A stretch of 64,000 nucleotides of DNA, from positions 169,812-233,811 of the forward strand of contig CAZBMV010000001.1 of the NCBI GenBank assembly GCA_964493145.1. The letters run 5' to 3'. Position 1 is the first letter of the stretch; the number at the start of each line of letters is the position of its first letter. The translations under genes were made by a program, and so were the position numbers. The DNA comes from an uncultured Candidatus Saccharibacteria bacterium (lineage in GTDB: Bacteria; Patescibacteriota; Minisyncoccia; Phycocordibacterales; UBA918). The notes under the pieces were generated by a model. That model made no database searches and was not told where the DNA came from. It saw nothing but the letters and a program-made list of their open reading frames with translations. Positions 1 through 64,000 of this stretch are shown piece after piece.

Positions 1-100
1 AAAACGTGGACAGAGTGTGAGAAGCGCGTGAAGGGGAAGCCGGCAAAGTACAAAAAAGTGTTTTCCGCCGATGAAGAGCGCGCCCTCATGAAACTCTGGG

Positions 101-1693
101 GTGCGTAGTATGCGCGGTATCATTTTTTACACAGCAGGTGTCGCATTCACGAGCGGGATTTTCTTCCGCTCGTTTTTTGATTGGGGATACGCAGGCGCAC
201 TCCTTTTTGTACTCATTGGAGTGTCACTCCTCCTCGCATGGCATTTAAACGTACGCAAACGCACATCACCTTTTTTCATTATTGCCATTGCGTTTATTGC
301 GTGTGCGTTTGGCATGTTTCGGATGGAGTACGCAGAATCTCAAGTTTCCATGTTTCGTGCATACGAAGGGGAGCAGGTGATGCTGTATGGCACCGTTCGT
401 CGTGAACCGGAATTCCGCGAACGAATGCTCCACCTCTACGTTGATCCCAACATTGAAGGTCACGACGAACTCGTGCTTGTGACAACTGATGTTTTTTCTT
501 TTACAGATGACACCATTACGTACGGCGATACCGTGCGCGTAGAAGGCACGCTCAAAAAGCCGGAACCGTTCACCGCTGATGGAGGGCGTACCTTTGATTA
601 CCGCGGGTACCTCAAAGCACGCGATGTGAACTACATGATTCAGTACGGCGAGGTGCTCGTAGAAGGGCGCGGTGCCGGATTCCTCACCGGTCTCTATGAT
701 AGGAAACACAAATTCATGGACGTCATTGAGCGTACAATTCCCGAGCCGGAGGCGGGGCTCGGAGAAGGGGTACTCCTCGGCGTAAAACGAGCACTCGGCG
801 ATTCACTTGAAGAAGTTTTTCGTGCGACTGGTATCATCCACATTGTCGTACTCTCCGGCTATAACATCATGGTTGTCGTTGAGTGTATTACGTACGTTCT
901 CGCACTGTTCTTTTTTCCGCGAACGCGCATGTTTCTCGGCATCGGCATTGTGATTCTCTTTGCGCTCCTCGTGGGATTTTCTGCGACCGTGGTGCGTGCG
1001 TCACTCATGGCAGTGCTCCTCATCATTGCGCGGAACACGGGACGAACGTACGCTGTTCTCCGTGCGCTCATGATTGCACTCGTCCTCATGCTCATGTGGA
1101 ACCCGTACCTCCTCGTCCACGATACGGGGTTTCAACTCTCGTTTCTTGCAACACTCGGACTCATTCTCTTTTCTCCTCACATTGAGGAGCGACTCACCGT
1201 GGTGCCTCGGTTTCTCGGAGTACGCATGTTTGTGACTGCAACCATCGCGGCACAACTCGCCGTCCTGCCGCTCCTCCTCTACCACACGGGGCTCGTCTCT
1301 GTCGTTTCACTTGTGGCAAACGTCCTCGTACTCCCCATGGTGCCCGTTGCCATGGGTTTCACATTTCTCACGGGGACAATCGGTAGTATTTCAGGAACAC
1401 TCGGTAGCATCATCGGGTTTTTTGCACACCTGTCACTTGAATACATTATTGTGATTGCAAAGGTATGTGCGTCGCTCCCGTTCGCGTCATTTTCAATCAC
1501 CGCATTCCCTTTTTGGATTGTGATAATTTCGTACGCACTCATGGGGATGTGCTATGCGCACATCGTCCGTGATACAAAAAAAGTTGACGAAGAAAATCCC
1601 TATGCCGACTGGGTGATAGAGGAGGAGAAAGAAAAACCCGTACGTGAATCACCGAGTGATTCACGTACGGGTTCACCGTTTCCCTTCCGATAG
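101..1693 (+). CDS. comEC: ComEC/Rec2-family competence membrane protein (DNA-uptake channel part; C-terminal MBL domain not included)
   Basis: 530-aa polytopic membrane ORF with N-terminal TM/OB-like region (..DYRGYLKARDVNYMIQYGEV..) followed by many TM helices typical of the ComEC competence domain; the MBL domain is a separate ORF at 2459..3325. Confidence 0.65.
   Translation: MRSMRGIIFYTAGVAFTSGIFFRSFFDWGYAGALLFVLIGVSLLLAWHLNVRKRTSPFFIIAIAFIACAFGMFRMEYAESQVSMFRAYEGEQVMLYGTVRREPEFRERMLHLYVDPNIEGHDELVLVTTDVFSFTDDTITYGDTVRVEGTLKKPEPFTADGGRTFDYRGYLKARDVNYMIQYGEVLVEGRGAGFLTGLYDRKHKFMDVIERTIPEPEAGLGEGVLLGVKRALGDSLEEVFRATGIIHIVVLSGYNIMVVVECITYVLALFFFPRTRMFLGIGIVILFALLVGFSATVVRASLMAVLLIIARNTGRTYAVLRALMIALVLMLMWNPYLLVHDTGFQLSFLATLGLILFSPHIEERLTVVPRFLGVRMFVTATIAAQLAVLPLLLYHTGLVSVVSLVANVLVLPMVPVAMGFTFLTGTIGSISGTLGSIIGFFAHLSLEYIIVIAKVCASLPFASFSITAFPFWIVIISYALMGMCYAHIVRDTKKVDEENPYADWVIEEEKEKPVRESPSDSRTGSPFPFR
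1625..1672 (-). terminator. rho-independent terminator of sodA embedded in the 3' end of the comEC CDS (16-bp perfect stem CCCGTACGTGAATCAC / GTGATTCACGTACGGG, 3-nt loop, T-run on minus strand)
   Basis: perfect inverted repeat read directly at 1637..1671; minus-strand downstream sequence GTTTTTCTTTCTCC. Confidence 0.6.
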
Positions 1694-1694
1694 T

Positions 1695-2291
1695 TTATCC
1701 GATTGCTTCGTACCTCTCTGCAGGAACACCCCAGTTCACGTTTGCGAGGAACGAGTCAACGTAGTTTTTCTTTTCTGCGGGGAGGTAATCAACCATGTAC
1801 GCGTGTTCCCACATGTCCATGGCGAGGATAACGGGGAGTCCGCCGAGTTGCCCGAGTTCGTGGTCAGAAACCCACGCGGTGTGCACGGTGCCACCTTTCG
1901 GGTCTGCGTAGAGAATCGTCCACCCGATACCTCTGCTCATGCCGACCTGTGTGAAGTGGATGATGAATGCGTCCACTGAACCGTACTTCTCGCACACCGC
2001 CTTTGCGAGGGATGATTCTTGATTGAGCTGCTCTGCGCCACCTTCAAACTGCGTGAAATAGTACTCATGCATGCGCATGCCGTTGAATTCAAACCCAAGC
2101 CGACGCCGGATCTCCGCAATGGCATATGCATATTTTTCTGCATCAAGCGTGGTGAGTTCTTTAATCTGCTCACGGAGAACGTTCACGTGCTTCACGTACC
2201 CCTCGTAGAGTGCGAGATGAGCTTTGATTTGTTTTTCTGAGAGACCTTGGAGCCCTCCGAGATTAAATGTTTGTGGTGTGTATGTGTGCAT
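1695..2291 (-). CDS. sodA: Fe/Mn superoxide dismutase
   Basis: 198 aa; hallmark Fe/Mn-SOD motifs (..HHxKHH-like N-terminus, DMWEHAYMVDY metal-binding signature). Confidence 0.9.
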   Translation of the reverse strand: MHTYTPQTFNLGGLQGLSEKQIKAHLALYEGYVKHVNVLREQIKELTTLDAEKYAYAIAEIRRRLGFEFNGMRMHEYYFTQFEGGAEQLNQESSLAKAVCEKYGSVDAFIIHFTQVGMSRGIGWTILYADPKGGTVHTAWVSDHELGQLGGLPVILAMDMWEHAYMVDYLPAEKKNYVDSFLANVNWGVPAERYEAIG

Positions 2292-2377
2292 AAAAAAAGC
2301 TAAATACTATAAACTATAAAGTTATAGATGAACTGGCGTAGTATACCATTTTAGAGTTGCGCTAACACATCCTCCAA

Positions 2378-2399
2378 CTATTCCAGTTAACTGGAATAG
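2378..2399. promoter_or_regulatory. perfect 22-bp palindrome CTATTCCAGTTAACTGGAATAG in the divergent sodA / MBL-hydrolase intergenic region (candidate operator)
   Basis: sequence is its own reverse complement; lies between two divergently transcribed genes. Confidence 0.4.
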
Positions 2400-2458
2400 T
2401 GAGAGAGGATACTGGCTGTGTGAATAGGATACTGCGTGTCGTGAGGTAGAATGGAAAA

Positions 2459-3325
2459 ATGGAAAAAGTGCGATTGCCACTCATTGCGGGGATGCTTTCT
2501 GTTTTCTTTCTCGCTACATACACTGTGTTCGATTCGATTACCTCTACGGATGAGGGTGCTCTCCATGTCACCTTTCTTGATGTCGGGCAGGGGGACGCGA
2601 CCTTGATTGAGTCACCTTCGGGGGCGCAGGTTCTCGTTGATGGTGGAGCGGACAGTCGTGTTCTCTCGGCGCTCGGTGGCGTCATGGGATTTTTTGATCG
2701 CGACATTGACATGATTGTTGCAACGCATCCCGATCAGGACCACATCGGTGGGCTCATTGATGTGCTCATTCGCTACGACGTGAAGGCGGTACTCATGACT
2801 GAAAATATGAACGACACTCCCGTGTACGACGCTTTTGTTCGCGCGGTTGCGGAAGAGGGCGCGGCGGTGTACTACGCGCGTGCGGGACAAACGTACGATC
2901 TCGGTAGCGGTCCTGCAGGGAGTACGACGCTTACAATCCTTTTTCCAGACTACGATCCGACAAATCTTGAGAGCAATACCGCATCCATTGTGGCGCGACT
3001 TATGTACGGTGCAGGCGGGTACCTCCTCACCGGCGACTCCCCGAGCGAAATAGAAGAATATCTCGTTCATAAACTCGGCTCACGTCTTCGGAGCGACGTA
3101 CTCAAGGTTGGTCATCATGGGTCGCGGACCTCTTCATCAGAGGCGTTTGTGACCGCGGTTCAACCAACGTACGCGATTGTTTCTGCGGGGAAGGACAATT
3201 CGTACGGACACCCACACAGTGAGGTAATTGATCGCTTGATCTTACATGGCAGTACACAAAAAAATACCGCCGATCTTGGCAGTATTTTTTTAGAGAGTGA
3301 TGGGGTCTCTCTTTGGTTTAGATAA
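2459..3325 (+). CDS. MBL-fold metallo-hydrolase, ComEC C-terminal-domain-like, with N-terminal membrane anchor
   Basis: 288 aa; N-terminal hydrophobic helix; HxHxDH-type motif (HPDQDHIGG), GDATLIE, GHHGS motifs of the ComEC-type metallo-beta-lactamase domain. Confidence 0.75.
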   Translation: MEKVRLPLIAGMLSVFFLATYTVFDSITSTDEGALHVTFLDVGQGDATLIESPSGAQVLVDGGADSRVLSALGGVMGFFDRDIDMIVATHPDQDHIGGLIDVLIRYDVKAVLMTENMNDTPVYDAFVRAVAEEGAAVYYARAGQTYDLGSGPAGSTTLTILFPDYDPTNLESNTASIVARLMYGAGGYLLTGDSPSEIEEYLVHKLGSRLRSDVLKVGHHGSRTSSSEAFVTAVQPTYAIVSAGKDNSYGHPHSEVIDRLILHGSTQKNTADLGSIFLESDGVSLWFR

Positions 3326-3560
3326 GCCCCGCTTTTTTGAGTGTTTCGTAAGCGCCATTTTTTGCGATGGTGCGTAGCGCTTTTGTTGAGACGTTGACGA
3401 GTACGGTTTTTCCAAGTTCAGGTACAAAGATACGGCGCTTCTGAAGGTTCGGCTGACGGCGCACCTTTCCACAAGGATTGAATTGTGTCGCACGCGTACG
3501 GTTGCTGTAGCGACCGCCCACCTGAGACTTTTTTCCGGTTATTTCACACTGCTTTGCCAT
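3318..3560 (-). CDS. rpmB: 50S ribosomal protein L28
   Basis: MAKQCEITGKKSQVGGRYSNRTRATQFNP.. typical L28; the ORF-track upstream extension (to 3614) lacks support, start taken at the conserved MAKQ. Confidence 0.85.
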   Translation of the reverse strand: MAKQCEITGKKSQVGGRYSNRTRATQFNPCGKVRRQPNLQKRRIFVPELGKTVLVNVSTKALRTIAKNGAYETLKKAGLI

Positions 3561-3666
3561 ATGTGTTGATTTATGTGACGCCAATACTAGCACGCTCCAC
3601 CAAAAAAGCAACAAATTTCAGAAGGAGTACAAAATCAATTGTGCGAACAGGTGACAATCTTGTACA

Positions 3667-4311
3667 ATGGTTCGTATGCTTGAAATCACCACACTCGCAA
3701 TTCTCATTCTTTCCATTGTGCTCCACGAGGTGGCGCACGGGTACGCTGCAAATTGGCTCGGCGATCCCACTGCACGCCTCGCGGGGCGCTTGAGTGCAAA
3801 TCCGCTTCCGCACATAGATCCCGTTGGTTCGGTCCTCATTCCCGCCGCACTCTACATCATGCATGCACCGTTTCTCTTCGGGTGGGCGAGGCCGGTTCCG
3901 TACAACCCATACAATCTTCGGAACCAGAAATGGGGAGAGGCGATGGTCGCCGCCGCTGGCCCGCTCGCGAACCTGTTTCTTGCCGGTGTTTTTGCAATTC
4001 TCATACGATTTTCAGACGTATTTAACTTTACAGAGACATTTACTGAAATGCTTGGGTATGTCGTGTTCATCAATGTGCTCCTCGCACTCTTCAATGCAAT
4101 ACCATTTCCACCGCTCGATGGTTCAAAAATCATCACCCCGTTCCTCCCGTTTGGACTTGAGACGAGGTACCGTGCACTCGCAGGATACATGGAAAATCTT
4201 GGATTTGTTGCACTTTTCCTTTGCGTATTTATCTTCATGCAAATTCTCTGGAAGCCTTTTTCCACACTTGTTTTCCTTGTGTACCAATTTTTGCTTACCT
4301 TCCCGAATTAG
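3667..4311 (+). CDS. site-2 protease family (peptidase M50) zinc metalloprotease, membrane embedded
   Basis: 214 aa, multiple TM helices, HEVAHG (HExxH) motif inside first TM segment and downstream LDG motif. Confidence 0.7.
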   Translation: MVRMLEITTLAILILSIVLHEVAHGYAANWLGDPTARLAGRLSANPLPHIDPVGSVLIPAALYIMHAPFLFGWARPVPYNPYNLRNQKWGEAMVAAAGPLANLFLAGVFAILIRFSDVFNFTETFTEMLGYVVFINVLLALFNAIPFPPLDGSKIITPFLPFGLETRYRALAGYMENLGFVALFLCVFIFMQILWKPFSTLVFLVYQFLLTFPN

Positions 4312-4546
4312 ACACCGACTTGCGCTGTTTCAAAAATTGTGTTACCGTCCATCCAGTAATCAGTAATGAACTATGCCTGAGGCATACCCCCTCGTGGTCG
4401 GATGGGAAGGGCCTCGGGCATACGCAGCGCCCCTTCCGGCCATTTACGGCCACCGCGTTTTCTCCCTTTACGCGGTGGCCCTTTTTTATTGTTGTGCGTG
4501 TCAAAACAAAAAGACCGTAGCGGATGCCACGGTCTTTTTGTGTGTA

Positions 4547-5269
4547 CTATGACGAGCAGGTTGGTGGCGTTGCCGCAGCTTTCGCCATTGCGGAGTCCAT
4601 AATGCGAAGTGCAAAGACGAATATAATGAAGAGGAAGAGGAGGAATGAAAGTGGGGGAAGGGGTACGAACGACACAAACCCGAAAAATTCGGGAAGGTGT
4701 GGCCAGTCACCCATATCCGCCCACCCCTTGTATTTTACCGATCCAAAGTGTATCAAGGTAACGATGAGCGCTACATACCCGAGTCGTTGTGTTGCGCGCC
4801 ACGCCACTTTCGGCATGAATTGTGCAACACTCTTGAGAGAGGTGACGGCGACTAGGAGAAAGAGAATGAGCGCGAGAGTCCCCGTCATGAGGAAAAGCAT
4901 TGCATTCAAGGTGAGCGTTTCTCCGTGGAAGAATTTTGGGTAGTACGCCGGTGTGAGTGTCGCGAGACCCCAAAAGACGTGAACGACGATAACACCAAAC
5001 CCTACCATACCGTAGTATTTACGAAGTGTCGTACCGTTCCCAAATACTCGCGGGACAAGTCGTGCAAGCGGCCCCATCGCGTACGATAATGAGAGTAAGA
5101 ACGTCCCGGCAACCGCGAGACCTGCAAAGGATATCTTGTACGCGACATCACCAAAGGGCATACCCCACCTCCGTGCCCAGAGGTATCCTGCTGAAAGTAT
5201 GAACACAAGTACTCCTGCAAGGATAGCGTGTGCCCAGAGTGTCCATTCACGTTGTTGATTGGTTTCCAT
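4547..5269 (-). CDS. polytopic membrane protein, possibly ferric-reductase-like (MsrQ/YedZ-like) heme-binding TM domain
   Basis: 240 aa, ~6 TM helices; His residues positioned in TM helices (VIVVHVFWGL, LIVTLIHFGSV) resembling bis-heme FRD-type domains; assignment tentative. Confidence 0.45.
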   Translation of the reverse strand: METNQQREWTLWAHAILAGVLVFILSAGYLWARRWGMPFGDVAYKISFAGLAVAGTFLLSLSYAMGPLARLVPRVFGNGTTLRKYYGMVGFGVIVVHVFWGLATLTPAYYPKFFHGETLTLNAMLFLMTGTLALILFLLVAVTSLKSVAQFMPKVAWRATQRLGYVALIVTLIHFGSVKYKGWADMGDWPHLPEFFGFVSFVPLPPLSFLLFLFIIFVFALRIMDSAMAKAAATPPTCSS

Positions 5270-5270
5270 A

Positions 5271-6734
5271 CTAATTTGTTACGTTACTCCTTTTAATTTT
5301 ACGCATCCACACAATGGTGACGGTGAGCAGGATGATGATAGTGAGTGCTTTGAGCGGATGAGCGATGAGGAAGAGTGGCCCCGGTCCGGTAGGGAACTTC
5401 GGTAATGAAGCGAAGTCAGCCCATGCGGCGAAGCGACCGATAGCATTAAAGAGGGGCGCTTGTGCGGTCGTGATTGCAAGAAGAAATACGAGATTTGGCT
5501 TTCCAATGTCACGGAAAAGACGCCCACCAAAAACGAGAAAGATGAGGAGCCAAAAGATGCCCGCGTGTGCCCACGATGCCGGACTGAGGTGAAAATTCTC
5601 AAGTCCGCGCGGAGTGCCCTTGTTTGGAGCCGTACCCGGGTACGCGTTTGGATCGGGGTATGGGCCAACATGGTTTCCGAATTCGCCGCCGTTTGGTTGG
5701 TTGTACGAAACGGTTACATCGGAATTAGTTGTGTATTTGAGTCCAATGTATGGTCCCATCAGGATGAAGAAGAAGAGAAATCCCCAAAGAAATATGAGCG
5801 AACCCCGTACGAAGTCAAAATGCATTTCAGTGTTTTGGCGTTTCCCAAAGATACCGAAGAGTGCGAGCCATCCGAGGACGAGATACGCAAAGTAAATGAA
5901 TGCGGGGACAACCCACGCCAAGCTGTGGGTTTGAAAGAGAAGAAAAATAACAAACCCGACAGTTGTCGCCGCAAGCGAGAATTTCCCAAAATGCTCCATC
6001 AGTTTCACAAATACGTCACTCGTGCCGATAGACTTCACAACCATGATTGCCATGAGAAATCCGATGGAAAAGAACCCGATGTGTGTGTGAAATTGGACCA
6101 AACCAGCAGGCGAAACAGCTCTGTGCTGAATTGCGAACTGAATGAGTATGATGATACCGAGAAAGATGGCGAGGAGGAGGAATGTAATGTAGACACGTAT
6201 CGTATTCCACGGAACGGCGACATCGGACAAGATATCCATTCGCGAAGTATCTCCGGATGAATTCGTTGTTGTGAGGAATGGAATGGAAACACCGCTTGCG
6301 AGGAATGCGATGAGTGCGGTTGTTGCAAAAAACGAAAGTTCAAGAATGAACGCGAGGCCACCGAAGAGGGAGAGGTAGTACGTTCCGAATACTCCGAGTG
6401 AGAGGGTAAATGGGTCCACAACCATGTAGTGGATTACCATAAGTGTCACATAGAGCGGAATGGTAACAAATGAACTCCATATAACCCACTGTTTAAAGCA
6501 TCGTTTGAGGGGAAGCGCAGGTACGAGGAGCGCGTTAATGAGGATAATGAGAGACCACCACGCTGCGTGCGCGTGAAGTACCTTGAGGTATCCGGGGACA
6601 ATGTGACCGGGGACGATGTACCCCCAGACTCCCGTGAGGCCGAGTATCGGTGCCCCGAGGAGGATTGCAACGAGCGAAGCGCAGAAAAGCGGGACGCTGA
6701 GACCGAGAGTGTGCGAACGTTCTTGTGTTTCCAT
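5271..6734 (-). CDS. large polytopic membrane protein, unknown function (probable operon with 4547..5269)
   Basis: 487 aa, >10 hydrophobic helices, 1-nt spacing to downstream membrane ORF; no recognisable catalytic motifs. Confidence 0.5.
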   Translation of the reverse strand: METQERSHTLGLSVPLFCASLVAILLGAPILGLTGVWGYIVPGHIVPGYLKVLHAHAAWWSLIILINALLVPALPLKRCFKQWVIWSSFVTIPLYVTLMVIHYMVVDPFTLSLGVFGTYYLSLFGGLAFILELSFFATTALIAFLASGVSIPFLTTTNSSGDTSRMDILSDVAVPWNTIRVYITFLLLAIFLGIIILIQFAIQHRAVSPAGLVQFHTHIGFFSIGFLMAIMVVKSIGTSDVFVKLMEHFGKFSLAATTVGFVIFLLFQTHSLAWVVPAFIYFAYLVLGWLALFGIFGKRQNTEMHFDFVRGSLIFLWGFLFFFILMGPYIGLKYTTNSDVTVSYNQPNGGEFGNHVGPYPDPNAYPGTAPNKGTPRGLENFHLSPASWAHAGIFWLLIFLVFGGRLFRDIGKPNLVFLLAITTAQAPLFNAIGRFAAWADFASLPKFPTGPGPLFLIAHPLKALTIIILLTVTIVWMRKIKRSNVTN

Positions 6735-6861
6735 ACGTATAATGTGGTGCTCTTAAAATATGTAATAAACGGCTGGTAGTAGCCAACCTTGTTGCCTACA
6801 AGTGTATCATGAACCACTTGCATATTTTGGTATCTAATAGTAGAGTGTGCGGACAAATTTT

Positions 6862-7278
6862 ATGGCAACAATTAATCAGTTAACGAAAAAGGGAAGAAAG
6901 AATCCTGGATCGCGCACAAAGACGGGTGCGCTTCGTTCCGGTTTTAATTCAATTACGAACCGTCCGAATTCGTACAGTTCTCCCTTTAAGCGCGGTGTAT
7001 GTACTCGCGTAACCACGAAGACTCCTCGCAAGCCGAACTCAGCCATTCGTAAAATTGCGCGCGTTCGCCTTACCAATCACCAGGAAATTACCGCGTACAT
7101 CCCAGGTATCGGGCACTCACTTCAGGAACACTCGGTGGTTTTGGTGCGTGGCGGCCGCGTGAAGGACATCGGTGTTAACTACACCATCGTCCGCGGTAAG
7201 TACGACGCAACCGGCGTAGACAAGCGTATGCGTGGACGATCACGTTACGGCGCAAAGAAGCCGAAGGGAGGAAAATAG
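6862..7278 (+). CDS. rpsL: 30S ribosomal protein S12
   Basis: [13 protein letters not shown]...PNSAIRK...VRGGRVKD typical S12; start at conserved MATINQ (ORF track begins 15 nt earlier). Confidence 0.95.
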
Positions 7279-7521
7279 ATCTTGGAAATTTGGTTCTGAG
7301 TCACAACTCGGAACCCTGTTTCTCAGATATATAATTTGAGAGAGGACAATAGTTTATATCCGCTATAGATCATTGCATGGAACATATGCGGAGAATGAGT
7401 TTGGCGTAGCCAACACTCTCAAAACAAGCAAACGACAGGAATTCTACCTGACCTCATTTAGACGAAACGGAGGTTGGTCTAGAAATTTCTAATCCATTAT
7501 TCATTCATAAGAAATTTTACA

Positions 7522-7995
7522 ATGCGACGACCAATCAAAAGACGACCAACGGTAACAAAAGATGAACGGTATGATTCAGTGAACGTATCGCGCCTCGTTA
7601 ATTACGTCATGGTTCGTGGACAGAAGGAAACCGCACGAAAAATAGTGTACGCGGCATTTGAAGAAATTAAGAACGCGAAGGAAGGCGGGGGTGACCCGGT
7701 AGAGATTTTTGAGACAGCAATCAGGAACGCTGGCCCACAGATGGAGGTTCGTTCACGACGAGTTGGCGGTGCGAACTACCAGGTCCCACGCGAGGTACGC
7801 CCGGAACGACGTCTCGCACTCGCGCTCCGATGGATTATCACCGCGGCACGAGGTCAGAAGGGAAAGCCGATGTTCAAAGCGCTCGCAGACGAAATAATGC
7901 TCGCCGCAAAGGAACAGGGTGCGGCGGTAAAGAAGAAGGACGATACGCACAGGATGGCGGAGGCGAACCGCGCATTTGCCCACTTCGCGTGGTGA
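7522..7995 (+). CDS. rpsG: 30S ribosomal protein S7
   Basis: 157 aa, [32 protein letters not shown] typical S7. Confidence 0.95.
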
Positions 7996-8241
7996 CCCAA
8001 AATCAAGGAGCGCAACGACTATGATTTTGGAGTCCGTCTAAAAATTCTATCTCTAATGAATTTTTAGACGAACGCGCTCTCAAAATTCAAAGAACTAAAC
8101 ATTTCAAAAAAGCCGCTCATCGTACACATGTACGACTCGCGGCTTTTTTGCTACCTGCCTCGTATCTCATTCAAATGTGCGTTTCTACACCATCTTTGTG
8201 CACGTGGTACAATTTCCCCATACAAGATAAATCACACAACC

Positions 8242-8664
8242 ATGCAGGAAGGATTACCGCACGAACGTAACGAGGAGACGCAGACACCGCAATTTGAAAA
8301 AGTTGAATCACTGCGCGATGTGTCTGAGAAGGTCGCTGAGTGGGGTGATCGTTTTGCGCGCATGTTGGAAAAACGGGGAGAGAGAATAGACCATGTCGGG
8401 ACGGTCATTGGAGAATTTGTTGCGTTTATAAAAGAACGCAATGATGAGTTTGTACGTGGTGCGGAACTAACGGGGGACTCTGAAACGGAACTTATCGTTT
8501 CGCGTATGGCAAGATTTAACGAGCGGCACATTGCCGAGATGGAAGAGGTATTGGATCTTATAGAAAACGATCCTGCGTCACTTGAAAACTTTATGAAGAC
8601 GTATCCCGCAGTCCGCGGAGTGATGGAGTGGGCACAGACGTTCATCACCGATACCGAAAAATAG
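8242..8664 (+). CDS. hypothetical acidic cytoplasmic protein
   Basis: ORF 8128..8664; likely start MQEGLPHE; no recognisable domain. Confidence 0.4.
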   Translation: MQEGLPHERNEETQTPQFEKVESLRDVSEKVAEWGDRFARMLEKRGERIDHVGTVIGEFVAFIKERNDEFVRGAELTGDSETELIVSRMARFNERHIAEMEEVLDLIENDPASLENFMKTYPAVRGVMEWAQTFITDTEK

Positions 8665-8742
8665 TTGCTTTTTTACAAAAACATTGTATAGTATAAAAAG
8701 AAGCCCTGCACACGGCAAGGGTCATTTTGAAGGAGGTACGAT

Positions 8743-9387
8743 ATGAAGGTGCATAAATTGTTGAGTTTGCTCGGATATGAAAATCCCGAACATGTCCTTG
8801 TGATGCTTGGTGAAGCTGAGGTGAAAGCGAAGCTTCTCGAGATACTTTCAGTACTTGAAGCTCTTTCTTTTCCTCACGAAGCGCGTGCTGTCAAGGAGTA
8901 CTTCAACCTTGAAGGAAATGGTCCAAAATCTTTGGATAAAATTGCTAAAGGTTTCGAGAGGCCAGTTACGCGCCTTCGTGTTACGCAGAGGATTTGTAAG
9001 GGTCTTGGCATGATGCGTTGTGATCCACAGCGTCTCATACTCTTGTCCGCGTACGAGGATTCATGTGGGAATCGAGACAGTCCTGAGATCCGGGCCTTAT
9101 TAGGCAAGATTAATAGAATTACCAAAGAACTTGAAAGGATGAATAAGGTTAATGGGATTTGCAAGAATTTGCCACCTGAAGCGTACCCTAAACACCCACG
9201 TTCGGTCTGTGCACTCGGTTTGAGTCGACAAGCGTTAGAAATCTTGCGCTATGCCGAGATTTACAGTATCGATGATCTTGTTCTGAGAAATGAAGAGGAA
9301 ATCTTATCGCTAGATCGTATGGGGCTGAAGCGTCTTGCTGAAATCAAGAAAGCGCTCGCTTCCCGTGGTTTGTTCTTACGAGCATGA
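8743..9387 (+). CDS. hypothetical DNA-binding protein: sigma-70 region-4-like HTH followed by RNA polymerase alpha C-terminal-domain-like HhH
   Basis: NLEGNGPKSLDKIAKGFERPVTRLRVTQRICKGL resembles sigma region 4.2; C-terminus LGLSRQALEILRYAEIYSIDDLVLRNEEEILSLDRMGLKRLAEIKKALASRGL matches the alphaCTD pattern (L.LS.R..N.L....I..I.DL......ELL....GKKS..EI...L...GL). Confidence 0.5.
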   Translation: MKVHKLLSLLGYENPEHVLVMLGEAEVKAKLLEILSVLEALSFPHEARAVKEYFNLEGNGPKSLDKIAKGFERPVTRLRVTQRICKGLGMMRCDPQRLILLSAYEDSCGNRDSPEIRALLGKINRITKELERMNKVNGICKNLPPEAYPKHPRSVCALGLSRQALEILRYAEIYSIDDLVLRNEEEILSLDRMGLKRLAEIKKALASRGLFLRA

Positions 9388-9409
9388 TTTACCTGTGATC
9401 CTCTCAAAG

Positions 9410-9445
9410 AGGCGCGACATCAATCGCGTCTCTTTTTTATTTCGT
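9410..9445 (+). terminator. rho-independent terminator after 8743..9387 (AGAGGCGCGAcatcaaTCGCGTCTCT + T-run)
   Basis: inverted repeat followed by TTTTTTATTT. Confidence 0.6.
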
Positions 9446-9593
9446 TTGCCCTGTACTGCGCTAGAAAAAGTCGGTTACCTAATCCTTCACAACACCAGTT
9501 CATTTATATATTGCAAAATGCGAATTTTGTGATATAATACGAAAAGTTTGAAGTTCTCATTTCAATCGCGAATTAAAGAATCAGGAGGATAAT

Positions 9594-9914
9594 ATGGCGA
9601 AACAGAAAGGTATTTGTGCTGGCGGGAAAGTGACAGGAAGCCACACAACAGTTGTTCCGGCAGCAAAGAAGGTGGTGGAAATCGCACATAAGTGCGATTG
9701 TGTTACAAAAATCGTCCTCGGATACATCAAGGCAGGACTTCCTTCAGCAAAAGGTCTTCGGAAGGTGAAGGTGTCGGAAAAAGAAGCGTGTCTTCTTTTC
9801 TCAGTGCGCGACAATACGACGCACCAAGAGATTTACGTCTACGGGAATAACCTTGTGCAGGCAAAAGAAGAAATAATGCACAATGTCCAAAAAGCGGGGT
9901 TTAAAATTCATTGA
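9594..9914 (+). CDS. hypothetical protein (106 aa) with strong Shine-Dalgarno
   Basis: AGGAGG 7 nt upstream of ATG; no recognisable domain. Confidence 0.45.
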   Translation: MAKQKGICAGGKVTGSHTTVVPAAKKVVEIAHKCDCVTKIVLGYIKAGLPSAKGLRKVKVSEKEACLLFSVRDNTTHQEIYVYGNNLVQAKEEIMHNVQKAGFKIH

Positions 9915-9953
9915 GTAGCAACCGGTGGTGACGTTTTTGTCACCACCGGTTTT

Positions 9954-10952
9954 TTAGTACCGCGGACGGCGACCATATCGTCGCGCAATGCGATAGATGA
10001 GAAATACGATACCGATGAGAAACACGAGCTCAATGAGAGCCGGTTGCCCGAGCGCGTGAGAGACAACCCAAAGTACAAACGTCCACAGGAGTGAAAGGAT
10101 GGACGCGACACTCGTGACAAATGCGCCGAGAATGCTCTGTTGCGTTTCAATCCTAGAGCGCGTTATGGTTGCGGCATCATTTCCTCCCACCGCACTCGTT
10201 GTTGCGATGCTTCCATTCGCCTTGCTGCCTATCGCCTCATTGCGCTCACGACGATACTCATCAAGCGCTGTTTTTGCATTCTCAATCTTGTCGGTCGCAT
10301 TTCCGAGAAGTGTGTCTGTCGTTCCTGCGGCAAGGTAGCGTTCAAGCCCGCGCTCCGGTTCGGTCAGAGACGTTTCAGATTTTGTTTTTACTTCAGCAGG
10401 TGCTTCCTCCACCTCTTCTTTTTCCGGTTCTACTCTCGTAGCGGTTTGCGCGACGAGAGGATTGCTCCCACGCTCCCTCTCATCTTCATCCGAGACACCG
10501 TCGTTGTCGTCGTCAGTGTCGGTCATGTTTCCCACACCGTCTCTGTCGGTATCGGTATCAATGGAGAGCGAATCGTCAATTGTTATTCCCGCGACATCAA
10601 GGGGCTGCGTTCCACCGCCGATGATATGGAGTGTCGCATCGGTTACCTGCGCGGTGATTGCATGCTCACCTTCCGTCGGTACCCAATCCACCCACGCCTC
10701 AACGAGTCGTCCCGAGAGTGCGCGTATCTCAGATGAACCGATACGCTTGCCGTTGTCGGCAAAACGAACGGTTCCGGTGAGGTCGTGCGGTGTGTTGTTG
10801 CGTACCGCTACGTATATACGCGTGGGGACACCGGTAAACACCGGTTCGGAAGAATACCAGAGGCCTTGTACGAATCCCGCATTGAGTTCACTTGAAAAAG
10901 CGAGCGCAGGGAAGAATAGTAAAAGCGCGAAAAGAAAAAAGGTCTGTCGCAT
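9954..10952 (-). CDS. secreted, C-terminally membrane-anchored protein with Asp-rich calcium-binding (thrombospondin-type-3-like) repeats
   Basis: signal peptide MRQTFFLFALLLFFPALAFS; DTDTDRDGVGNMTDTDDDNDGVSDEDE repeats; C-terminal hydrophobic anchor + RRYGRRPRY. Confidence 0.55.
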   Translation of the reverse strand: MRQTFFLFALLLFFPALAFSSELNAGFVQGLWYSSEPVFTGVPTRIYVAVRNNTPHDLTGTVRFADNGKRIGSSEIRALSGRLVEAWVDWVPTEGEHAITAQVTDATLHIIGGGTQPLDVAGITIDDSLSIDTDTDRDGVGNMTDTDDDNDGVSDEDERERGSNPLVAQTATRVEPEKEEVEEAPAEVKTKSETSLTEPERGLERYLAAGTTDTLLGNATDKIENAKTALDEYRRERNEAIGSKANGSIATTSAVGGNDAATITRSRIETQQSILGAFVTSVASILSLLWTFVLWVVSHALGQPALIELVFLIGIVFLIYRIARRYGRRPRY

Positions 10953-11021
10953 ATCTCTATTATCTCATACGGAAAAAAGAAAACACCTCGGAATATTCCG
11001 AGGTGCGTGGTATGTGTCGTG

Positions 11022-11408
11022 TTACATCATGAGCCCTCTCCCGAATGGGCTCTTTTGTATATCCAGCGCTTCTTTGGGGAGCGGCTTAATCCACCGTTCC
11101 CAGTGCTTTTTGACCGGGAGTAGCACCGCTTTGTTTTTACAGTTGACTCCGCGAGCAAATTTTTCACCGTCCTTCCACCAATATGTTTGCCCGGATGTAT
11201 CGTGGGGGCACGGTGAGTTTGCGGTGAAAAGCAAGTCCTTTCCGACCGTGATGAGCACGATTGTCTCGTGTCGTCCGACCCCCCTGATCTCAAGAATCCA
11301 CGAGTGGTCGTTTATCTGCTCCCACGGGGAGTCATTTTTATTCACCTGTGCTGTTGTAACTCCTGAAATGAAAAAGAACGTCAGAAAAACAAAAAAGCGC
11401 CAACTCAT
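11022..11408 (-). CDS. small secreted hypothetical protein
   Basis: 128 aa, N-terminal signal peptide MSWRFFVFLTFFFISGVTTA. Confidence 0.45.
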   Translation of the reverse strand: MSWRFFVFLTFFFISGVTTAQVNKNDSPWEQINDHSWILEIRGVGRHETIVLITVGKDLLFTANSPCPHDTSGQTYWWKDGEKFARGVNCKNKAVLLPVKKHWERWIKPLPKEALDIQKSPFGRGLMM

Positions 11409-11666
11409 GGCAACCCCTCCTTAAGTTATCACGGACAATGCAATCTGCATTATACCATATTTTATATAGTTTTCAAACCAAGACCTTTTGCGCGCAATAC
11501 AATTGCTTCGTGAGAATAAATATCGTATAGTATCCGCCATTAGGCCGCATCGGCCTTTTCTTTTCTTGTCTTGGCGGTTTTCCGCACGCGAAAAGGGGAG
11601 ATCAATCAAAACGTATTATTCATTTTGGTTTTATTAATAACATTCTGATTTCAGAACATATCCAAG

Positions 11667-11730
11667 ATTCTGGTCTCAGTATTTAACATTGACATTCTGG
11701 TTTCAGAATTCATTATTTAAGATTCATATT
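11667..11730 (+). promoter_or_regulatory. conserved promoter/leader element (copy 1, upstream of fusA) with TTGACA and TTCTG-N4-CAGAA palindromes; SD-less leader
   Basis: ~85% identical over ~65 nt to the sequence directly upstream of rplT (40124..40188, opposite strand), including the context of the start codon. Confidence 0.55.
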
Positions 11731-13905
11731 ATGGCCCGGGCATTTCCATTACATAAACTTCGCAACTTCGGTATCGTCGCGCACGTGGACGCAGGAAAGA
11801 CGACGACGTCTGAGCGTGTTCTCTTTTACACCGGCATGAGCCACAAAATTGGCGAGGTGCACGATGGCGCTACGGTGACCGACTGGATGGAACAGGAACG
11901 TGAACGCGGTATCACGATTACCGCCGCCGCGATCTCATGCAACTGGACACCATCCCTCATTGCCGATCGCAACAATGATGAACTCAAGTACACGTTCAAC
12001 ATTATTGATACCCCCGGACACATTGACTTCACCGCAGAGGTAAAGCGCTCAATGCGCGTGCTTGACGGCGCAGTCGTCGTCTTTGACGGCGTTGCGGGCG
12101 TAGAGCCACAATCAGAGACCAACTGGCGTTACGCAGACGAGGCGAACGTGCCACGTATCTGCTACATCAACAAGATGGACCGTACCGGTGCCGACTTTGA
12201 GCGTTCGTACGCGTCAATTCTCGCACGTCTCTCACCAAAGGCGGTTCGGTTTCAGATTCCATGGGGATCGGAAGACCAACTCAAGGGTGTGATTGACCTC
12301 CTCAAGATGAAGGCGTACACCTTTGAAGGTGAAATGGGAATGAAGGTTACCGAACATGAGATTCCCGAAGAACTCAAGGCAACTGCAGAAAAATACCACG
12401 CAGAACTCGTTGAGCGGATTGTTGAGCACGATGATGTACAGATGAATGCGTACCTTGAGGGTACGATTCCGAGTTACGAAGAACTCAAAGCAACGCTTCG
12501 CAAGGCGGTTATTGCGAACCAGATTTTCCCCGTTATGACCGGTTCATCTCTCAAGAATGTCGGAGTTCAACTTATTCTTGATGCCGTCGTCGATTACCTT
12601 CCGTCACCCGTTGACCTTCCTCCGGTGAAGGGGACAAATCCCGATACCGACGCAGAGGAGACTCGTGAAGCATCCGACGACGCACCGTTCTGTGCTCTCG
12701 CATTCAAACTTCAAACCGACCCATTCGTTGGTCAGCTCACCTTCTTCCGCGTGTACTCCGGTACGGTGAAAGCGGGAAGTTACATTTACAACGCAACGAC
12801 AGGCGAGAAGGAGCGTCTCGGTCGCATTGTGCGCCTCATGGCAGACAAGCGAACAGAGATTGAAGAGGTGTACGCAGGCGAAATTGCAGCGGGGGTGGGA
12901 CTTAAGGATGTGAAAACTTCACATACGCTCTGCGCTGAAGATAAACCAATCATTCTTGAACAGATCACCTTCCCCGAACCGGTGGTGTCAATGCGTATTG
13001 AGCCAAAGACAAAGAACGACCAGGAGAAGATGGGTATGGCAATGAAGAAGCTCTCAGATGAGGACCCAACGTTCAAGGTATCAACAGACGAAGAGACGCT
13101 CGAGACTATCATTTCAGGTATGGGTGAACTTCACCTTGAGATCATCGTTGATCGCATGAAGCGTGAGTTCGGCGTTGAGGCAAATGTTGGCAAACCACAG
13201 GTGGCGTACCGTGAGACCATTCAACGTCCTGCTGAGGCGGAGTACAAGTACATTAAGCAGTCAGGAGGTAAGGGTCAGTACGGTCACGTGAAGATTCGCA
13301 TTAAGCCGATGGAACCGCTTGAACTTGAAGAAGGAAAATCAATTCCAAAGAACATCACCCGTGAGGAACACTTTGAGTTCGTGAACAACATCAAGGGAGG
13401 TGTTATCCCGAACGAGTACATTCCTGCGGTCATGAAGGGGTGTAAGGAGGCGATGGCACGAGGATTTGTTGCCGGCTACAAAATGGAAGATATCAGTGTA
13501 GAACTCTACGACGGTACGTACCACGAAGTGGACTCATCCGAAATCGCCTTTAAGCTTGCCGCCATTCACGCGTTCAAAGAAGCAGCAAAACAGGCGGGTG
13601 CGGTGCTCCTTGAACCAATTATGAAGGTTGAGGTTACGACACCGGAGAAGTTCATGGGTGACGTGAACGGCAACATTAGTTCAAAGCGAGGACTCGTGGA
13701 GGGTATGGACGATCGTGGTATGGCGAAAGTCGTTCACGCGAAAGTTCCGCTTTCAGAAATGTTCGGGTACACGACTGCACTTCGCTCTATGACCGAAGGA
13801 CGTGCGTCCATGACGATGGAATTTGATCACTACGATGTCGTCCCACCAAACGTCGCCGCAGAAATTAAAAAAATGCGTGGCGTAAAGGAGGTTGAGGAAG
13901 AATAA
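11731..13905 (+). CDS. fusA: elongation factor G
   Basis: MARAFPLHKLRNFGIVAHVDAGKTTTSERVLFYTG.. canonical EF-G; start at MARAF (ORF track starts 42 nt earlier). Confidence 0.95.
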   Translation: MARAFPLHKLRNFGIVAHVDAGKTTTSERVLFYTGMSHKIGEVHDGATVTDWMEQERERGITITAAAISCNWTPSLIADRNNDELKYTFNIIDTPGHIDFTAEVKRSMRVLDGAVVVFDGVAGVEPQSETNWRYADEANVPRICYINKMDRTGADFERSYASILARLSPKAVRFQIPWGSEDQLKGVIDLLKMKAYTFEGEMGMKVTEHEIPEELKATAEKYHAELVERIVEHDDVQMNAYLEGTIPSYEELKATLRKAVIANQIFPVMTGSSLKNVGVQLILDAVVDYLPSPVDLPPVKGTNPDTDAEETREASDDAPFCALAFKLQTDPFVGQLTFFRVYSGTVKAGSYIYNATTGEKERLGRIVRLMADKRTEIEEVYAGEIAAGVGLKDVKTSHTLCAEDKPIILEQITFPEPVVSMRIEPKTKNDQEKMGMAMKKLSDEDPTFKVSTDEETLETIISGMGELHLEIIVDRMKREFGVEANVGKPQVAYRETIQRPAEAEYKYIKQSGGKGQYGHVKIRIKPMEPLELEEGKSIPKNITREEHFEFVNNIKGGVIPNEYIPAVMKGCKEAMARGFVAGYKMEDISVELYDGTYHEVDSSEIAFKLAAIHAFKEAAKQAGAVLLEPIMKVEVTTPEKFMGDVNGNISSKRGLVEGMDDRGMAKVVHAKVPLSEMFGYTTALRSMTEGRASMTMEFDHYDVVPPNVAAEIKKMRGVKEVEEE

Positions 13906-13931
13906 AGAAAGGTATAAGCAAAAACAAAAAA

Positions 13932-13956
13932 AGAGTGTCGCAAGACACTCTTTTTA
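13932..13956 (+). terminator. rho-independent terminator of fusA (AGAGTGTCgcaaGACACTCT + TTTTT)
   Basis: hairpin + T-run read directly. Confidence 0.65.
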
Positions 13957-14110
13957 CTAGTTCGTCCAGAATGCCCCGTACCGTTAGGGCGGGGATGAAT
14001 GGACATGAAAGTGGTAATGGCGGAGCCATTTCTCCTGCTAGCAAAAACGCCCCGGTTCCGCCCGCGTAATGCCCCGAGCGTGAGCTCGGGGGTAGCGAGG
14101 CGGACGTTTT

Positions 14111-14158
14111 TACATACTCACAAATCATTCGTTTAAACGAATGATTTGTGAGTATGTA
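14111..14158. repeat. 48-bp perfect palindrome (24-bp arms, no spacer) TACATACTCACAAATCATTCGTTTAAACGAATGATTTGTGAGTATGTA
   Basis: self-complementary; shares 14-bp core TTCGTTTAAACGAA with a second palindrome at 54608..54629. Confidence 0.8.
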
Positions 14159-14160
14159 TT

Positions 14161-14188
14161 ATAAAAAACACCCGCGCGAAGCGCGGGT
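14161..14188 (-). terminator. rho-independent terminator of 14203..14601 gene (CCCGCGCgaaGCGCGGG + T-run on minus strand)
   Basis: hairpin followed by TTTTTTAT on minus strand. Confidence 0.6.
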
Positions 14189-14202
14189 GTTCGGTGTATT
14201 AC

Positions 14203-14601
14203 CTAGTGGTGTTCCATATGGTGCTTGTGCTTGAGGAGCGTCCCCTTAATGCTGAAGACCACCTCAACGCGACTGTACTCACTGATTCTGCAAACCTCTG
14301 GCAAAAACATGACATTCTTTGTACCTTGTGGCAGGTACCTGCCGGCCATTCCTACGAGTCTTCGTTTACACAATTTTTCCAAATCGTGGATGGTGTCTCG
14401 TGTGAGACTCATACTCGGAAGATCGTCAACATTAAACGATTTGCCACTTTCAGTGCTTACTCGCAAGCGAACAGCCACTTCTGAAATATTTAGATTTACA
14501 TCATGTTGGTGTAGTGGTGACGTGGGTTCAACCCACACCTGAACGAAGTTGATGTTATCCAAGAACATGCGTCCAAGGAACGGAACAGCATTGGTATTCA
14601 T
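14203..14601 (-). CDS. hypothetical protein (132 aa, His-rich C-terminus)
   Basis: ORF with GAAAGGA SD-like upstream; no recognisable domain. Confidence 0.4.
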   Translation of the reverse strand: MNTNAVPFLGRMFLDNINFVQVWVEPTSPLHQHDVNLNISEVAVRLRVSTESGKSFNVDDLPSMSLTRDTIHDLEKLCKRRLVGMAGRYLPQGTKNVMFLPEVCRISEYSRVEVVFSIKGTLLKHKHHMEHH

Positions 14602-14697
14602 TCAAAATTTCCTTTCAAGGTTACAAATCTGCGCATACCATACCACACGGAAACATAAAGAAAAGCCCTGCGTACACGCAGGGCTTCCAAAAAGAAC

Positions 14698-15183
14698 TCA
14701 ATCGTTTGCACCGTCCTCATGTCGCTGGTGCCTCCGCCAGAGCTCACGTACCTCGGCGACGAGAATATCCGGTTTGAGCGAATGTTCCGTAATGTCGCGG
14801 ACAAGGCCATCGGGACCGAAGAGGTCTCGGTGACCGATGCAGAAGAGAACCAGAGGCGGGGTAATGCCGGTATGGGCAGGTGAAAATTCAAGTTCAAAAA
14901 CACATTTTGCATCATGGGCAGTCAGTTCCGGAAGAAATTCCGTGATGATGTTTTGCGTGTTTTCAACGATGAAATTGATAATATCGCCGATACCCTTTCC
15001 CGAGGCGTGGTACTCATCCCACGTGGTGAAGATTTTTGCCGGTGTCGCAATGAAGTGTTTGAGGGGGAGCGCGCTCCTCCTCCGCACCATTGCAACCGTT
15101 TGGCTTTCTTGCCATACACGAATCTTAAAATCTGCGTGATTCATGTGCCCCAAAGGAGCAACGTCGTTTTCTTTGGACTGCAT
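14698..15183 (-). CDS. hypothetical protein (~161 aa)
   Basis: ORF 14698..15240; internal ATG (MQSKEND) preceded by strong AGGAGGA SD chosen as start. Confidence 0.4.
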   Translation of the reverse strand: MQSKENDVAPLGHMNHADFKIRVWQESQTVAMVRRRSALPLKHFIATPAKIFTTWDEYHASGKGIGDIINFIVENTQNIITEFLPELTAHDAKCVFELEFSPAHTGITPPLVLFCIGHRDLFGPDGLVRDITEHSLKPDILVAEVRELWRRHQRHEDGAND

Positions 15184-15303
15184 ACGTCCTCCTAAAAAAG
15201 AACCACTCATGCCAACCATGAGTATGTGCACACAATACAAAATCGTGCTCTCCTCGTCAAAGAAAAAGACCCGCCGAAGCAGGTCTTTGTGTGTGACGAA
15301 CGT

Positions 15304-15771
15304 TCAGTGAACCCTCGTGATGGTGAGCTCCACGACGCGAAGCAACTTCCCGTCAGGAGTTGCGCTCCGTGGGTCTGACACGAACTTGTGTCCTCGTGAC
15401 GTATCAATATACTTCGTGATACGGAACTGAAAACAGTACCCGTTCTCCACGACCGTCGCCTTTGCGTTGAGGTCGCCCCCAACCGCACCTCCGAGAAGGG
15501 TAGCAACACGACCGAGGAGATCAAAATCGTTCGTGGTGCGTAGAAACTCACGGCGTCTGTTGCGGTCGTCAACTTCGTTTCCGCATTCTCCACGCACATC
15601 AGTGTGCACGTGGAGGATGCCGTACGAACCGCTTGCGGTTCCGAGCCCGTAGTGTACCGGCTGTGTAAAACTCTCCACCAGCACACTATGGAACATGTCC
15701 TCCATGAGCGCATGTCGTACGCAATCAAGAAAAACCTTCTTGTTTTCTTTTGCTATTTTTTCAATGCCCAC
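15304..15771 (-). CDS. hypothetical protein (155 aa), GTG start, translationally coupled to upstream ORF
   Basis: AAGGAG in the last codons of 15772..16050 ORF positioned 7 nt before GTG. Confidence 0.4.
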   Translation of the reverse strand: MGIEKIAKENKKVFLDCVRHALMEDMFHSVLVESFTQPVHYGLGTASGSYGILHVHTDVRGECGNEVDDRNRRREFLRTTNDFDLLGRVATLLGGAVGGDLNAKATVVENGYCFQFRITKYIDTSRGHKFVSDPRSATPDGKLLRVVELTITRVH

Positions 15772-16050
15772 TCAAAACTCCTTTCGTTTTAAAGACCAAT
15801 ACTTCTCGGCGGAAATTTCCACCGAAGCCGCTCTAATTAACCAGATAAGATGTTGTTTGTCAACAGGAGCATTATCTTGCAAAAAATATACCGTTCTTGT
15901 ACTATTGCGGTCACCGCACCAGAGTCTTCGTGATTTTGGTTGAGGGAGTTTTTGCTCTTTTTGACATGCAACTCCTCGGCACATAGAGGTAAGGCGGCGT
16001 TCTCGCGCCCTTTCCCCTGCGTACCACAGGAGTGCTTCTTTTATTTTCAT
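15772..16050 (-). CDS. hypothetical protein (92 aa)
   Basis: ORF only; no SD, no recognisable domain. Confidence 0.3.
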   Translation of the reverse strand: MKIKEALLWYAGERARERRLTSMCRGVACQKEQKLPQPKSRRLWCGDRNSTRTVYFLQDNAPVDKQHLIWLIRAASVEISAEKYWSLKRKEF

Positions 16051-16102
16051 ATAAAGGGAGTCGCCGTGTGCGGAATATTATTACTAGTATCATAGTACCA
16101 AG

Positions 16103-16175
16103 CACTTAGTACTTAGTTTTTCTAAAGTGAAAAACCACTAAGTACTTAGTACTAAGAACTAACTAACTAATTTTA
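16103..16175 (+). promoter_or_regulatory. cluster of palindromic heptamers ACTTAGT/ACTAAGT (TTAGTACTAA motifs) immediately upstream of tuf
   Basis: CACTTAGTACTTAGT...CACTAAGTACTTAGTACTAAG read directly, within 75 nt of tuf ATG. Confidence 0.4.
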
Positions 16176-16177
16176 TT

Positions 16178-17368
16178 ATGGCAGATTTTGATCGTTCAAA
16201 GCCGCACGTAAACGTCGGTACCATTGGTCACGTTGACCACGGAAAGACGACGCTCACCGCGGCGATTCTCAACGTACTCCATGCCAAGGGCAACGGGTAC
16301 GGTGCAACAACCAAGGGTGTCGATGAAATCGACAAGGCTCCGGAGGAGAAGGCCCGCGGTATTACCATTTCACTCTCGCACTCTGAGTACGAGACACCAA
16401 ACCGTCACTACGCACACATTGACGCGCCGGGTCACGCCGACTACATCAAGAACATGATTACGGGTGCCGCACAGATGGACGGCGCAGTACTCGTCGTTGC
16501 CGCAACGGACGGCGCGATGCCTCAGACTCGTGAACACGTGCTCCTCGCAAAGCAGGTGGGTGTGCCACGCATTATTGTATTCCTCAACAAGTGCGACATG
16601 GTTGAAGACGAGGAAATGATTATGCTCGTTGAAGAGGAACTTCGTGAGCTTCTCACGAAGAACGGCTTCGATGGCGCAAATGCACCTATCATCAAGGGTT
16701 CAGGTCTCAAGGCGCTTGAGGATCCTTCATCAGAGTGGGGTCAGAAGGTTCTTGATCTCGTAGATGCAATGGACACGTACTTCCCGCTTCCGGAACGTGA
16801 TCTTGATAAGCCATTCCTTATGCCTATTGAGGACATCTTCTCAATTGAAGGTCGTGGTACGGTAGTTACCGGTCGCGTAGAGCGCGGTATCCTTAAGGTT
16901 GGTGATGAAGTTGAGATTGTCGGTATCAAGGATACTGCAGTCACGACGGTGACCGGCGTTGAGATGTTCAACAAATCACTTGATCAAGCACAGGCGGGAG
17001 ACAACGCAGGTATTCTCCTCCGCGGTACAAAGAAGGAAGACGTTCACCGTGGACAGGTACTCGCAAAGAAGGGTTCGGTAACACCTCACACAGAGTTTGA
17101 AGCGGAGGTGTACGTTCTCTCAAAGGATGAAGGAGGTCGTCACACACCATTCTTCACCGGATACAAGCCACAGTTCTACGTTCGTACAACAGACGTAACG
17201 GGAGATGTGACGCTCGCAGAGGGTGTAGAGATGGTTATGCCGGGCGATAATGCAAAGTTCAAAGTCAAACTCGTTGCACCTGTTGCACTTGAAGAGAAAC
17301 AGAACTTCGCGATTCGTGAGGGCGGTCGTACCGTTGGTGCGGGCGTTGTTACAAAGATCATTGCGTAG
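16178..17368 (+). CDS. tuf: elongation factor Tu
   Basis: 396 aa; [26 protein letters not shown] motifs. Confidence 0.97.
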
Positions 17369-17401
17369 TCATAAGTCAATTAGTTAGAAACACGAAGCAC
17401 C

Positions 17402-17767
17402 ATGACAACAAAATCATCAGCCGAGCCAAAAAAGGCTAAGCGGGCGAGTGCCCAAGGAGACGCCCAAAAACTTCGGATTCGTGTTCGTGCGTACGAGCAC
17501 AAGATTCTTGATACGTCGGTGAAGCAGATTATTGACACCGCGATGCGTTTTGACGCAAAGGTTGTCGGTCCCATTCCGCTTCCAACCGAAATCAAGAAGT
17601 ACACTGTGAACCGCTCAACATTCGTTCATAAGGATGCGCGAGAACAGTTTGAGATGAGAATGCACAAGCGGGTCATAGACATCCTAAACCCGGGCGCAAA
17701 AGTTATTGAGGCACTCACCAATCTCTCACTCCCTTCAGGAGTCAGTATTGATGTGAAGATGGTCTAA
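17402..17767 (+). CDS. rpsJ: 30S ribosomal protein S10
   Basis: C-terminal ~100 aa typical S10 (..KLRIRVRAYEHKILD..PIPLPTEIKKYTVNRS..). Confidence 0.93.
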   Translation: MTTKSSAEPKKAKRASAQGDAQKLRIRVRAYEHKILDTSVKQIIDTAMRFDAKVVGPIPLPTEIKKYTVNRSTFVHKDAREQFEMRMHKRVIDILNPGAKVIEALTNLSLPSGVSIDVKMV

Positions 17768-17795
17768 CCGACCACGTACGTTGTCAGGTTCTACA

Positions 17796-17826
17796 AACCG
17801 CGCGCCCTACGGGCGCGCGGTTTTCG
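17796..17826 (+). terminator. hairpin (AAACCGCGCGCCCtacGGGCGCGCGGTTT) + short T-run after rpsJ
   Basis: read directly. Confidence 0.5.
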
Positions 17827-18339
17827 TATAAAAAGAAACCGCACATGTTTATGTGCGGCGGTGTTCACCATTTGTTACTTCTTCTGCATGGCGTGCGCAA
17901 TCGCGCCCTCATATTCCGGCTCTTTTTATCAAGCGGGTATGGTGTTCTTCCTCTTTTTCCATTCGCTTTCCTCATTATAGTTCCGACGTGGCGAGATGCG
18001 GGCAGTCCGGCAGACAGTACGAATGTGAGCAAGAAGGAGTGAAACAGCGGTCGTCGAGGCATATCGTTTCTCCGTGTGAACAATCCGCGCATGTTATAGC
18101 AGAGAATATGTCATTGGGAAAGGGTGGGGTTATTCAACATATTGCATTTCCAATCATTTCCTGTATACTCACGCGAGCTTTTTAAGACCTACGTACCCGT
18201 ACAAGGCCGGACCTTGTACGGAGACCAATGGGCACAAAACCGCGATTTTTACCTGCGGACCTTGTGTCTGCGTATGTGAAAATCGCGGTTTTGTTTTTAC
18301 CTCGGTCATAAAAGCATTTATTAGTTAGTTTCAAGATAA

Positions 18340-18960
18340 GTGAAATTTATTTTAGGAACGAAGGAGCGCATGACTCAAGTGTTTGATACACGAGGTGTTG
18401 CGCACCCCGTCACGATTCTCCGTGTCACTCCTGCAAAAGTCACGCAGGTTCGCACGAAGGAGAAAGACGGGTACGAGGCCGTACAGATTGCTTCCGGTGC
18501 TCAGAAGAGCCACCGTGTGACCAAGGCACAAATAGGTCACTTGGGCGGAGCGTACCAAAATGTTGTGGAATTCAGGCCGCGAACAGGTACGGATGAATCT
18601 GTGTCAGGGTTCACGAAGGACGCATCACTTGACGTCTCTGTCTTTGCAGAAGGGGACTCGGTTTCTGTCTCTGCAATTTCAAAGGGTAAGGGTTTTCAGG
18701 GTTGTGTGAAACGCCATGGTTTCGCCGGAGGCCGTGCAAGTCACGGTAACAAAGACATGCTCCGCGCACCGGGTTCTATCGGTGCCACGGGCGCACAGCG
18801 CGTCTTCAAGGGGCTCCGCATGGCGGGGCGCATGGGGGGCGAGCGCATCACGGTGAAAAATTTAACGGTTGTCGCAGTCAACAAGGATGAAAACATCCTC
18901 CTTGTGTCGGGTGCGGTGCCGGGTCGACGAGGAACATTAGTAGAGGTTCGTAGCGTATAA
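18340..18960 (+). CDS. rplC: 50S ribosomal protein L3
   Basis: 206 aa typical L3. Confidence 0.93.
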   Translation: MKFILGTKERMTQVFDTRGVAHPVTILRVTPAKVTQVRTKEKDGYEAVQIASGAQKSHRVTKAQIGHLGGAYQNVVEFRPRTGTDESVSGFTKDASLDVSVFAEGDSVSVSAISKGKGFQGCVKRHGFAGGRASHGNKDMLRAPGSIGATGAQRVFKGLRMAGRMGGERITVKNLTVVAVNKDENILLVSGAVPGRRGTLVEVRSV

Positions 18961-18965
18961 ACAAC

Positions 18966-19673
18966 ATGAGTACAAAACTTGAAGCGAATGTCTATTCGCA
19001 AGAAGGGAACGAGGTTGCAACAATTGCACTTCCGGAGAACGTATTTGGTGTGGAGTGGAACGCTGACCTCGTACACGATGTCGTCGTCTCTATGCAGGGA
19101 AACGCGCGCTCAAATACCGCGCACACGAAGAACCGCAGTGAAGTCCGTGGCGGAGGTAAGAAACCATGGAAGCAAAAGGGAACGGGACGCGCACGTCACG
19201 GTTCAACACGCTCACCTATTTGGGTTGGCGGCGGTGTCGCACACGGCCCTCGCAATGAACGTGACTACTCACGTAAAATCAACAAGAACACGAAAGCGAA
19301 AGCACTTGCATCGGTACTCTCACACAAGTTTACCGAGGGTCGTGTCATCTTCGTTGATGCACTCACGTTCAAGGAACCAAAGACCGCTGATGCACGAAAG
19401 GTACTCACGGCGTTTGGAAAAATTGAGGGTGTGAAAGATATCAGCACGAAGCGAGCAAACGCAGCACTCATTGTCCTCTCCGGTCGTGACAGTGGTGCCG
19501 AACTCAGCTTCCGCAACATGGGGAACGTTCACGTGGTGAATGTAAAAGATGTAAACCCCGTTGCTTTACTCACGTATAAGTATGTCGTAGTCGCAAAACC
19601 TGAGGAATCACTCAAGGCACTCGTTGCCCGCGTGAGCACCAAAACGGCACGTAAGGCTATGACCCAGTCATAA
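18966..19673 (+). CDS. rplD: 50S ribosomal protein L4
   Basis: 235 aa; ..GGGKKPWKQKGTGRARHGS.. Confidence 0.93.
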   Translation: MSTKLEANVYSQEGNEVATIALPENVFGVEWNADLVHDVVVSMQGNARSNTAHTKNRSEVRGGGKKPWKQKGTGRARHGSTRSPIWVGGGVAHGPRNERDYSRKINKNTKAKALASVLSHKFTEGRVIFVDALTFKEPKTADARKVLTAFGKIEGVKDISTKRANAALIVLSGRDSGAELSFRNMGNVHVVNVKDVNPVALLTYKYVVVAKPEESLKALVARVSTKTARKAMTQS

Positions 19674-19674
19674 T

Positions 19675-20046
19675 ATGGGATTGTTTGGAACAAAAAAGAC
19701 TGACGCCACCACAGCATCTGAGGTGGTTCGCATGGCACAGGCACCGAAGGGTCCTGTTGCACCACGGAACATAGGTTCAGTTATCATGAAACCGCGCATT
19801 ACCGAAAAGGCGGCGCTCCTCGGAGAACAGAACGTGTACACGTTTGAAGTTCAAAAGGGTGCGACGAAGTTTGAGGTGCGCGATGCAGTAAAGGCACTCT
19901 ACAATGTGACACCGGTAAAGGTGCACATGGTACACAAGCGTCCTCGCCATTTCATGTCGCGTTCACGCGGTCGAGACATGATGGAACACGGATTACAAAA
20001 AGCGTACGTCTACTTGAAAAAGGGCGACCGCATTGAACTTGTCTAG
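19675..20046 (+). CDS. rplW: 50S ribosomal protein L23 (with N-terminal extension)
   Basis: core ..KPRITEKAALLGEQNVYTFEV.. typical L23. Confidence 0.9.
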   Translation: MGLFGTKKTDATTASEVVRMAQAPKGPVAPRNIGSVIMKPRITEKAALLGEQNVYTFEVQKGATKFEVRDAVKALYNVTPVKVHMVHKRPRHFMSRSRGRDMMEHGLQKAYVYLKKGDRIELV

Positions 20047-20181
20047 TAATACTTATGAGTGAAACGAATTAGTAGCACTTGACCCAGTGAAATACACAGC
20101 AAAGCTGTGTAGCGAGCAGAGCTCGCATTTCACCGGGTGTAAGAATTTCTAGTTCATCTCCATTCACAAGAAATATCTAAC

Positions 20182-21045
20182 ATGAAAAAATACAAACCAA
20201 CATCAGCAGGACGTCGCGGCATGACTGTTGTGTCATACGGCGAAGTTTTGACGAGTACAGCAAATGCGCCCCTCAAGCGTCTCACGAAGGGAGCGCGAAG
20301 CACGGGTGGACGTAACAGCCAAGGTCGTGTTACCAACTTTTACCGTGGCGGTGGACACAAGCGAACGTACCGAACGGTTGACTTCACGTACAACAAAAAG
20401 GACATTCCTGCAGTGGTAGAGTCCGTTGAGTACGATCCGTTTCGCTCAGGGTTCATCGCGCTTGTCCTCTACAAGGATGGTGAACGACGCTACGTACTCG
20501 CACCGAAGGGACTTGTGAAGGGGAGTGAATTTGTTGTTTCTGAAACAGCGAAAATCCAAGTTGGAAATCGTCTTCCCCTTAAAAACATCCCCGTCGGTAC
20601 GTTTGTGTTCAACGTTGAACTCAAGCCCGGTGCCGGCGCACGCATTGCACGTGGCGCAGGAACGTACGTAGAGGTTGTCGCGCAGGATGCCGAATACACA
20701 CTCATCAAACTTCCTTCATCGGAAATTCGTCGGGTACTCGGCACTGCATGGGCAACGATTGGTGCGGTCTCAAATGAAGAGTACCGTCTCATTACCTTGG
20801 GTAAGGCGGGGCGTGCACGCCACCGCGGTCTTCGTCCGAAGACGCGAGGAAGTGCGAGAAACGCCGTTGACCACCCATACGGAGGAGGTGAGGGTCGCGC
20901 ACCACGGGGACACAAGCACGCACGAACGATGCAGGGTCGTCCGACCGGAAAAGGTCAGAAGACACGTCGTCCGAAGAAGTATTCAAACGTCTTTATCGTT
21001 ACTCGCCGAAAGCCAGGAAAACTCATGGCGAATTCGGGCAAATAG
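20182..21045 (+). CDS. rplB: 50S ribosomal protein L2
   Basis: 287 aa typical L2. Confidence 0.95.
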   Translation: MKKYKPTSAGRRGMTVVSYGEVLTSTANAPLKRLTKGARSTGGRNSQGRVTNFYRGGGHKRTYRTVDFTYNKKDIPAVVESVEYDPFRSGFIALVLYKDGERRYVLAPKGLVKGSEFVVSETAKIQVGNRLPLKNIPVGTFVFNVELKPGAGARIARGAGTYVEVVAQDAEYTLIKLPSSEIRRVLGTAWATIGAVSNEEYRLITLGKAGRARHRGLRPKTRGSARNAVDHPYGGGEGRAPRGHKHARTMQGRPTGKGQKTRRPKKYSNVFIVTRRKPGKLMANSGK

Positions 21046-21076
21046 GCAAATAACAGAGAGTATACTTTGGAATACA

Positions 21077-21106
21077 AAACCCGCGGCCGTAGGCCGCGGG
21101 TTTTGC
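21077..21106 (+). terminator. hairpin AAACCCGCGGCCgtagGCCGCGGGTTT + TTTT after rplB
   Basis: read directly. Confidence 0.55.
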
Positions 21107-21130
21107 GTTGTAGAGCACACGGTGGTGCTG

Positions 21131-21159
21131 TTGACTTATTTTTGGACTTCGCGTACTAT
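21131..21159 (+). promoter_or_regulatory. sigma70-like promoter TTGACT-N17-TACTAT inside the S10 operon, upstream of rpsS
   Basis: read directly. Confidence 0.45.
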
Positions 21160-21317
21160 AGCCCTCGTTCAGAACCCTCGCGACAGAAACTCCTCTGGGA
21201 TCTGTCGCAAGAAGTTGTGAGTATTTCGTGTGGCACTGGCCGTTACCTGTTGCAACACGAGGTTCTCACCACAGTTTAGGTGGTAACCCGTATGCGCACA
21301 CGCGCTTTTTAATTCAT

Positions 21318-21659
21318 ATGTCACGATCACTTTACAAAGGGCCATATATTAATGAAAAAATCCTGAAGAAGATTCAGGGCAAGAAGCCTGAGAACACGGG
21401 CGAAATTAAGGTGTGGGACCGAGCATCGGTCATTTCTCCGGAAATGGTCGGATTTACCTTTGGTGTCCACAATGGAAAAGCCCACGTTGCAGTCTTTGTG
21501 ACTGAAGAAATGGTCGGACACCGCCTTGGTGAATTTTCTCCGACGAAGAAGTTCCTTCGCCATGGAGGAAAGATGCAAAAGGAGCTTGAGACAAAGCGAA
21601 AGGAAGCTGAAGTTGCAGCAGCAAAGGCGGCAAAGGCATCTCCCGCTGATAAAAAGTAG
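21318..21659 (+). CDS. rpsS: 30S ribosomal protein S19 (Lys/Ala-rich C-terminal extension)
   Basis: [16 protein letters not shown].. typical S19; ORF track begins 90 nt earlier. Confidence 0.9.
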
Positions 21660-21674
21660 TCACCCTGTGAAATT

Positions 21675-21998
21675 ATGAAAGCAATACTCAAAAATTATCG
21701 TCAGTCACCGCGCAAGGTTCGTCTCATCGCCGATGTTGTGCGTGGAAAGAAAGTTGAAAAGGCGCTTGAAACGCTCTCGTTCATGAACAAGCGCGCCGCT
21801 GTCCCATTTACAAAACTCATCAAGTCAGCCGTTGCGAATGCACAGTCACAGGGCATTGACACCAAGTCGCTCATTGTGAAGACGGTCGCGGTTGACAAGG
21901 GGACTGTCCTCAAGCGGTTTATGCCACGCGCCCGAGGTTCTGCGGCACGTATCAACAAGCGCAACAGCCACCTCAAGGTTGAACTCGGCACTAAGTAA
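21675..21998 (+). CDS. rplV: 50S ribosomal protein L22
   Basis: 107 aa typical L22. Confidence 0.92.
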   Translation: MKAILKNYRQSPRKVRLIADVVRGKKVEKALETLSFMNKRAAVPFTKLIKSAVANAQSQGIDTKSLIVKTVAVDKGTVLKRFMPRARGSAARINKRNSHLKVELGTK

Positions 21999-22038
21999 TC
22001 CATTCATTATTATTGTTTTTGAATTTTAGATTAACTAT

Positions 22039-22764
22039 ATGACACACGTCGCACACCCATACGTTCAGCGCCTCGGAGTCATTCGTGAGTGGAAGTCACG
22101 ATGGTTTGCCGGTGACCCAAAGAAGTATCGCGAGTATATCCGTACCGATGGTGCCGTTCGCGCATTTCTCGCAAAGAAACTTCGCAACCTCCACGTTTCA
22201 AATGTTGAAATTGAGCGCAACGAGAAGATTTTTCGTGTCATCATCAGCACGTCACGACCAGGCCTCATCATTGGCCGAAGCGGTGAGGGTGCAACGAAAC
22301 TCCGCAAAGAAATTGACATGCTTCTCCGAACACTCAAACTCACCGAGAAGCCGGAGATTAAGATTGATATTGAAGAGGTACGCTCACCAGAATCCAGCGC
22401 ATCAATCGTCGGACAGATGGTTGTAGAGGGACTTGAGAAGCGTATGCCGTTCCGTCGTGTCATGAAGCAGACAGCTGAAAAGGTAATGGCGAATCGCGAC
22501 GTAAAGGGCGTGCGCATCATCAGTTCAGGTCGTCTCGGTGGCGCAGAAATGGCACGCAAGGAGGAAATTAAAAAAGGACGCATTCCGCTCCAGACACTCC
22601 GCGCAGACATTGATTTTGCGCGTGAGAAGGCAATTCTCCCGTATGGTTCAATTGGCGTAAAGGTATGGATTTACCGTGGCGATATTTTTGCAGACCGTCG
22701 AGCGAAGGCAGAGGAAAAGGGTGGCGAGTCAAAGGAGCGACGAGCACCTCGTAATCGTGGGTAA
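22039..22764 (+). CDS. rpsC: 30S ribosomal protein S3
   Basis: 241 aa; KH domain + S3 C-terminal domain. Confidence 0.93.
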   Translation: MTHVAHPYVQRLGVIREWKSRWFAGDPKKYREYIRTDGAVRAFLAKKLRNLHVSNVEIERNEKIFRVIISTSRPGLIIGRSGEGATKLRKEIDMLLRTLKLTEKPEIKIDIEEVRSPESSASIVGQMVVEGLEKRMPFRRVMKQTAEKVMANRDVKGVRIISSGRLGGAEMARKEEIKKGRIPLQTLRADIDFAREKAILPYGSIGVKVWIYRGDIFADRRAKAEEKGGESKERRAPRNRG

Positions 22765-22771
22765 TTAATTT

Positions 22772-23212
22772 TTGCATATGTTGTTTCCTAAGAAAGTTAA
22801 ACACAGAAAGTGGCAAACGGGACGTAAGCACCCTGATCGCCTTAAGGCACCCGAGACACGCGGTACTGAAGTTTCCTTTGGCTCATTCGGCCTCAAAGCA
22901 CAGTCACAGTCACGCGTGAAGAGTAACCAAATAGAAGCGGCACGCCGTGTTATCTCACGAACGCTCGGTAAGACGGGTAAAATCTGGATTCGTATTTTCC
23001 CTGATAAGCCCGTAACGAAGAAGGCGGCAGAGGTTCCGATGGGAAAGGGCAAGGGTGATCCGGACCACTTCATCTTTGAGGTGCGCCCCGGTCGCATCCT
23101 CTTTGAGGTTGATGGTGTGCCCGAGGCGACAGCGCGCGAGGCGTTCCGTAAGGCAACCGCAAAACTTCCGGTAAAGGCGAAGGTCGTTAGTCGTGAAGAA
23201 ACGCGCGTGTAA
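22772..23212 (+). CDS. rplP: 50S ribosomal protein L16
   Basis: ..KKVKHRKWQTGRK.. typical L16. Confidence 0.93.
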   Translation: MHMLFPKKVKHRKWQTGRKHPDRLKAPETRGTEVSFGSFGLKAQSQSRVKSNQIEAARRVISRTLGKTGKIWIRIFPDKPVTKKAAEVPMGKGKGDPDHFIFEVRPGRILFEVDGVPEATAREAFRKATAKLPVKAKVVSREETRV

Positions 23213-23412
23213 TGAGTATGCATATGTCTGAAATACAAAAAAAGAATGATGCTGACCTCGTAAAATTTATCAGCGAGAAGCGCACCGAACTTCACAAACT
23301 CCGATTCGGACTCACGGGAAGCGGCATGCGCAACACACACGCAATCAGGAATGTCCGTCGTGAGATTGCGCAGGCACTCACCGAACTTAGTACACGGAGT
23401 AACAACGCATAA
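23212..23412 (+). CDS. rpmC: 50S ribosomal protein L29
   Basis: 66 aa typical L29 (start may be 12 nt downstream at MSEIQ). Confidence 0.85.
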   Translation: MSMHMSEIQKKNDADLVKFISEKRTELHKLRFGLTGSGMRNTHAIRNVRREIAQALTELSTRSNNA

Positions 23413-23431
23413 GGAGCACTGATACATTATT

Positions 23432-23695
23432 ATGACAACAGAACACACAACAAACGAGACAACAAAGGGCGGACGCGTTCTCCGCGGTACCGTTGTTTCT
23501 ACGAAGATGCAGGACACCATCACGGTCGCTGTTGAGCGCTACGTTATGCACCCGAAGTACAAGAAGTTCATGCGTCGTACCAAGAAGTACCTGGTGGACG
23601 ACAAGGGCAACACCGCAAAAGACGGGGAAAAGGTCGAAATTCGCGAGACAAGACCCATCTCAAAGCGCAAACATTTTGAGCTCGTTAAGGGGTAA
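23432..23695 (+). CDS. rpsQ: 30S ribosomal protein S17
   Basis: 87 aa typical S17. Confidence 0.9.
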   Translation: MTTEHTTNETTKGGRVLRGTVVSTKMQDTITVAVERYVMHPKYKKFMRRTKKYLVDDKGNTAKDGEKVEIRETRPISKRKHFELVKG

Positions 23696-23713
23696 TCACC
23701 TAAATACACACGT

Positions 23714-24085
23714 ATGATTCAAGATCGTTCAATCGTTAAGATAACAGACAACTCAGGCGGTAAGATTGGCCGCGTATTCAAGGTGCTCGGCGGTTCAAAG
23801 AAGCGATATGCGGAGCTAGGCGAACTTGTTGTACTTTCAATTCAAACCGCAGAACCGCGAAAGCAGGTGAAGAAGAAGGATGTCGTGTACGGTGTGGTTG
23901 TTCGACAGGTGAAGCCATTTCGTCGCAAGGACGGTTCATACGTCAGTTTTGACGATAACGCCGTCGTGTTGGTCGACAAGGAAAAGAAGGAGCCAAAGGC
24001 GAACCGCGTATTCGGCCCTATTCCACGCGAACTTGCAGAAGCCGGATACCAGAAAATCGTCTCACTCGCACCTGAGGTCGTGTAA
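23714..24085 (+). CDS. rplN: 50S ribosomal protein L14
   Basis: 123 aa typical L14. Confidence 0.95.
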   Translation: MIQDRSIVKITDNSGGKIGRVFKVLGGSKKRYAELGELVVLSIQTAEPRKQVKKKDVVYGVVVRQVKPFRRKDGSYVSFDDNAVVLVDKEKKEPKANRVFGPIPRELAEAGYQKIVSLAPEVV

Positions 24086-24105
24086 TCACCACTAATTTTT
24101 TGTAT

Positions 24106-24426
24106 ATGAAGATTAAGAAAGGAGATACTGTCATTGTGACGACAGGAAAAGATAAAGGAAAAGAGGGTGCTGTCGTACGCAGTTTCCCAAAGCAGAACAA
24201 GGTTCTCATTGAAGGTGTCGGTGTGGTGCATCGCCATCAGAAGTCAAAGCGACGCGGTTCACAGGGGCAGATTGTTGAAAAGCCAATGCCAATTTCTGTT
24301 TCAAACGTTGCCCTCAAGGATGCAAAGACGGGTAAACCGACACGCGTCGGCTACATGATTGAAGGCGAGGGGAAGAATGCAAAAAAAGTTCGTGTTGCAC
24401 GCGCGTCGGGTGAGAAGATCAAATAG
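24106..24426 (+). CDS. rplX: 50S ribosomal protein L24
   Basis: MKIKKGDTVIVTTGKDKGKEG typical L24 (KOW). Confidence 0.92.
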   Translation: MKIKKGDTVIVTTGKDKGKEGAVVRSFPKQNKVLIEGVGVVHRHQKSKRRGSQGQIVEKPMPISVSNVALKDAKTGKPTRVGYMIEGEGKNAKKVRVARASGEKIK

Positions 24427-24441
24427 TAATTTTGTAATCAT

Positions 24442-25014
24442 TTGATCCATATGAAAACAATGAAAGAAACAGTACAGGGCACCTACGAAGCACTAAAGGG
24501 TACGTTTGGGTACACGAACAAGATGCAGGCACCTCGGATTGAAAAGGTGGTTATTTCTACGGGTACGGGTAAGATTCAGGACAAACAGAAAATCAAACTC
24601 ATTGAAGACCGTCTCGCGCGCATTACCGGACAAAAGGCGATTGCACGTCCTGCGAAGAAATCTATTGCGTCATTCAAACTTCGTGAGGGCGACGTCATCG
24701 GTTTCCAAGCGACACTCCGTGGCCAGCGAATGAATGATTTCCTCTTCAAACTCATCCACCTCGCACTCCCGCAAACTCGTGACTTCCGCGGGCTCAAGGT
24801 TGACGCGATAGACGAAATGGGAAACTACACCATCGGTATTCGTGAGCACACCATTTTCCCTGAAACGGCTGACGAAGAAATTAAAGATGTGTTCGGACTT
24901 TCGGTGACCATTGTGACGACCGCAAAGACTCGCAAAGAGGCAGAGGCATTCCTTCGCCACATAGGTCTTCCACTAAAGGCGGATACGGTGAACAAAACCA
25001 AGACAAAAAAATAA
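24442..25014 (+). CDS. rplE: 50S ribosomal protein L5
   Basis: 190 aa; ..MQAPRIEKVVISTGTGK.. typical L5. Confidence 0.93.
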   Translation: MIHMKTMKETVQGTYEALKGTFGYTNKMQAPRIEKVVISTGTGKIQDKQKIKLIEDRLARITGQKAIARPAKKSIASFKLREGDVIGFQATLRGQRMNDFLFKLIHLALPQTRDFRGLKVDAIDEMGNYTIGIREHTIFPETADEEIKDVFGLSVTIVTTAKTRKEAEAFLRHIGLPLKADTVNKTKTKK

Positions 25015-25094
25015 CCAGGAAAAAATAAGTGAGTACGAAAAACTGTACAAATAGGCAACACTATTGTTGCCCACAGATGTGCTATTTTGAGGTG

Positions 25095-25122
25095 TTGAAA
25101 CGCTTAAGCAAGGTTCTATAAT
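25095..25122 (+). promoter_or_regulatory. strong sigma70-like promoter TTGAAA-N16-TATAAT driving the inserted secreted-protein gene
   Basis: read directly. Confidence 0.55.
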
Positions 25123-25157
25123 ACCATAAGTAAGGTATTATTTCTAATTAATTTTTT

Positions 25158-26162
25158 ATGAAAAGCACAGTATCTGGATTTTTCTGTACATTTGCTATAG
25201 CGATGCTTTTTGCATTACCAACTCAAATACAAGCGCAAACGGTTGCGACACCAACAATTGAAGAACTACGACAGCAAATCGCTGATTTGACTAGAATACT
25301 TAACCATCTTCTCTCAAATCAGTCCAAACAATCAAATTCAAGTGCTACGATTTCTACCACACAGGGTAATATGTGTAATTATGCACGCTCTATTACAAAA
25401 ACTCTCGCACAAGGAATGGTTGACCCACAAGTGACAATTCTTCAAAAATTTCTTAATCTGTCTGGCATACCTGTGGCAGTAAGTGGGCAGGGTTCGTCTG
25501 GGAATGAGACAAACTACTTTGGTCAAGGAACGAAATACGCTGTGCAATTGTGGCAAACAAAAAACAATGTGGTTTCCAGTGGTACACCTGAAACCACTGG
25601 CTATGGTGTTGTCGGTATGAGGACAAGGACAGCAATGCAAACGGTAAGTTGTAATACAGTTCCACAAAATGATAATGACATCGTGTGTACCACAGATGCA
25701 CGACGTTGCCCAGATGGTTCATACGTCTCGCGCGTCGCACCTACGTGTGAGTTCGCTGCATGTCCTGCAATTCCAACAGCATCAATCACAAGCAACCTTA
25801 CTGCAACAGTAAATAAAGCAAAGATTATTTCAGGTACCGCTACAAATGTTAACTCAGTTTACATGGTCATAACTAGGCCAAACGGAAGTGTTATTAATAC
25901 CGACATTGCGGTAGCAAATGGCTTGTGGTCGTATAACTATCCAGCAAGTACGTTTACTGTTGCAGGTAATTACCTTATAACTATTCGCGCTAATACGTAC
26001 AACGGTACCATACTCACTACTGGTACGTTAGTAGTAAGTAGTGATGACATCGTGTGTACCACAGATGCACGACGTTGCCCAGATGGTTCATACGTCTCGC
26101 GCGTCGCACCTACGTGTGAGTTCGCTGCATGTCCTGCAGGTTCCGGTAGTTCCGGTTGGTAA
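25158..26162 (+). CDS. secreted protein with peptidoglycan-binding (PG_binding_1-like) domain, Ig-like region and two identical Cys-rich modules
   Basis: signal peptide MKSTVSGFFCTFAIAMLFALPTQIQAQ; ..TILQKFLNLSGIPVAVSGQGSSGNETNYFGQGTKYAVQLWQ.. PG-binding-like; DDIVCTTDARRCPDGSYVSRVAPTCEFAACPA repeated twice. Confidence 0.6.
   Translation: MKSTVSGFFCTFAIAMLFALPTQIQAQTVATPTIEELRQQIADLTRILNHLLSNQSKQSNSSATISTTQGNMCNYARSITKTLAQGMVDPQVTILQKFLNLSGIPVAVSGQGSSGNETNYFGQGTKYAVQLWQTKNNVVSSGTPETTGYGVVGMRTRTAMQTVSCNTVPQNDNDIVCTTDARRCPDGSYVSRVAPTCEFAACPAIPTASITSNLTATVNKAKIISGTATNVNSVYMVITRPNGSVINTDIAVANGLWSYNYPASTFTVAGNYLITIRANTYNGTILTTGTLVVSSDDIVCTTDARRCPDGSYVSRVAPTCEFAACPAGSGSSGW
25675..25769 (+). repeat. 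95-bp exact direct repeat copy 1 (second copy 26044..26138) encoding the Cys-rich module
   Basis: identical nucleotide strings read directly; 369-bp period. Confidence 0.85.
26044..26138 (+). repeat. 95-bp exact direct repeat copy 2
   Basis: identical to 25675..25769. Confidence 0.85.
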
Positions 26163-26541
26163 TTACGGTATATTCTGAGGATGTAATAAAATGTTCCCAA
26201 ATGGGTTGTCTGTTGAACGTATGTCATCTACACGTGACTCTGTTCAGTGTATGTAACAGGAGCAATTAATTCTGAGCGTAGCCAATTATTATTTAGCGAC
26301 TAGTGCAAATAACTCTACAGTACTTTGACTTTGTTCTCGTTTTCACGTATATTTTCACCCGTAGCGATATTCGCATACTCTCGTGTATCCCATAGGGAAA
26401 CTTGAGACGCGCCGATCCACCTTCCCCTTACGGGGAACGATGGTAAGCGAGTTTTTCTGAGTATTGCGTAAGGAGAGAACGGTCACCACATCTTGGTGAG
26501 ACCACTTTCATTCCGATGGTAACGCTTCCTTTATCAACCAT

Positions 26542-26760
26542 ATGCCCGTTTTCATACGGGCTAACGTACAAACTGTGGCAAGAAAATCAGTGAAGTTACG
26601 AGCGGTTCGTCCGCCAAAGTTCAAGAGCCAAGTCGTGCGCCGATGCTTCAAGTGCGGTCGAAAGCGTGGGTACATGCGAGATTTTGACATGTGCAGAATC
26701 TGTTTCCGTGAGGCGGCTCACGAAGGACACATACCAGGCATTAAGAAATCATCATGGTAA
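26542..26760 (+). CDS. rpsZ: 30S ribosomal protein S14 type Z (zinc-binding short form)
   Basis: ..KFKSQVVRRCFKCGRKRGYMRDFDMCRICFREAAHEGHIPGIKKSSW; CxxC...CxxC; true start may be in-frame GTG at 26575. Confidence 0.85.
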   Translation: MPVFIRANVQTVARKSVKLRAVRPPKFKSQVVRRCFKCGRKRGYMRDFDMCRICFREAAHEGHIPGIKKSSW

Positions 26761-27149
26761 ACGATCCGGTAGGAGATTTCATCATCCAGCTTAAGAATGC
26801 AGGGATGGTAGGGAAAAAGTCAGTGAGTATTCCGTACTCAAAGCTGAAGCACGCTATTGCGAATAAGCTTGTGGAAGCGGGTTTCATTGCAAGCGCGGAA
26901 AAGTACGGCAAGAAGGTAAAGAAAACGCTTGATGTCGTTCTCAAGTACGAGAATGACGGTACGCACGCAATCAGAGGCGTGAAGCGGGTTTCAAAGCCGG
27001 GTCGACGTCTGTACGTGGGGGTTGCGGAAATTTTCCCCGTGAAATTCGGAAAAGGAAAGCGCATTCTCTCAACGCCGGTAGGAATCCTCACCGGTGAAGA
27101 AGCTCGCGAGAAGAATGTCGGTGGCGAGGAACTATTCATCATTTGGTAA
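26754..27149 (+). CDS. rpsH: 30S ribosomal protein S8
   Basis: 131 aa typical S8. Confidence 0.93.
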   Translation: MVNDPVGDFIIQLKNAGMVGKKSVSIPYSKLKHAIANKLVEAGFIASAEKYGKKVKKTLDVVLKYENDGTHAIRGVKRVSKPGRRLYVGVAEIFPVKFGKGKRILSTPVGILTGEEAREKNVGGEELFIIW

Positions 27150-27159
27150 TGCAACAATT

Positions 27160-27696
27160 ATGAGCAGATTAGGAAAACAACCAATTCATATTCCCGCACA
27201 AGTTGAGGTGACCTGTACAGATGGCACGCTCACGGTGAAGGGACCGAAGGGTGAACTCACGCGACAGGTTACGGGGGATATTTCTATTGTCGTTGAAAAC
27301 GGCGTTGTCACCGTCACGAAAAACAAGGATACACGAGAGTCTCGCGCACTTTGGGGAACGTACGCCGCACACCTCCTCAACATGGTTGAGGGTGTTACAC
27401 AGGGGTTCACAAAAATTCTTGAGGTAGAGGGTGTCGGGTACAAGGCGGATGCGCAGAACGGCAAGATAAAACTTTCTGTGGGGTTTTCTCACCCCGTTGA
27501 ACTCGTCGCACCGAAGGGTGTGGAGGTTAAGACCGAGAGTGGCGTCATTACCGTGAGCGGCATTGATAAGGAAGCCGTCGGACAATTTGCCGCAGACATC
27601 AGAAAAATGAAGAAGCCGGAGCCATACAAGGGCAAGGGTATCCGTTACCGTGGCGAGTACATTATCAGAAAGCAGGGTAAGAAGGGTGCTGCGTAA
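27160..27696 (+). CDS. rplF: 50S ribosomal protein L6
   Basis: MSRLGKQPIHIPAQVEV.. typical L6 (ORF track starts 66 nt earlier). Confidence 0.92.
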   Translation: MSRLGKQPIHIPAQVEVTCTDGTLTVKGPKGELTRQVTGDISIVVENGVVTVTKNKDTRESRALWGTYAAHLLNMVEGVTQGFTKILEVEGVGYKADAQNGKIKLSVGFSHPVELVAPKGVEVKTESGVITVSGIDKEAVGQFAADIRKMKKPEPYKGKGIRYRGEYIIRKQGKKGAA

Positions 27697-27717
27697 TCGC
27701 GCGCTTAGAAACGTACT

Positions 27718-28068
27718 ATGAGTATCACATCACAAAAAGTAGTAAAGCGAACTCGCCGTCACGCGCGCATCCGTTCCAGAGTGCACGGTACCGCAGAACG
27801 TCCACGCCTCGCTATCTATCGGAGCAACCGCTTCATCTACGCGCAACTCATCAACGACGAGACGGGAACAACGGTTGCCTCTCTTGATACGCGTAAGGTA
27901 AAGGGGGACACTGCGCTCACTCGCGCAAAGGAAGCGGGGAAACTGCTCGCGGGAGAGGCAAAGAAGAAGGGAATTACGAGCGTTGTCTTTGACCGTGGCG
28001 GTTTCCAGTACCAGGGTGCCGTCGTTGCACTTGCCGAAGGTGCACGTGAAGGAGGACTTACATTTTAG
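27718..28068 (+). CDS. rplR: 50S ribosomal protein L18
   Basis: 116 aa typical L18. Confidence 0.92.
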   Translation: MSITSQKVVKRTRRHARIRSRVHGTAERPRLAIYRSNRFIYAQLINDETGTTVASLDTRKVKGDTALTRAKEAGKLLAGEAKKKGITSVVFDRGGFQYQGAVVALAEGAREGGLTF

Positions 28069-28087
28069 TCAGCATTTATAAATATAC

Positions 28088-28741
28088 ATGAACGAAAAAA
28101 ATCAGCAGGAAGCTACAATTGAGACAGAAGTCTCTACAGAGGTAGTCGGAGAAAATACCGACACTACCGCCGATGCACCTGTCCGTGATTCTGAAGTGAC
28201 CGTGCCGAAAGGTGACGCACGTACCACATCAGCGGATGGTGGACGTGGCGGTGATGCACGAAGGAACCCACGTCGCGCACGCCGTGCCCCACGCAGAGAG
28301 GAGCGTGTCCGTTCTGAATTTGATCAGAAAATCATCAGTATCCGTCGCGTGACGCGTGTGATGGCGGGAGGCCGACGATTCAGTTTCAGCGTCGCCATCG
28401 TCATTGGGAACAGGAAAGGAAAAGTGGGCGTCGGTCTCGGAAAAGCGGGCGATACGCAACTTGCGATAGAGAAAGCGGTGCGGAGCGCACGAAAAAATTT
28501 GATTGAAATTCCACTCAATAAGCACCAGCACATTCCACACGACGTGCACACAAAACTTGCATCAAGTGAGGTCATGATTATGCCCGCACCGGGCCGCGGA
28601 CTCGTCGCCGGAAGTTCGGTGAGAACCGTACTTGAACTCGGAGGCGTGAAGGACGTGACCGCGAAGATTTTTTCACGAAGCAAAAACAAACTCAACAACG
28701 CCCGTGCGGCGATTGCGGCACTTAAGAAACTCAAAGGCTAG
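28088..28741 (+). CDS. rpsE: 30S ribosomal protein S5 (with acidic/basic N-terminal extension)
   Basis: core ..RVTRVMAGGRRFSFSVAIVIGNRKGKVGVGLGKA.. typical S5. Confidence 0.92.
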   Translation: MNEKNQQEATIETEVSTEVVGENTDTTADAPVRDSEVTVPKGDARTTSADGGRGGDARRNPRRARRAPRREERVRSEFDQKIISIRRVTRVMAGGRRFSFSVAIVIGNRKGKVGVGLGKAGDTQLAIEKAVRSARKNLIEIPLNKHQHIPHDVHTKLASSEVMIMPAPGRGLVAGSSVRTVLELGGVKDVTAKIFSRSKNKLNNARAAIAALKKLKG

Positions 28742-28873
28742 TAATTTTACAAGAATTAATGTAACGTGCAGAGTGGCATTTGAGAGTCAGTTCGTCATTT
28801 TGAGGCGCTGGGAAGCGCACAAAATGACGGCTAAGATTTTCTAAACTCACTACGTTCGTAACAAAATCTAAGC

Positions 28874-29323
28874 ATGCAACTTCATCAATTACAACCGAAT
28901 ACGATTCGCAAGACCATCAAGCGCATTGGCCGTGGTGGAAAGCGTGGGAAAACGTCCGGTAAGGGAGGAAAGGGTCAGACCGCACGCGCGGGTAATCGTC
29001 CTCGTCCGGAAATGCGTGACATTATTAAGCGCCTTCCAAAACTTCGCGGTTTCGGAAAGAATCGCGCACGTACGGTACATAGCGAGCGTGTGCTCCACAC
29101 TGTGGTGAACCTCAGTGTGATTGAAGCCACATTTGACGCGGGAGATACCGTCTCACCACAGTCGCTCCTCGCAAAAGGCGTTGTCTCGCTTTCACGAGGA
29201 AAGATGCAGCCTGTAAAGGTTCTCGGTACAGGTACTCTGACCAAAAAAATAACCCTTTCGGGTTGTACGTACTCAGGATCAGTAAAGGAAAAGATTGAAA
29301 AGGCGGGCGGACAGGTTATTTAG
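28874..29323 (+). CDS. rplO: 50S ribosomal protein L15
   Basis: 149 aa typical L15; no L30 gene fits in the 133-bp rpsE-rplO spacer. Confidence 0.92.
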   Translation: MQLHQLQPNTIRKTIKRIGRGGKRGKTSGKGGKGQTARAGNRPRPEMRDIIKRLPKLRGFGKNRARTVHSERVLHTVVNLSVIEATFDAGDTVSPQSLLAKGVVSLSRGKMQPVKVLGTGTLTKKITLSGCTYSGSVKEKIEKAGGQVI

Positions 29324-29404
29324 AAGGAACACCCGCCTCGTTGAGGCGGATGTTCCTTTGTAGTACTATTGTAAGGCTCAGTTAAAAGGCATAACTCTAA
29401 CGGA

Positions 29405-30676
29405 ATGGATACTTTTCTTCAAAAACTAAAGATTATTGCAACAGAAAAAGCGATTCGCGACCGCGTGCTCTTTGTACTCTTCGCGCTCGTCATATTCCGT
29501 GTACTCACCGCGGTACCTATTCCGGGCGTAGACATAAACGTACTCAACCAGTTCTTTTCAAATAACCAGTTCCTCGGTCTCCTCAACATCTTCTCGGGAG
29601 GTGGACTCACCAACCTCTCCATCGTGATGCTTGGCGTAGGACCATTCATTACCGCGTCCATCATCATGCAACTCATGACGGTCATGTCACCCAAACTCAA
29701 GGCGATGTACTCGGAAGAGGGAGAAACGGGTCGTGCGCGCTTTACCCAGTACTCACGTCAGCTGACGCTCCCACTCGCCATTCTTCAGGCGTTTGGTTTC
29801 CTCTCGCTCCTCAAGTCGCAGGGGGTCATCACAGGCCTCTCGCCATTTGAGTTCATGCTCAACATCATTATTGTCGTTGCGGGGTCAATGCTCCTCCTCT
29901 GGCTCGGGGAACTCGTGACCGAGTACGGCATCGGAAACGGTGTGTCCATCATCATCTTCGCGGGTATCGTCGCGACACTTCCCGCGTCACTCTCGCAACT
30001 CCTCTTCAGTTTTGACGCGTCACAGATCCCGCTCTTCGCCGGCTTTACGCTCGCGGCGATCGCCATCATTTACGGTGTCGTCGTCATGACACAGGCGGAA
30101 CGTCAGGTCCCGATTACGTACGCAAAGCAGGTGCGCGGCGGGAAGACGTACGGTGGCACGACGAGTTACCTCCCACTGCGACTCAACCAGGCCGGCGTGA
30201 TTCCAATCATTTTCGCGCTTTCTATCATCCTGTTCCCGCAGATGGTTCTCAACATTCTTGCTTCGTTTAACGTACCTCACGTAGCGCTCTGGTCTGAAAA
30301 AGTCATGGCGTTCTTCAACAATCAGGAGCTGTACGCCGTGGTGTACTTCGTCCTCGTCATTCTCTTCACATTCTTCTACACCGCAGTCACCTTTGACCCA
30401 GACGCAATGTCCAAAAATCTTCAGCGGAACGGAGCGTTCATTCCAGGTATCCGTCCGGGAGGTCATACGTCAGAGCACCTCGCAAAACTCATTACGAGGC
30501 TCACACTCGCCGGTGCCCTCTTCCTCGGTGTCATTGCCGTTTTGCCAATCGCGATGCAGATTCTCACCCACGTGACGACGCTCGCCATCGGCGGTACCGC
30601 ACTCCTCATTGCAGTGTCGGTGGTCATTGACCTCGTTCGCCGCGTTGATTCGCAGGTGTCATTACGGCAATACTAA
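29405..30676 (+). CDS. secY: preprotein translocase subunit SecY
   Basis: 423 aa, 10 TM helices, typical SecY. Confidence 0.95.
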   Translation: MDTFLQKLKIIATEKAIRDRVLFVLFALVIFRVLTAVPIPGVDINVLNQFFSNNQFLGLLNIFSGGGLTNLSIVMLGVGPFITASIIMQLMTVMSPKLKAMYSEEGETGRARFTQYSRQLTLPLAILQAFGFLSLLKSQGVITGLSPFEFMLNIIIVVAGSMLLLWLGELVTEYGIGNGVSIIIFAGIVATLPASLSQLLFSFDASQIPLFAGFTLAAIAIIYGVVVMTQAERQVPITYAKQVRGGKTYGGTTSYLPLRLNQAGVIPIIFALSIILFPQMVLNILASFNVPHVALWSEKVMAFFNNQELYAVVYFVLVILFTFFYTAVTFDPDAMSKNLQRNGAFIPGIRPGGHTSEHLAKLITRLTLAGALFLGVIAVLPIAMQILTHVTTLAIGGTALLIAVSVVIDLVRRVDSQVSLRQY

Positions 30677-30707
30677 CAAAAACTAAAATCACAAAAAAGA
30701 ACACACA

Positions 30708-30742
30708 AACCCGCGCGGCCAAAGGCCGCGCGGGTTTGTGTT
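30708..30742 (+). terminator. rho-independent terminator after secY (AAACCCGCGCGGCCaaaGGCCGCGCGGGTTT + GTGTT)
   Basis: read directly. Confidence 0.6.
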
Positions 30743-30830
30743 ATGCGGTATTTATCCACCGCACCGACTCCACCCCCCCCCGCAAGACAGGGTACACTGT
30801 ACGTATAGTTTAATCACACGAGTACATTTT

Positions 30831-31490
30831 ATGAAAAACACGCTCTTTCGCACCACGTTCGTTACCATCGCCTCATTCGTCGTGGTCATCACCGTCGTCT
30901 CCGCGTGGACTGCGCCAACTGCAGCGCCACCGAGCGGTAATGTAAGCGCCCCCGTGAACGTCAGTGGCACATCACAAGTTAAGTCGGGTGGCCTTGGCGT
31001 TGGTTCGTTCAATGTTACAGCGGGTTCGCAGTTTAACGGAACCGTGAACATTGGTTCGTTGGGTACGAGTAAACAAGTTTGTCTCAACGGCGCATGTATT
31101 ACTGCATGGCCGAATGGAGGTGGTGTCGGCGACAATCTCGGCAATCACATTGCGCTACAAAACCTCAATATGAACAATAGAGCAATTACCAATTTACCTC
31201 TTCCTGTGAATGGAGGTGATGCGACGAACAAAACGTACGTAGATGGGAGAGTTTCTAATATTTCAATAACAAACTATAATCAACTCCCCTCGGGGGCGGT
31301 TGCGGGTTACTGCGCTGAAATCGGTGGAATTAATCCGATGCCACCGCCAACGAGGGCACCAGCCACAAAGAGAAGGGGTGTTTATTGTGAATGTCCTTCG
31401 GGATGGGCACGAATAATGACAGGTCATGAAAGAGGTGGGGCGGCCGAGGATTCTTATGAACATTCTTACTATTCCTGTATTAAAAACTGA
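30831..31490 (+). CDS. N-terminally membrane-anchored/secreted hypothetical protein (Gly/Asn/Thr-rich, Cys-containing C-terminus)
   Basis: start at MKNTLFRTTFVTIASFVVVITVVSA (TM/signal); ORF track begins 93 nt earlier. Confidence 0.5.
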   Translation: MKNTLFRTTFVTIASFVVVITVVSAWTAPTAAPPSGNVSAPVNVSGTSQVKSGGLGVGSFNVTAGSQFNGTVNIGSLGTSKQVCLNGACITAWPNGGGVGDNLGNHIALQNLNMNNRAITNLPLPVNGGDATNKTYVDGRVSNISITNYNQLPSGAVAGYCAEIGGINPMPPPTRAPATKRRGVYCECPSGWARIMTGHERGGAAEDSYEHSYYSCIKN

Positions 31491-31527
31491 AGGTAAAAAA
31501 GACCGTTTAGGCCACATTAATTAATGT

Positions 31528-31851
31528 ATGTTCCCCACACTCCTCCCACTCTTCACAAAGTATCCACGCCTCGCGCCATACAGTTGCATCGCTGTCTTCA
31601 TCCTTGGTACGCTATTATGGGTTACCGTGTTTGAGAGTAATCTCCCACGATATAGTGATATACAATCAATAGAGACGAAAACATGTAATGAAGAGTGCGA
31701 ACAAATGAAACAACTCGCGCTCCTGGAGTCACTCAAAGGAGAACCCACCGCTACGAAAGAAGAAATCATTGCCACACTGGAAAGTCTTATGTCCGTAGAA
31801 AATACCCTCACAGAAGAGGAAGTTCTCGCAACGTTAGAGAAGCTCCGTTAA
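31528..31851 (+). CDS. small hypothetical membrane protein with coiled-coil tail
   Basis: 107 aa; one TM helix; no SD. Confidence 0.3.
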   Translation: MFPTLLPLFTKYPRLAPYSCIAVFILGTLLWVTVFESNLPRYSDIQSIETKTCNEECEQMKQLALLESLKGEPTATKEEIIATLESLMSVENTLTEEEVLATLEKLR

Positions 31852-31862
31852 ATTATAAACAT

Positions 31863-33203
31863 ATGAGACACATTACTCGACGTTCCGTACTTTCCACGCT
31901 CGGTGCGGTCTTTCTTGTAGCTTGGATCTTATCGCTTTTCGCGTTACATACCCCAAAAGCGGAATCAAGCCCGTCTGATAACCTCTCCGGCTTTGCATGG
32001 AGTGAGACAATCGGGTGGATTTCTATGAATTCCACAAATGATGGCTCTACGAATTCGTACGGTGTCAACGTGGCGAGTGACGGCACAATATCCGGTTATG
32101 CATGGTCGGACAACATTGGGTGGGTCAGTTTTAACGAAACGACAGGATGCCCCGCCGGAGCGTGCAGACCAAATTTCAATAAGACAACCGGTGAGGTTAC
32201 CGGCTGGGTACGTGCACTTAGCGCACCCGCAGCAGGAGCGAATGCCGGTGGGTGGGATGGTTGGATTTCACTTAGTTGCTCAAACACTGGTTCGTGCCCG
32301 ATCTCAAACTACAAGGTTTCGGTATCAGGATGTTCTTGGAGTGGTTGGGCATGGGGTTCTGATGTTGTTGGATGGGTGAACTTCGGTGGGGACGGTGGTA
32401 CGGTTATTGGTACTGGCGATGCGTGTGGCGGTCCCGCTCTCACCCTCTCCGCATCCCCAATTTCCATTAACGCTGGCAATTCCTCAACCATTCAATGGAC
32501 GGTGACCGGCACCGCAGACTCGTGCTGGGCATCGGGGGGATGGACCGGCTGGAAAACATTTTCAGGAACTGATAACGAGATTGTTTCGCCGCTCATCACC
32601 ACCACGTACAACCTTGAGTGTTGGGATTCCGGTGTCTCAAGCGGGCAGAAGAGCGTAACGGTGAACGTTGTGCCGTACGCATGCACCTCAATCCCCGCAA
32701 ACACAACGATGTGCCCGAACGACGACAGCGGACTCACGGGGAATACGGGAGCGACCCTCATCGCAACGCCCTCCTCGTGTACCATACCGACAGCGTGCGA
32801 GTACTACTGCTCAATCGGGTTCAAGAACCAAGGCAGTACGTGCATCCCCACACAGTGTAACGATGGCATAGACAATGACGGGGACACATTTACCGACGGT
32901 GGAGACCCAGGGTGCACAAGTATTGCTGACGATAATGAAACGAACGTTGTGGGAGCGCCAACCATCTCTGCGAATCCTCGGTACGTTGAGGTGGGTCAGC
33001 AAACCACACTCACGTGGGACACAAACGGCAACAGCGGGTGCACACTCACCGCGAACGACACCATCGTACCTGCCGTGGATCCAAATCTTGTCACCATGCA
33101 TAATCCATCCATCAATGCACGAACGACGTACACGCTCATATGCCCACCTTACGATCCGGCATCAGTCATGGTGGAGGTTGTTCCACGTCAATTTGAGTCG
33201 TAG
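31863..33203 (+). CDS. secreted Trp-rich repeat protein with Ig-like domains and a MopE-like putative metal-binding motif
   Basis: start MRHITRRSVLSTLGAVFLVAWILSLFA (signal/TM); three W..IGW(I/V)S(F/M)N repeats; CNDGIDNDGDTFTDGGDPGC motif; two beta-sandwich-like Cys/Trp modules. Confidence 0.55.
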   Translation: MRHITRRSVLSTLGAVFLVAWILSLFALHTPKAESSPSDNLSGFAWSETIGWISMNSTNDGSTNSYGVNVASDGTISGYAWSDNIGWVSFNETTGCPAGACRPNFNKTTGEVTGWVRALSAPAAGANAGGWDGWISLSCSNTGSCPISNYKVSVSGCSWSGWAWGSDVVGWVNFGGDGGTVIGTGDACGGPALTLSASPISINAGNSSTIQWTVTGTADSCWASGGWTGWKTFSGTDNEIVSPLITTTYNLECWDSGVSSGQKSVTVNVVPYACTSIPANTTMCPNDDSGLTGNTGATLIATPSSCTIPTACEYYCSIGFKNQGSTCIPTQCNDGIDNDGDTFTDGGDPGCTSIADDNETNVVGAPTISANPRYVEVGQQTTLTWDTNGNSGCTLTANDTIVPAVDPNLVTMHNPSINARTTYTLICPPYDPASVMVEVVPRQFES

Positions 33204-33264
33204 TTTTTTTATCTCGTACTCAAAACGTGTTCACATAATCCATTTTTCACGCAAACAGGTGTAT

Positions 33265-33891
33265 TTAATGCTTAAACGAAAAACCGAGAGGGACTCTACT
33301 TATTACTTGCTTCCAGTTCGTTGAGGTGAGCCACTTTTTGTACGTATCAAAGATGGTAAGTGCGACCGTCTGCGGGCTATGGCGAGACGTATCTATGACG
33401 AGGTCAAAGTGCTCAATGCTGTATGGATTGACTCCGTAGAGTTTTTTAAAGCGAGTGCGTTCATTTCGCATGCGCTCTTCCACCTGGTCGGCGACATCGG
33501 ACATCGCAATCCCGCCCTCACCCGCATCACTCCGAAGCGTGTTGAAATTTGCATCTTTGAATATGCGTGCGATTGCGACATCACTATCAAGATCAAGGTA
33601 CACTTTAAACGATTCCGGTATCCAGTAGAATGCGAGTCGTGAATCAATAACGATATCTTTCTCATCGCGCAAGTTGCGAAGATCCTCGTCAATCCTATGG
33701 TCTACATCCGGATGTGTTTCCGCCCACGCATTGAATTCTTCAAGGGACATTTTTTTCTTACGGATGAGTGTCCGCACCGATTCACCGGATGAGTACCGTG
33801 TGTACCCGAGCATTTCCGCCACGCGGTCAGCGGTTGATGATTTCCCGCTCCCCGGCTTCCCTGTAAGCGTGATAATGTGCGGTCGTTTCAT
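33265..33891 (-). CDS. P-loop NMP kinase, archaeal-type cytidylate-kinase-like (paralog 1)
   Basis: HIITLTGKPGSGKSSTADRVAEMLGY.. Walker A immediately after start, ~208 aa. Confidence 0.6.
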   Translation of the reverse strand: MKRPHIITLTGKPGSGKSSTADRVAEMLGYTRYSSGESVRTLIRKKKMSLEEFNAWAETHPDVDHRIDEDLRNLRDEKDIVIDSRLAFYWIPESFKVYLDLDSDVAIARIFKDANFNTLRSDAGEGGIAMSDVADQVEERMRNERTRFKKLYGVNPYSIEHFDLVIDTSRHSPQTVALTIFDTYKKWLTSTNWKQVISRVPLGFSFKH

Positions 33892-34008
33892 GCATTCAAG
33901 TGTACCACAGAGAGAGGGGTGCACAGAACTACTGGTTCGTCGCAGAATGCCTCGGGGCCCTGCCCCGAGGATGAATGCGACATGAAAACGTATCGTCGGC
34001 GGATGTTT

Positions 34009-34596
34009 TTACTCCTCAAGCCACGCCATATACGCGGCATAAATTGCTCCGGTTACCTCGTCGGGGGTTTTCCCATCCGTGTCAATCGTGAGCGTGTAGC
34101 GTGTTTCGTCGTAGGGGTTTACATCATAGAGGCGCGTGTACCGTTCAATGTGGTTCTGGACTCGCTTTCGTGTTTTTGAAAACGCTTCCTCAAGTGTTGC
34201 CATTGTTTCGCCGCTTCTCGCACGTGTTGGTGAGTTCGTATCGTTGAAGATACGTTCCGCTGAACGTTCGGGTGTGATGAGGAGGTAGACTGAAAATCCG
34301 CTCGGGACAAAATGGAATGCGAGGTGGGAATCAACGATGTAGTTGTCCTCCTCTGCCTCAATGCGTTCAAGTTGCTCGTCAATGAGGCGGTCAAGAGATG
34401 CGTCACGCGCGATGAGTTCATTGAATTCCTCCAGCGTGAAATTCCGCTCATGCGCCATTTGGCGTACGAAATCACCGGTGGAAAATGTTTTGTACCCTAA
34501 CGTGTCGGCGAGGAGGCGCTTGACGGTTGATTTGCCGCTTCCGGGGAGACCCCCGAGCGTAATAATGTGCTTTTTGAGATGTGTGTGTGCGTGCAT
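34009..34596 (-). CDS. P-loop NMP kinase, archaeal-type cytidylate-kinase-like (paralog 2)
   Basis: HIITLGGLPGSGKSTVKRLLADTLGY..; paralogous to 33265..33891. Confidence 0.6.
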   Translation of the reverse strand: MHAHTHLKKHIITLGGLPGSGKSTVKRLLADTLGYKTFSTGDFVRQMAHERNFTLEEFNELIARDASLDRLIDEQLERIEAEEDNYIVDSHLAFHFVPSGFSVYLLITPERSAERIFNDTNSPTRARSGETMATLEEAFSKTRKRVQNHIERYTRLYDVNPYDETRYTLTIDTDGKTPDEVTGAIYAAYMAWLEE

Positions 34597-34699
34597 GCAG
34601 GGTACAATACCACAATTTTTTCGGAGAAAAAATTGTGGTGTAAACCGAATCACAGTCATGGTACTATGGACACATTACTCAGAAGGAGAAACAACAAAA

Positions 34700-35296
34700 A
34701 TGCAACCATTCACCATACTCTTCATTGGCCCTCAGGGGAGCGGAAAGGGGACCCAAATAGAACTTCTCACGAAACTTTTTCGTGATGCAGACCCTTCTCG
34801 CAGGGTGATTGATGTTCAGACCGGTCGCCGTTTTCGCGCATTGGCGACAAAGGGTGAGGGGTTCACCGAACGCAAGGTTGGTGAGACCGTTGATTCGGGG
34901 ATTCTCCAACCTCTCTTTCTCTCCGTGCTACTCTGGGGGGATGCGTTTCGTGAGCATGCCGACCCCGATTGCCACATACTCATAGACGGGTTTCCCCGCA
35001 CGAGAGCAGAAGCGGATGTCTTTGAAAGCGCGCTCTCCTTTTATAAACGTGACCACCTCGTTGTTATCAATTTGGAGGCGAGCGAAGACATTGTCCGCGA
35101 GCGCATGAAGAAACGTGCACGTTCCGACGACACCGATGCGTCAATTGAAGCACGGCTCGCGTGGTACCGAGAAGAGACTATCCCCGTACTCGCCTACTAC
35201 AGAAATCGGCCACATACAACGGTTGTTGACTGCGATGGCACCGCCTCAATCTCGGAGGTGTTTGAGCATGTAAAGGGCGCACTCGGACTTGCGTGA
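34700..35296 (+). CDS. adk: adenylate kinase
   Basis: MQPFTILFIGPQGSGKGTQ.. with AGAAGGAGA SD; the longer ORF-track reading (from 34343) is antisense overlap with the kinase paralog. Confidence 0.88.
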   Translation: MQPFTILFIGPQGSGKGTQIELLTKLFRDADPSRRVIDVQTGRRFRALATKGEGFTERKVGETVDSGILQPLFLSVLLWGDAFREHADPDCHILIDGFPRTRAEADVFESALSFYKRDHLVVINLEASEDIVRERMKKRARSDDTDASIEARLAWYREETIPVLAYYRNRPHTTVVDCDGTASISEVFEHVKGALGLA

Positions 35297-35375
35297 ACAG
35301 CGCGGGTACGTATTTTTTGTTTTAGTATCCAGCAGTACACTCCGATCTCAGTATTACCATTTTAAATTTCTACGT

Positions 35376-36149
35376 ATGGCACTCATCAAGACCGAAAAAG
35401 AAATAGAATTGCTGCACACGGGAGGGAAAATTCTTGCGCGAATCCTCCGCGAGCTTTCTGCGTACGTGAAGCCGGGGGTGACGACTGAGGATATCAATGA
35501 TTACGCGATAAAACTCACCGAAGAGTACGGTGTTGAGCCGGTTCTCTTAGGGTACCACCCCGAATTCGCACCACACCCGTACCCCGCGGCGCTCTGTACC
35601 TCGGTGAATAATACAGTACAGCACGGTATACCTCGTGAGGATGAAGTGCTCAAAGAGGGGGACATTATCAATCTGGATATGACGATTGGGTACAGGGGGA
35701 TGATTGTTGACTCGGGCGTGACAATCCCCGTGGGAAAGATTGATGAACGTTCACAAAAGCTCATAAACGTGACCAAGGAAGCACTCGCAATAGGCGTAAA
35801 GCAAGCGAAGGCGGGAAACCACATTGGCGATATTGGCCACGCGATTGAGACGTTTGTGAAATCACGTGGATTCAGTGTCGTGGAAGCACTCTGCGGTCAT
35901 GGCGTAGGGCACGCGGTGCACGAAGAACCGCAAATTCCGAATTTCGGTCGTGCCGGCACCGGACCGCGGATTGAGATTGGCAACGTGTTCGCCATTGAGC
36001 CTATTGTGAATGCGGGTAAAAAGGACGTTACCTTTGATGACGAGGGAGACGGGTACAGTGTCTACACAAAAGATGGTTCACGGAGCGCACACTTTGAACA
36101 CACGGTCGTCGTCACGAAGAGCGGCCCCGTGGTCGTGACGAAGGAGTAG
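35376..36149 (+). CDS. map: type I methionine aminopeptidase
   Basis: MALIKTEKEIELLHTGGKILARIL.. typical MAP1; metal ligands D..D..H..E..E present. Confidence 0.9.
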   Translation: MALIKTEKEIELLHTGGKILARILRELSAYVKPGVTTEDINDYAIKLTEEYGVEPVLLGYHPEFAPHPYPAALCTSVNNTVQHGIPREDEVLKEGDIINLDMTIGYRGMIVDSGVTIPVGKIDERSQKLINVTKEALAIGVKQAKAGNHIGDIGHAIETFVKSRGFSVVEALCGHGVGHAVHEEPQIPNFGRAGTGPRIEIGNVFAIEPIVNAGKKDVTFDDEGDGYSVYTKDGSRSAHFEHTVVVTKSGPVVVTKE

Positions 36150-36236
36150 GACTGCGCGGTATTCACTTGAATTACAGCCGTAGTACGGTATACTCACCGG
36201 ATATTTTTATCAAATTCATACGTACCCACGTTTTCT

Positions 36237-36842
36237 ATGGAAAGAAAGCCACATCAAGAACGAACATTCATTATTCTGAAGCCCGACACCGTTCAGCGTT
36301 CACTCATCGGTGAAGTTATAGGCAGGTTTGAGCGTACGGGGCTCAAGTTCACGGCAATAAAGATGTTTGTGCCAACTCGTGAGCAACTTTTGACGCACTA
36401 CAACAAGAATGAAGAATGGTTCTTGAAGAAGGGGAGCCGCATCATTGAGGATTTGAAGTCGCAGGGGCTTCCTGTTGAGAAGGATGCGATGGCGTACGGG
36501 CGTGCAATCATTGACACGATTGTGGACTACATGACCGCCGCACCCGTCGTCGGTATGATCCTTGAGGGAAATCAGGCGGTTGCCGTGGTCACGAAACTCG
36601 TCGGGACGACAGAGCCGTCAACATCCGATGTGGGAACCATTCGCGGTGATTTTACCGTTGACTCGTACTCGCACTCTTCGTATGAAAATAGGGCGGTACG
36701 TAACCTCATTCACTGTTCAGAGTCACCGGAAGAAGCGGAACGCGAAATCAAGGTGTGGTTCACCGATGAAGAAATCATGAAGTACGTCACCGCACAGGAA
36801 CGGATTATGTATGACGTCAATTTTGACGGCCAAAACGAATAA
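36237..36842 (+). CDS. ndk: nucleoside diphosphate kinase (with ~27-aa internal insertion and C-terminal extension)
   Basis: ERTFIILKPDTVQRSLIGEVIGRFERTGLKFTAIKM..NLIHCSES (catalytic His) typical NDK. Confidence 0.85.
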   Translation: MERKPHQERTFIILKPDTVQRSLIGEVIGRFERTGLKFTAIKMFVPTREQLLTHYNKNEEWFLKKGSRIIEDLKSQGLPVEKDAMAYGRAIIDTIVDYMTAAPVVGMILEGNQAVAVVTKLVGTTEPSTSDVGTIRGDFTVDSYSHSSYENRAVRNLIHCSESPEEAEREIKVWFTDEEIMKYVTAQERIMYDVNFDGQNE

Positions 36843-37157
36843 AACATCACAAAATAAGCAATCTGCGTTCACTTTCACTCCTCTACGCTGCACATCTGCA
36901 ATTTCGTAGCGTTCTTATGTGAAGGAGAAGAGAGTTGTACACAGAGGATAGAATGCGCGCACCTGTAGGGTGCGCGCATTCTGTTATACTTGAATATGGA
37001 GCCACGGTTACGCATGTTCTTGCTTATTCAAGATCAAGGGATGCTTGTAGTCACGGGTACAGATGAGAACTCGACGCGACGAGATTTCAGAAGTGCCTGG
37101 AAAGAGCGCCCACCTGAATTTTATTCAGGATACATGCCCCGTTGCTCCCTAAAGGAA

Positions 37158-37188
37158 CGCACCTCGTGTGCGTTTTTTTTAGACATGA
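37158..37188 (+). terminator. strong rho-independent terminator (ACGCACctcgtGTGCGT + TTTTTTT); second of three consecutive plus-strand terminators (36953..36984, 37158..37188, 37205..37235)
   Basis: read directly. Confidence 0.6.
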
Positions 37189-37435
37189 TTCTTGATAATA
37201 CCAAAACCGTCGCCTGTTTGAGCGACGGTTTTATGATTTCGGCCCCCGAAAAGTTTCTTTAGCCCCCGTATATTGAATACGTCTCACATTTCCTCACACG
37301 TGCTCCTCGTCTCTGAGGCTCCAGGACCCGCTCTCACAATGCGGTGCTGAGTGAGATGTGTAGATCAACAATCCGTGACGAGAAAGGATTGTTGTTCCTA
37401 ACGAGAGAGAATTACGGTGTGCTACCATAGAACGT

Positions 37436-37807
37436 ATGACATTTCGTATCGTATTGCTGTTTTCAGTCCTCGTTACCATCGCTCTCGTGCACGTGGTGGC
37501 GCTTGAGTTTTTCCTTTACTGGAAGTATCTGTGGCTTGATATTCCGATGCACGTTCTCGGTGGTGTTGCGTGTGCACTCTTTTTTTCAATCCTCCCCTTT
37601 TTTGGCATACGGATGAGCGAGCGCTACGGCACGGTACAGTGGTACCTCGCCTTCACACTCGTCGTTGGCGTTGCGTGGGAACTGTTTGAAGCTGTCGCGG
37701 GTATTTCATTAGGGGAACCCGGATTTATGTTTGATACCGCCACTGACCTCAGCATGGACGTACTCGGTGCGTGTATCGGTTTTGTACTTGTGAAAAAAGG
37801 ACTATGA
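37436..37807 (+). CDS. small polytopic membrane protein, unknown function
   Basis: 123 aa, 4 predicted TM helices. Confidence 0.45.
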   Translation: MTFRIVLLFSVLVTIALVHVVALEFFLYWKYLWLDIPMHVLGGVACALFFSILPFFGIRMSERYGTVQWYLAFTLVVGVAWELFEAVAGISLGEPGFMFDTATDLSMDVLGACIGFVLVKKGL

Positions 37808-39162
37808 TGACCGTCTCTTTTCATGGCGGGGTGGGGAATGTAACGGGAGCGAACTTCCTCTTTGACACCGGTGCAATAAAATTCCTCGTTGATTGCGGAC
37901 TCATTCAGGGAGACCGGTTTGCGCCGGCAAAAAATTGCGATGCCTTCGCGTATGACCCACACTCCGTCTCGTACCTTCTCGTTACCCACGCCCACGCCGA
38001 CCACATTGGGCGGATTCCCAAGCTCGTCCGTGACGGATTTTCCGGCACGATTTACTCAACGCCTCCGACGAGAGATCTCGCCGCCGTCATGCTCCAAGAT
38101 GCGTACAAGGTGATGCTCTATGAAGAGGAACGGTACGGCACGCCTCGCTGCTACGAGCAAGAGGATATCACTCGTGCACTCGCACTTTGGAAAACACACC
38201 TCTACCACACGCCCATTACGCTCGGTGACGACGTCACCGCCACCTTTACCGACGCGGGGCACATCCTCGGCTCAGCGATGATTACCTTTGAGCGAAATGG
38301 AAAAAAGTTCCTCTGTACGGGCGACATAGGGAACACCCCCCAGCCACTCCTCAATCCGCCTGAGGTCGTGGAGGGGTATGACTACCTCCTCATGGAGAGC
38401 GTGTACGGCGACCGTTCGCACGAGGAGGTGCGCGAACGCACGGACCTCCTCCGTATGTACATTGAGGAAACGACGAAGAAGCGCGGTACGCTCATCATCC
38501 CCGCCTTCTCGCTTGAGCGAACGCAGGGCATGCTCTATGAAATCAACAACCTCTTTGAGCGCGAGGGGCTCACCCCTATCTCCGTGTTCCTTGATTCGCC
38601 ACTCGCGATTGCGGTTACCGATATTTACCGCCGGTACACCGAGTACCTCAAAGATTCGGTTCGTATACAAATTGAACAGGGAGATGACATCTTTGATTTT
38701 CCAAAACTCTCCTTCACTCGTTCGGTGAAAGATTCTTCAGAAATTGGGGATGTTTCGGGGCCTAAGATCATCATCGCCGGTTCCGGCATGAGCCACGGCG
38801 GTCGCATTTTGGAGCATGAGCGAACGTACCTTGAAGATTCAAAGACAACACTCCTCCTCGTCGGGTACCAAACGGTCGGAAGTCTCGGACGTCTCTTAAA
38901 TGACGGAGCAAAGAAAGTGAGGATATTGGATACGGACGTGAAGGTGCGAGCGAAAATAGCGCGCATACGCGGGTACTCGGGGCACGCTGACAGAGACCAA
39001 CTCATAACATTTGTAGAGAGGGGCGGTGCGCAGGCGAAGCAAATTTTTGTCGCCATGGGCGAAGAGCGGTCCTCACTTTTTCTCGTTCAACGGCTCCGTG
39101 ACTACCTCGGTCAGAATGCGGTTGCACCACACGAAGGAGAAATGATAGAGGTTGATTTTTAG
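37804..39162 (+). CDS. MBL-fold / beta-CASP family RNA-metabolising hydrolase (RNase J/CPSF-like)
   Basis: HAHADHIGRIP (HxHxDH), beta-CASP-like central region, ~452 aa. Confidence 0.7.
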   Translation: MMTVSFHGGVGNVTGANFLFDTGAIKFLVDCGLIQGDRFAPAKNCDAFAYDPHSVSYLLVTHAHADHIGRIPKLVRDGFSGTIYSTPPTRDLAAVMLQDAYKVMLYEEERYGTPRCYEQEDITRALALWKTHLYHTPITLGDDVTATFTDAGHILGSAMITFERNGKKFLCTGDIGNTPQPLLNPPEVVEGYDYLLMESVYGDRSHEEVRERTDLLRMYIEETTKKRGTLIIPAFSLERTQGMLYEINNLFEREGLTPISVFLDSPLAIAVTDIYRRYTEYLKDSVRIQIEQGDDIFDFPKLSFTRSVKDSSEIGDVSGPKIIIAGSGMSHGGRILEHERTYLEDSKTTLLLVGYQTVGSLGRLLNDGAKKVRILDTDVKVRAKIARIRGYSGHADRDQLITFVERGGAQAKQIFVAMGEERSSLFLVQRLRDYLGQNAVAPHEGEMIEVDF

Positions 39163-39221
39163 AACCCACCTCACAAGAAAAAGAGCCGATGTAATCGGCT
39201 CTATGTGTCAGAGTGACACGT

Positions 39222-39635
39222 CTACTTGCGTCCCTTTTTGCGACTTCTGAAATCAGCCCAGCGGGCTTTTTGGGAGGAGTGCGGAACGTAGAGATCCACG
39301 TCGTCTTCCGATTGCTCCTCATGCAGTATGTGCAAATCGTGCTCTCCGTCGTGTGCGAAGGTGAGTATGTTTGACGTGTTGTACACGGCAACGTCACCAC
39401 CTTCGTCCTCCATCGTTTCTCCACTCTCTTCTTCATCACCGTTTGCCATAGTGGCCTTCAGTGGTCCAAGGTGGTCTTCCTGAAGGAAGTCCAACTTGTC
39501 AATGTGAAGCGGGTCCCTGATGACCTGATCCGCGGGGACGTACTCGCCGCTATCGCGGTCAATGAGCATGCCACCGCAATCCAGACACCCCCACGCCATC
39601 CCCTCTTCCAGCACCGTTTCAGTTCCTGCTGTCAT
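39222..39635 (-). CDS. hypothetical acidic protein with CxxC zinc-ribbon-like N-terminus
   Basis: WGCLDCGG motif; highly acidic; start uncertain. Confidence 0.35.
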   Translation of the reverse strand: MTAGTETVLEEGMAWGCLDCGGMLIDRDSGEYVPADQVIRDPLHIDKLDFLQEDHLGPLKATMANGDEEESGETMEDEGGDVAVYNTSNILTFAHDGEHDLHILHEEQSEDDVDLYVPHSSQKARWADFRSRKKGRK

Positions 39636-39778
39636 GGTGTGACCTCCTCTATGATTTAGGTTGAAGAACAAACGAAATGCTACCGATGAGTATGGCATCT
39701 CCTGAGAATGATTTCAACTGCTGTCGTTGAAAAGAAAACACCCCGATGCCGTTGGCATCGGGGTGTTTTCGTTAAAAT

Positions 39779-40123
39779 TTATCCGACTTTTGAGAGGAAA
39801 CGTGCGAATGCCTCGGGACGCTCATCGGCAATGAGCGAGAGCATCTTGCGGTTGAGAAGAATGTTCTTCGTCTTGAGGTCCTTCATGAATACGCTGTACT
39901 TGAGACCTGCCGCTTTGAGACCTGCATTAAGACGGGTCGTCCAAAGTCTGCGGAAGTCATTCTTTTTGTCCTTGCGGTGTGCAAAAGAGTGAAGTTGCGC
40001 GTGGTGAATTGCCTCAATCGCTTGCTTCTTTTTCTTTGAGCGACCGAAACGGTACCCCTTTACCTGTGAGAGTATCTTACGACGGCGTTTCATTGCCATC
40101 ACTCCTCCTTTTACTCGTGCCAT
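39779..40123 (-). CDS. rplT: 50S ribosomal protein L20
   Basis: MARVKGGVMAMKRRRKIL.. typical L20. Confidence 0.92.
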   Translation of the reverse strand: MARVKGGVMAMKRRRKILSQVKGYRFGRSKKKKQAIEAIHHAQLHSFAHRKDKKNDFRRLWTTRLNAGLKAAGLKYSVFMKDLKTKNILLNRKMLSLIADERPEAFARFLSKVG

Positions 40124-40188
40124 AAAATAATCTTAAATGTTAAATTCTGAAACCAGAATGTGAATGTTAAATACTAAGACCAGAATGA
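40124..40188 (-). promoter_or_regulatory. conserved promoter/leader element copy 2 (upstream of rplT, between rpmI and rplT)
   Basis: reverse complement is ~85% identical to 11667..11730 upstream of fusA, including TTCTGGTTTCAGAA palindrome. Confidence 0.55.
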
Positions 40189-40211
40189 ATGTAATGAATA
40201 CAAAGTGAAAT

Positions 40212-40400
40212 TTATGCATTCAAGAGAAAACGGTTCTTGTTGCGTGACGTTGTGCTGAGCACCTGTGTGCGACGACGTTCCTGGCGGGTACGACCGGACT
40301 GCTTCGCATTGAAGTGGTTTCGTCCCGGTTTGCGCGCAATGAGCTTGCCGTTCTTGGTCACCTTGATGCGCTTAGTGTAAGACTTATTTGTTTTAATCAT
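40212..40400 (-). CDS. rpmI: 50S ribosomal protein L35
   Basis: 62 aa basic protein, MIKTNKSYTKRIKVTKNGK.. L35-like. Confidence 0.85.
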   Translation of the reverse strand: MIKTNKSYTKRIKVTKNGKLIARKPGRNHFNAKQSGRTRQERRRTQVLSTTSRNKNRFLLNA

Positions 40401-40423
40401 AATTGTGTGTAAATGACTGTCGC

Positions 40424-40954
40424 TCAGCCTCCTTTCTTTCCGGATACTCGCTCCAGTGTTGTACTAAAACCCTTTGGACTCCTCTTTATTTCGTCGGCTA
40501 TTTTATACTCTGCGGGTATTATTTTCAAGAACCGTTCAAGTCGTTCTTTAAGGAATGACTCCTCCATGCCCTTGTAGCGTCCCCAGAGAAAGAGGTCAAC
40601 CTTCACCCGATGACCTTCCGTGAGCCATTCGGCGGCACGTTTCGCTTTCAGGTTTAGGTCGTGGTCGCCCGTACCGATCTTCACCTGAACGCTTTTGGTC
40701 TCGGTGACGTGTGATTTTGCTTTTATTTCCTTCGCCTTTTTGTTGATTTCGTACTGGTACTTTCCGTAATCCATTATCTTCGCAACGGGGGGCTGTGCCG
40801 TTGGAGAGATTTCAATGAGGTCAAGATTCGCTTCTTCCGCTAACTTTAGCGCATCTGCGGTAGGGAGAACACCAAGATTCTCGCCCTCTGCGCCAATGAC
40901 TCGGAGCTCTTTTGCTCGTATTGATCGGTTGATACGTACGTTGTCGTCTTTCAA
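40424..40954 (-). CDS. infC: translation initiation factor IF-3 (probable non-AUG TTG start)
   Basis: (M)KDDNVRINRSIRAKELRVIGAEGENLGVL.. typical IF-3; the ORF-track 268-aa reading is an upstream extension. Confidence 0.85.
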   Translation of the reverse strand: MKDDNVRINRSIRAKELRVIGAEGENLGVLPTADALKLAEEANLDLIEISPTAQPPVAKIMDYGKYQYEINKKAKEIKAKSHVTETKSVQVKIGTGDHDLNLKAKRAAEWLTEGHRVKVDLFLWGRYKGMEESFLKERLERFLKIIPAEYKIADEIKRSPKGFSTTLERVSGKKGG

Positions 40955-41095
40955 GGTTATAGAAACTATGCAAAAAGAGAGCAACGACAACGTCGTTAAC
41001 CCTCTCGGATACCGAAAATGTACCACATGTGATGGAAAAGAGCAATAAACCACAGGTTCTCGCAATGCATGACGGGAATGGTATACTATGTGCAC

Positions 41096-41494
41096 ATGAC
41101 ACGACGAAAGGTGACAGGAGAACAATCGGAAAGGCGCGGGAACCCGTTCATGTTTGCGGGTGGTGTTGTTGGTGCCGGCATTGTGGTCATGGGACTCGCC
41201 ATTCTCATCGGAAAATCCGACAGTGGGCAAATCAATGTCGCCGCGACGATACAGGAATCAAACCAGGCGCAATCGGAAAGTGGTGGTGAACAGGTGAGCT
41301 CAGTACCTCAAGCCTTTCAAAATATGCCGAACGGAGGTCTCGTACCTCAAGAGAATCAGGTGAACACACCTCCGGCGCCTGAACCGAGTGAGGCAACCGT
41401 AATTGACGACACGGCGAGCACGACACAAACTGAAGGAGATGATGTCGTTGGACAGGAAACAGAAACCTCCGAAACGGAATCAACTGATTTGTAA
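41096..41494 (+). CDS. small membrane-anchored hypothetical protein with acidic low-complexity tail
   Basis: one TM helix (FMFAGGVVGAGIVVMGLAILIG) then Q/E/T-rich tail. Confidence 0.35.
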   Translation: MTRRKVTGEQSERRGNPFMFAGGVVGAGIVVMGLAILIGKSDSGQINVAATIQESNQAQSESGGEQVSSVPQAFQNMPNGGLVPQENQVNTPPAPEPSEATVIDDTASTTQTEGDDVVGQETETSETESTDL

Positions 41495-41561
41495 AACGAG
41501 ACGAGTAGCTCCGTGGATTTCTAACGCATGTATTTGTGCTCGTGCGGTATAATGCAGTTAA

Positions 41562-43922
41562 ATGCACACGCACATTGAAACATTTCTTCGCGCGGCGAAC
41601 TATCTTTCCGCAATACAAATCTATCTCAAGGACAATTTTTTTCTTGAGAAACCACTCCGACCCGAACACATAAAGGAGCGTCTCCTCGGACACTGGGGAA
41701 CGTGTCCGGGTATCAATTTCGTATACGCGCACCTCAATAGACTTATTAAAGCGCACGATGCCAACATGATGCTCGTCGTTGGTCCCGGGCACGGGTTCCC
41801 CGCCATTCAGGCAAATCTCTTTCTTGAAGGTACGCTCACGAAGTACTACAAGGATGTTCCCCGTAATGCAAAAGGACTCGCGTACATGGCGAAGCAGTTC
41901 AGTTGGCCGTACGGTTTCCCCTCGCACAGTAATCCCGGTGCCCCTGGGGTCATCCTTGAGGGTGGGGAACTCGGATACGCACTCTCTACGTCGTATGGTG
42001 CTGTTCTTGATAATCCAGACCTTATCGTCACCGCACTCATTGGAGACGGGGAAGCGGAGACCGGACCAACAGCAACTGCATGGCACGTAAACAAACTCAT
42101 TGATCCCGCAAAGAATGGTGCGGTGCTCCCCATTCTCCACCTCAACGGGTACAAAATTTCCGGTCCGACCATCATGGGACGTATGACTGATGAAGATCTC
42201 GTGAGTCTCTTTCGTGGGTACGGGTACGAGCCGTACATTGTTGACGCGTACGTAGAGGCAGACATTCATGAAAAAATGATTACGACGCTTGATGCAACAC
42301 TTGAACGCATCAGATCTATACAGCGTGACGCACGAGAAGGAACGGGTGATTCATACCCGCGGTTCCCCATGATCATCCTCCGTACTCCCAAGGGGTGGGG
42401 GAGTATCAAGGAACTTCACGGCCGTCGCATAGAAGACAACTGCCTGTCGCACCAGGTTATCGCCGACATGGCGCGAACGGATGCGGAAGAACTCGTCGCG
42501 CTTGAGGCGTGGCTCCGCTCGTACGCGTTCAATGAGATTTTTGATGGAAAGAAATTTCATGATGAGGTGGAGGCGCTCATTCCAGCGGAGCACCGCCGTC
42601 TCGGTTCAAATCCGCACAGTTTTGGCGGAGCGCCACACTACAAACCGCTCGTCATTCCGAATGTCAACGACTACACGAACAAGGGCACCTGTCGTCCTGA
42701 AGGAGGGAACTGCGGTGAGGAGAGTAGTATGAATGCCGTCGCACAATTCCTCCGCGATACACTGAAGGTAAACGAGGGTACACGAAACATTCGCGTCTTC
42801 TCTCCCGATGAGACCTACTCAAACAAACTGGATCCGATTTTTGAGGTGACGAAGCGCTCATTCATGCTCTCGCGCATGGAGTGGGACCGTGACATGGGAC
42901 GCGACGGGCGGGTGATTGAGATGCTCTCCGAGCACACGCTTCAAGGGCTCATGCAGGGGTACGTGCTCACGGGGCGCCACGCAGTGTTCGCTTCGTACGA
43001 AGCATTCATGCAAATTGTTGCGAGCATGGCCGACCAGTACGCGAAGTTTCTCTCAATCGCGCGTACCATACCGTGGCGCGGTGACGTTCCCTCACTCAAC
43101 TACATCCTCACCTCGGGTGCGTGGCGACAGGAGCACAACGGATTTTCTCACCAGAACCCAGGCTTCATTGATGACATGCTCCAGCGCCAAGGGCACTTCG
43201 TGAACGTTTACTTTCCCTCTGACATGAACACCGCACTCAAGGTCATGGAGCGCTCCCTCAGTTCAAAAAACGAGATGAATATCATGGTGCTTGAGAAGCG
43301 ACCCGTCCCGTGCTGGCGAACGCTCGCCGAGGCGGAGAAAGACGTCGCTGATGGAATTTCCATTTGGGACTTTGTGAGTGACAATGACCCGCACATCGTC
43401 TTCAGCGCCGCAGGAGACTACCTCACCAAAGAGACGCTCGCCGCCATTACCATTGTGCGCGAGGAGATTAAAACGATGCGTATGCGTTTCGTGAATATCG
43501 TGTCACTCTCCGCGTACGGTCTCGGGAGTACGACGTCAAACATCGCCGCACGCGACATAGACTACTACTTCACGAAGGATCGACACGTGGTCATCAACTT
43601 CCACGGGTACCCGCAAACCATCAAGCAGGTGCTCTTTGACTACGGGTGCGATGCGTCGCGGTTTACCATTCACGGGTACGAGGAGCAGGGCTCAACGACG
43701 ACGCCATTTGACATGTTCGTCCGCAACAAAACCGACCGATACCACCTCGCTATGGAAGCGTTTGCGGTTGCGGAAAACGAGGGGCTCATCACCGTAAAGG
43801 AAAAAGAGAGACTCACCGCCAAGTACACCGAAATGCTCGTGAAGCATCGCATGCACGTTGCCGAAAACGGCACCGACCCGCAGGGGATAACAGATTGGAA
43901 ATGGACACCACGCTCATCGTAA
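41562..43922 (+). CDS. xfp: xylulose-5-phosphate/fructose-6-phosphate phosphoketolase
   Basis: 786 aa; ..GHWGTCPGINFVYAHLNRLIKAHDANMMLVVGPGHG.. typical XFP. Confidence 0.92.
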   Translation: MHTHIETFLRAANYLSAIQIYLKDNFFLEKPLRPEHIKERLLGHWGTCPGINFVYAHLNRLIKAHDANMMLVVGPGHGFPAIQANLFLEGTLTKYYKDVPRNAKGLAYMAKQFSWPYGFPSHSNPGAPGVILEGGELGYALSTSYGAVLDNPDLIVTALIGDGEAETGPTATAWHVNKLIDPAKNGAVLPILHLNGYKISGPTIMGRMTDEDLVSLFRGYGYEPYIVDAYVEADIHEKMITTLDATLERIRSIQRDAREGTGDSYPRFPMIILRTPKGWGSIKELHGRRIEDNCLSHQVIADMARTDAEELVALEAWLRSYAFNEIFDGKKFHDEVEALIPAEHRRLGSNPHSFGGAPHYKPLVIPNVNDYTNKGTCRPEGGNCGEESSMNAVAQFLRDTLKVNEGTRNIRVFSPDETYSNKLDPIFEVTKRSFMLSRMEWDRDMGRDGRVIEMLSEHTLQGLMQGYVLTGRHAVFASYEAFMQIVASMADQYAKFLSIARTIPWRGDVPSLNYILTSGAWRQEHNGFSHQNPGFIDDMLQRQGHFVNVYFPSDMNTALKVMERSLSSKNEMNIMVLEKRPVPCWRTLAEAEKDVADGISIWDFVSDNDPHIVFSAAGDYLTKETLAAITIVREEIKTMRMRFVNIVSLSAYGLGSTTSNIAARDIDYYFTKDRHVVINFHGYPQTIKQVLFDYGCDASRFTIHGYEEQGSTTTPFDMFVRNKTDRYHLAMEAFAVAENEGLITVKEKERLTAKYTEMLVKHRMHVAENGTDPQGITDWKWTPRSS

Positions 43923-45067
43923 ATCCGGGGAGTTCTTCAAAAAAGTACGCACTTTACAAAGGTGGTACCGAGATTTTTTCCGTGCTCTTTGAAAAGACGG
44001 AAAATGGGTTCGCGCAGTGTGTTGAGGTGAACAATGTGCGCCAAGCGTGTGAGGGGGTTACGGCTGGAAAATACGACGACGCACTCGTGTTTGCATTGGA
44101 GCAAGCACGTACGCTCGGTGTACTTGATAGTTACGCACGCATACAGCGTGTCGGAATGCGCATTGTTGCCCCGGGGACTTTTTTTACCGTACACCGCACC
44201 ATTGATACTGCGTACGTACGCAACTTGACCGCCCTTCGTGATGCGGCACCACTCCACATTCCGCACCAACTTTCCGAACTCACCCTACTGCGTAACATAC
44301 TTCCACACGCACGTGCGGTTGGTGTCTCTGATAGCGCTTTTCATGCAACAATGCCACCCCACGCACGCAGGTACAGTCTCCCAAAAAAAGATGCTGAAGC
44401 GTACGACCTCTACCGGTTTGGATACCACGGGCTCTCGCTCTCATCGGTGGTGAGGCAGTTGGGGGGTGAAATGGGGAGAGTGCCCGAACGAATCATTGTG
44501 TGTCACATAGGGAGTGGGGTGAGTGTTACCGCCATTAAAGACGGACGGAGCATTGATACAACTATGGGCTTTGCGCCAACGAGTGGACTCATGATGGGCG
44601 CACGTGCCGGCGAGGTAGACCCATCAGCGTTTACGTACCTCTTCAGGCGACAGGGGAATGACATGGATCGTACCGAACGGGCGGTGAGCGAAGATGGAGG
44701 TATCAAAGGGATGCTCGGGAGTGGGGACCTCCGCATTGCACTGGACAGAGCTTCGCGTGGCGACCATGAAGCGGTGGTTGCCGTCAACATGTTCGTTCAT
44801 GGGATCAGGAAGGCGATTGGCGCTATGTCTGCCGTTTTGGGTGGAATGGATATGCTCGTTCTCACCGGCACTGCTCCCGAACGAAATCCATATGTTCGTG
44901 CGCTCGTTACCACTGACCTCGCGTTTCTTGGGATAACGATTGATGAGGAAAAAAATGAAAAACTCGGTGAACGAGCGGGAATTTTCAGTGACTTCACGGG
45001 TGTTACTGCGCGTGTCATTCACACGGATGAGCAGTATGAGATTGCGGCAATCGCCACCGTGCTTTAG
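43895..45067 (+). CDS. ackA: acetate kinase
   Basis: ..LIVNPGSSSKKYALY.. and conserved acetate/propionate kinase motifs; overlaps xfp stop. Confidence 0.9.
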   Translation: MEMDTTLIVNPGSSSKKYALYKGGTEIFSVLFEKTENGFAQCVEVNNVRQACEGVTAGKYDDALVFALEQARTLGVLDSYARIQRVGMRIVAPGTFFTVHRTIDTAYVRNLTALRDAAPLHIPHQLSELTLLRNILPHARAVGVSDSAFHATMPPHARRYSLPKKDAEAYDLYRFGYHGLSLSSVVRQLGGEMGRVPERIIVCHIGSGVSVTAIKDGRSIDTTMGFAPTSGLMMGARAGEVDPSAFTYLFRRQGNDMDRTERAVSEDGGIKGMLGSGDLRIALDRASRGDHEAVVAVNMFVHGIRKAIGAMSAVLGGMDMLVLTGTAPERNPYVRALVTTDLAFLGITIDEEKNEKLGERAGIFSDFTGVTARVIHTDEQYEIAAIATVL

Positions 45068-45199
45068 GATTCATTTTAAACCCCATCTACTGTGTTGCAT
45101 TCGTTGTTCAAACACTTGTCGTATATTGAATACGCCTCGTGTTCTCGCTCCTCCGCGCCTCGCATCTTGGGTTTTGAAATGAGTTCTAGAGAGAACGTT

Positions 45200-45598
45200 T
45201 TAGTTTTTTGCACAAGGTACACACCTGCACCCACGCTTGTTGATGTGCTCGTCAAAGTACTCTTTGCCGTAGTCGTAGGTCACCTCGTCTCCAGGCATGA
45301 TTGTCCGCTTCGCAAAAATGCGGATTTTTTCTTCCTCTTCATCAGTTTCGGCTTCCGCGTTCGGCCGACAGGAGTGGTTGATGTACCGTGCGAGATTTTC
45401 TCTCCCACGACCATCAATGACAGTAGCGTCCGAGAGAATGAAGAGGTATTTCCCCCCGCGCACATCCGCCTCATCGTGCGTAATGTGCTCACCGGTGTAC
45501 TCAATGATAAAGTCACCGCGTACAAATTTCTTGCGCGCAAAGAGTCCGAGACCGGCACTGCTCCGCTTCACCTCAACCGCTACTCCGTTGTATTTCAT
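45200..45598 (-). CDS. SET-domain protein (putative lysine methyltransferase)
   Basis: GLGLFARKKFVRGDFIIEYTGE, NHSCRPN, GDEVTYDYG and post-SET CRCVPC motifs. Confidence 0.75.
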   Translation of the reverse strand: MKYNGVAVEVKRSSAGLGLFARKKFVRGDFIIEYTGEHITHDEADVRGGKYLFILSDATVIDGRGRENLARYINHSCRPNAEAETDEEEEKIRIFAKRTIMPGDEVTYDYGKEYFDEHINKRGCRCVPCAKN

Positions 45599-45685
45599 AC
45601 GCGAGAGTATAGCAAAAACTTTTTGTTCTGTACGAAGGAAATGCATTGCACTGTGTAGAAAGTGACGGTTACTCTGATATTATGA

Positions 45686-46981
45686 GTGTGTATGCAGACG
45701 CACACATATAGTACGTCGGGGACGTTCCCCGCAATCGGTACGGGTATAATTCTCCTCGTCGTGTTTGCGGTAGTTCTGAATAGTGGTTGGATTTCGTACG
45801 ACCGCATGCGTGAAGCGTTCATTGTTGCAACTCTCCTCACCATCGCACTCCTTGCTCTCGTCGTGCGCTTTTTTTTCACGACGCGCGAGTATACGCACCA
45901 AGTTGCGCAGAGTATTGCGAAAGAAATGTTCACACACTCTCAGGAACTATCCACCGAAATGTACCGAAACAGTCCGGTGCCCTACATCATCATAGATGAG
46001 AGGGGTAACATTGAATCAGCCAACCTTGCCGCGGTGCGCCTTTTTAATGTGACATTGGATGCGCTCAATGGACTTGATTTGTTCCACTTCATTGAATCTG
46101 AAAACGAGCGAACGATGGAACTTATTCCCGAATACTACAAAAAGGGGCGCGTGGTAAACGATGTTGAAGTACACGTTCGTCGTCCGGACGGCGTATCACG
46201 TTGGGCAACGCTCTCACTCTTTCCGTTCAAGGATAATCATAGGCAACGTAAGGGGCTTCTCACACTCGTTGATATCACGAAGCAGAAAATGGTTGATAAG
46301 GCAAAAACGGAGTTTGTCTCGCTCGCATCTCACCAACTCAGAACGCCGATTTCCGCGATGCGTTGGAACATTGAACTCCTCATGACCGCTACGGGCGCCG
46401 AACTCACCGAAACGCAACGTTCGTACGTTGAGAAAGTGAGCGGGGGGCTCAAGCGGATGGATGCGCTCGTTGAAGATTTTCTCAGTGCGTCAAAACTTGA
46501 ACTTGGAACGCTCGTTGCGCAAAAGAAAGAATTTGATCTCGCTGAGTTTTTTGCGAGCGTCCTTGAGGAGTACACGGTCACCGCTGAGAAACGAAACATT
46601 CGTATTGTCACCAATTGGAACACCGTTCAGGGGATGTACCTATCAGACGCGCACCTCCTCAACATGGCGGTGAGCAACATTCTCGGTAACGCCATAAAGT
46701 ACACAAAGGAAGGTGGTGAGGTGCGTGCAATCGCAGAGTACACCGAAAAGGGGTTCATTATTCAAATTTCCGACACTGGTATCGGTATTCCCGAAGATGA
46801 GCAGGATATGATTTTCTCAAAACTTTTTCGCGCCTCAAACGCTCAGACGAAAGAAACAGACGGTACGGGTTTGGGATTATACATCGTGAGAGAGGCGATA
46901 CGTATCCTCGGTGGAAATGTCACGTTTACCTCACAAACGGGCGTAGGGACGACATTCACCATAGCGTTGCCAGCCGTGTGA
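45686..46981 (+). CDS. sensor histidine kinase (TM + PAS-like + HisKA + HATPase_c)
   Basis: FVSLASHQLRTPISAMRWNIELL (H-box), N/G1/G2 boxes (NAIKYT, DTGIGI, GTGLGL). Confidence 0.85.
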   Translation: MCMQTHTYSTSGTFPAIGTGIILLVVFAVVLNSGWISYDRMREAFIVATLLTIALLALVVRFFFTTREYTHQVAQSIAKEMFTHSQELSTEMYRNSPVPYIIIDERGNIESANLAAVRLFNVTLDALNGLDLFHFIESENERTMELIPEYYKKGRVVNDVEVHVRRPDGVSRWATLSLFPFKDNHRQRKGLLTLVDITKQKMVDKAKTEFVSLASHQLRTPISAMRWNIELLMTATGAELTETQRSYVEKVSGGLKRMDALVEDFLSASKLELGTLVAQKKEFDLAEFFASVLEEYTVTAEKRNIRIVTNWNTVQGMYLSDAHLLNMAVSNILGNAIKYTKEGGEVRAIAEYTEKGFIIQISDTGIGIPEDEQDMIFSKLFRASNAQTKETDGTGLGLYIVREAIRILGGNVTFTSQTGVGTTFTIALPAV

Positions 46982-47016
46982 TTTAGCGTATGCTTATACA
47001 AAACTAAAATATCACC

Positions 47017-47394
47017 ATGAACACCACACCAAAAAAAGTCCTCGTTGTTGAAGATGAACCGGATTTGCGAGAAGCGTTAAAGACGATTCTCACACAAGAA
47101 GGGTACGAGGTCGCTGTCGCAGAAAACGGTGAAGAAGGGCTCGCACGAGCACTTGAAACGAAGCCGAACCTCATTCTCCTTGACGTCGTAATGCCGAAAA
47201 TGGATGGACTCACCGTTCTCAAAACATTACGCGAAGATGAGTGGGGGAAAAAGGCAAAGGTCATCGTCATGACCGCACTTGATGACATGGAAAAAGTTGC
47301 CGAAGTGGTTGAGGCAGGAGGCAATGGCTACTTCGTGAAATCACAGACACCGCTCAATGTCATCGTGAGTAAGGTAAGGGAAACGCTCGCGTAG
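47017..47394 (+). CDS. single-domain response regulator (CheY-like receiver only)
   Basis: VLVVEDEPDL..LILLDVVMPKMDG.. receiver domain; no output domain. Confidence 0.85.
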   Translation: MNTTPKKVLVVEDEPDLREALKTILTQEGYEVAVAENGEEGLARALETKPNLILLDVVMPKMDGLTVLKTLREDEWGKKAKVIVMTALDDMEKVAEVVEAGGNGYFVKSQTPLNVIVSKVRETLA

Positions 47395-47446
47395 GAGGCG
47401 ATAAAGACAACACAAAACCCGCGCAAGGCGGGTGTGTGTTGTTTTG

Positions 47447-47840
47447 TGGAGGTGCGGAGATTTGAACTCCGGTCCGAGAGTGGCCGTACGTACGAATCTA
47501 CAGTGCGTAGTTCTCCTTTACATTTAGACCGTGAATCGTAAAGGTGAACGAACATATTCACAGTCGAGTTTCCAAGAAATTCCGCACACTACGGAAACGA
47601 GGTAGTGTGCCACAGTCTGATGTTTATTTCACTACGACAACCGTATCAGACGTAGGGTTGTGTAGCGTCGCGCGAGCGAGCGTATAGTTACGCTACAGCT
47701 GGTGCGAATCCGAACGCGTGAGCGTAAGGACTTGGTACGCTATTCTTTGCACGTACTAGTGAATGAATTTTAAGGAAGTTCCATTCAACTTCCGCACTGC
47801 ACGTACCGTGCGGGGCAAACCGTCTAAGCCTGTCACCCCC
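47447..47840 (-). ncRNA. ssrA: tmRNA (SsrA)
   Basis: minus-strand 5' GGGGGUGACAGGCUUAGACGG.. pairs with 3' ..GCACCUCCA (G3-U wobble); tRNA-like T-arm GGAGUUCAAAUCUCC; directly adjacent to smpB; candidate tag reading frame ends ..AHAFGFAPAVA-stop. Confidence 0.7.
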
Positions 47841-47889
47841 GACATTCCATGTACAAAAAATTGTGTACATGAGATGTCGGGAAGGACAG

Positions 47890-48333
47890 TTACCGGTGCT
47901 TCATTTCGCGCTCAATGTCGCGCTTCACATCACGTGCCTTGATACTCTGACGTTTGTCCGCCTTTTTTTTACCGCGCGCAATCGCAATCTGGAGCTTTAA
48001 TTTTGAACCTTTATTATACCACTTAATAGGGACTATTGTCAATCCTTGCCGCTCGCTCTTCTGCTCAAGTTCCCGAATCTCTTTTTGTGTGAGGAGGAGT
48101 TTTCGTGTACGCTCCGGGTCGTACTCTCTTGCATTCGCCTTTTGGTACGCGGGGATAGACGCACCGGTGAGGAACGCCTCATTACCGCGAATGATGACGT
48201 GCGCACCATCAAGTTTCCCCTGTCCGCTACGGAGAGACTTCACCTCGGTACCAAGGAGAGATACGCCCGCATCGTACGTTTCAAGGATTTCAAAATTGAG
48301 AGTCGCTTTTTTATGTCGCGCAAGTTCCGCCAT
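47890..48333 (-). CDS. smpB: SsrA-binding protein SmpB
   Basis: ..ATLNFEILETYDAGVSLLGTEVKSLR..KLLLTQKEI.. typical SmpB; start at MAELARHKK. Confidence 0.88.
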   Translation of the reverse strand: MAELARHKKATLNFEILETYDAGVSLLGTEVKSLRSGQGKLDGAHVIIRGNEAFLTGASIPAYQKANAREYDPERTRKLLLTQKEIRELEQKSERQGLTIVPIKWYNKGSKLKLQIAIARGKKKADKRQSIKARDVKRDIEREMKHR

Positions 48334-48407
48334 AAAAAATACTATAGCACGAAACAGCGGTCCGCTATCTCTCGCAAACATCGTCGTTTTATGTATAATG
48401 CTCGGGT

Positions 48408-50477
48408 ATGTCAACACCACACGAAGAGCCAAAAAATACAGAGCACCAGGGTGCCCCCGAAGGTGGGAATCAAGGAAAGCGTGGAAAGCAAAAGAAGCGT
48501 ACGCCACACCTCAAAATGCCGGAGAAGTTGCCTGTGGGCCCCGGAAATTTTTGGAACAACATTCTCTCTACGGTACTCTTTCTCATTGCGCTCTCGTTCC
48601 TGTACTCGTACGCAACCGACACGACGGGGAAGCCGGAAGAGTACTCCATCTCGCAAATTGCCGAGCAGGTGAAGCGCGAAGAGGTGCGTGAAATTGTCGT
48701 GAAGGGGACGACGCTTGAGGTGTACTACAACGACGAAACGCGTACGCAGGGGATTTCAAAAAAGGAAAACGACGCGGCGATTACCGAGACACTCACAAAC
48801 CTCGGCGTGACCGTTGATCAGGTGTCTCGCGTTGCCATTAACGTACAGAATGAGACCGGGTTCAAGTACTGGCTCTCAAACCTTGCACCGTTTCTCTTCC
48901 CACTCATTCTCCTCGGGTTCATTATCTGGTTCTTCACGCGCTCGGTGCGCGGTGCGGGGATGCAGGCACTCAACTTCGGTTCTTCAAAGGCGCGAATTAT
49001 TGATCCGAACGACCAGACGCAGAAGGTGACCTTTAAGGACGTGGCGGGAGCAAAGGAGGCGAAGCAGGAACTTGAAGAAATCGTTGACTTCCTCAAGAAT
49101 CCGAAAAAGTTCTTGGACATCGGTGCGCAGATTCCGAAGGGGGTCATGATGATGGGGGCTCCTGGGACAGGGAAGACACTCCTCGCGCGCGCTGTTGCCG
49201 GAGAGGCGGGAGTGCCATTCTTCTCAATCTCCGGTTCGGAATTTGTTGAAATGTTTGTCGGCGTCGGTGCGTCTCGTGTACGAGACCTTTTCCAGATGGC
49301 GAAGAAGGCCGCCCCCGCAATTATCTTCGTTGATGAGATTGACGCGGTCGGACGTGTGCGCGGTACGGGTGTCGGTGGCGGTAATGATGAGCGTGAGCAG
49401 ACTCTCAACCAGATTCTCGTTGAAATGGACGGATTTGAGCCAAATGAAAAGGTGGTCGTCATGGCGGCGACGAACCGTCCCGACGTGCTTGATCCAGCCC
49501 TCCTTCGCCCCGGACGATTTGATAGACGTGTCACCATTGACCTCCCCGACAGGAACGACCGCAAGGAAATTCTTGAGGTGCACGCGCGAAAGAAGCCACT
49601 TCAGGAAGACGTGAATCTGGATATCATTGCACAGCGCACGCCGGGGTTCTCCGGAGCCGACCTCTACTCACTTATGAACGAGGGAGCAATTCTCGCCGCA
49701 CGTGAGGACAGGAAGAAGGTTGGGCAGTTTGACCTCATCCGTTCCATTGAGAAGGTAATGCTCGGCCCGGAACGTAAGAGCCACGTACTCTCAAGACGTG
49801 AGCGTGAGATAACTGCGTACCACGAAGCGGGTCACGCGCTCGTCGCATCGGTTCTCCCGTACGCAGACCCCGTGCAGAAGATTTCCATCATCTCACGTGG
49901 TCGCGCGGCAGGGTATACACTCAAACTCCCCGATGAGGATAGACGCATGCAGTCGCGAAAGGAATTCTTTGACGACATCGCGATGACACTCGGCGGGTAC
50001 GTAACGGAAGAAATGATTTTTGATGACCTCACCACCGGTCCGTCAAACGACCTTCAGGTTATTGCAAATCTCGCGCGCGACATGGTGACGAAGTACGGCA
50101 TGAGCGAAAAGTTTGGCCCTGTGGCTCTTGAGGGAACGGGTGGACGACTCATCGGTGGTGGTCTCTCCGAAGACCGTGGCTACTCACTTGAGGTTGCAAA
50201 GCAGATTGATGACGAGGTACGCCACATCGTAGATACCGCAAAGGAACGCGCACGTGAGATTCTCACGAAGCATCGCAAAGCGCTTGATGCCGTCGCACAC
50301 CGCCTCCTTGAGGTGGAAACACTTGAACGGGAAGAGTACGAAGCGATACTCAAGGTGCAGGGAGTGGAGATAGAGGACGCGTACAAGGAGATGCGTGAGA
50401 AAGAGGAACGCATTGGCGACCCTTCAAAATCACTTGAACTTGATGGAGGAAACATCGCCGTTGACGGAGGGAAGTAA
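48408..50477 (+). CDS. ftsH: ATP-dependent zinc metalloprotease FtsH
   Basis: AAA Walker A/B ([27 protein letters not shown]), SRH, HEAGHAL zinc motif. Confidence 0.93.
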
Positions 50478-50493
50478 CGAAATACAAAAGAAG

Positions 50494-50552
50494 AAAACCG
50501 CGTGGCCTCGGCCACGCGGTTTTTATAAAAAAAGACCACCGATGCGGTGGTC
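50494..50552. terminator. back-to-back terminator hairpins (ftsH plus-strand; 50567..51031 gene minus-strand)
   Basis: AAAACCGCGTGGCCtcgGCCACGCGGTTTT and GACCACCGatgCGGTGGTC with flanking T/A runs. Confidence 0.55.
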
Positions 50553-50566
50553 TTAAAAAGGGAATT

Positions 50567-51031
50567 TTAGTGCCCGTGTAGGGTGCCGAAGATGCGTTGG
50601 AGTTCACTCCACGGAATGAGAATATTCTCTCTCGTCACAAAACGTCGTGCGCGTTCGTGGGTCAATTCCAATTCCGGGTCAGCGTCCCCGTTCTCATTGA
50701 GGATGTTGATTGCATCTTCAAGGAGGATGAGTGCCGGAAGCGAAAAATCATCACGGAGTTCACCGAGTACGTGGTGACGCTTCAGCAGTTGAGCGTGTGC
50801 ACAGTAGAAGACAATTGCGTCGGGCTTTTCGTAGTCAAACTCTCCATGGGCGTCGCGCTCGTATCCGAGCTCATACATTCCCGTGTATCGACTGAACGTG
50901 AGTTGAGAATGGTCGCCACACCATGTGCGTGAAAAACAGTGAAGAAGGCGCATATTTTCTTGCCAAATTACTCTGTCACCACGTGATGCTCGTTCAAGGT
51001 ACGTGAGAAAGCCAGGATGGATTGTAAACAT
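50567..51031 (-). CDS. hypothetical protein (154 aa)
   Basis: ORF only. Confidence 0.4.
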   Translation of the reverse strand: MFTIHPGFLTYLERASRGDRVIWQENMRLLHCFSRTWCGDHSQLTFSRYTGMYELGYERDAHGEFDYEKPDAIVFYCAHAQLLKRHHVLGELRDDFSLPALILLEDAINILNENGDADPELELTHERARRFVTRENILIPWSELQRIFGTLHGH

Positions 51032-51103
51032 GAATCCTCCGACAGTGAGGTTGTAAGGAACCTGCTAGGGGGAGTTTAACACAAAGCGCCTATAAAAAAA
51101 GCA

Positions 51104-51784
51104 TTAGCGGAGGCGATCCTCACCGACAACGCGCCCGTCTTCCATGCGAATGATGCGATTGCAGTACTTTGTGTACTCATCCTCGTGCGTCACCATGACG
51201 ATGGTTTGCCCTTTCTTGTTGAGAGCCCCGAGGAGGTCGATGACTGCGTTTCCGGAAATAGTATCAAGATTTGCGGTCGGTTCATCGGCAAAGATAATTT
51301 TTGGATTTCCGGCGATGGCTCGTGCAATCGCGACGCGCTGCTGCTCACCACCGGAGAGTTGCGAGGGGAGATTACTGTCTTTTTCCGGAAGCCCGACTGC
51401 ATCAAGGGCGCTCTGTGCAGTATAGCGCGCCTCATCCCATGAACGCCCCTTCATGAGAAGTGGCACCATAATGTTTTCAAGCGCGCTGAGATCTGGCACG
51501 AGCGCGTAGTCCTGAAACACGTAGCCCAATGTATTGAGACGAAATTCTGTCTGTGCGCGCTCGGGAAGTTCTTGGATGTTTACTCCATCAATGGTGATTG
51601 TTCCCGAGGTCGGATGGTCGAGAACCGAAAGTTGGTACATGAGTGTTGATTTGCCTGCCCCTGACTTTCCCATGATGGCAATAAATTCGCCCTGCGATAC
51701 CGAAAGAGAAATGCCACGAAGCACCTGCGTCATGAGCGTTCCCTCACCGAATGCTCGTTCTACGTTGTGTGCAGTAATAAGTTC
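51104..51784 (-). CDS. ABC transporter ATP-binding protein (MacB/LolD-type)
   Basis: Walker A GKSGAGKST, signature LSGGEQQRVAIARA, Walker B IIFADEPT. Confidence 0.88.
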   Translation of the reverse strand, partial: ELITAHNVERAFGEGTLMTQVLRGISLSVSQGEFIAIMGKSGAGKSTLMYQLSVLDHPTSGTITIDGVNIQELPERAQTEFRLNTLGYVFQDYALVPDLSALENIMVPLLMKGRSWDEARYTAQSALDAVGLPEKDSNLPSQLSGGEQQRVAIARAIAGNPKIIFADEPTANLDTISGNAVIDLLGALNKKGQTIVMVTHEDEYTKYCNRIIRMEDGRVVGEDRLR

Positions 51785-51788
51785 CATA

Positions 51789-53036
51789 CTATTTTCTACC
51801 GAGGATTGAGTTAAGGGTGTTCTGTCTCGTAATGAGCCACGCGGGGAGGAACCCGGCAATGAGTGTCGTAATGAAGAGTGTGACAAATTTGTAAAAAGTG
51901 GAAAGGGGATCGGCGACTAAGATGCCGTCACTGAAGGGGAAGTGAATTGGATTTGCATCAAAGTATGGTATGAGCACTGCGTACGTGAGAATGGCACCGA
52001 TTGCAGAACCCACGAGTGCGTAGAACGCCGCTTGGAGCACGTAGGCGATTTCAATTGCACGTTCGTCAATACCGATACCTTTTAAAATACCAATGTGTCG
52101 TCTGCGTGAGATCGCATTCACAAAAATGATAATGAAAATGGTAATGGAGGCAACGACGATGCCGATAGAGCCGATGAAGGTTCCTAAAAGGTTGAAGGTA
52201 TTTTTGATGTCGGTGAGAAACTTCGGGACACCTTCTTCAAATGTCTGAATTTTTGCGAACGTATCAAGGTTGCTCCGCACGAGTGACTCTTTAATTTTTG
52301 CATTATCCTCCGGCTGTGCGAGGCGGGTGACGATGAGGTCTGCGTTTTGGTCAATGCGACCGAAGAGGCGACGAAACTCGCGTTCGGGGATGTACGTGTT
52401 GAGGTTGATGTCGTCCACCTTTGACTGCAGGACACCCTTCACGGTGAATTCTTTTGATACCTTGCCTGCAGTAAGGCGGACTGAGTCGCCGGGGTGCACG
52501 TCCTCAATTGTCTCAAAGATGTCACCGTAGAGCTCTGCGAACTGACTCAGGTAGTACGCACCGATGAGAATGTACCCCTCTTCGTTCGGGTCAAGGTACT
52601 CTCCCTCAACGACGTAGTCGGAGAGGTACGTCATGCGGTCTTCGGCGACGACATCAATGCCGGTCACCTTTACCGCGGCGATATCGCGCTCTCCACCGAG
52701 GTCCTTGCGTTCTTTGTAGTTTGCTTCCAGTTCACCTCCACCGCTGTAGCGAACGGAGTACGTGGTAATTTCCGGGTACACAGAAAGTTCGCGGAGCATC
52801 GCACGGGTATCAAGGATGTGGTCTTCGCCGTCCTTCGCGGAAATGGTGAGGTCACCGTACGCGTTCTCCCTGACGGCGCGCTCTGCACCAACGATGAGCC
52901 CGACGAGCACGCCGGAGACCGCAATGAGATTGAGGAAGGTGAACATCATCACGAAGATGATGAGGAGTGTCGTCCACGTACTCGCACGCTGTATTTGGCG
53001 GAGTCCGAGGAGAAGCCCGATACGAAAGGTGCGCAT
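51789..53036 (-). CDS. ABC transporter permease, FtsX/MacB-like
   Basis: 415 aa; N-terminal TM, large periplasmic domain, 3 C-terminal TM helices. Confidence 0.8.
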   Translation of the reverse strand: MRTFRIGLLLGLRQIQRASTWTTLLIIFVMMFTFLNLIAVSGVLVGLIVGAERAVRENAYGDLTISAKDGEDHILDTRAMLRELSVYPEITTYSVRYSGGGELEANYKERKDLGGERDIAAVKVTGIDVVAEDRMTYLSDYVVEGEYLDPNEEGYILIGAYYLSQFAELYGDIFETIEDVHPGDSVRLTAGKVSKEFTVKGVLQSKVDDINLNTYIPEREFRRLFGRIDQNADLIVTRLAQPEDNAKIKESLVRSNLDTFAKIQTFEEGVPKFLTDIKNTFNLLGTFIGSIGIVVASITIFIIIFVNAISRRRHIGILKGIGIDERAIEIAYVLQAAFYALVGSAIGAILTYAVLIPYFDANPIHFPFSDGILVADPLSTFYKFVTLFITTLIAGFLPAWLITRQNTLNSILGRK

Positions 53037-53042
53037 ACGTGA

Positions 53043-54554
53043 TTATGGTGCGACGACAGAATCGCCCTCATTAAGTCCCTCAATGTGCGCGTAGCCGTCA
53101 TTGCCCTGCATGACAACGGTGACCGGTACCGAGCGTGTTTTCTTCTCATCGGGGACGAGTACGGAATACGTACCGTCGTCAGCCTCAACGAGAAATCGTT
53201 TTGGAATGCGAAGGACGTCTTCGTGTTTTTCAATAATGATATTGATGTCGGCGTTGAGTCCACCGCGCACCCACGGCTTTGGATCATCAAGGATAAGCGT
53301 CGTTTCAAAGTACGAAACGCCGGCAATCTCAGTCGCAACAGGTGAAATGTGGATAATGGTTGCGGTGAGGGGTTCTGTTGGCGCCGCGTCAAACACGACG
53401 TCCGCCTTTTGCCCCACAGCGATTTTCGTAATATTTATCTCGGGAATAATCGCCTCAATCTCAAAGTACCCTTCGGACACCATGGTGAGCACCGGCTCGG
53501 TAGTGACGATTTCTCCGGGTGCGAGATCAAGGTGGGTGACGGTACCGTCAAACGGCGCTCTTAAAATGTGATCTTGTATCTGCGCACCGATTGAAGCAAG
53601 TTGCGCTTCCGCCTGCGTGACTTGCGCTTCTTTGCGGATTACCGACTCCTCCCGTGGATTTGCGATTGTGAGTGTTGCGGTCTTTTCGGCGAGTTCAAGC
53701 GCCTGTGTTGCCGCATGGATTGCGTTTTCACGTGTGGTGACGGCGAGGTCGTAGGCGTTTTTGTTGGTAACGTATGACGTGCTTTCGGTGTTCGGTATCG
53801 CAATGTGCCACACCGATCCGCCGTACGAGACTCCATCCTCAAATTGGATTGAGAGACCACACGCGCCCATGGGAGCCGGTGACTCCGTGTACGCGGTGTA
53901 GGTACCACCTTCAAGTCCGGAGAGTCGGTACGAGTAACCGGATTTTGCGCCCGAGCCGAACACATCAAGAATGTACGTACCTTCCCCGCACGTGTACGTA
54001 CCGTACACTGATGGAGGCGTGTCCGCATTGCTTTTATCCTTAGGGCGTGCAACGAGGTCTGTTGAGAGGAGTGCACGGTATGCGGTCGCCACCTTTTCAT
54101 TTTGCTCGCGGGTAATACGCGAGAGGTCATCCTTCGCTATTTCCACCTTAGTCGTTTCAATCGCACGCTCTTCCGGTCTGATGCCGGTGATGAGTTCCGC
54201 TTGGTCCGCTTTCGCGATGACGAGTGCGCCGTACGCGTTTTGGTACTGCGCGCTGAGGTTGTCGTGCGCGAGTTCTGCGAGGACAGTATCCTTCTTTACG
54301 AAAGCACCCTCCGCAACCGAGAGCGACTTGAGTACTCCGGTGATAGGGAAACTCAGGTCAGCATTCCGGGTTGCGTCCACGGTACCGGAGACGGTGATGC
54401 TCGTCGCGACCGTTCCATTTTCCACTTTCCCCAAAGTCCACTCAGGCTCACCGTTCTTTGAGCGGACAATGGTAACTACGATAATAAAAATTATGACCGC
54501 CGATACGGTGGTGAGTATTTTCCTCTTCCGGAGGAACGTGATGATCTTTTGCAT
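53043..54554 (-). CDS. efflux periplasmic adaptor (HlyD/MacA family) with large inserted domain
   Basis: N-terminal TM anchor, coiled-coil and beta-barrel regions; start at MQKIITFL; the ORF-track 5' extension runs through a tRNA gene. Confidence 0.7.
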   Translation of the reverse strand: MQKIITFLRKRKILTTVSAVIIFIIVVTIVRSKNGEPEWTLGKVENGTVATSITVSGTVDATRNADLSFPITGVLKSLSVAEGAFVKKDTVLAELAHDNLSAQYQNAYGALVIAKADQAELITGIRPEERAIETTKVEIAKDDLSRITREQNEKVATAYRALLSTDLVARPKDKSNADTPPSVYGTYTCGEGTYILDVFGSGAKSGYSYRLSGLEGGTYTAYTESPAPMGACGLSIQFEDGVSYGGSVWHIAIPNTESTSYVTNKNAYDLAVTTRENAIHAATQALELAEKTATLTIANPREESVIRKEAQVTQAEAQLASIGAQIQDHILRAPFDGTVTHLDLAPGEIVTTEPVLTMVSEGYFEIEAIIPEINITKIAVGQKADVVFDAAPTEPLTATIIHISPVATEIAGVSYFETTLILDDPKPWVRGGLNADINIIIEKHEDVLRIPKRFLVEADDGTYSVLVPDEKKTRSVPVTVVMQGNDGYAHIEGLNEGDSVVAP

Positions 54555-54607
54555 ACAATGATTATAACAATAAAAGAAGCAAAACGAGAATTTAAGCCAA
54601 TCTTCCG

Positions 54608-54629
54608 TTCGTTCGTTTAAACGAACGAA
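54608..54629. repeat. 22-bp perfect palindrome TTCGTTCGTTTAAACGAACGAA upstream of the adaptor/ABC efflux operon
   Basis: self-complementary; core TTCGTTTAAACGAA identical to core of 14111..14158 palindrome (coordinates may be off by 1). Confidence 0.7.
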
Positions 54630-54642
54630 ATCAAGTGGTGTT

Positions 54643-54746
54643 TTTGTCCGTCCTCTTGGACTCGAACAAAGGACCACCGAGGTATATAAAATTAAAAAAT
54701 CCTTTGTCCGCCCGCTTGGACTTGAACCAAGGACCACCGAGGTATA
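54643..54746 (-). repeat. two tandem degenerate copies (~45-58 nt each) of the 3' half (anticodon loop to acceptor end) of the adjacent tRNA
   Basis: TATACCTCgGtGGTCCTTtGTTCGAGTCCAAGAGGACGGACAAA and TATACCTCgGtGGTCCTTGGTTCaAGTCCAAGcGGgCGGACAAA vs tRNA 3' half. Confidence 0.75.
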
Positions 54747-54762
54747 GAAATTCAAATTTTTG

Positions 54763-54836
54763 TCCGTCCTCTTGGACTCGAACCAAGGACCGCAGAGGTA
54801 TAAGCTCTGTGCTCTAACCAACTGAGCTAAGGACGG
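54763..54836 (-). tRNA. tRNA with anticodon UAU (formally Ile, AUA-reading); 74 nt, C1-G72, no encoded CCA
   Basis: cloverleaf by eye: CCGTCCT-TA-GCTC-AGTTGGTTA-GAGC-A-CAGAG-CTTATAC-CTCTG-CGGTC-CTTGG-TTCGAGT-CCAAG-AGGACGG-A. Confidence 0.55.
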
Positions 54837-54993
54837 ACAAAAATTTTAATTTATACAAGTTTCTCTCGCTCGGTTATGAAAATAAACTTTTTCATAACGC
54901 TCGCTCGTTCACTTGTAAGCCGAACACCTGCATGATTTTCTCACACAGGCGGACACAAAAACTATAGCGTAGTGTTTCTTCAAAAACAACAGG

Positions 54994-55027
54994 ATACGAG
55001 AAAAGGCCGACGCACAGCGTCGGCCTT
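54994..55027 (-). terminator. minus-strand rho-independent terminator (AAGGCCGACGcacagCGTCGGCCTT + TTTTCTCGT)
   Basis: read directly. Confidence 0.55.
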
Positions 55028-55169
55028 CCCAGATACAGGATCACCCCCTTTCGTTATCAGGTTTCTTCGCAGAGAAATATTTTTTGATCACGATGGCACC
55101 TCCTGTATGCTGGTTGAGAGGGAACTGCTACGTATCAGCGTAGTATTTCAACTCTCTGAAGTCAAGGAA

Positions 55170-55209
55170 AAAGCAATGAAAAAAGCCGACCAGTGTCATA
55201 TAGTCGGCT
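55170..55209 (-). terminator. minus-strand rho-independent terminator (AGCCGAC..GTCGGCT + TTTTTTCATT)
   Basis: read directly. Confidence 0.55.
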
Positions 55210-55227
55210 TCGTAATCTTTCGCTCGT

Positions 55228-55404
55228 TCAGGCGTGTGCCATCGCTTTTTCCCTCGCCTGAGCGTGCCGCTCGGGAAGCATAAGCCGGTGGCAGTGCCTC
55301 CTGTCGGCAAGCTCCGGCGTATTGGGAGATGGTGGCTTCTGCTGCTTTTTGTGAATGAGAAGAAAAAGAGCGAGTTGCCAAAGATCATTTCCGTGATACT
55401 CCAT
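55228..55404 (-). CDS. small hypothetical protein (58 aa) with one hydrophobic helix, strong SD
   Basis: AAGGAGG 5 nt upstream of ATG; MEYHGNDLWQLALFLLIHKKQQKPPSP.. Confidence 0.35.
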   Translation of the reverse strand: MEYHGNDLWQLALFLLIHKKQQKPPSPNTPELADRRHCHRLMLPERHAQAREKAMAHA

Positions 55405-55478
55405 GACAACCTCCTTTGAGATTGTGTCCACATGGGCACAGCTCAATAATGCTAGTGTTTTTGGTGTGTGTCAAGGTA

Positions 55479-55510
55479 AGAGAAAAGGCCGAGATGCGCG
55501 CATCTCGGCC
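55479..55510 (-). terminator. minus-strand rho-independent terminator (GGCCGAGATGcgcgCATCTCGGCC + TTTTCTCTT)
   Basis: 10-bp perfect stem read directly. Confidence 0.6.
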
Positions 55511-55770
55511 TTGGTTGATGTATGTACATGTGCCACGTGCACAGGTCTTTTGACCTGTGTCCTAGATCACCTAGGGCGGTTTTCTTATGGGCATGGCGTC
55601 TCCTTGGCGAAGAACAGATGCCGGGGTCGCCCCCCGAAACTTCCGGTGGCGACCCCGCGGCGACCGCGGCACCTCTTATCACGGTGACGACGGGGTGCGG
55701 GCGCGCTCCACCGACGGTGGCGGATGCGGGCCCGAGGTGCCAGTGTTGCGGGCTTGGCTACCGGTGCCGA

Positions 55771-55845
55771 TTAGGCGCCGATAACCTGGCCGATGTTGAT
55801 GCCGATGAAGTTGGTTTCCAGACTCTCGTCGTGAATCTTCTTCAC
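55771..55845 (-). CDS. tiny ORF (24 aa, GTG start, GGAGGG SD): MKKIHDESLETNFIGINIGQVIGA
   Basis: SD-like GGAGGG 6 nt upstream of GTG; followed by ~250-nt GC-rich region and a terminator. Confidence 0.25.
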   Translation of the reverse strand: MKKIHDESLETNFIGINIGQVIGA

Positions 55846-55974
55846 TGCAACCCTCCAAGAATGTATCCACATGGACACCCTTTCATGGTACCATATCCAA
55901 AATTTCTGTCAATAGCAAAAAATGTGTTGAAATGTATGGGTTTTAAAGCCGGCGCCCGAAGGGCGCCGGCTTCA

Positions 55975-58227
55975 CTACTCCATGTGGAGTGTCTCAGTGA
56001 GACGAAGTGCTTTTGCACGAATAGGTGCGTGGTGCGAAAGTTCGGGGTCATACTCTACGAGCGTGTGTGCCTCATCACGCGCCGCCTCTACTAATTTGAT
56101 GTTTTTGATTGCCTCCATGCCGAGGTCGGTGAGTCCCGATTGCCGAGCGCCGTAGAGTTCACCCGAACCGCGGAAGGCGAGATCGTACTCGGCGAGGTCA
56201 AAGCCACTCTTCGCGGTTGTGAGGGCGGTGAGGCGCTCTTTCGTCTTCTCACTTTTACTCTCCGTTACGACGAAGCAGTACGGCTGGTGCGTACCGCGGA
56301 TCACGCGCCCGCGGAGTTGGTGGAGCTGTGCGAGCCCGAAGCGTTCCGCACCTTCTATGATGATGTCGGTTGCATTGGGGACGTTGACGCCGACCTCAAC
56401 GACAGACGTTGCGACGAGGATGTCGGTTTCGTGTCGCGCGAAGGCGTCCATGACTTTTTCCTTTTCCGTCGGTTTCATTTTGCTATGCAAAATTGCAATG
56501 CGGTGTTTCGGGAATACGTGTTCCTTGAGGCGCTTCGCCTCGGCAATGACCGATTTCGCATTCACCGCCGTTTCTTTTTCCGGGTCGGGTTCTTCTATGC
56601 GCGGGCAAATGACGTACGCCTGTCTCCCCTCGGCAAGTTCTCGCCGTACGTGCTCGTACATGGCGTCTTCTTTTCCTTTAGTGACAATCGTCGTGATGAC
56701 CGGCTTTCGTCCCTTCGGCATTTCATCAAGGAGCGTGATGTCCAAATCACCATATATGGTGAGCGCAAGGGTGCGGGGAATGGGCGTTGCGGTCATGGAG
56801 AGGAGGTGTGGCATTCGCGCGTCCTTTTTTGCGAGCGCTTTTCGCTGGTTGGTGCCGAAGCGATGCTGTTCGTCAATAATGACGAGCGCGAGGTGCTTGA
56901 ATTCGACCGATTTGTACATGAGTGCGTGCGTGCCGATGAGGATAGGTATCTCACCATTCTTCACCCACTTTACGAGTTGCGCTTTTGATATCTTCGTTGC
57001 TTTCGTTGGATCGGTTTTTGAGGGGAACTTCATGCACCCGCTTCCCGTAATGAGACCGATTTGGATAGGGAGGTGCTTGAAGTACTGAATGAACGACTCA
57101 AAGTGTTGCTTTGCAAGGATTTCTGTAGGAGCCATGTAGGCAACCTGGAGGTTTCCAAATTCTAAATTATCCACTGAGTTGCCCGAGGAAAGACCTCGGG
57201 CAAGGTTTTGTTGTTGTGGGCGGGAGGTTGCTGTTGCGTACGCAACTGTCGCGGCGACGGCTGTCTTGCCACTTCCGACGTCTCCCTCAAGGAGTCGCGA
57301 CATGGGGCACTCACCGTTCACGTCCTTAAAGATGTTTGCGATGGCTTTTTTTTGCGCGTTCGTGAGTGGAAAAGGGAACCGTTCCGTGAATGCAGAAATG
57401 TGTGTGGGGTTGGTCTCAAATGTGTAACTTTGTGCGCCACGAATATGAGCGCGCGAAAGCGCTTGCGCCACCTGAATGTAGAAGACCTCCTCAAAGGCGA
57501 AGCGCTTTCGCGCGCTCATCGCATGATCCGCCTTCTTCGGCGTGTGAATCCACTGGAGTGCGGTGCGGAGCGTGGGGAGGTTGTACCGTTTCAACATACT
57601 CTCGGAGAGCGGATCGTCCATGCGCTCAAGGATTCCATACTCAAAACATTTCAGTATCGTGTGGTAGAACCACTTTGAGGTAATGCCCTTCGTCTCCCGA
57701 TACACGGGATAGATGGTCTCGTCGTGCGCACCGGTACCTTTGAAGATTGAATCGTGCCTATCTATGGGAAGCGTATCAAGTTTCTCCACTTCCGGATTAG
57801 CGATGTAGAGTTTTCCTTCGCTCCCCGTCACCTTGCCGACGAGCTTGACGTACATACCGTCGGTGAGCATTTTTGCGAGGTACGGTTGGTTGAACCACAT
57901 GATTTTGATGCGCGCGGAACCGTCTTCTATCCACCCTTCAGCAATAGGCACCTTACTTCGCCATGCCTTCCGCGTCTTGAGTCCCCCCAATTGACCAAAC
58001 ACGATTGCATCTTGCCCCTTTGTGAGGCCGCCGACCGACTGAATGTCACTTACGTCTTCGTAGCGCTGAGGAAGGTGATAGAGGAGGTTTTCAATGGTTA
58101 CGATGCCAAGCCGAATGAGCGCTTTTTGGTGGGTGGCATCAATGCGGAAATGTTTTGTGAGGGGATCAGAGGGGTGCACCCCATTAAACGGTCGCTTTGA
58201 ATGTTTGTAATCCCGTTCTTGTTGCAT
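55975..58227 (-). CDS. recG: ATP-dependent DNA helicase RecG
   Basis: 750 aa; wedge domain, helicase motifs (GDVGSGKT, DEQHRFG), typical RecG C-terminus. Confidence 0.9.
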   Translation of the reverse strand: MQQERDYKHSKRPFNGVHPSDPLTKHFRIDATHQKALIRLGIVTIENLLYHLPQRYEDVSDIQSVGGLTKGQDAIVFGQLGGLKTRKAWRSKVPIAEGWIEDGSARIKIMWFNQPYLAKMLTDGMYVKLVGKVTGSEGKLYIANPEVEKLDTLPIDRHDSIFKGTGAHDETIYPVYRETKGITSKWFYHTILKCFEYGILERMDDPLSESMLKRYNLPTLRTALQWIHTPKKADHAMSARKRFAFEEVFYIQVAQALSRAHIRGAQSYTFETNPTHISAFTERFPFPLTNAQKKAIANIFKDVNGECPMSRLLEGDVGSGKTAVAATVAYATATSRPQQQNLARGLSSGNSVDNLEFGNLQVAYMAPTEILAKQHFESFIQYFKHLPIQIGLITGSGCMKFPSKTDPTKATKISKAQLVKWVKNGEIPILIGTHALMYKSVEFKHLALVIIDEQHRFGTNQRKALAKKDARMPHLLSMTATPIPRTLALTIYGDLDITLLDEMPKGRKPVITTIVTKGKEDAMYEHVRRELAEGRQAYVICPRIEEPDPEKETAVNAKSVIAEAKRLKEHVFPKHRIAILHSKMKPTEKEKVMDAFARHETDILVATSVVEVGVNVPNATDIIIEGAERFGLAQLHQLRGRVIRGTHQPYCFVVTESKSEKTKERLTALTTAKSGFDLAEYDLAFRGSGELYGARQSGLTDLGMEAIKNIKLVEAARDEAHTLVEYDPELSHHAPIRAKALRLTETLHME

Positions 58228-58317
58228 GCGAAATCATATCTGCCCGTTTAACGGGACAGGTCATTCATAATAGTAACAGAAACATTGTATACTGTTAGTT
58301 CATTCACTTCGTACATC

Positions 58318-59475
58318 ATGAAAAAAGAAAAACAGCAAAAGAGAGATTACGCAAAGATGGCACTCGCGCTCCACAAAAAAATGCATGGGAAACTTGAAGT
58401 TGTCTCCAAGAGAAAATTGGTGACACGGGATGACTGGAGCACCATGTACACGCCGGGGGTTGGTGCGGTGTCGTCTCACTTGGCAACCCACCCGAAGGAG
58501 GTTCGCGAGTACACGATGAAGCGAAACACAGTCGCGGTTATCAGCGACGGCTCCGCGGTCTTGGGGCTCGGGAACATCGGCCCCATTGCGGCGCTCCCCG
58601 TCATGGAGGGGAAGTGCGCCATCCTCAAGGAGATGGCGGGAGTGGACGGTTTTCCGATTGTGCTTGATACGCAGGATACCGAAGAAATTATCAAAACCGT
58701 CATCAACATCGCACCCGGCTTCGGTGGTATTAACCTTGAGGATATCAGCGCGCCACGATGCTTTGAGATTGAGGAGCGACTGAAGGAAAAACTAACAATG
58801 CCGCTCATGCACGATGATCAGCACGGAACAGCTATCGTCGTACTCGCGGGGCTCCTCAATGCCGCGAAGGTGGTGAAGAAAAAATTTGAAACACTGAAGG
58901 TCGTTGTCGTTGGCGCGGGCGCCGCGGGACGGGCAATCACACTCCTCCTCATAAAGGCGGGAATTGGAAACATCATCGTGACTGACAGCACGGGGATCAT
59001 TTATCGTGGAAGGAAGGGTATGGCGGAATACAAGAACAATCTTGCGAAGGTAACAAATCCTGAGAACAAGAGGGGAGTGGTTGCCGATGCGGTCACGGGA
59101 GCCGATGTCATTATTGGTGTGTCGGGACCGGGGACCATCACACGTGCGCACGTGGAAGCGATGGCGAAAGATGCGATTGTATTCGCGCTCGCAAATCCGA
59201 TTCCGGAAATTAAGCCCGACGACGCACGTGCCGCAGGTGCGCGCATCATTGCGACCGGCCGCTCCGACTATCCGAACCAGGTCAACAACTCACTCGCCTT
59301 CCCGGGTATTTTCCGTGGCGCGCTTGATCGGAACGTCGCAAAAATTACCGACGACATGAAACTCGCGGCGGCAAAAAAAATCGCCGGCCTCGTGAAGAAA
59401 CCGACGGTGGACGAAATCGTTCCAAAAGTGACAGTGTCCGGACTCGTGAAAGCGGTCGCGAGCGTTATACGGTAA
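58318..59475 (+). CDS. NAD(P)-dependent malic enzyme (malate dehydrogenase, oxaloacetate-decarboxylating)
   Basis: ..YTPGVG..AVISDGSAVLGLGNIGP..; Rossmann VVVGAGAAGRAI; ~385 aa. Confidence 0.85.
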   Translation: MKKEKQQKRDYAKMALALHKKMHGKLEVVSKRKLVTRDDWSTMYTPGVGAVSSHLATHPKEVREYTMKRNTVAVISDGSAVLGLGNIGPIAALPVMEGKCAILKEMAGVDGFPIVLDTQDTEEIIKTVINIAPGFGGINLEDISAPRCFEIEERLKEKLTMPLMHDDQHGTAIVVLAGLLNAAKVVKKKFETLKVVVVGAGAAGRAITLLLIKAGIGNIIVTDSTGIIYRGRKGMAEYKNNLAKVTNPENKRGVVADAVTGADVIIGVSGPGTITRAHVEAMAKDAIVFALANPIPEIKPDDARAAGARIIATGRSDYPNQVNNSLAFPGIFRGALDRNVAKITDDMKLAAAKKIAGLVKKPTVDEIVPKVTVSGLVKAVASVIR

Positions 59476-59532
59476 TATTTTCTCCACGAAAAATGCCCCG
59501 TGTGGGGCATTTTTCGTGGAGAGCCATTCTCA

Positions 59533-59850
59533 CTACACAATATGTAGTACGTGGAGAAGGAAGTACCCACAAAGTGCGATTGTTGAAAGGAGCGCTGCGT
59601 AGAATGCCTGCCATACCGCACGGGAGGCACCGGCATTTTTCGTGAACGGATACGTCACGATGGTGGTGACAATAAAGAGTGCACACGAGAGGTAACTCTT
59701 TCCAAGCCAGTGGTGCGAAAATGTATTCTTCAGCCAATTCTTGAGCGGTGCCCATTCTTCACCAACGATGGTGAGGAGTGCGACGAGTATTGAGACGGCA
59801 ATCGTGCCGTATGCGGTCGCGATGATGAGACGGGTGAGTTTGTCGTTCAT
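59533..59850 (-). CDS. small hypothetical membrane protein
   Basis: 105 aa, 3 predicted TM helices. Confidence 0.4.
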   Translation of the reverse strand: MNDKLTRLIIATAYGTIAVSILVALLTIVGEEWAPLKNWLKNTFSHHWLGKSYLSCALFIVTTIVTYPFTKNAGASRAVWQAFYAALLSTIALCGYFLLHVLHIV

Positions 59851-59862
59851 GGTGATGAAAAA

Positions 59863-60312
59863 TTAACGGACGGCGCCGGAGATGATAATGCCGGATGCGG
59901 TAATGAAGACTCCGAGGACGAGCACGAGTGCACCGAGGAATGCGAGCGCCCGCTTGAGCATGGGATTCTCAGCACGACGGAGCACGTGCACGCCGAGCGC
60001 GAAGACGACAACAAGGAACGGCATGAGAATGAATACGTGCTCCTTTGCTTCCATAAAGAAGGAGTGTGCCCACGGGTACTCGCTCGCGAGGATGCGCGGT
60101 TTCACCGCAGTGCCGTAGTGGACGACGTAGTAGTACGCACCGGTCACCCATGAGGTGAAGAGGAGTACGACCGAGACCCACGCCGCTCTGATGATGAGTG
60201 TGTAGGGTGGAGTTCTACGAATGAGTTGCATGTACGCGAGGTGAAGCGCAATGAGGCCCGAGAGTCCGATGATGACGTGGGACACGAGCATTGAGGAAAG
60301 TAACGGAGACAT
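59863..60312 (-). CDS. hypothetical membrane protein
   Basis: 149 aa, 4 predicted TM helices. Confidence 0.45.
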   Translation of the reverse strand: MSPLLSSMLVSHVIIGLSGLIALHLAYMQLIRRTPPYTLIIRAAWVSVVLLFTSWVTGAYYYVVHYGTAVKPRILASEYPWAHSFFMEAKEHVFILMPFLVVVFALGVHVLRRAENPMLKRALAFLGALVLVLGVFITASGIIISGAVR

Positions 60313-60314
60313 AC

Positions 60315-60818
60315 TTATGCGGTTTTATGTGGTACGTACTTTGCGTGAATGGCGCGAAGTACGAAGTAAATAATGACGATTGACGCGACGTACGTGAGTA
60401 CGACGCCCCATACGGGGTAGGCGTTGCCGCGGAGGACTCCCAAGATGAGCGCCGCGTACCATGAGGTGAGCGCAATGGCGCTCCCCCAGAGGAGCGGAAT
60501 GGCGCGGAGTTGAATGAGCGCGGCATTCAGTGCAATGATTGCGACGATACTGAGTTTCACCCAGAACTGTGGCGAGTAGAACCACTCATTGTTCTCGGCG
60601 ATACGCGCGAGAATGAGGAAGCCAAACCCTGAGAGAATGAGGACGTAAAATGCGATGCGGAGCACGTTATAACTAATTTGCATCGTCTTTCCTTCATCGG
60701 GGTCCATGACTCCGTCTCGTAGTGCATTAATAAAGAATATTTCTATGAAGGTCGCTCCACCGACACCAACCGCTGTCCCGATGATGTGGGTGAGGACCAG
60801 AAAATCGTACATTGACAT
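60315..60818 (-). CDS. hypothetical membrane protein (~167 aa)
   Basis: start at MSMYDFLVLTHIIG; ORF-track 5' extension (to 61175) lies in GC-rich non-coding-looking DNA. Confidence 0.45.
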   Translation of the reverse strand: MSMYDFLVLTHIIGTAVGVGGATFIEIFFINALRDGVMDPDEGKTMQISYNVLRIAFYVLILSGFGFLILARIAENNEWFYSPQFWVKLSIVAIIALNAALIQLRAIPLLWGSAIALTSWYAALILGVLRGNAYPVWGVVLTYVASIVIIYFVLRAIHAKYVPHKTA

Positions 60819-61354
60819 ACGTATGTATTGTGCGCTTCTGAAAACCGCTCCGCAATGAGTGCGTGTGCATAGAAACCAAGAGAACCCGCACACGTGCGGG
60901 TTCTCTTGTGGTTTGGCGGTGAGTGTATCACCTTTGCGCGAACCCACTTCGCACGCGCCGAGCGCGTGGTGGCTCGGGACTAATGCGTACGCTCCGATTG
61001 CGTGGTCTGCTCCGCCACTTCGTCCTCCAAAAACTCCGAAAGGTCGCAAAGTATCTATTGCTCCCAATCTCCGCTTTCTCCGTCCTTGTGGCGGCCCGAG
61101 GCGCTCCCGTAGCGAACCTGCGTGGTATCTATAGCGTCCGCTCACACTTCGCCGCGCCTCGCACTGGCCGCTCACATTCGTTCGCGATGCCTGCTCGGTG
61201 CGGCTTCGTGTTCGCTCGGCGACTTCGGTGGAGTTCGTTGTGCCTCTAAAAGGCGGATTGTGCCAAACTCACGAATGGCACAAGCAAATCATATTGCGCT
61301 TGCCCCAAACCCTCCCATGCGCGCGCAAGCCCGTCCGCTACGCGGACGACTCCC

Positions 61355-61789
61355 TCAACAAGACATTGAGTATGTTACGTAAACAAAAAGCAACACGTAG
61401 AATCCCAGAAACAGCCATGGTAGTTTCTTTTCCACCACAGTCAATTTCGCATAAACTTTTTTGTCTTTGCCATTCTTTAGTTTCTGCCACTCGTCTGTGT
61501 AAACTTTCCACGGTAGCTTTTCTTCCATTTCGTGAATTACAGCATATTTTGCTGAATTCAAACTGCGATAATTTTTGATAATTGATGCCCATACTACGCA
61601 AAGCAGCCCACCAAAAAGAGCGATGAGTAGATGAACTGGCGAAAAATCACTTTGAGTCGCCAAAAAAGCGAAGATAATAGAGTTGGCAGACAGAAAGATT
61701 TTATTCGCACCCTCTCGTCGAGCACTGATTCTGTCGGCCATCTCTACGGCCAGCTTGTATTGCTCAAATAAAATATCCTTATCTTGCAT
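61355..61789 (-). CDS. small 2-3 TM protein, SLATT-like candidate membrane effector
   Basis: 144 aa: N-terminal helix, two adjacent TM helices, C-terminal TM; 2-nt spacing to upstream TIR-like gene. Confidence 0.5.
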   Translation of the reverse strand: MQDKDILFEQYKLAVEMADRISARREGANKIFLSANSIIFAFLATQSDFSPVHLLIALFGGLLCVVWASIIKNYRSLNSAKYAVIHEMEEKLPWKVYTDEWQKLKNGKDKKVYAKLTVVEKKLPWLFLGFYVLLFVYVTYSMSC

Positions 61790-61791
61790 GT

Positions 61792-62202
61792 TTAGTCCAA
61801 TTCACGGATTGCTGAAATGATAGGACTTGCGTTCCATCCGACTATCTTATCTGCATTATCTTTCACAACAGTTGATGTCTTCTCGCTACCCCAAGGCTGT
61901 ATAGCAAGAATCGGTTTTGGATTGGTAAAACCGCTGTTTGCCAATTGAATTTCTTTGTTTATCCATTTGCTGTATGTGGAGTAAACTCCTGCCAAGATGA
62001 CTATCACATCACAGAACTGCATGCGCTCTTTGATCGCCGCCAGTAACTCTTTGTCGGTACCAGCTTTATGAATCGGGTCGTCCTTCGGTACGGAGTAATT
62101 TCGATATGAGAAACGGGAATCACCATCAAGCATTTTAACCAACTTGTCGTATGCGTCGCCGTATGCCCATGAGTGACTGATGAAGATGTTGTAGGTTTTC
62201 AT
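61792..62202 (-). CDS. TIR-like domain protein (DUF1863 / Thoeris ThsB-like)
   Basis: MKTYNIFISHSWAYGDAYDKLVKMLD.. N-terminal FISHSW motif, flavodoxin-like alternation, 136 aa. Confidence 0.7.
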   Translation of the reverse strand: MKTYNIFISHSWAYGDAYDKLVKMLDGDSRFSYRNYSVPKDDPIHKAGTDKELLAAIKERMQFCDVIVILAGVYSTYSKWINKEIQLANSGFTNPKPILAIQPWGSEKTSTVVKDNADKIVGWNASPIISAIRELD

Positions 62203-62203
62203 A

Positions 62204-62503
62204 TTAGTTTTTGTGTTGCTCGTTAAATTTAGGGCCTTCTTTTTTAATTATCTGTTTTTCTACTTGTAGCGCCCGCGGCTTATCTTTAACTTGGGCGATT
62301 TTGAATTTGGTTCCACCAGGGATGTGGTCTTTCTTGAACTTTAGATGATCTGTAAGACGTTGTTGGACATTCCCGCGACCTGCGACACCCGTGTATAGAT
62401 TTTTTCCAGCGCCATTTGTAATTTCATACACAATCGCCTTGTTTTTTGGTACGTTTCCTACGTTGGTCTTATTGAATTTCTGAGGACGATTGAACTTTGG
62501 CAT
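62204..62503 (-). CDS. small GIY-YIG nuclease-domain protein
   Basis: start MPKFNRP; KAIVYEITNGAGKNLYTGVAGRGNVQQRLTDHLKFKK = GIY / YIG / R..H..motifs; ORF-track 5' extension not supported. Confidence 0.65.
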   Translation of the reverse strand: MPKFNRPQKFNKTNVGNVPKNKAIVYEITNGAGKNLYTGVAGRGNVQQRLTDHLKFKKDHIPGGTKFKIAQVKDKPRALQVEKQIIKKEGPKFNEQHKN

Positions 62504-62535
62504 GGTATTTATGTTAGCGAATAAATATGTGGATA

Positions 62536-62573
62536 AAGTATACTTGCTCCTGCATGATGTTTCAAGTATACTC
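62536..62573. promoter_or_regulatory. two 10-bp palindromes AAGTATACTT 28 bp apart in the divergent GIY-YIG / LexA-like promoter region (candidate operators)
   Basis: AAAGTATACTTG...CAAGTATACTCA read directly. Confidence 0.5.
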
Positions 62574-62608
62574 AAATTGTATTTGAAAGAGATTTGAAAG
62601 TCAACCAT

Positions 62609-63274
62609 ATGATAACCCCAAAACAGAAGCAAATATACGACTTCATTGTTTCGTATTCCAAAGAGCACGGTTCCTCGCCCTCTTTGGAGGAGATTGCAGG
62701 CCATTTTGACTTTCTACAATACCCGTCATCGGCGCACTACCATGTTAAGAAGCTCCAAAGTGAGGGGTATTTGGAGCGCGAATCAAACCGACCACGTTCT
62801 ATTGGTATCTACGCGGATAAAACGGTCAAGACACCGATCTTTAGGAAAACTGGAATGGACGCGGTGCGAGTCCCGGTACTCGGTGCGGCAAACGCCGGAC
62901 CAGCAACACTCTTTGCGGAAGAGAATGTAGCCGGTTACTTAAAAGTGTCTCGTAGTACGCTCAATCGCCGCGACGGCGTTTTCGCGTTGCGCGTTGAGGG
63001 CGACTCTATGAACTGTGCAAAGATTGATGGAAAGAATCTTGAAGAAGGCGACTTCGTGCTAATTGACTCAACGTACCGAACGCCAAGAAATGGAGATTAT
63101 GTGCTTTCCGTTATTGACGATTGTGCGAATCTAAAGAAATTTCAAAGAGATCCGAAGACTGGGAATGTCATGCTTGTTTCTGAATCAAAAAATCCCAAAC
63201 ATAAGCCAATATATGTTTCGAGTGATGACGATTATATGGTCAATGGAAAGATCATTAAAGTGATAAAGAAATAA
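62609..63274 (+). CDS. LexA-family repressor (winged-HTH + S24 self-cleaving peptidase domain)
   Basis: N-terminal wHTH (..SLEEIAGHF..); Ala-Gly cleavage-site region (VLGAANAGPATLF), catalytic GDSM serine and downstream Lys (LKKF). Confidence 0.8.
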   Translation: MITPKQKQIYDFIVSYSKEHGSSPSLEEIAGHFDFLQYPSSAHYHVKKLQSEGYLERESNRPRSIGIYADKTVKTPIFRKTGMDAVRVPVLGAANAGPATLFAEENVAGYLKVSRSTLNRRDGVFALRVEGDSMNCAKIDGKNLEEGDFVLIDSTYRTPRNGDYVLSVIDDCANLKKFQRDPKTGNVMLVSESKNPKHKPIYVSSDDDYMVNGKIIKVIKK

Positions 63275-63288
63275 TGTATAATAAAATT

Positions 63289-64000
63289 ATGGGCAAGAAC
63301 AATTTTTCAATAAATACCATCTTGCACGGTGATGCTGTGGAGATGATGAAAAAAATTCCAGACAATTCTGTTGATTTGGTGGTAACTTCACCTCCATATG
63401 ATACCCTCAGGAATTATACAGGGGACCTTACATTCGATCTGCATGAGACAGGTGTTCAAATTAAGAGAATTTTGAAAGACGGGGGCATCGCTGCTGTGGT
63501 TATACAAGATCAAACTAAAGATTTTGCAAAATCGCTAACCTCATTCCGAATGATTGTCGATTGGGTTGATAATGTTGGTTTACGTCTTTTTGAAAATGTC
63601 ATTTATCGCAAACATGGTACAGAGGGTGCTTGGTGGACGAAGCGTTTCCGTGTAGACCACGAATACATGCCAATTTTCCTAAAAGGTGCACGTCCTCAAT
63701 ATTTTGACAAAGAACCACTGAAAATACCCTCCAAGCATGGAGGAAAGGTTATGACAGGAAGCGGTAATAGAAGGACGGACGGGACGACCACAAAGACAAT
63801 TACCAGACCAATAAACGCCATGAAGTGCCGAGGAACAGTTTGGGATTATTTAATGGCGGGAGATAAAGATCCGCTCAAGCGACAACATCCGGCAGTCTTT
63901 CCAGATAAAATACCGTATGATTTTATTCAGTGTTTTTGTCCTCCAGATGGTGTCGTATTAGATCCGTTTGGTGGTTGTGGTTCTACTGCTGTTGCAGCAA
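63289..64000 (+). CDS. DNA methyltransferase, beta-class N6-adenine/N4-cytosine (partial, runs off window end)
   Basis: VVTSPPYDT (motif IV) precedes LDPFGGCGST (motif I) = beta-class amino-MTase order; no stop before 64000. Confidence 0.8.
   Translation, partial: MGKNNFSINTILHGDAVEMMKKIPDNSVDLVVTSPPYDTLRNYTGDLTFDLHETGVQIKRILKDGGIAAVVIQDQTKDFAKSLTSFRMIVDWVDNVGLRLFENVIYRKHGTEGAWWTKRFRVDHEYMPIFLKGARPQYFDKEPLKIPSKHGGKVMTGSGNRRTDGTTTKTITRPINAMKCRGTVWDYLMAGDKDPLKRQHPAVFPDKIPYDFIQCFCPPDGVVLDPFGGCGSTAVAA

Follow-up and report, generated by a model that had tools for sequence, protein, structure and literature searches.

A candidate core-promoter cassette shared by fusA and rplT in a bacterium of the candidate phyla radiation

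In leaderless genes, as known from the transcriptomes of Mycobacterium and Deinococcus and from "group C" of GeneMarkS-2, the -10 hexamer is located at a defined spacing from the start codon. The rplT operons of other bacteria are autoregulated by the binding of L20 to leader RNA (L20_leader of Rfam). Putative mobile promoters have been defined as sequences of 50 nt or more, at least 80% identical to one another, that precede non-homologous genes of one genome, are not insertion sequences (IS), tRNAs or known RNA motifs and spread by an unknown mechanism; the survey sampled the region between -150 and -50 (Matus-Garcia, Nijveen & van Passel 2012; PMC3575422). The host of the DNA described here (the window, a single stretch of 64 kb) is an ultra-small candidate-phyla-radiation (CPR) bacterium with a Kaiserbacteria/Paceibacterota-like genome.

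The longest inverted pair detected by a repeat finder in the 64-kb window consists of positions 11667-11724 on the forward strand and 40129-40186 on the reverse strand (58 nt, 91% complementary). The two arms are situated upstream of fusA (EF-G, 724 aa; 11731-13905, forward strand; start ATG GCC CGG; TIGR00484 with 1039.7 bits over residues 1-716) and of rplT (L20, 114 aa; 39779-40123, reverse strand; start ATG GCA CGA; TIGR01032). EF-G and L20 are unrelated proteins, so the element, spanning about -65 to -1 relative to the start codon of both genes, precedes non-paralogous genes. In several database entries, the start of L20 is miscalled 8 codons short. The original prediction described about 65 nt of approximately 85% identity before the two ATG codons. 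Global alignment of this region plus ATG gave 60 identities among 69 positions (87%), and the local alignment score was 52 as against a maximum of 21 among 5000 composition-matched shuffles, indicating that the match between these sequences with 72-75% A+T is not an artefact of AT-richness. The 44-nt consensus of that prediction has two exact matches, where none is expected from 100 shuffles. Both genes were correctly recognized, and position 11733 of the original prediction is the G of the fusA ATG that begins at 11731. The element recurs in a close relative, in four to five assemblies made independently (L065-L067, L069-L072), which excludes an assembly artefact.

The element is built of tandem units of 25-27 bp (ATTCTGGTYTCAGWATTTAACATT), three at fusA and two at rplT, followed at both genes by the -10-like hexamer TAAGAT, a gap of 6-7 nt, and ATG. 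On the forward strand at fusA, the distal unit u0 (ATTCTGATTTCAGAAC, 11642-11657) includes a perfect TTCTG-N4-CAGAA, with its 3' flank diverged from the other units; u1 (ATTCTGGTCTCAGTATTTAACATTGAC, 11667-11693) is orthologous to the one unit that the close relative has there (identical at 23/24 positions); and u2 (11694-11717) carries TTCTGG (11695-11700) at the -35 position, within a perfect palindrome (TTCTGGTTTCAGAA, 11695-11708) and, as read from the sequence, with a 17-nt spacer to TAAGAT (11718-11723), which lies 7 nt before ATG. On the reverse strand at rplT, u1 (ATTCTGGTCTTAGTATTTAACATTCAC, 40160-40186) is followed by u2 (40136-40159), with TTCTGG at 40153-40158, a 17-nt spacer and the same derived GGTTTCAGAAT variant as in fusA u2, and then by TAAGAT (40130-40135), 6 nt before ATG. 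The tandem palindromes and the additional fusA copy of the original prediction were located at 11643-11656, 11668-11681, 11695-11708 and 40145-40158, together with an imperfect box at 40172-40185; three of these five boxes are perfect, and those at fusA are centred near -29.5, -56.5 and -81.5. When one mismatch was allowed, six matches to the box were found in the window as compared with 2.25 expected. The TTGACA noted beside the fusA palindrome is indeed present, at the u1/u2 junction (11689-11694, forward strand), as an alternative -35 sequence with a CATTAT partner at 16 nt. This hexamer is not conserved, the close relative having AGTAAC at the matching position, and its counterpart at the same place of rplT is TTCACA.

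A third, diverged copy (CTCCGATCTCAGTATTACCATTT, 35340-35375, forward strand) precedes map (methionine aminopeptidase, Peptidase_M24; 35376-36149, forward strand), and within this copy TAAATT (35363-35368) ends 7 nt before the ATG at 35376. A profile model constructed without the map sequences detected the map copy of the relative with E = 0.012 and that of the window with E = 0.91. In every copy the TAAGAT or TAAATT hexamer ends 6-7 nt before ATG and TTCTGG is positioned 17-18 nt further upstream, and the best-conserved block in the alignment of copies is the non-palindromic ATTTAACATT. No copies other than those at fusA, rplT and map were found in the 64 kb of the window or in about 42 kb searched from the relative, which together hold dozens of other translation genes. 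A two-box pattern, too strict for the relative with its one box per locus, gave 64 chance-level matches in public genome contigs, all from unrelated taxa and with no CPR genome showing paired matches; a single-unit pattern gave two chance matches in public metagenome contigs, and the scan of public viral contigs gave three.

None of the copies at fusA, rplT and map, all of which start with ATG, includes an SD (Shine-Dalgarno)-like motif within 18 nt upstream of the start. The lack of SD at fusA and rplT was correctly predicted, but the claim of strong AGGAGG sites at most other genes is wrong, since an SD-like motif was detected at only 4 of the 37 orthology-mapped gene starts of the window and at 17 of the 96 genes called in five related loci. 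Genes without an SD thus predominate in this genome, so that its lack does not set fusA and rplT apart and discriminates poorly. Of the 79 SD-less genes among these 96, 20 have a TAnnnT whose end lies at exactly 6-7 nt from the start codon, where the other offsets predict about 4.6 (Poisson p = 9e-8; the gene set, from the five related loci, includes orthologous and thus non-independent genes). As judged from sequence, this peak is the signature of leaderless transcripts. TAnnnT tended to be more frequent where the upstream gap measured 40 nt or more or the neighbouring gene was divergent (17/67) than among tightly packed internal genes (3/26), a trend with p = 0.12. Among operon-internal genes of the lineage, an SD is present in 1 of 26, meaning that SD-independent internal initiation must exist and that the lack of SD alone is no proof of leaderless transcription. 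In two relatives, TAnnnT is absent at 6-7 nt, from fusA in L079 and from rplT in L082. A literature search on leaderless transcription or SD usage in CPR/Patescibacteria yielded nothing specific.

Upstream of the fusA element a terminator-like hairpin with a T run is present at 11542-11556, and upstream of the map copy a terminator-like hairpin follows adk at 35287-35307, suggesting that a new promoter is needed at these two sites. In six genomes, a distal promoter-like site is conserved about 130-220 nt upstream of fusA, together with a structured element, and transcription of fusA may also, or instead, start from this distal site, the element then being inside a long 5' UTR. The rplT gene follows infC (40424-41230) and rpmI (40213-40400) on the same reverse strand, and no terminator was found between rpmI and rplT. 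The rpmI-rplT spacer is 89 nt long with two units in the window, about 61 nt with one unit in one relative, and 30 nt without any unit in another, and this expansion supports the internal promoter that had been predicted within infC-rpmI-rplT.

In the closest relative (EF-G 97% and L20 96% identical), a single proximal unit is present at both genes, and the spacing of the hexamers before ATG is the same at fusA, rplT and map. The u1 units of the window at fusA and rplT match the unit of the relative at 22-23 of 24 positions. Both loci of the window carry the extra 27-nt unit with an identical pair of substitutions (GGTTTCAGAAT), and the relative has it at neither gene, which indicates copying between the loci. 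The identity between the fusA and rplT copies within the genome (87-91%) equals or exceeds that between the window genome and the relative for fusA nucleotides (87%) and for third-codon positions of rplT (77%). The near-identity of the two copies thus probably results from recent inter-locus copying, for which gene conversion is the putative mechanism, rather than from an ancient conserved operator. There is no sign that the inverted copies have mediated an inversion of the 28-kb segment between them, as the relatives show identical gene order and orientation.

These features are best accounted for, with a likelihood that we place slightly above even, by a lineage-specific core-promoter cassette copied between unlinked genes, from which the mRNA would start at or near ATG. 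The proximal approximately 40 bp of this cassette, comprising TTCTGG at -35, a 17-18-bp spacer with ATTTAACATT, TAAGAT (TAAATT at map), 6-7 bp and ATG, would position RNA polymerase so that transcription begins at, or a few bases from, the A of ATG, the predicted outcome being mRNAs with no leader, or almost none, at fusA and rplT and, from its diverged copy, at map. These three genes are normally included in conserved operons (str, infC-rpmI-rplT and spc), and here they would be severed from the upstream promoter or given a supplement to it. The upstream half of the cassette would have been duplicated in tandem in steps of 25-27 bp, giving rise to the repeated TTCTG-N4-CAGAA boxes, and short-patch gene conversion between the fusA and rplT loci (concerted evolution) would keep the copies alike. 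Since TTCTGG resembles TTGACA poorly and the -10 is not TG-extended, the strength of such a promoter without an activator is uncertain.

A dedicated operator, as originally predicted, is possible, and is compatible with the promoter reading. The boxes could bind a dimeric transcription factor overlapping the -35 and co-regulate fusA, rplT and perhaps map, a proposal that we regard as unlikely. They occupy positions where activators or repressors usually act, and the lack of a good -35 and of an extended -10, as compared with other promoters there, hints at activator dependence. The window contains three perfect 5+5 palindromes, that of u0 (11643-11656) being intact despite its diverged flank; all three genes function in translation; and the map copy of the relative has changed symmetrically to TTCCG...CGGCA, retaining symmetry at four of five half-site positions. 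This symmetry is, however, reduced to 2-4 of 5 positions in the fusA and rplT boxes of the relative and in the map box of the window; the boxes are not present in relatives with 92-96% EF-G identity that keep the same genes; the most conserved block is not the palindrome; and the box spacings of 25 and 27 bp correspond to non-integral helical turns. Within the window, no box was found upstream of regulator genes, including the LexA gene (62609-63274), or of about 30 other translation genes, and no candidate factor was found. In an informal comparison with known operator consensuses (CodY, ARG box, LexA types, parS, DnaA box and the -24/-12 of sigma-54), none fits the boxes. A more specific version, in which an operator array for a dimeric regulator was recruited very recently together with the leaderless promoter cassette and made fusA, rplT and map subject to shared regulation in a single Kaiserbacteria-like lineage, is more doubtful still; if true, it would expose to observation the birth of a translation-gene regulon in a CPR bacterium, by promoter-plus-operator copying and tandem amplification of sites. 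The resemblance to palindromic operators over the -35 of repressors or class II activators lies in the 14-bp inverted repeats near -30 with more copies upstream, and the difference in the symmetry, which the nearest relative does not preserve, and in a regulon no wider than two to three genes.

The element could alternatively act on the mRNA rather than as a promoter. If it is transcribed within longer mRNAs (infC-rpmI-rplT, adk-map, and fusA with a long leader), the AU-rich AUUUAACAUUUAAGAUUAUUUU-AUG-GCA might provide an unstructured ribosome landing site of the S1/AU-rich enhancer type for SD-independent initiation. Such initiation must be common where most genes, operon-internal ones included, lack an SD, and the absence of a terminator in the rpmI-rplT gap, the conserved distal promoter-like site with its leader upstream of fusA, and the predicted lack of structure in the element all agree with this reading. 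A generic AU-rich site, however, has no need of tandem 27-nt units or of a stretch of about 60 nt with 87-91% identity, the sharp TAnnnT peak at exactly 6-7 nt is the mark of a promoter rather than of AU-richness, nothing similar to the element was found at other SD-less genes, and the fusA and map copies are preceded by terminator-like hairpins; we therefore hold it to be improbable. A structured cis-regulatory RNA, such as an autoregulatory leader for L20 or another ribosomal protein common to both mRNAs, is suggested by the L20 autoregulation of other bacteria and by the ability of the boxes to form 5-bp hairpins, yet it is already largely refuted and its likelihood is very low. The folding z-scores of the two copies (-0.25 and -0.99) show no excess stability over shuffles, the hairpin stems are not kept in the relative, and Rfam searches at gathering and permissive thresholds gave only noise, with L20_leader not in the match lists; the conserved leader that had been predicted earlier thus finds no support as an RNA element. 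Equally remote is a miniature mobile element (REP/MITE-like) inserted by chance into two intergenic regions. Short palindromic repeats in intergenic regions and copies at unlinked loci are what such an element would leave, but the 64-kb window has only two to three such loci, all ending in register at a start codon, and there are no flanking terminal inverted repeats or target duplications, no transposase nearby, and only chance matches in the public collections.

If the promoter cassette interpretation is correct, a streamlined genome re-equips genes cut from ancient operons by copying a ready-made promoter of about 40 bp, and the copied promoters are kept alike through conversion. Together with this, the data point to a sizeable set of apparently leaderless transcripts and to a near-absence of SD even inside ribosomal-protein operons, both of which are barely described for CPR bacteria and matter for gene calling and start-codon assignment (for example, the L20 start). 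What the element most likely shows is promoter reuse on a small, lineage-specific scale, and it reveals no new regulatory system or mechanism.

Compared with the L20-dependent control (the E. coli translational operator and the Bacillus L20_leader attenuator, RF00558), the element concerns the same operon and is a putative regulatory sequence of rplT. The known systems are, however, structured RNAs located upstream of rpmI or infC and mimicking 23S rRNA, whereas the present element occupies the rpmI-rplT spacer, is predicted to be unstructured, has no Rfam match, and is common to fusA. As in the leaderless promoters of Mycobacterium, Deinococcus and Streptomyces, in which the -10 is placed 6-8 nt before the start, TAnnnT is found 6-7 nt before ATG, SD is lacking and the motif is enriched genome-wide at this exact offset, the start site being predicted here from sequence; the difference is in the host, a CPR bacterium whose operon-internal genes also lack SD. 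The similarity to the putative mobile promoters resides in 58 nt at 91% identity before non-homologous genes, with no relation to a known IS, tRNA or RNA family, Rfam and tRNA scans being negative at these sites. Unlike their definition (-150 to -50), the element extends from about -65 to -1 and covers the -10 and the start context, and, also unlike them, it provides direct evidence that the copies are still being homogenized and that the upstream half has undergone tandem duplication.

The original prediction that a near-identical stretch of about 65 bp precedes both fusA and rplT was borne out. When globally aligned with the ATG included, the ~65-nt stretches share 60 of 69 positions (87%), and a repeat finder returned the two sites as the longest inverted pair of the window, 11667-11724 (+) and 40129-40186 (-), with 91% complementarity over 58 nt. 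The previously proposed 44-nt consensus matched only the fusA and rplT sites in the window, with 0 matches expected in shuffles. Since the local alignment score of 52 lies above the maximum of 21 in 5000 composition-matched shuffles, the AT-richness of the element (A+T content, 72-75%) is not the source of the match.

Rather than a single block, the element is built of 25-27-bp units repeated in tandem, whose consensus is ATTCTGGTYTCAGWATTTAACATT. Three units (u0, u1, and u2 from distal to proximal; starts 11642, 11667, and 11694, +) are located upstream of fusA, and two (u1 and u2; starts 40186 and 40159, -) upstream of rplT. At both genes, the last unit continues into TTTAAGATT, TTCTGG is located 17 nt upstream of TAAGAT, and the end of TAAGAT is followed by ATG after 7 nt (fusA) or 6 nt (rplT). 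The predicted TTGACA hexamer is present at fusA (11689-11694, +), where it arises at the junction of two units; its position is occupied by TTCACA at rplT, and the hexamer is absent in the close relative. Terminal repeats or target duplications were not detected at the element, folding of the fusA and rplT copies was no better than that of shuffled sequence (z = -0.25 and -0.99), Rfam at gathering and permissive thresholds gave no match, the L20 leader included, and scans of three public collections gave chance matches only.

The fusA product (EF-G; ATG 11731, +) was identified by TIGR00484 (1040 bits, alignment beginning at residue 1) and that of rplT (L20; ATG 40123, -) by TIGR01032. Judging by the source names of EF-G homologues, the organism falls within Candidatus Kaiserbacteria / Paceibacterota, a group of the candidate phyla radiation (Patescibacteria). 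The str operon is broken up across 6862-17368: inserted genes, some of them on the opposite strand, come after rpsL (6862) and rpsG (7522), and the isolated fusA is next, with opposite-strand genes and then tuf (16178) behind it; the inserted genes are not the same among relatives. About 200 nt downstream of fusA, a perfect AT-rich 48-bp palindrome (14111-14158, 24+24 nt without spacer) is located between convergent genes. Upstream of rplT are rpmI (40213-40400) and infC (40424-41230). Because the N-terminus MARVKGG is conserved, the upstream ATG is the true rplT start. Within codons 5-9 (40097-40111, -), AAAGGAGGAGTGATG resembles a Shine-Dalgarno (SD) sequence plus start codon, and in several database entries of relatives, L20 has 106 aa, 8 residues less than the 114-aa form, a length compatible with the internal ATG having been taken as the start.

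Elsewhere in the window, a perfect 95-nt direct repeat (25675-25769 and 26044-26138, +; 369 nt apart) was found within the ORF 25158-26162, which is located in a low-GC patch (0.44) amid the ribosomal-protein gene cluster. A tRNA-Ile (anticodon TAT, 54762-54836, -) is followed on the same strand by two tandem partial copies of its 3' part (54 nt, 78-87% identical; whole array 54643-54836), which could be integration remnants or tandem pseudo-tRNAs. Upstream of a LexA homologue (62609-63274, +; LexA_DNA_bind plus Peptidase_S24), TTTCAA-N17-TTGAAA and a GTATAC palindrome are present without the TTCTG-N4-CAGAA box.

In the assemblies of the close relative (ENA k119_22470 plus three to four more; protein identity to the window, 97% for EF-G and 96% for L20), both genes are preceded by a single proximal unit, TTC[T/A]GGTCTCAGTATTTAACATT(T)TAAGATTATTTT-ATG, with an additional degenerate distal unit at fusA. 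The box is absent from the loci L079 (EF-G 96%), L076 and L073 (EF-G 94% and L20 81%), L081 (EF-G 93%), L082 (L20 89%), and L068, the complete Kaiserbacteria genome CP064968.1 (EF-G 92%), in which a TAGATT-6 nt-ATG core is left at fusA. The rpmI-rplT spacer lengthens with unit number, from 30 nt (none) to ~61 nt (one) and 89 nt (two). The u1 units of the window match the single unit of the relative at 22-23 of 24 positions, whereas u2 with the derived GGTTTCAGAAT, which gives a perfect palindrome, is shared by the fusA and rplT loci of the window but missing from both loci of the relative. The same 27-nt insertion and the same two substitutions at loci 28 kb apart are best explained by copying between loci after the genomes split. 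Between the window and the close relative, 13% of fusA DNA positions and 23% of rplT third codon positions differ; the similarity of the two upstream copies within the window thus equals or exceeds that of orthologous coding DNA.

The absence of SD sequences had been contrasted with strong SD sites at most other genes, but this contrast was wrong: among 37 window gene starts placed through orthologous called genes in the relative, only four have any SD-like motif, as do 17 of the 96 genes called at five related loci (L065, L068, L069, L073, and L076) and just one of 26 tightly packed operon-internal genes, a set with members in the ribosomal-protein cluster. In 20 of 79 SD-less genes, exactly 6 or 7 nt separate the end of a -10-like hexamer, TAnnnT, from the start codon, against ~4.6 expected from other offsets (p = 9e-8); the hexamer is commoner at genes with promoter room (17/67) than at tightly packed internal genes (3/26), but only as a trend (p = 0.12). 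Leaderless transcription gives a sharp -10-motif peak of this kind in other phyla. Because SD sequences are scarce and about one-quarter of SD-less genes carry the hexamer 6-7 nt before ATG, translation initiation in this lineage seems to be for the most part independent of SD sequences and in part leaderless.

The same hexamer pattern is matched by fusA, rplT, and map, the gene of methionine aminopeptidase (ATG 35376). The interval 35339-35378, directly upstream of map, was reached by each of two independent sub-pattern searches; it reads CTCCGATCTCAGTATTACCATTT-TAAATT-7 nt-ATG in the window and TTCCGGTCACGGCATTTAACATTT-TAAATT-7 nt-ATG in the close relative, different parts of the fusA/rplT consensus being kept in each. 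With a profile built from four fusA/rplT sequences only, leaving out map, the map sites were among the best non-self matches (E = 0.012, relative; 0.91, window). With moderate confidence, the map site is considered a diverged member of the element. Terminator-like hairpins are located upstream of the element at fusA (11542-11556) and map (35287-35307), and none in the rpmI-rplT spacer.

Further upstream of fusA (11506-11606, +), a promoter-like site, TTGCTT-17-TATAGT, is followed by a ~76-nt element, in which a hairpin P1 with a U tract precedes a CU-rich tract pairing with an GGAAGGGGAG tract around a variable hairpin P2. Both are kept upstream of fusA in six genomes of the candidate phyla radiation, box-less ones included (the ~76-nt element at L065:9820-9894, L068:9876-9948, L076:2902-2976, L079:1771-1834, and L081:2877-2938). 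Folding of the ~76-nt element gave z = -2.59, compensatory changes affect four of 18 pairs, and a covariance model of five sequences matched only upstream of fusA, including two untrained loci (E = 9e-6); Rfam gave no match. The element may act as a leader or attenuator of fusA not described before, or may be a small RNA.

The shared stretch itself was confirmed, and the interpretation first given to it is supported in part. In the best-supported reading, which we consider somewhat probable, the element is a core-promoter cassette, reused before genes whose transcripts would be leaderless or almost leaderless, with its upstream half amplified in tandem and its copies homogenised between loci. 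That the palindromic boxes also bind a putative regulator would agree with the perfect symmetry of three boxes and with the way they cover the -35 region, the promoter having no good -35, but neither in the relative nor at map is the symmetry perfect, the boxes are narrowly distributed and their spacing is non-helical, leaving such binding doubtful. An AU-rich, SD-independent initiation region carried on longer transcripts is a real alternative, consistent with the evidently common SD-independent initiation and with the promoter-like site and the structured element that are conserved further upstream of fusA; we hold it to be quite unlikely.

Read as a reused promoter cassette, the element belongs under a phenomenon already described as 'putative mobile promoters' (PMC3575422), the known phenomenon here being promoter reuse, with a leaderless architecture.

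Follow-up and report, generated by a model that had tools for sequence, protein, structure and literature searches.

In the window (the whole 64,000-nt stretch of DNA analysed here), fusA, coding for EF-G (11731-13905, plus strand, taken from the ORF list), and tuf, coding for EF-Tu (16178-17368, plus strand) with rpsJ next downstream, form the left and right border of a spacer. With the last base of fusA at 13905 and the first of tuf at 16178, the spacer comprises 2272 bp. It accommodates the terminator of fusA, a folded repeat element, a palindrome, three minus-strand genes (D, C and B in the order of their coordinates) and, ahead of tuf, a promoter-like site, a folded leader and a set of heptamers. 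A fourth minus-strand reading frame, ORF A, lies antisense to the promoter-like site and the leader.

A preliminary description of this DNA had assumed that tuf directly follows fusA in almost all bacteria. This does not hold in the clade under study: in a comparison of 53 loci from related Paceibacteria, the distance between fusA and tuf ranged from 120 bp to 9.2 kb, exceeded 1 kb in 30 and was shorter than 400 bp in only seven. The contents of the spacer are mixed across these loci, and the synteny comparison revealed no fixed housekeeping gene set in relatives. The earlier description is borne out insofar as lineage-specific genes devoid of known domains reside here. Because Paceibacteria usually have genes between fusA and tuf, the block in the window is not a singular insertion. 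The best explanation is that of a long-standing variable slot in a Kaiserbacteria-like CPR lineage, rather than of a single recent insertion. A literature search on the fusA-tuf split returned nothing relevant.

Genes B, C and D in the variable slot

Four minus-strand ORFs had been reported from the spacer; all of them exist where they had been placed, but only B, C and D are real genes. Gene B (15304-15771, minus strand) encodes 155 aa from a GTG start with AAGGAG upstream, gene C (14698-15183, minus strand) 161 aa and gene D (14203-14601, minus strand) 132 aa. The strong Shine-Dalgarno sequence ascribed to C is present (AGGAGGA), and a promoter-like site for this gene, TTGACG-17-TATTGT (15232-15260, minus strand), was found by the consensus scan only. 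Each gene has a terminator-like hairpin of its own, that of B at 15265-15288 and that of C at 14661-14688 (both minus strand, hairpin scan), that of D at 14166-14192 (minus strand, a GC-rich 12-bp stem plus T-run that can act in both directions). The three genes thus represent separate transcription units, and with a further hairpin after fusA the terminators described between the units are all accounted for. An Rfam candidate, Leu_leader, was rejected, as its matches cover only the stem of the D terminator.

Relative to their counterparts in L082, a close relative, differences at the first, second and third codon position amount to 45/28/89 in B, 21/17/57 in C and 43/27/71 in D. This third-position excess points to purifying selection, with a dN/dS of 0.14 for C and ~0.09 for D (undefined for B, where synonymous sites are saturated). 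On the strength of this pattern B, C and D are real genes, and the alternative that all four ORFs are non-coding debris was rejected for these three. With amino acid identities of 64, 81 and 58%, respectively, they have diverged far more rapidly than fusA and tuf, which share 97-98% with L082 (fusA 97%, and 94% with L001).

The earlier statement that recognisable domains are lacking agrees with our searches of Pfam, PHROGs, PADLOC and NCBIfam. Pfam and NCBIfam gave no match for the four ORFs, nor did Pfam for further family members, and a word-indexed homologue search with a concatenation of the four ORFs returned nothing. A full HMMER search over 1.84 billion representatives retrieved only small families for B, C and D, and profile searches contributed a small number of further Patescibacteria proteins that are unnamed or labelled "hypothetical". 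Three protein families lacking any annotation are hereby newly defined.

Family B is a rare Patescibacteria family whose members occur alone in other, unrelated contexts; L001 and L002 have no gene B. A conserved N-terminal helix within the family backs the long GTG start; in the annotation the gene is called too short. The AF2 model of B (pLDDT 90.6, pTM 0.86) had no convincing structure match in PDB or BFVD, and sequence-profile searches of PDB yielded nothing for either B or C. In hhalign comparisons B did not match C or D significantly, and on these grounds it is unrelated to them.

C and D, by contrast, aligned with each other (hhalign probability 62%, E = 7.6e-5) and, by this profile evidence, are distant paralogues in one small superfamily. 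Homologues of D (P0004, P0005, P0007, P0008 and P0018) were found by HMMER among the 1.84 billion representatives, where the C/D family as a whole is confined to a handful of clusters and thus very rare. In the closest relatives it forms tandem arrays of one to five divergent copies at the fusA-tuf site: we counted five in L001, one in L002 and two each in L082 and L092, with copies of D in L001 (three), L002 and L092. The proteins are small, and no signal peptide or membrane segment is visible by eye.

Concerning the fold, the top nine PDB matches of the C model (AF2, pLDDT 73) in Foldseek were all HIT/HINT proteins, though weak (E ~0.1, TM 0.34-0.51), and the order of strands and helices in C, as read from its secondary structure, is comparable to that of the HIT superfamily. 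An hhalign comparison of C with CPR HIT proteins covered the N-terminal part only and was not significant (E = 0.13), and a Pfam search of the C/D family did not back the HIT link. HIT proteins carry an H-x-H-x-H motif on their last strand. At this position other members of the C family have T-x-H-x-H-(3-4 residues)-G-H, or written further T-x-H-x-H...G-H-K-D-L-F-G, with the triad H-x-H-x-H-x-x incomplete; C of the window reads TPPLVLFCIGH here and, like the whole D family but unlike the HIT superfamily, lacks the histidines. As a best guess, C and D would be small alpha/beta proteins of the cytoplasm that descend from a nucleotide-binding fold similar to HIT. Since the histidine motif has been lost in C and D of the window, we would guess that they bind or regulate rather than catalyse.

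Arrays of one to five divergent paralogues at a single site, a dN 6 to 16 times that of fusA, and the small size, rarity and absence of visible signal peptides or membrane segments could also suggest immunity-like or conflict proteins, quickly diversifying, that neutralise toxins or effectors of competitors or hosts, the slot providing a safe and highly transcribed harbour. We hold this to be distinctly unlikely: neither a toxin gene nor a polymorphic-toxin marker was found nearby, known Pfam immunity families gave no match, and a dN/dS of ~0.1 reflects purifying rather than diversifying selection overall.

Small, fast-evolving, domain-less and reverse-oriented genes, with a C/D copy number that differs between close relatives, would also fit the interpretation given in the preliminary description, according to which the block is an accessory cassette (for defence against phages, of toxin-antitoxin type or left by a phage) that entered the str operon as one piece. 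Copy-number variation between close relatives is common in conflict genes. Nevertheless, this scenario appears very unlikely. The slot is occupied by other genes across the clade; its G+C content resembles that of the flanks, and no integrase genes or repeats bound the block. A co-occurrence check contradicted the notion of a joint four-gene cassette, as the genes do not stay associated beyond the closest relatives and B is linked to neither C nor D elsewhere. No PADLOC-DB family matched the window ORFs at E <= 1, PHROG gave only matches with E >= 0.28, tblastn found no match in 50,697 phage records or in a plasmid collection, and the best BFVD match in Foldseek had E = 0.04 at a TM of ~0.3. 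Toxin or antitoxin domains were absent from Pfam, NCBIfam and PADLOC results for the window proteins and their family members. Because B, C and D have three separate terminators, they do not form co-transcribed pairs; the only "coupled" pair, A-B, includes a spurious ORF (see below), and a toxin-antitoxin module was rejected. Defence, toxin-antitoxin and phage readings are therefore not supported, and the locus represents no new defence system.

Promoter-like site and folded leader of tuf

The region ahead of tuf, in which no tRNA was found, begins with a promoter-like site on the plus strand (15877-15905) that consists of TTGCAA (15877-15882), a 17-nt spacer and TACTAT (15900-15905). In alignment A5, which comprises four genome lineages, both hexamers are invariant and the spacer is variable. 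The site agrees with the consensus at 8 of 12 positions, below the threshold of our consensus promoter scan; it may act as the promoter of tuf.

Downstream, a 5' leader (15906-16102, plus strand) is predicted to fold into the elements H2 (15942-15961), H3 (15971-16033) and H4 (16034-16061). Its DNA shares ~80% identity with L001 and L002 and includes two stretches, of 33 and 28 nt, that do not vary. The helix closing H3 varies by genome, being ACUCCU/AGGAGU, ACUUGCAA/UUGCAAGU or ACGAU/AUCGU, i.e. three different compensatory versions; this covariation derives from four genome lineages only. The G-U pairs of H2 and H4 fit the plus strand exclusively. The block was found solely upstream of tuf, its full-length sequence being limited to one narrow clade, and the apical motif of H3 (GCGUUCUCGCGC) is also present ahead of tuf in L003, L016 and L052. 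Rfam contains no covariance model that matches 15906-16102 at E <= 1. The folded leader, ~160 nt long, probably acts as an RNA that regulates the tuf/S10 cluster in cis.

Between leader and start codon, the cluster of heptamers noted earlier is indeed present: ACTTAGT/ACTAAGT units occupy 16103-16162, with an array at 16137-16162 and two units at 16103-16117. They are part of a genome-specific insertion of ~70 nt in the tuf 5' UTR and are absent from L082, L001 and L002.

ORF A (92 aa, 15772-16050, minus strand) covers the promoter-like site and the leader in antisense. Its reading frame is broken in every relative, by an in-frame stop in L082 and by frameshifts plus stops in L001 and L002. 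Substitutions at the three codon positions (11/15/10, 29/34/32 and 33/36/35) lack periodicity, and HMMER matched the ORF only to itself among the 1.84 billion representatives. By these measures ORF A is a non-coding artefact and not a gene. The translational coupling described for the first two ORFs is correct insofar as the stop of A abuts the GTG of B, but it has no meaning because ORF A is not a gene. This is an example of how gene annotation in CPR bacteria can go astray, since what had been called a "gene" of 92 aa merely mirrors, on the opposite strand, a conserved promoter-like site with its leader.

The conserved block underneath ORF A might instead be a shared promoter or 5' UTR of the first minus-strand gene. 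As the block sits between divergent genes in all four lineages of alignment A5, position alone cannot decide between a role for tuf and one in antisense, and the consensus scan found a weak minus-strand promoter match overlapping it. The -10 candidate of this match, however, lands in the variable spacer of the block, H2 and H4 need G-U pairs present on the plus strand alone, and the first minus-strand gene changes by genome (B, a C-like gene or D) whereas tuf is constant. Moreover, the apical motif precedes tuf in L003, L016 and L052, all of which lack these genes. Assignment of the block to the minus strand is thus highly improbable, and we continue to regard it as the likely control region of tuf.

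A dispersed folded element downstream of fusA

The intrinsic terminator hairpin of fusA (13928-13955) has a 12-bp stem and is identical in L082. The folded repeat element follows at 13954-14113 (plus strand; 134.6 bits with the element model R1), ~160 nt running from TTAC to TTTTAC and beginning after a TTTAC that is supplied by the T-run of the terminator. It corresponds to the segment earlier characterised as GC-rich and dense in hairpins, which was confirmed to fold with z = -3.9. To its right, a perfect palindrome of 48 bp (14111-14158), likewise reported before and verified here, separates the fusA unit from the D unit that converges on it. This palindrome is unique in the 64-kb window, and conservation of its 28-bp core is limited to L082-L086; it could serve as an insulator or a protein-binding site.

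The element contains two similar hairpins (CC..GG and CCCC..GGGG), each preceded by AATG. Its family comprises 17 distinct copies in which 16 of 41 pairs are compensatory; 96.6% of cells are paired, compared with 40-49% in slid controls, and each of the 17 distinct full copies follows a TTAC. We found the element in ~15 unrelated contexts, including near-identical copies with unrelated flanks. Two copies are present in the window, the second one (33929-34085, plus strand; R1, 35 bits, E = 2e-7) being decayed, with an intact 5' domain and a degenerate 3' half, and three on a single L095 contig; truncated and tandem copies exist as well. The corresponding site in L082 is without the element, yet has 17 unrelated bases in its place and is not a clean empty site. 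Rfam gave no match at E <= 1 over 13954-14113, nor over seven other copies. No transposase-like ORF or conserved neighbour gene was found beside the copies; an ORF between two of the L095 copies encodes, by eye, a hydrophobic, membrane-like protein. None of the viral contigs contained the element, and the literature searched for repeat RNAs of CPR bacteria held no relevant report. With this element, a well-supported folded family with dispersed copies is newly defined that Rfam does not contain.

IS608, a member of the IS200/IS605 group, inserts 3' of TTAC and has 4-nt guides 5' of its hairpin feet (PMC3201880). Likewise, our element is located 3' of a site of the TTAC type, its two subterminal hairpins resemble each other in sequence and point the same way, and it is multi-copy, with unrelated flanks and presence/absence between genomes. 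The foot of its left hairpin is 17 nt from TTAC compared with 19 nt in IS608, and AATG stands 5' of both hairpin feet, where IS608 has its guide sequences (PMC3201880). By analogy, AATG would pair with TTAC. On the other hand, no tnpA or tnpB is found near any copy, hairpin and right cleavage-like site are 18 nt apart instead of 10 nt as in IS608, no clean empty site was found, and, unlike in IS200/IS605 ends, the long-range helices show covariation of the kind seen in functional RNAs. Taken by analogy, the ends of the element resemble those of non-autonomous IS200/IS605 elements, and its mode of mobility may be similar.

Could the copies of the ~160-nt element rather be genes for a small RNA, such as a ribozyme or a regulatory sRNA with its own terminator, that are kept in several copies per genome but are not mobile DNA? 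Covariation spans the long-range helices P1, P3 and lower P4, none of which a transposase-bound DNA end would need, G-U pairs favour one strand, and the 3' helix followed by a U-run resembles an intrinsic terminator. Yet there is no conserved promoter upstream, conservation begins sharply at TTTAC, and the window copy starts inside the tail of the fusA terminator. Near-identical copies with unrelated flanks within one sample and on one contig, as well as decayed, truncated and tandem copies, also speak against stationary RNA genes. We consider this reading less likely than not and retain that of a dispersed element with IS200/IS605-like ends. A more far-reaching view, according to which the element stands for an undescribed class of mobile folded nucleic acid in the Parcubacteria, maybe an IS200/IS605-like "peel-and-paste" passenger with long-range helices that code for a functional RNA (for example an omega-RNA-like guide, ribozyme or regulator), and the C/D genes are an array of HIT-derived paralogues tied in function to the adjacent translation GTPase genes, seems rather unlikely.

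The locus compared with the str and S10 operons of E. coli

Taken together, we propose, with a probability of roughly 70%, that the locus combines a variable slot, the genes B, C and D, an artefactual ORF A, a tuf gene with its own promoter and leader, and a dispersed element. Transcription of fusA would stop at its own hairpin and restart at TTGCAA-17-TACTAT for tuf-rpsJ, whose transcript would carry the conserved folded leader of ~160 nt. The hairpin terminators and the 48-bp palindrome would insulate the convergent units, and B, C and D, antisense to the translation genes, would most likely each have their own promoter.

In E. coli, the canonical str operon is rpsL-rpsG-fusA-tufA, followed by the S10 operon. 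The order rpsL, rpsG, fusA, tuf, rpsJ, rplC, rplD is kept in the window, but the genes are not contiguous: rpsG and fusA are separated by ~3.7 kb with five ORFs, fusA and tuf by 2.3 kb, and rpsJ and rplC by 570 bp. Also unlike in E. coli, a separate terminator follows fusA, and tuf is equipped with a promoter-like site and a leader of its own. The split fusA-tuf pair, at variance with a contiguous str operon, is the norm in the 53 relatives. As the str/S10 cluster of the Paceibacteria is routinely interrupted by lineage-specific genes, tuf would need a control region of its own.

Operons of ribosomal proteins and translation factors can possess autoregulatory leaders, for example the S10 leader of E. 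coli that is bound by L4. The tuf leader differs from these in having no sequence or Rfam match to known leaders. It resembles them as a conserved folded 5' leader, of ~160 nt, that stands ahead of the first gene of a cluster, here tuf-rpsJ-rplC-rplD, and in combining invariant cores with compensatory stems. It is a candidate for a new cis-regulatory RNA controlling the expression of EF-Tu and ribosomal proteins in organisms with minimal regulation.

Content and coding status of the fusA-tuf spacer

In the window, fusA (11731-13905, plus strand) and tuf (16178-17368, plus strand) are separated by 2272 bp containing four minus-strand ORFs, namely A (15772-16050, 92 aa), B (15304-15771, 155 aa counted from GTG), C (14698-15183, 161 aa) and D (14203-14601, 132 aa). 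The preliminary description had counted these as four genes; all ORFs are present, but only three are genes, A not being one. The other sequence features it listed were all found: Shine-Dalgarno-type sites (AGGAGGA for C, AAGGAG upstream of the GTG of B), terminator-like hairpins 3' of each of fusA, B, C and D, a perfect 48-bp palindrome (14111-14158) occurring once in the window, ACTAAGT-type heptamers directly upstream of tuf, and a GC-rich, hairpin-dense segment with a stable fold (z = -3.9). A promoter-like site lies upstream of C, and the G+C content of the block is like that of its flanks. Recognisable domains are lacking, as had been noted: none of the proteins of ORFs A-D matched Pfam, PHROGs, PADLOC or NCBIfam.

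An EF-G query gave us 80 loci from related CPR bacteria, carrying labels such as Kaiserbacteria and Paceibacterota; a 394-kb contig, L082, was added through exact-protein look-up and represents a very close relative (EF-G 97%, EF-Tu 98% identity). Relative to L082, differences at codon positions 1/2/3 amount to 45/28/89 in B (64% amino acid identity; dN/dS undefined, with synonymous sites saturated), 21/17/57 in C (81%; dN/dS 0.14), 43/27/71 in D (58%; 0.09), 15/10/254 in fusA (97%; 0.02) and 4/1/92 in tuf (98%; 0.02). The third-position excess typical of real genes is seen in B, C and D, which are real genes under purifying selection, their protein-level change being 6 to 16 times that of fusA. 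The publicly annotated version of B (P0002) is 133 aa long, its start being placed 22 codons too late; in the family alignment of B the N-terminal helix is kept, and within it residue 10 of the 155-aa form is invariably Asn.

A full HMMER search of 1.84 billion representative proteins yielded small, divergent families (7, 8 and 5 relatives for B, C and D, respectively, with 26-59% identity, plus L082-type orthologues), named in their sources 'hypothetical protein' at most (Patescibacteria, Moranbacteria). Profile alignment shows C and D to be distantly homologous, with an hhalign probability of 62% over 105 columns (E = 7.6e-5); no relationship of B to C or D was detected by hhalign. According to profile searches of all fetched loci, every close relative carries C/D-type genes in its fusA-tuf spacer on the same strand: three D-like and two C-like genes plus an inositol-monophosphatase gene in L001, the closest species-level relative; one D in L002; B, C and D in L082-L086. 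In L092 the order is D-like, C-like, fusA 3' end. The L001 inositol-monophosphatase family gene (13001-13777, minus strand; Pfam E = 7e-43) lies beside the five C/D paralogues. More distant C and D members occur in other or unknown contexts, and B homologues are solitary, neighboured either by RmuC or by a sigma factor and ArgRS. Since the gene set varies by locus, B stands alone elsewhere and each gene has a separate terminator, the block is not one conserved cassette. Nor did the proposed accessory role (defence, toxin-antitoxin or phage) find support, as searches of PHROGs, PADLOC, BFVD and phage and plasmid collections gave no phage, plasmid or defence connection for the spacer genes.

Among 53 related loci holding both genes, the shortest fusA-tuf spacer measures 120 bp and the longest 9241 bp (<400 bp in 7, 400-1000 bp in 16 and >1 kb in 30); contents vary by genome: mostly hypothetical proteins, some with peptidoglycan-binding, Ig-like or cupredoxin domains. 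The window has further gaps. Five ORFs fill its ~3.7-kb rpsG-fusA spacer (7996-11730), among them a stand-alone RNA polymerase alpha C-terminal domain protein (8743-9387, 214 aa) and a TSP3 repeat and Ig-like domain protein (9954-10952, minus strand, 332 aa); the 570-bp rpsJ-rplC gap (17768-18339) holds no convincing ORF. At the latter position L082 has a reverse-strand gene of 348 aa without domains. Because spacers are mostly long and mixed in relatives and the window is interrupted at further points, the fusA-tuf split is a clade trait and nothing peculiar to this genome, and the spacer is a clade-wide variable slot with fast-evolving orphan genes.

The AlphaFold2 model of B with its family alignment is confident (pLDDT 90.6, pTM 0.86), and PDB and BFVD contained no convincing match to it. 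For the C model (moderate, pLDDT 73), the best nine PDB matches are all HIT/HINT proteins, albeit weak (E 0.12-0.27, TM 0.26-0.51). Other C-family members end in a strand with T-x-H-x-H-(3-4 residues)-G-H-K-D-L-F-G, at the position matching the histidine triad of HIT proteins; unlike these, the C of the window and the D family lack the motif histidines. Profile-profile comparison with CPR HIT proteins was not significant, and Pfam and PDB sequence profiles gave no match. A HIT-like origin counts as a lead only, not as a result.

A candidate tuf promoter and leader

ORF A was ruled out as a gene because it is disrupted in relatives (an in-frame stop in L082, frameshifts and stops in L001 and L002), its substitutions are even across codon positions (11/15/10, 29/34/32 and 33/36/35, respectively) instead of showing codon periodicity, and its sole match among the 1.84 billion representative proteins is itself. 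Directly ahead of tuf, L001 and L002 carry DNA that is ~80% identical to window positions 15876-16088; the gap lengths do not follow multiples of three, and two blocks, of 33 and 28 nt, are invariant. A promoter-like site on the plus strand consists of TTGCAA (15877-15882), a variable 17-nt spacer and TACTAT (15900-15905), both hexamers being invariant in an alignment of four genome lineages. The same leader hairpins form when every genome is folded separately. The core of hairpin H3, AGAGGUAAGGCNGCGUUCUCGCGCCCUU, is invariant, and its closing helix differs by compensatory changes spanning several bases: ACUCCU/AGGAGU in the window and L082, ACUUGCAA/UUGCAAGU in L001 and ACGAU/AUCGU in L002. 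Hairpins H2 and H4 hold G-U pairs, which would be A-C mismatches on the opposite strand; therefore, the leader RNA is the tuf-sense strand.

From these comparisons, the region under ORF A is read as tuf's own promoter and folded 5' leader, which the spurious ORF would conceal; we infer a regulatory role for this leader. The conserved block was found upstream of tuf only. A hint that the leader core predates this clade comes from more distant Kaiserbacteria-like genomes, where a hairpin with the related apical motif YUUCUCGCGC precedes tuf by 54-101 nt (L003, ~7400-7430; L016, ~13790-13830; L052, ~11800-11840). The heptamers are clustered within a ~70-nt leader insertion absent from L082, L001 and L002.

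A recognisable Shine-Dalgarno site is missing from tuf in the window (16140-16180), L082, L001 and L002; the 35 nt preceding its ATG are AU-rich (e.g. TAGTTAGTATTAAATACT), in contrast to the strong sites on the small genes B and C. Elsewhere in the window, ARAGORN detected a tRNA-Ile with anticodon TAT (UAU in RNA; 54762-54836, minus strand). Bacterial AUA decoding usually relies on a CAU anticodon modified to lysidine, and the UAU tRNA would be an uncommon means to this end.

A dispersed folded element

The GC-rich segment (13954-14113) is one copy of a dispersed, previously undescribed folded element. L082 lacks it, the fusA terminator being followed by 17 other bases and then the palindrome core. 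A weak match in L057 (Lloydbacteria) revealed common motifs, and a pattern built from them retrieved 27 metagenome contigs. Seventeen full distinct copies align across ~160 nt, from TTAC to GTTTTAC. The consensus fold has compensatory changes in 16 of 41 pairs; paired alignment cells reach 96.6%, versus 40-49% in slid controls, and none of 500 shuffles attained the observed values.

With a covariance model, the copy in the spacer reaches 134.6 bits, and the window proves to contain a second, decayed copy (33929-34085, plus strand, 35 bits) flanked by two minus-strand ORFs, with an intact 5' domain (CAGAAUGCC-hairpin-GGAUGAAUG) and a degenerate 3' half. On contig L095, 14.6 kb long, the model detects three copies. 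Flanking genes are unrelated from copy to copy, near-identical copies with differing flanks occur in a single sample, and truncated and tandem partial copies are present. Variants include a ~60-nt insertion in hairpin P3 (L057, 309-527), an additional, incomplete 3' domain arranged in tandem (L094, ~630-840), loss of the 5' hairpin domain (L110, 1688-1809) and a 5' internal loop whose place is taken by the complement of the 3' side (L113, 5097-5264). No match was found in Rfam, and no copies in viral contigs. L002 (12225-12335) and L082 (10535-10645, minus strand) share ~110 nt right after the fusA terminator, absent from the window, with a ~15-bp stem CTTGTGAGATATTTTG...CAAAATATCCACAAGG preceded by TTTTAC; this may be another small inserted element. 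The element family, the annotation correction and the candidate tuf leader are the most reusable outcomes of this analysis.

That the long-range helices covary as in a functional RNA argues for the main rival explanation, a multi-copy small RNA gene, which we rate as somewhat less likely than a mobile element; the absence of a transposase near any element copy likewise speaks against a relation to IS200/IS605. A non-autonomous IS200/IS605-like element is the most likely reading, with a probability of about 0.4. Like members of that family, the element has a TTAC-type site at its 5' flank and two similar hairpins in the same orientation. In IS608 the guide sequences lie 5' of the hairpin feet (PMC3201880), the place taken by AATG at both feet of the element, and the left foot is 19 nt from TTAC, compared with 17 nt here (PMC3201880).

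Follow-up and report, generated by a model that had tools for sequence, protein, structure and literature searches.

The tRNA-Ile(UAU) locus described here is probably a stack of three generations of a single tRNA gene, built up by two cassette insertions, a reading to which we assign a probability of roughly 0.75. It lies on the minus strand of the window, by which we mean the whole stretch of 64,000 nucleotides that was analysed. Two tandem half-copies downstream of the working gene had been taken in the initial annotation for the products of repeated integration. That view holds insofar as there were two separate insertions with breakpoints in the anticodon loop, but the copies are not scars of integrase-borne islands.

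Results

The resident tRNA-Ile(UAU) gene and its downstream half-copies

The functional tRNA-Ile(UAU) gene, here called tRNA2, occupies 54763..54836 (-); it is 74 nt long with C1-G72 and A73, and the CCA is not encoded. ARAGORN reported one tRNA-Ile with anticodon TAT at 54762..54836 (-), and the Rfam tRNA model RF00005 scored 68.2 bits over 54763..54836 against a threshold of 29. Both programs, together with direct reading, bear out the minus-strand tRNA(UAU) of 74 nt with C1-G72 described in the initial annotation. The 5' half of tRNA2 reads CCGTCCT...CAGAG, and a probe made from it has a single match in the window. The UAU anticodon had been called rare, which does not hold in this lineage: a pattern scan of 102 related Patescibacteria loci found one tRNA-Ile(UAU) per locus, the truncated locus L020 being the exception, and C1-G72 is common to nearly all of them. 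UAU is the normal tRNA-Ile anticodon in this clade. For the presumed charging of tRNA-Ile(UAU) with isoleucine and its reading of AUA, Mycoplasma mobile (PMC3575796) serves as a comparison by analogy only.

Downstream of tRNA2 lie two real tandem copies of the segment from the anticodon to the 3' end, which had been placed correctly to within a few bases. Copy 2 (54707..54746, -) runs from T34 to A73 and is assigned to the previous resident gene, tRNA1, as its relic 3' half; copy 3 (54647..54686, -), with one T-stem mismatch, is assigned in the same way to the oldest resident gene. Both begin at T34 of the anticodon (TATACC...) and reach the discriminator, and the spacers between the copies measure only 16 and 20 nt. 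A repeat search returned a family of three members (tRNA2 and copies 2 and 3) at spacings of 56 and 60 nt. With up to three mismatches allowed, a 31-nt probe for the T arm and acceptor found only these three sites in 64 kb, where 100 shuffles gave an expectation of 0. Between the relics and macA, a perfect palindrome, TTCGTTCGTTTAAACGAACGAA (54608..54629, -), could from its form be a putative terminator or operator.

Orthologous loci

The macA-like gene (53043..54554, -; Pfam HlyD_3 and HlyD_D23) encodes an HlyD-family adaptor and is a conserved neighbour outside the element. The order RecG - small ORFs - tRNA - MacA - MacB - ABC - FtsH is kept in relatives whose MacA is 59-88% identical, and some of the relatives that share the MacA synteny carry a plain tRNA. 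The MacAB-type operon and the small-ORF cluster, once suggested to be island remnants, are thus conserved core synteny found beside plain tRNA genes as well.

One relative, L107, has a MacA 82% identical to that of the window and identical RecG...MacA-MacB-ABC-FtsH synteny. Its elements are arranged as promoter, 5' relic, hairpin X of type A, TA, leader (spL), intact tRNA1, trailer (spR), TA, 3' relic and macA. L107 therefore has one layer fewer: the place of copy 2 is taken there by an intact tRNA, and the 3' relic of L107 corresponds to copy 3. A global alignment of the two loci paired tRNA with tRNA and masked this orthology, which was resolved by a segment-wise identity matrix. Copy 2 is identical to the 3' half of the intact L107 tRNA-Ile at 42/42 positions, or 59/60 with the trailer, compared with 37/42 for tRNA2. 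The old trailer of tRNA1, CAAAGGATTTTTTAATTTTA (54687..54706, -), matches spR of the intact L107 tRNA at 19/20 positions. The nucleotides specific to copy 2, in RNA letters, are CTCGGUGG, and the corresponding 5' half is CCGCCUG. At the level of sequence, copy 2 is demonstrably the relic of an earlier tRNA gene. Copy 3 agrees with the relic 3' half of L107 at 38/42 positions and occupies the identical position beside macA; the AGGACGG of its acceptor strand belongs to the CCGTCCT allele. Copies 2 and 3 share CTCGGTGG, where tRNA2 has CTCTGCGG, and the first 12 nt of copy 3, which consist of this shared stretch, look as if they had been converted by copy 2.

Slippage or unequal crossing-over could in principle have multiplied a unit of 3' half and spacer locally, with no foreign DNA. 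TRF indeed describes the array as a 60-nt period with 2.8 copies, a score of 229 and an 83% match, and the stretch shared by copies 2 and 3 to the exclusion of tRNA2 also fits such a tandem duplication. It is contradicted by the spacers, which differ from each other: that behind tRNA2 pairs with its own leader, and the old trailer matches the L107 one. Copy 2 moreover agrees fully with a different, intact allele and only partly with the adjacent tRNA, upstream 5' relics with the complementary breakpoint exist at 25/76 loci, and the type B sequence of hairpin X is absent from the L107 locus. We regard local duplication as highly improbable.

The direction of change between the two loci was presumably insertion in the window rather than precise excision in L107. 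The closest relative retrieved, L103 (MacA 88%), carries a plain tRNA1 on the opposite strand; the history of the locus therefore includes an inversion or a replacement, which lies outside the cassette model.

The inserted segment

Comparison of the filled site in the window with the intact site in L107 delimits an inserted segment of 169 nt (54915..54747), composed of hairpin X, TA, a 17-nt leader, tRNA2 and a 16-nt complementary trailer. The insertion point is the anticodon TA of tRNA1, and T34A35 is duplicated; this comparison establishes both the boundaries and the TA duplication.

Hairpin X (54856..54915, -), the left part of the cassette, is a 60-nt element of type B with the ends CAAGTG...AACTTG. 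The covariance model R2 recognized it with 75.1 bits (E = 1.3e-20) as the sole match in 64 kb. Compensatory changes occur in 12/21 pairs of type B and in 14/20 pairs of type A; in the latter 94.6% of cells pair, a value reached by 0/500 shuffles. The type B hairpin of the window is new material, because the equivalent position in L107, ahead of the intact gene, is occupied by type A.

The TA precedes the 17-nt leader spL (TAAATTAAAATTTTTGT), with which it occupies 54837..54855 (-); the leader is complementary to the 16-nt trailer spR (CAAAAATTTGAATTTC; 54747..54762, -), which forms the right end of the cassette. With the acceptor stem included, leader and trailer make up the inverted repeat I1 of 26 nt and 92% complementarity, and the pairing of spR with the inner gene's leader extends as far as the TA. 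In the MFE fold the leader-trailer stem encloses tRNA2, and the fold of the precursor is much more stable than those of shuffled sequences (z = -6.5). Across the family, 5/16 pairs of this helix are compensatory. Hairpin X and the leader-trailer stem are thereby shown to be under structural constraint, and the parts of the cassette are homologous across lineages.

Covariance-model searches of ~830 kb placed hairpin X nearly exclusively at tRNA-Ile loci, to which the cassette too is all but confined; one clearly dispersed copy of X (L045) was found. For this reason the idea that X is an ordinary dispersed MITE was rejected. Its place is invariably 5' of the tRNA, and it retains strand-specific G.A and G.U features; its position and these features hint at a role as RNA or as single strand. 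It also occurs antisense within relics. Searches of Rfam, at the gathering threshold and at E up to 10, gave only tRNA and tmRNA, other matches being far below threshold. By eye, no convincing match of hairpin X to a hammerhead, kink-turn or box C/D motif was seen. The locus defines several conserved hairpins, X and the leader-trailer stem among them, that have no Rfam match.

Upstream elements and the 5' relic

An intrinsic terminator of the upstream small-ORF unit, GGAAGGCCGACGCTGTGCGTCGGCCTTTTC (55000..55029, -), is kept in L103, L107 and L111 and sets the 5' limit of the tRNA transcription unit. A -10-like box, TATAGT (54961..54966, -; context actacgcTATAGTtttt), follows. A box of the form ..gcgnTATAGTt.. 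is found 16-30 nt upstream of the plain tRNA-Ile genes of L046, L059 and L068, and the TATAGT box precedes the outermost 5' half in the nested loci L078, L080, L091, L107 and L110. We infer that the whole nested unit is transcribed from this outer, putative promoter.

Between the box and the cassette lies the decayed 5' relic of an older tRNA-Ile gene (54916..54952, -). It consists of CCGCCTGT (nt 1-8), a replaced core of 24 nt that forms a small hairpin, and GCTTA (nt 31-35). The acceptor strand of this relic, CCGCCTG, finds its complement in copy 2 (acceptor strand CGGGCGG) and not in tRNA2. The relic ends ..GCTTA| at A35, and the module of nt 1-9 plus a hairpin recurs in L009, L028, L037 and L044.

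Recurrence of relic halves in Paceibacteria

Relic halves are present at 34/76 non-redundant Paceibacteria loci (~45%), on both sides of the gene at 22 of them, on the 3' side only at 9 and on the 5' side only at 3. Among close relatives their number varies from none to three, with at most three layers, and L086 is a perfectly nested triple. The 5' relic retains exactly T34A35 after T33 in 15/17 genuine cases, the same end as in the window, and the 3' relic begins exactly at T34 in 26/37 distinct cases, most of the others differing only by T36G. With these fixed breakpoints (5' end at A35, 3' start at T34), the 5' and 3' relics overlap by TA, and the junctions have a common core of 2 bp.

The outermost 5' half is preceded by the promoter and leader of plain genes, and the outermost 3' half is followed by the terminator and downstream-motif context; the outer halves are apparently those of the original gene. 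That the inserted DNA is foreign to the site is indicated by the two types of hairpin X, B in the window and A in L107, and by differences between inner and outer alleles in the window, L006, L038 and L086. In most of the nested loci that were compared, the relic halves are 100% identical to the inner tRNA, which requires recent spread within populations or gene conversion, or could instead mean a local copying mechanism. We found no description of nested or disrupted tRNA genes in Patescibacteria in the literature.

A conserved multi-tRNA or pseudo-tRNA array in related genomes had been named as an observation that would count against the integration reading. The arrangement does occur in relatives, but the relic halves vary from none to three and do not form a conserved functional array. 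That the half-copies act as functional RNA, either as spliced pieces of an intron-containing or split tRNA or as selected decoys, processing signals or terminator elements, would agree with the frequent 100% likeness of relics to the inner tRNA across lineages that differ in allele, and with the same T-loop insert in L015, L025 and L080. The compensatory changes in X and in the leader-trailer stem, the conserved G.A and G.U of the sense strand and the z score of the precursor fold point the same way, and insertions in three exposed loops (D, anticodon and T) resemble archaeal non-canonical introns. Many relics, however, are truncated or decayed, with 5' fragments covering nt 1-14, 8-20 or 12-35, and in the window itself the 5' relic has decayed and copy 3 has its T-stem mismatch. 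The variable relic count among close relatives is equally hard to reconcile with function. If the relic halves were rejoined, the anticodon loop would contain a surplus TA; X also lies antisense inside relics, and no bulge-helix-bulge motif was evident by inspection, the junction being a three-way one of anticodon stem, X and leader-trailer stem. To our knowledge there is no bacterial splicing endonuclease. We judge a functional role very improbable and consider the relic halves to be probably non-functional. The outer halves were also tried as an intron-containing tRNA in ARAGORN with introns of up to 400 nt, and only the inner genes were called.

Searches for integrases, islands and carriers

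No integrase or transposase was found among the 51 ORFs of the window scanned against Pfam, in agreement with the initial annotation, which had seen no integrase gene. On the contigs of the 102 related loci, no second match lay more than 1 kb away. A whole-locus BLAST search for distant relics gave only L006, where a segment of ~750 bp is flanked by repeats of 3' half plus trailer, and two trivial matches. A degenerate pattern of the 42-nt 3' half had 0 matches in viral contigs. A shorter anticodon-region pattern, tried as a way to a viral carrier, matched one contig; the tRNA array on it is unrelated, and its tRNA-Ile(UAU) is another allele. The distal third copy or island that the integration reading called for was therefore not seen among the 102 loci, nor a carrier among the viral contigs.

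According to that reading, tyrosine-integrase elements with the tRNA 3' half in their attP integrated twice, and the islands were later deleted nearly whole, leaving attR copies behind. The direct repeats do span the anticodon loop to the 3' end, the anticodon loop is reportedly a known sublocation for integrase crossover, and the L006 segment speaks in its favour. Fragments of tRNA genes that arise from integration are common in prokaryotes (PMC9897764). In the window, though, both halves of tRNA2 are equally new, the 5' half of the host gene was not retained, and an older, decayed 5' relic lies upstream. Instead of an att block of 45 nt, or of at least 7 bp, the junctions share the 2-bp core TA. 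Random deletion of islands would not yield spacers of 16-20 nt and pairing of trailer with leader up to the TA. The lack of an integrase, of distal copies and of a viral carrier, and the core synteny of the neighbours, also speak against att-site scars, which we consider very improbable.

Discussion

The comparison of the window with L107 is best accommodated by two successive cassette insertions into one gene. In this proposal, the oldest gene would have adjoined macA, and a small non-autonomous cassette would have entered it at the anticodon TA (T34A35). In this cassette, hairpin X and TA would have been followed by a leader, an entire tRNA-Ile(UAU) and a trailer with complementarity to that leader. 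The first insertion would have duplicated the TA and driven the two old halves apart, the 5' one upstream and the 3' one, which survives as copy 3, downstream; the incoming tRNA1 would have taken over the function of the oldest gene. A second cassette, the segment of 169 nt, would then have entered the same TA of tRNA1, leaving its 3' half and trailer as copy 2 and making tRNA2 the working gene. The window has two 3' relics but a single, decayed 5' relic, so the proposal requires a later deletion, in which one 5' relic may have been lost through recombination between direct 5' repeats, the other having decayed. Gene conversion would have blurred copy 3. The long leader-trailer stem presumably isolates the inner tRNA for processing by RNase P and RNase Z. 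An insertion would survive only if it supplied a replacement tRNA, since this gene is presumably essential and present in one copy.

The insertion might be the work of a DDE transposase that duplicates TA and acts in trans, of a serine recombinase whose crossover is at TA, or of a hairpin-specific single-strand transposase. From the strand-specific features of X and the preference for loops, a route through single-strand DNA or RNA (reverse splicing or retro-homing), which is not known for bacterial tRNA genes, would be conceivable.

A broader and clearly more tentative proposal is that Paceibacteria harbour previously undescribed minimal selfish "tRNA replacement cassettes" of ~170 bp, in which hairpin X and a stem-clamped complete tRNA home into exposed loops. 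The targets may be the anticodon TA in tRNA-Ile(UAU) and, in tRNA-Ser and in the case of other fragments, the D and T loops. Such a cassette would destroy and replace a resident essential tRNA gene and therefore could not be lost, so that its invasions would be recorded as concentric relic halves.

Mobile DNA classically lands in tRNA genes, and displaced tRNA fragments, which are routinely read as integrase scars, can come from a much smaller process. As serial replacement of a presumably single-copy, essential tRNA gene by a cassette that holds little besides another copy of it can leave an integrase-like footprint, stacked tRNA halves are not to be read as evidence for lost islands. The locus also makes it possible to test the idea of an addiction-like element that replaces genes in CPR bacteria with reduced genomes, and its layers are a fossil record of relative order, gene conversion and deletion that might serve as a lineage marker.

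Several known systems resemble parts of this arrangement. Integrative elements that target tRNA genes leave direct repeats of the 3' part of the tRNA (attL/attR). They share with our locus the tRNA target, the breakpoint in the anticodon loop, the 3' fragment displaced downstream and a gene that still functions. The insert here, by contrast, is ~170 bp long, has no integrase and shows a core of 2 bp; it brings a whole tRNA and a hairpin, makes a 5' relic and stacks concentrically.

The Correia elements of Neisseria are TA-duplicating miniature inverted-repeat elements derived from IS630/Tc1-mariner. Like them, the cassette is small and without an ORF, with terminal inverted repeats of 17-41 nt, TA on both flanks, ends of the CA...TG type (in hairpin X here) and transcripts that fold into long hairpins. 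Of the features that characterize TA-duplicating MITEs, inverted repeats, small size, lack of an ORF and TA duplication are all present, but dispersed copies are not in ~830 kb. The copies here are nearly restricted to tRNA genes, have a functional tRNA as their cargo, conserve strand-specific mismatches and have no transposase tied to them.

Archaeal tRNA disruption and split or permuted tRNAs (Sugahara 2012, PMC3293823; Chan 2011, PMC3218864) are similar in that fragments stand beside an intact or intron-bearing copy once a mobile element has inserted, and in the insertion positions, namely the D, anticodon and T loops. The archaeal systems use bulge-helix-bulge splicing and working split or intron-bearing genes, whereas our locus belongs to a bacterium, its outer pieces undergo decay, and the work falls to a complete inner gene.

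Integron gene cassettes carry folded attC sites. They too are small one-gene cassettes of a promoterless type with an imperfect hairpin that keeps conserved unpaired bases, and serial insertion at one site records past events in both cases. At our locus there is neither an integron integrase nor attI, and insertion takes place into the gene of the previous cassette, not beside it.

Phage genomes span tens of kilobases. In the tRNA-dependent lysogeny of mycobacteriophages, the common core is so short that an essential tRNA gene of the host is destroyed on insertion (Guerrero-Bustamante and Hatfull 2024, PMC10865867). The loss of an essential tRNA gene on insertion is the feature in common with our locus. 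The mycobacteriophage system relies on a phage as carrier, with a tyrosine integrase and a ~10-bp core; the element at our locus consists of little besides the replacement tRNA, which lies precisely within the gene that it has split.

The tRNA-Ile gene of the window and its 3'-half copies

ARAGORN made a single tRNA call in the 64-kb window, a tRNA-Ile with anticodon TAT at 54762..54836 (-), which scores 68.2 bits with the Rfam tRNA model. By direct reading the gene runs over 54836..54763 (-) and consists of 74 nt, with discriminator A73, no encoded CCA and the acceptor CCGTCCT/AGGACGG (C1-G72). The initial annotation of a 74-nt tRNA(UAU) with C1-G72, followed downstream by two tandem 3'-half copies, is accurate. 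These partial repeats, copy 2 (54746..54707, -) and copy 3 (54686..54647, -), lie directly 3' of the gene, and each spans the segment from anticodon T34 to the discriminator. A/T-rich spacers of 16 and 20 nt set the tRNA, copy 2 and copy 3 apart. A 31-nt probe allowing up to three mismatches matched these three sites only (0 expected by chance), and the 5' half of the tRNA occurs once in the window. Copy 3 combines the acceptor strand of an older allele with the anticodon-stem strand of copy 2, which suggests a short gene-conversion tract.

A degenerate 3'-half pattern scan of species-representative genomes yielded 37 loci, all from Patescibacteria/Paceibacteria (Kaiserbacteria, Nomurabacteria, Zambryskibacteria and relatives), and the same scan of metagenomes gave 65 further loci. 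Apart from the truncated L020, each of these loci has one tRNA-Ile(UAU), nearly always with C1-G72; therefore UAU is presumably the usual AUA decoder of the Paceibacteria clade and no oddity within it.

A recurring nested architecture

We compared the tRNA of each locus with its own flanks and also read the locus sequences directly. The resulting order is modular: a 5'-half copy (nt 1-35), hairpin X (54-73 nt), TA, the leader spL, an intact tRNA, the trailer spR, TA and a 3'-half copy (nt 34-74). Of the loci flanked by 250 nt or more on each side, 76 are non-redundant; of these, 34 carry relic halves (both sides in 22, 3' only in 9, 5' only in 3) and 42 have a plain tRNA. The tandem arrangement, for which comparison with related genomes had been proposed at the outset, is thus recurrent, with a variable number of relics. 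The breakpoints are fixed. Exactly T34A35 is retained after T33 in 15/17 genuine 5' copies, and 26 of the 37 distinct 3' copies start exactly at T34, most of the remainder differing by T36G alone, so that the relics overlap by the dinucleotide TA.

A TATAGT box and short leader lie directly 5' of plain genes and, in nested loci, 5' of the outermost 5' half; past the outermost 3' half come the usual terminator and downstream motif. As these native signals border the outer halves, the sequences indicate that the original gene is represented by the outer halves and that the inner tRNA was inserted. The outer halves could also be read as a functional split or intron-bearing tRNA. This is unlikely, as many relics are truncated or mutated, close relatives differ in relic number, and rejoined halves would contain an extra TA. 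In L086 the nesting is threefold and perfectly concentric, and the innermost tRNA belongs to another allele (GGGCGTG...CACGCCCACCA); this allele is found as an outer relic in locus L006 and, diverged, in L038. Relic halves match the inner tRNA exactly in most of the listed nested loci, and also in L110. Such identity calls for gene conversion or a recent spread within populations, though a local copying mechanism may also be at work.

History of the locus in the window

Two homologues of the window's MacA, P0002 (88% identity) and P0003 (82% identity), lie on contigs that share with the window the order RecG, small ORFs, tRNA locus, MacA, MacB, ABC and FtsH. L107, from the 82% relative, begins with the putative TATAGT promoter and a 5' relic, continues with X (type A), TA, spL, the intact tRNA1, spR and TA, and closes with a 3' relic and macA. 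Copy 2 of the window is identical to the 3' half of tRNA1 at 42/42 positions (59/60 with its trailer compared with spR), versus 37/42 for the adjacent window tRNA. Copy 3 matches the 3' relic of L107, at the same position beside macA, at 38/42 positions, and that relic matches the 3' half of the present window tRNA at 41/42. These identities argue that the window is the L107 arrangement plus a further insertion, placed at the TA of the tRNA1 anticodon. The insertion spans 54915..54747, has T34A35 on both sides and is made up of X type B (60 nt), TA, spL (17 nt), the present tRNA (74 nt) and spR (16 nt). Upstream of X there is only a decayed 5' relic, 54952..54916 (-), reading CCGCCTGT...GCTTA, whose acceptor strand matches copy 2 rather than the present tRNA. 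The window must therefore have shed a 5' layer, which recombination between direct 5' repeats would remove. The same outcome is seen in L025, L036, L059 and L068, which have 3' relics yet carry the native promoter directly on the tRNA.

A syntenic tRNA-Ile on the opposite strand, divergent from macA, was observed at L103:3860-3933, L108:2209-2282 and L111:2278-2351. L103 (MacA 88%), the closest relative retrieved, has a plain tRNA1 with native flanks. The opposite orientation implies that the locus also underwent inversion or replacement of the tRNA segment between close relatives.

The initial annotation had interpreted the copies as integrase attachment scars of islands, of which the MacAB-type operon and the small-ORF cluster might be remnants. 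Repeated insertion at the tRNA stands, borne out by the L107 comparison and the fixed breakpoints. Integration of an attP-borne tRNA 3' half fails as the cause. It predicts that the host 5' half is kept, that island DNA separates the repeats and that the core is at least loop-sized, whereas the 5' half is replaced too, the spacers measure 16-20 nt and the core is 2 bp. Moreover, the pairing of spR with the leader of the inner gene extends as far as the TA. The 51 window ORFs scanned yielded no integrase, transposase or reverse transcriptase, the lack of an integrase having been noted before; no contig among the 102 loci carries a distant second copy, and the pattern scan found no viral contig with the tRNA segment. 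Both the operon and the small ORFs keep their place beside the tRNA in relatives whose MacA identity is as low as 59%, the plain-tRNA loci L103 and L108 among them, and are not island remnants. Simple slippage likewise fails to account for the copies: each spacer matches its own partner and not the other spacer, copy 2 agrees with a different, intact allele, and the X sequence is newly gained.

Structure of the cassette

The helix of spL and spR prolongs the acceptor stem and in the window forms a 26-nt inverted repeat (92%); the MFE fold of the whole unit has z = -6.5. Across lineages 5/16 pairs of this helix show compensatory changes, and an A.G mismatch is conserved. Hairpin X falls into two subfamilies. 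Type A has 20 pairs, 14 of them with compensatory changes, and 94.6% of cells paired (0/500 shuffles as good); its tandem GA/GA internal loop is invariant and a G.U is conserved. In type B, to which the window X belongs, 12/21 pairs are compensatory. CA and TG are the first and last two bases of most X copies, and TA flanks most of them; X matches no Rfam family. In covariance-model searches of ~830 kb, X matches were essentially confined to tRNA-Ile loci, with antisense X sometimes inside relics and one dispersed copy (L045:6904-6962). A non-autonomous element mobilised in trans is consistent with the 2-bp TA duplication, the inverted-repeat ends, the absence of an ORF and the strand-specific constraints on the hairpin. 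Candidate movers are a TA-duplicating DDE transposase, a TA-crossover serine recombinase or a hairpin-specific single-strand transposase.

Elements at other tRNA loops and genes

Some tRNA-Ser genes in related contigs are also flanked by their own fragments; those upstream cover nt 1-15 to 1-20, and those downstream reach from the T loop to the 3' end (L018, L070:4850-5280, L079, L094, L101:6900-7560). Nested replacement is probably general for tRNA genes in these genomes and not limited to tRNA-Ile. Relics bear further inserts in their D and T loops, T-loop inserts being frequent in relic 3' halves. One such insert is ~56 nt, CCACCACAAGGG...AAAACTAGGT; another, of ~95-110 nt, has a hairpin with loop CTGGGAG, then CGCAAGACC, and ends in ...GGTGTACAGAATCTGTAAGAT. 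Insert Y was located in L006:7800-7900, L015, L025 and L080, and insert W in L022, L038, L062 and L067. A unit resembling a T-loop insert lies 3' of two different tRNA-Ser genes (L101:6960-7320). These inserts look like further small structured elements targeting tRNA loops.

Many tRNA-Ile(UAU) genes are followed, 30-80 nt downstream and usually past a terminator-like hairpin, by a conserved motif of ~110-130 nt, tGTCCGAGnCGGAGCGATG ... CGAGCCGGGGTCGC ... ACTTAG ... GTGACGACA (L001, L002, L003, L013, L016, L017, L021, L026, L032, L037, L085 and L103, e.g. L103:3640-3815, -). At its ends the motif resembles the leader/5' end and the 3' end of the tRNA itself, and in L052 and L059 the T loop of relic 3' halves contains a copy too. 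The motif is absent from the window and has no Rfam match. The IMG/VR viral contig L113 has an array of seven tRNA genes (6100-7390), including a tRNA-Ile(UAU) of an unrelated allele; it does not carry the cassette.

Other features of the window

The gene content is that of a core genome (ribosomal-protein operon, EF-G/EF-Tu, SecY, IF3, FtsH, tmRNA, RecG, LexA and others). Between L5 and L6 of the ribosomal-protein operon lies a 334-aa ORF (25158..26162, +; GC 0.40 vs ~0.50) with no Pfam family and only a weak PG_binding_1 match. A gene for a small GIY-YIG nuclease-domain protein (62204..62704, -) adjoins and overlaps a LexA-like repressor gene (62594..63274, +). At 55000..55060 (-), AACGAAAGGGGGTGATCC, a near-perfect complement of the 16S rRNA 3' end, is followed immediately by an intrinsic terminator. 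L103, L107 and L111 conserve the nucleotide sequence of this motif, although not the tiny ORF that precedes it; the region has a weak, sub-threshold Rfam match to CC2171 (33.7 bits vs 75). Of three tiny transcription units (55040..55975, -), whose ORFs have ~33, 58 and 16 aa, every one shows a promoter-like box as well as a terminator. L107 conserves the 58-aa ORF and L103 contains a similar stretch; an ORF-free, GC-rich stretch of ~200 nt occupies 55560..55770. A perfect 22-nt palindrome, TTCGTTCGTTTAAACGAACGAA (54608..54629, -), is situated between the last relic and macA. The macA start lies 6 nt past a TATAAT box, so its mRNA may be leaderless.

Proposed mechanism and known systems

The locus is a nested, cassette-type replacement of a tRNA gene, with no islands, integrase scars or island-derived operon. 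The comparisons demonstrate that the copies are relics, where the insertion begins and ends, and that the architecture recurs. We propose that every cassette, on inserting, disables the resident tRNA-Ile(UAU) gene, presumably present in a single copy, and at once provides its replacement; insertions would therefore be tolerated and afterwards hard to lose. The outer promoter would drive transcription of the whole nested unit. The long leader-trailer stem, possibly with X, might prevent mispairing of the inner tRNA with the relic halves and offer a processing site, and RNase P, RNase Z and CCA addition would yield the mature tRNA. Relics would decay slowly, partly homogenised by gene conversion and trimmed by inter-repeat recombination.

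Nested tRNA-gene replacement is widespread in Paceibacteria, and no description of it there was found in the searched literature. TA-duplicating MITEs are among the relatives of the system; ordinary MITEs are unlike the cassette, whose association with tRNA genes is near-exclusive. The closest described logic is that of tRNA-dependent lysogeny, in which an integrating phage destroys a host tRNA gene and brings a complementing tRNA (PMC10865867). Other relatives are the classical tRNA-targeting integrative elements (PMC9897764) and the disruption of archaeal tRNA genes by mobile elements (PMC3293823, PMC3218864).
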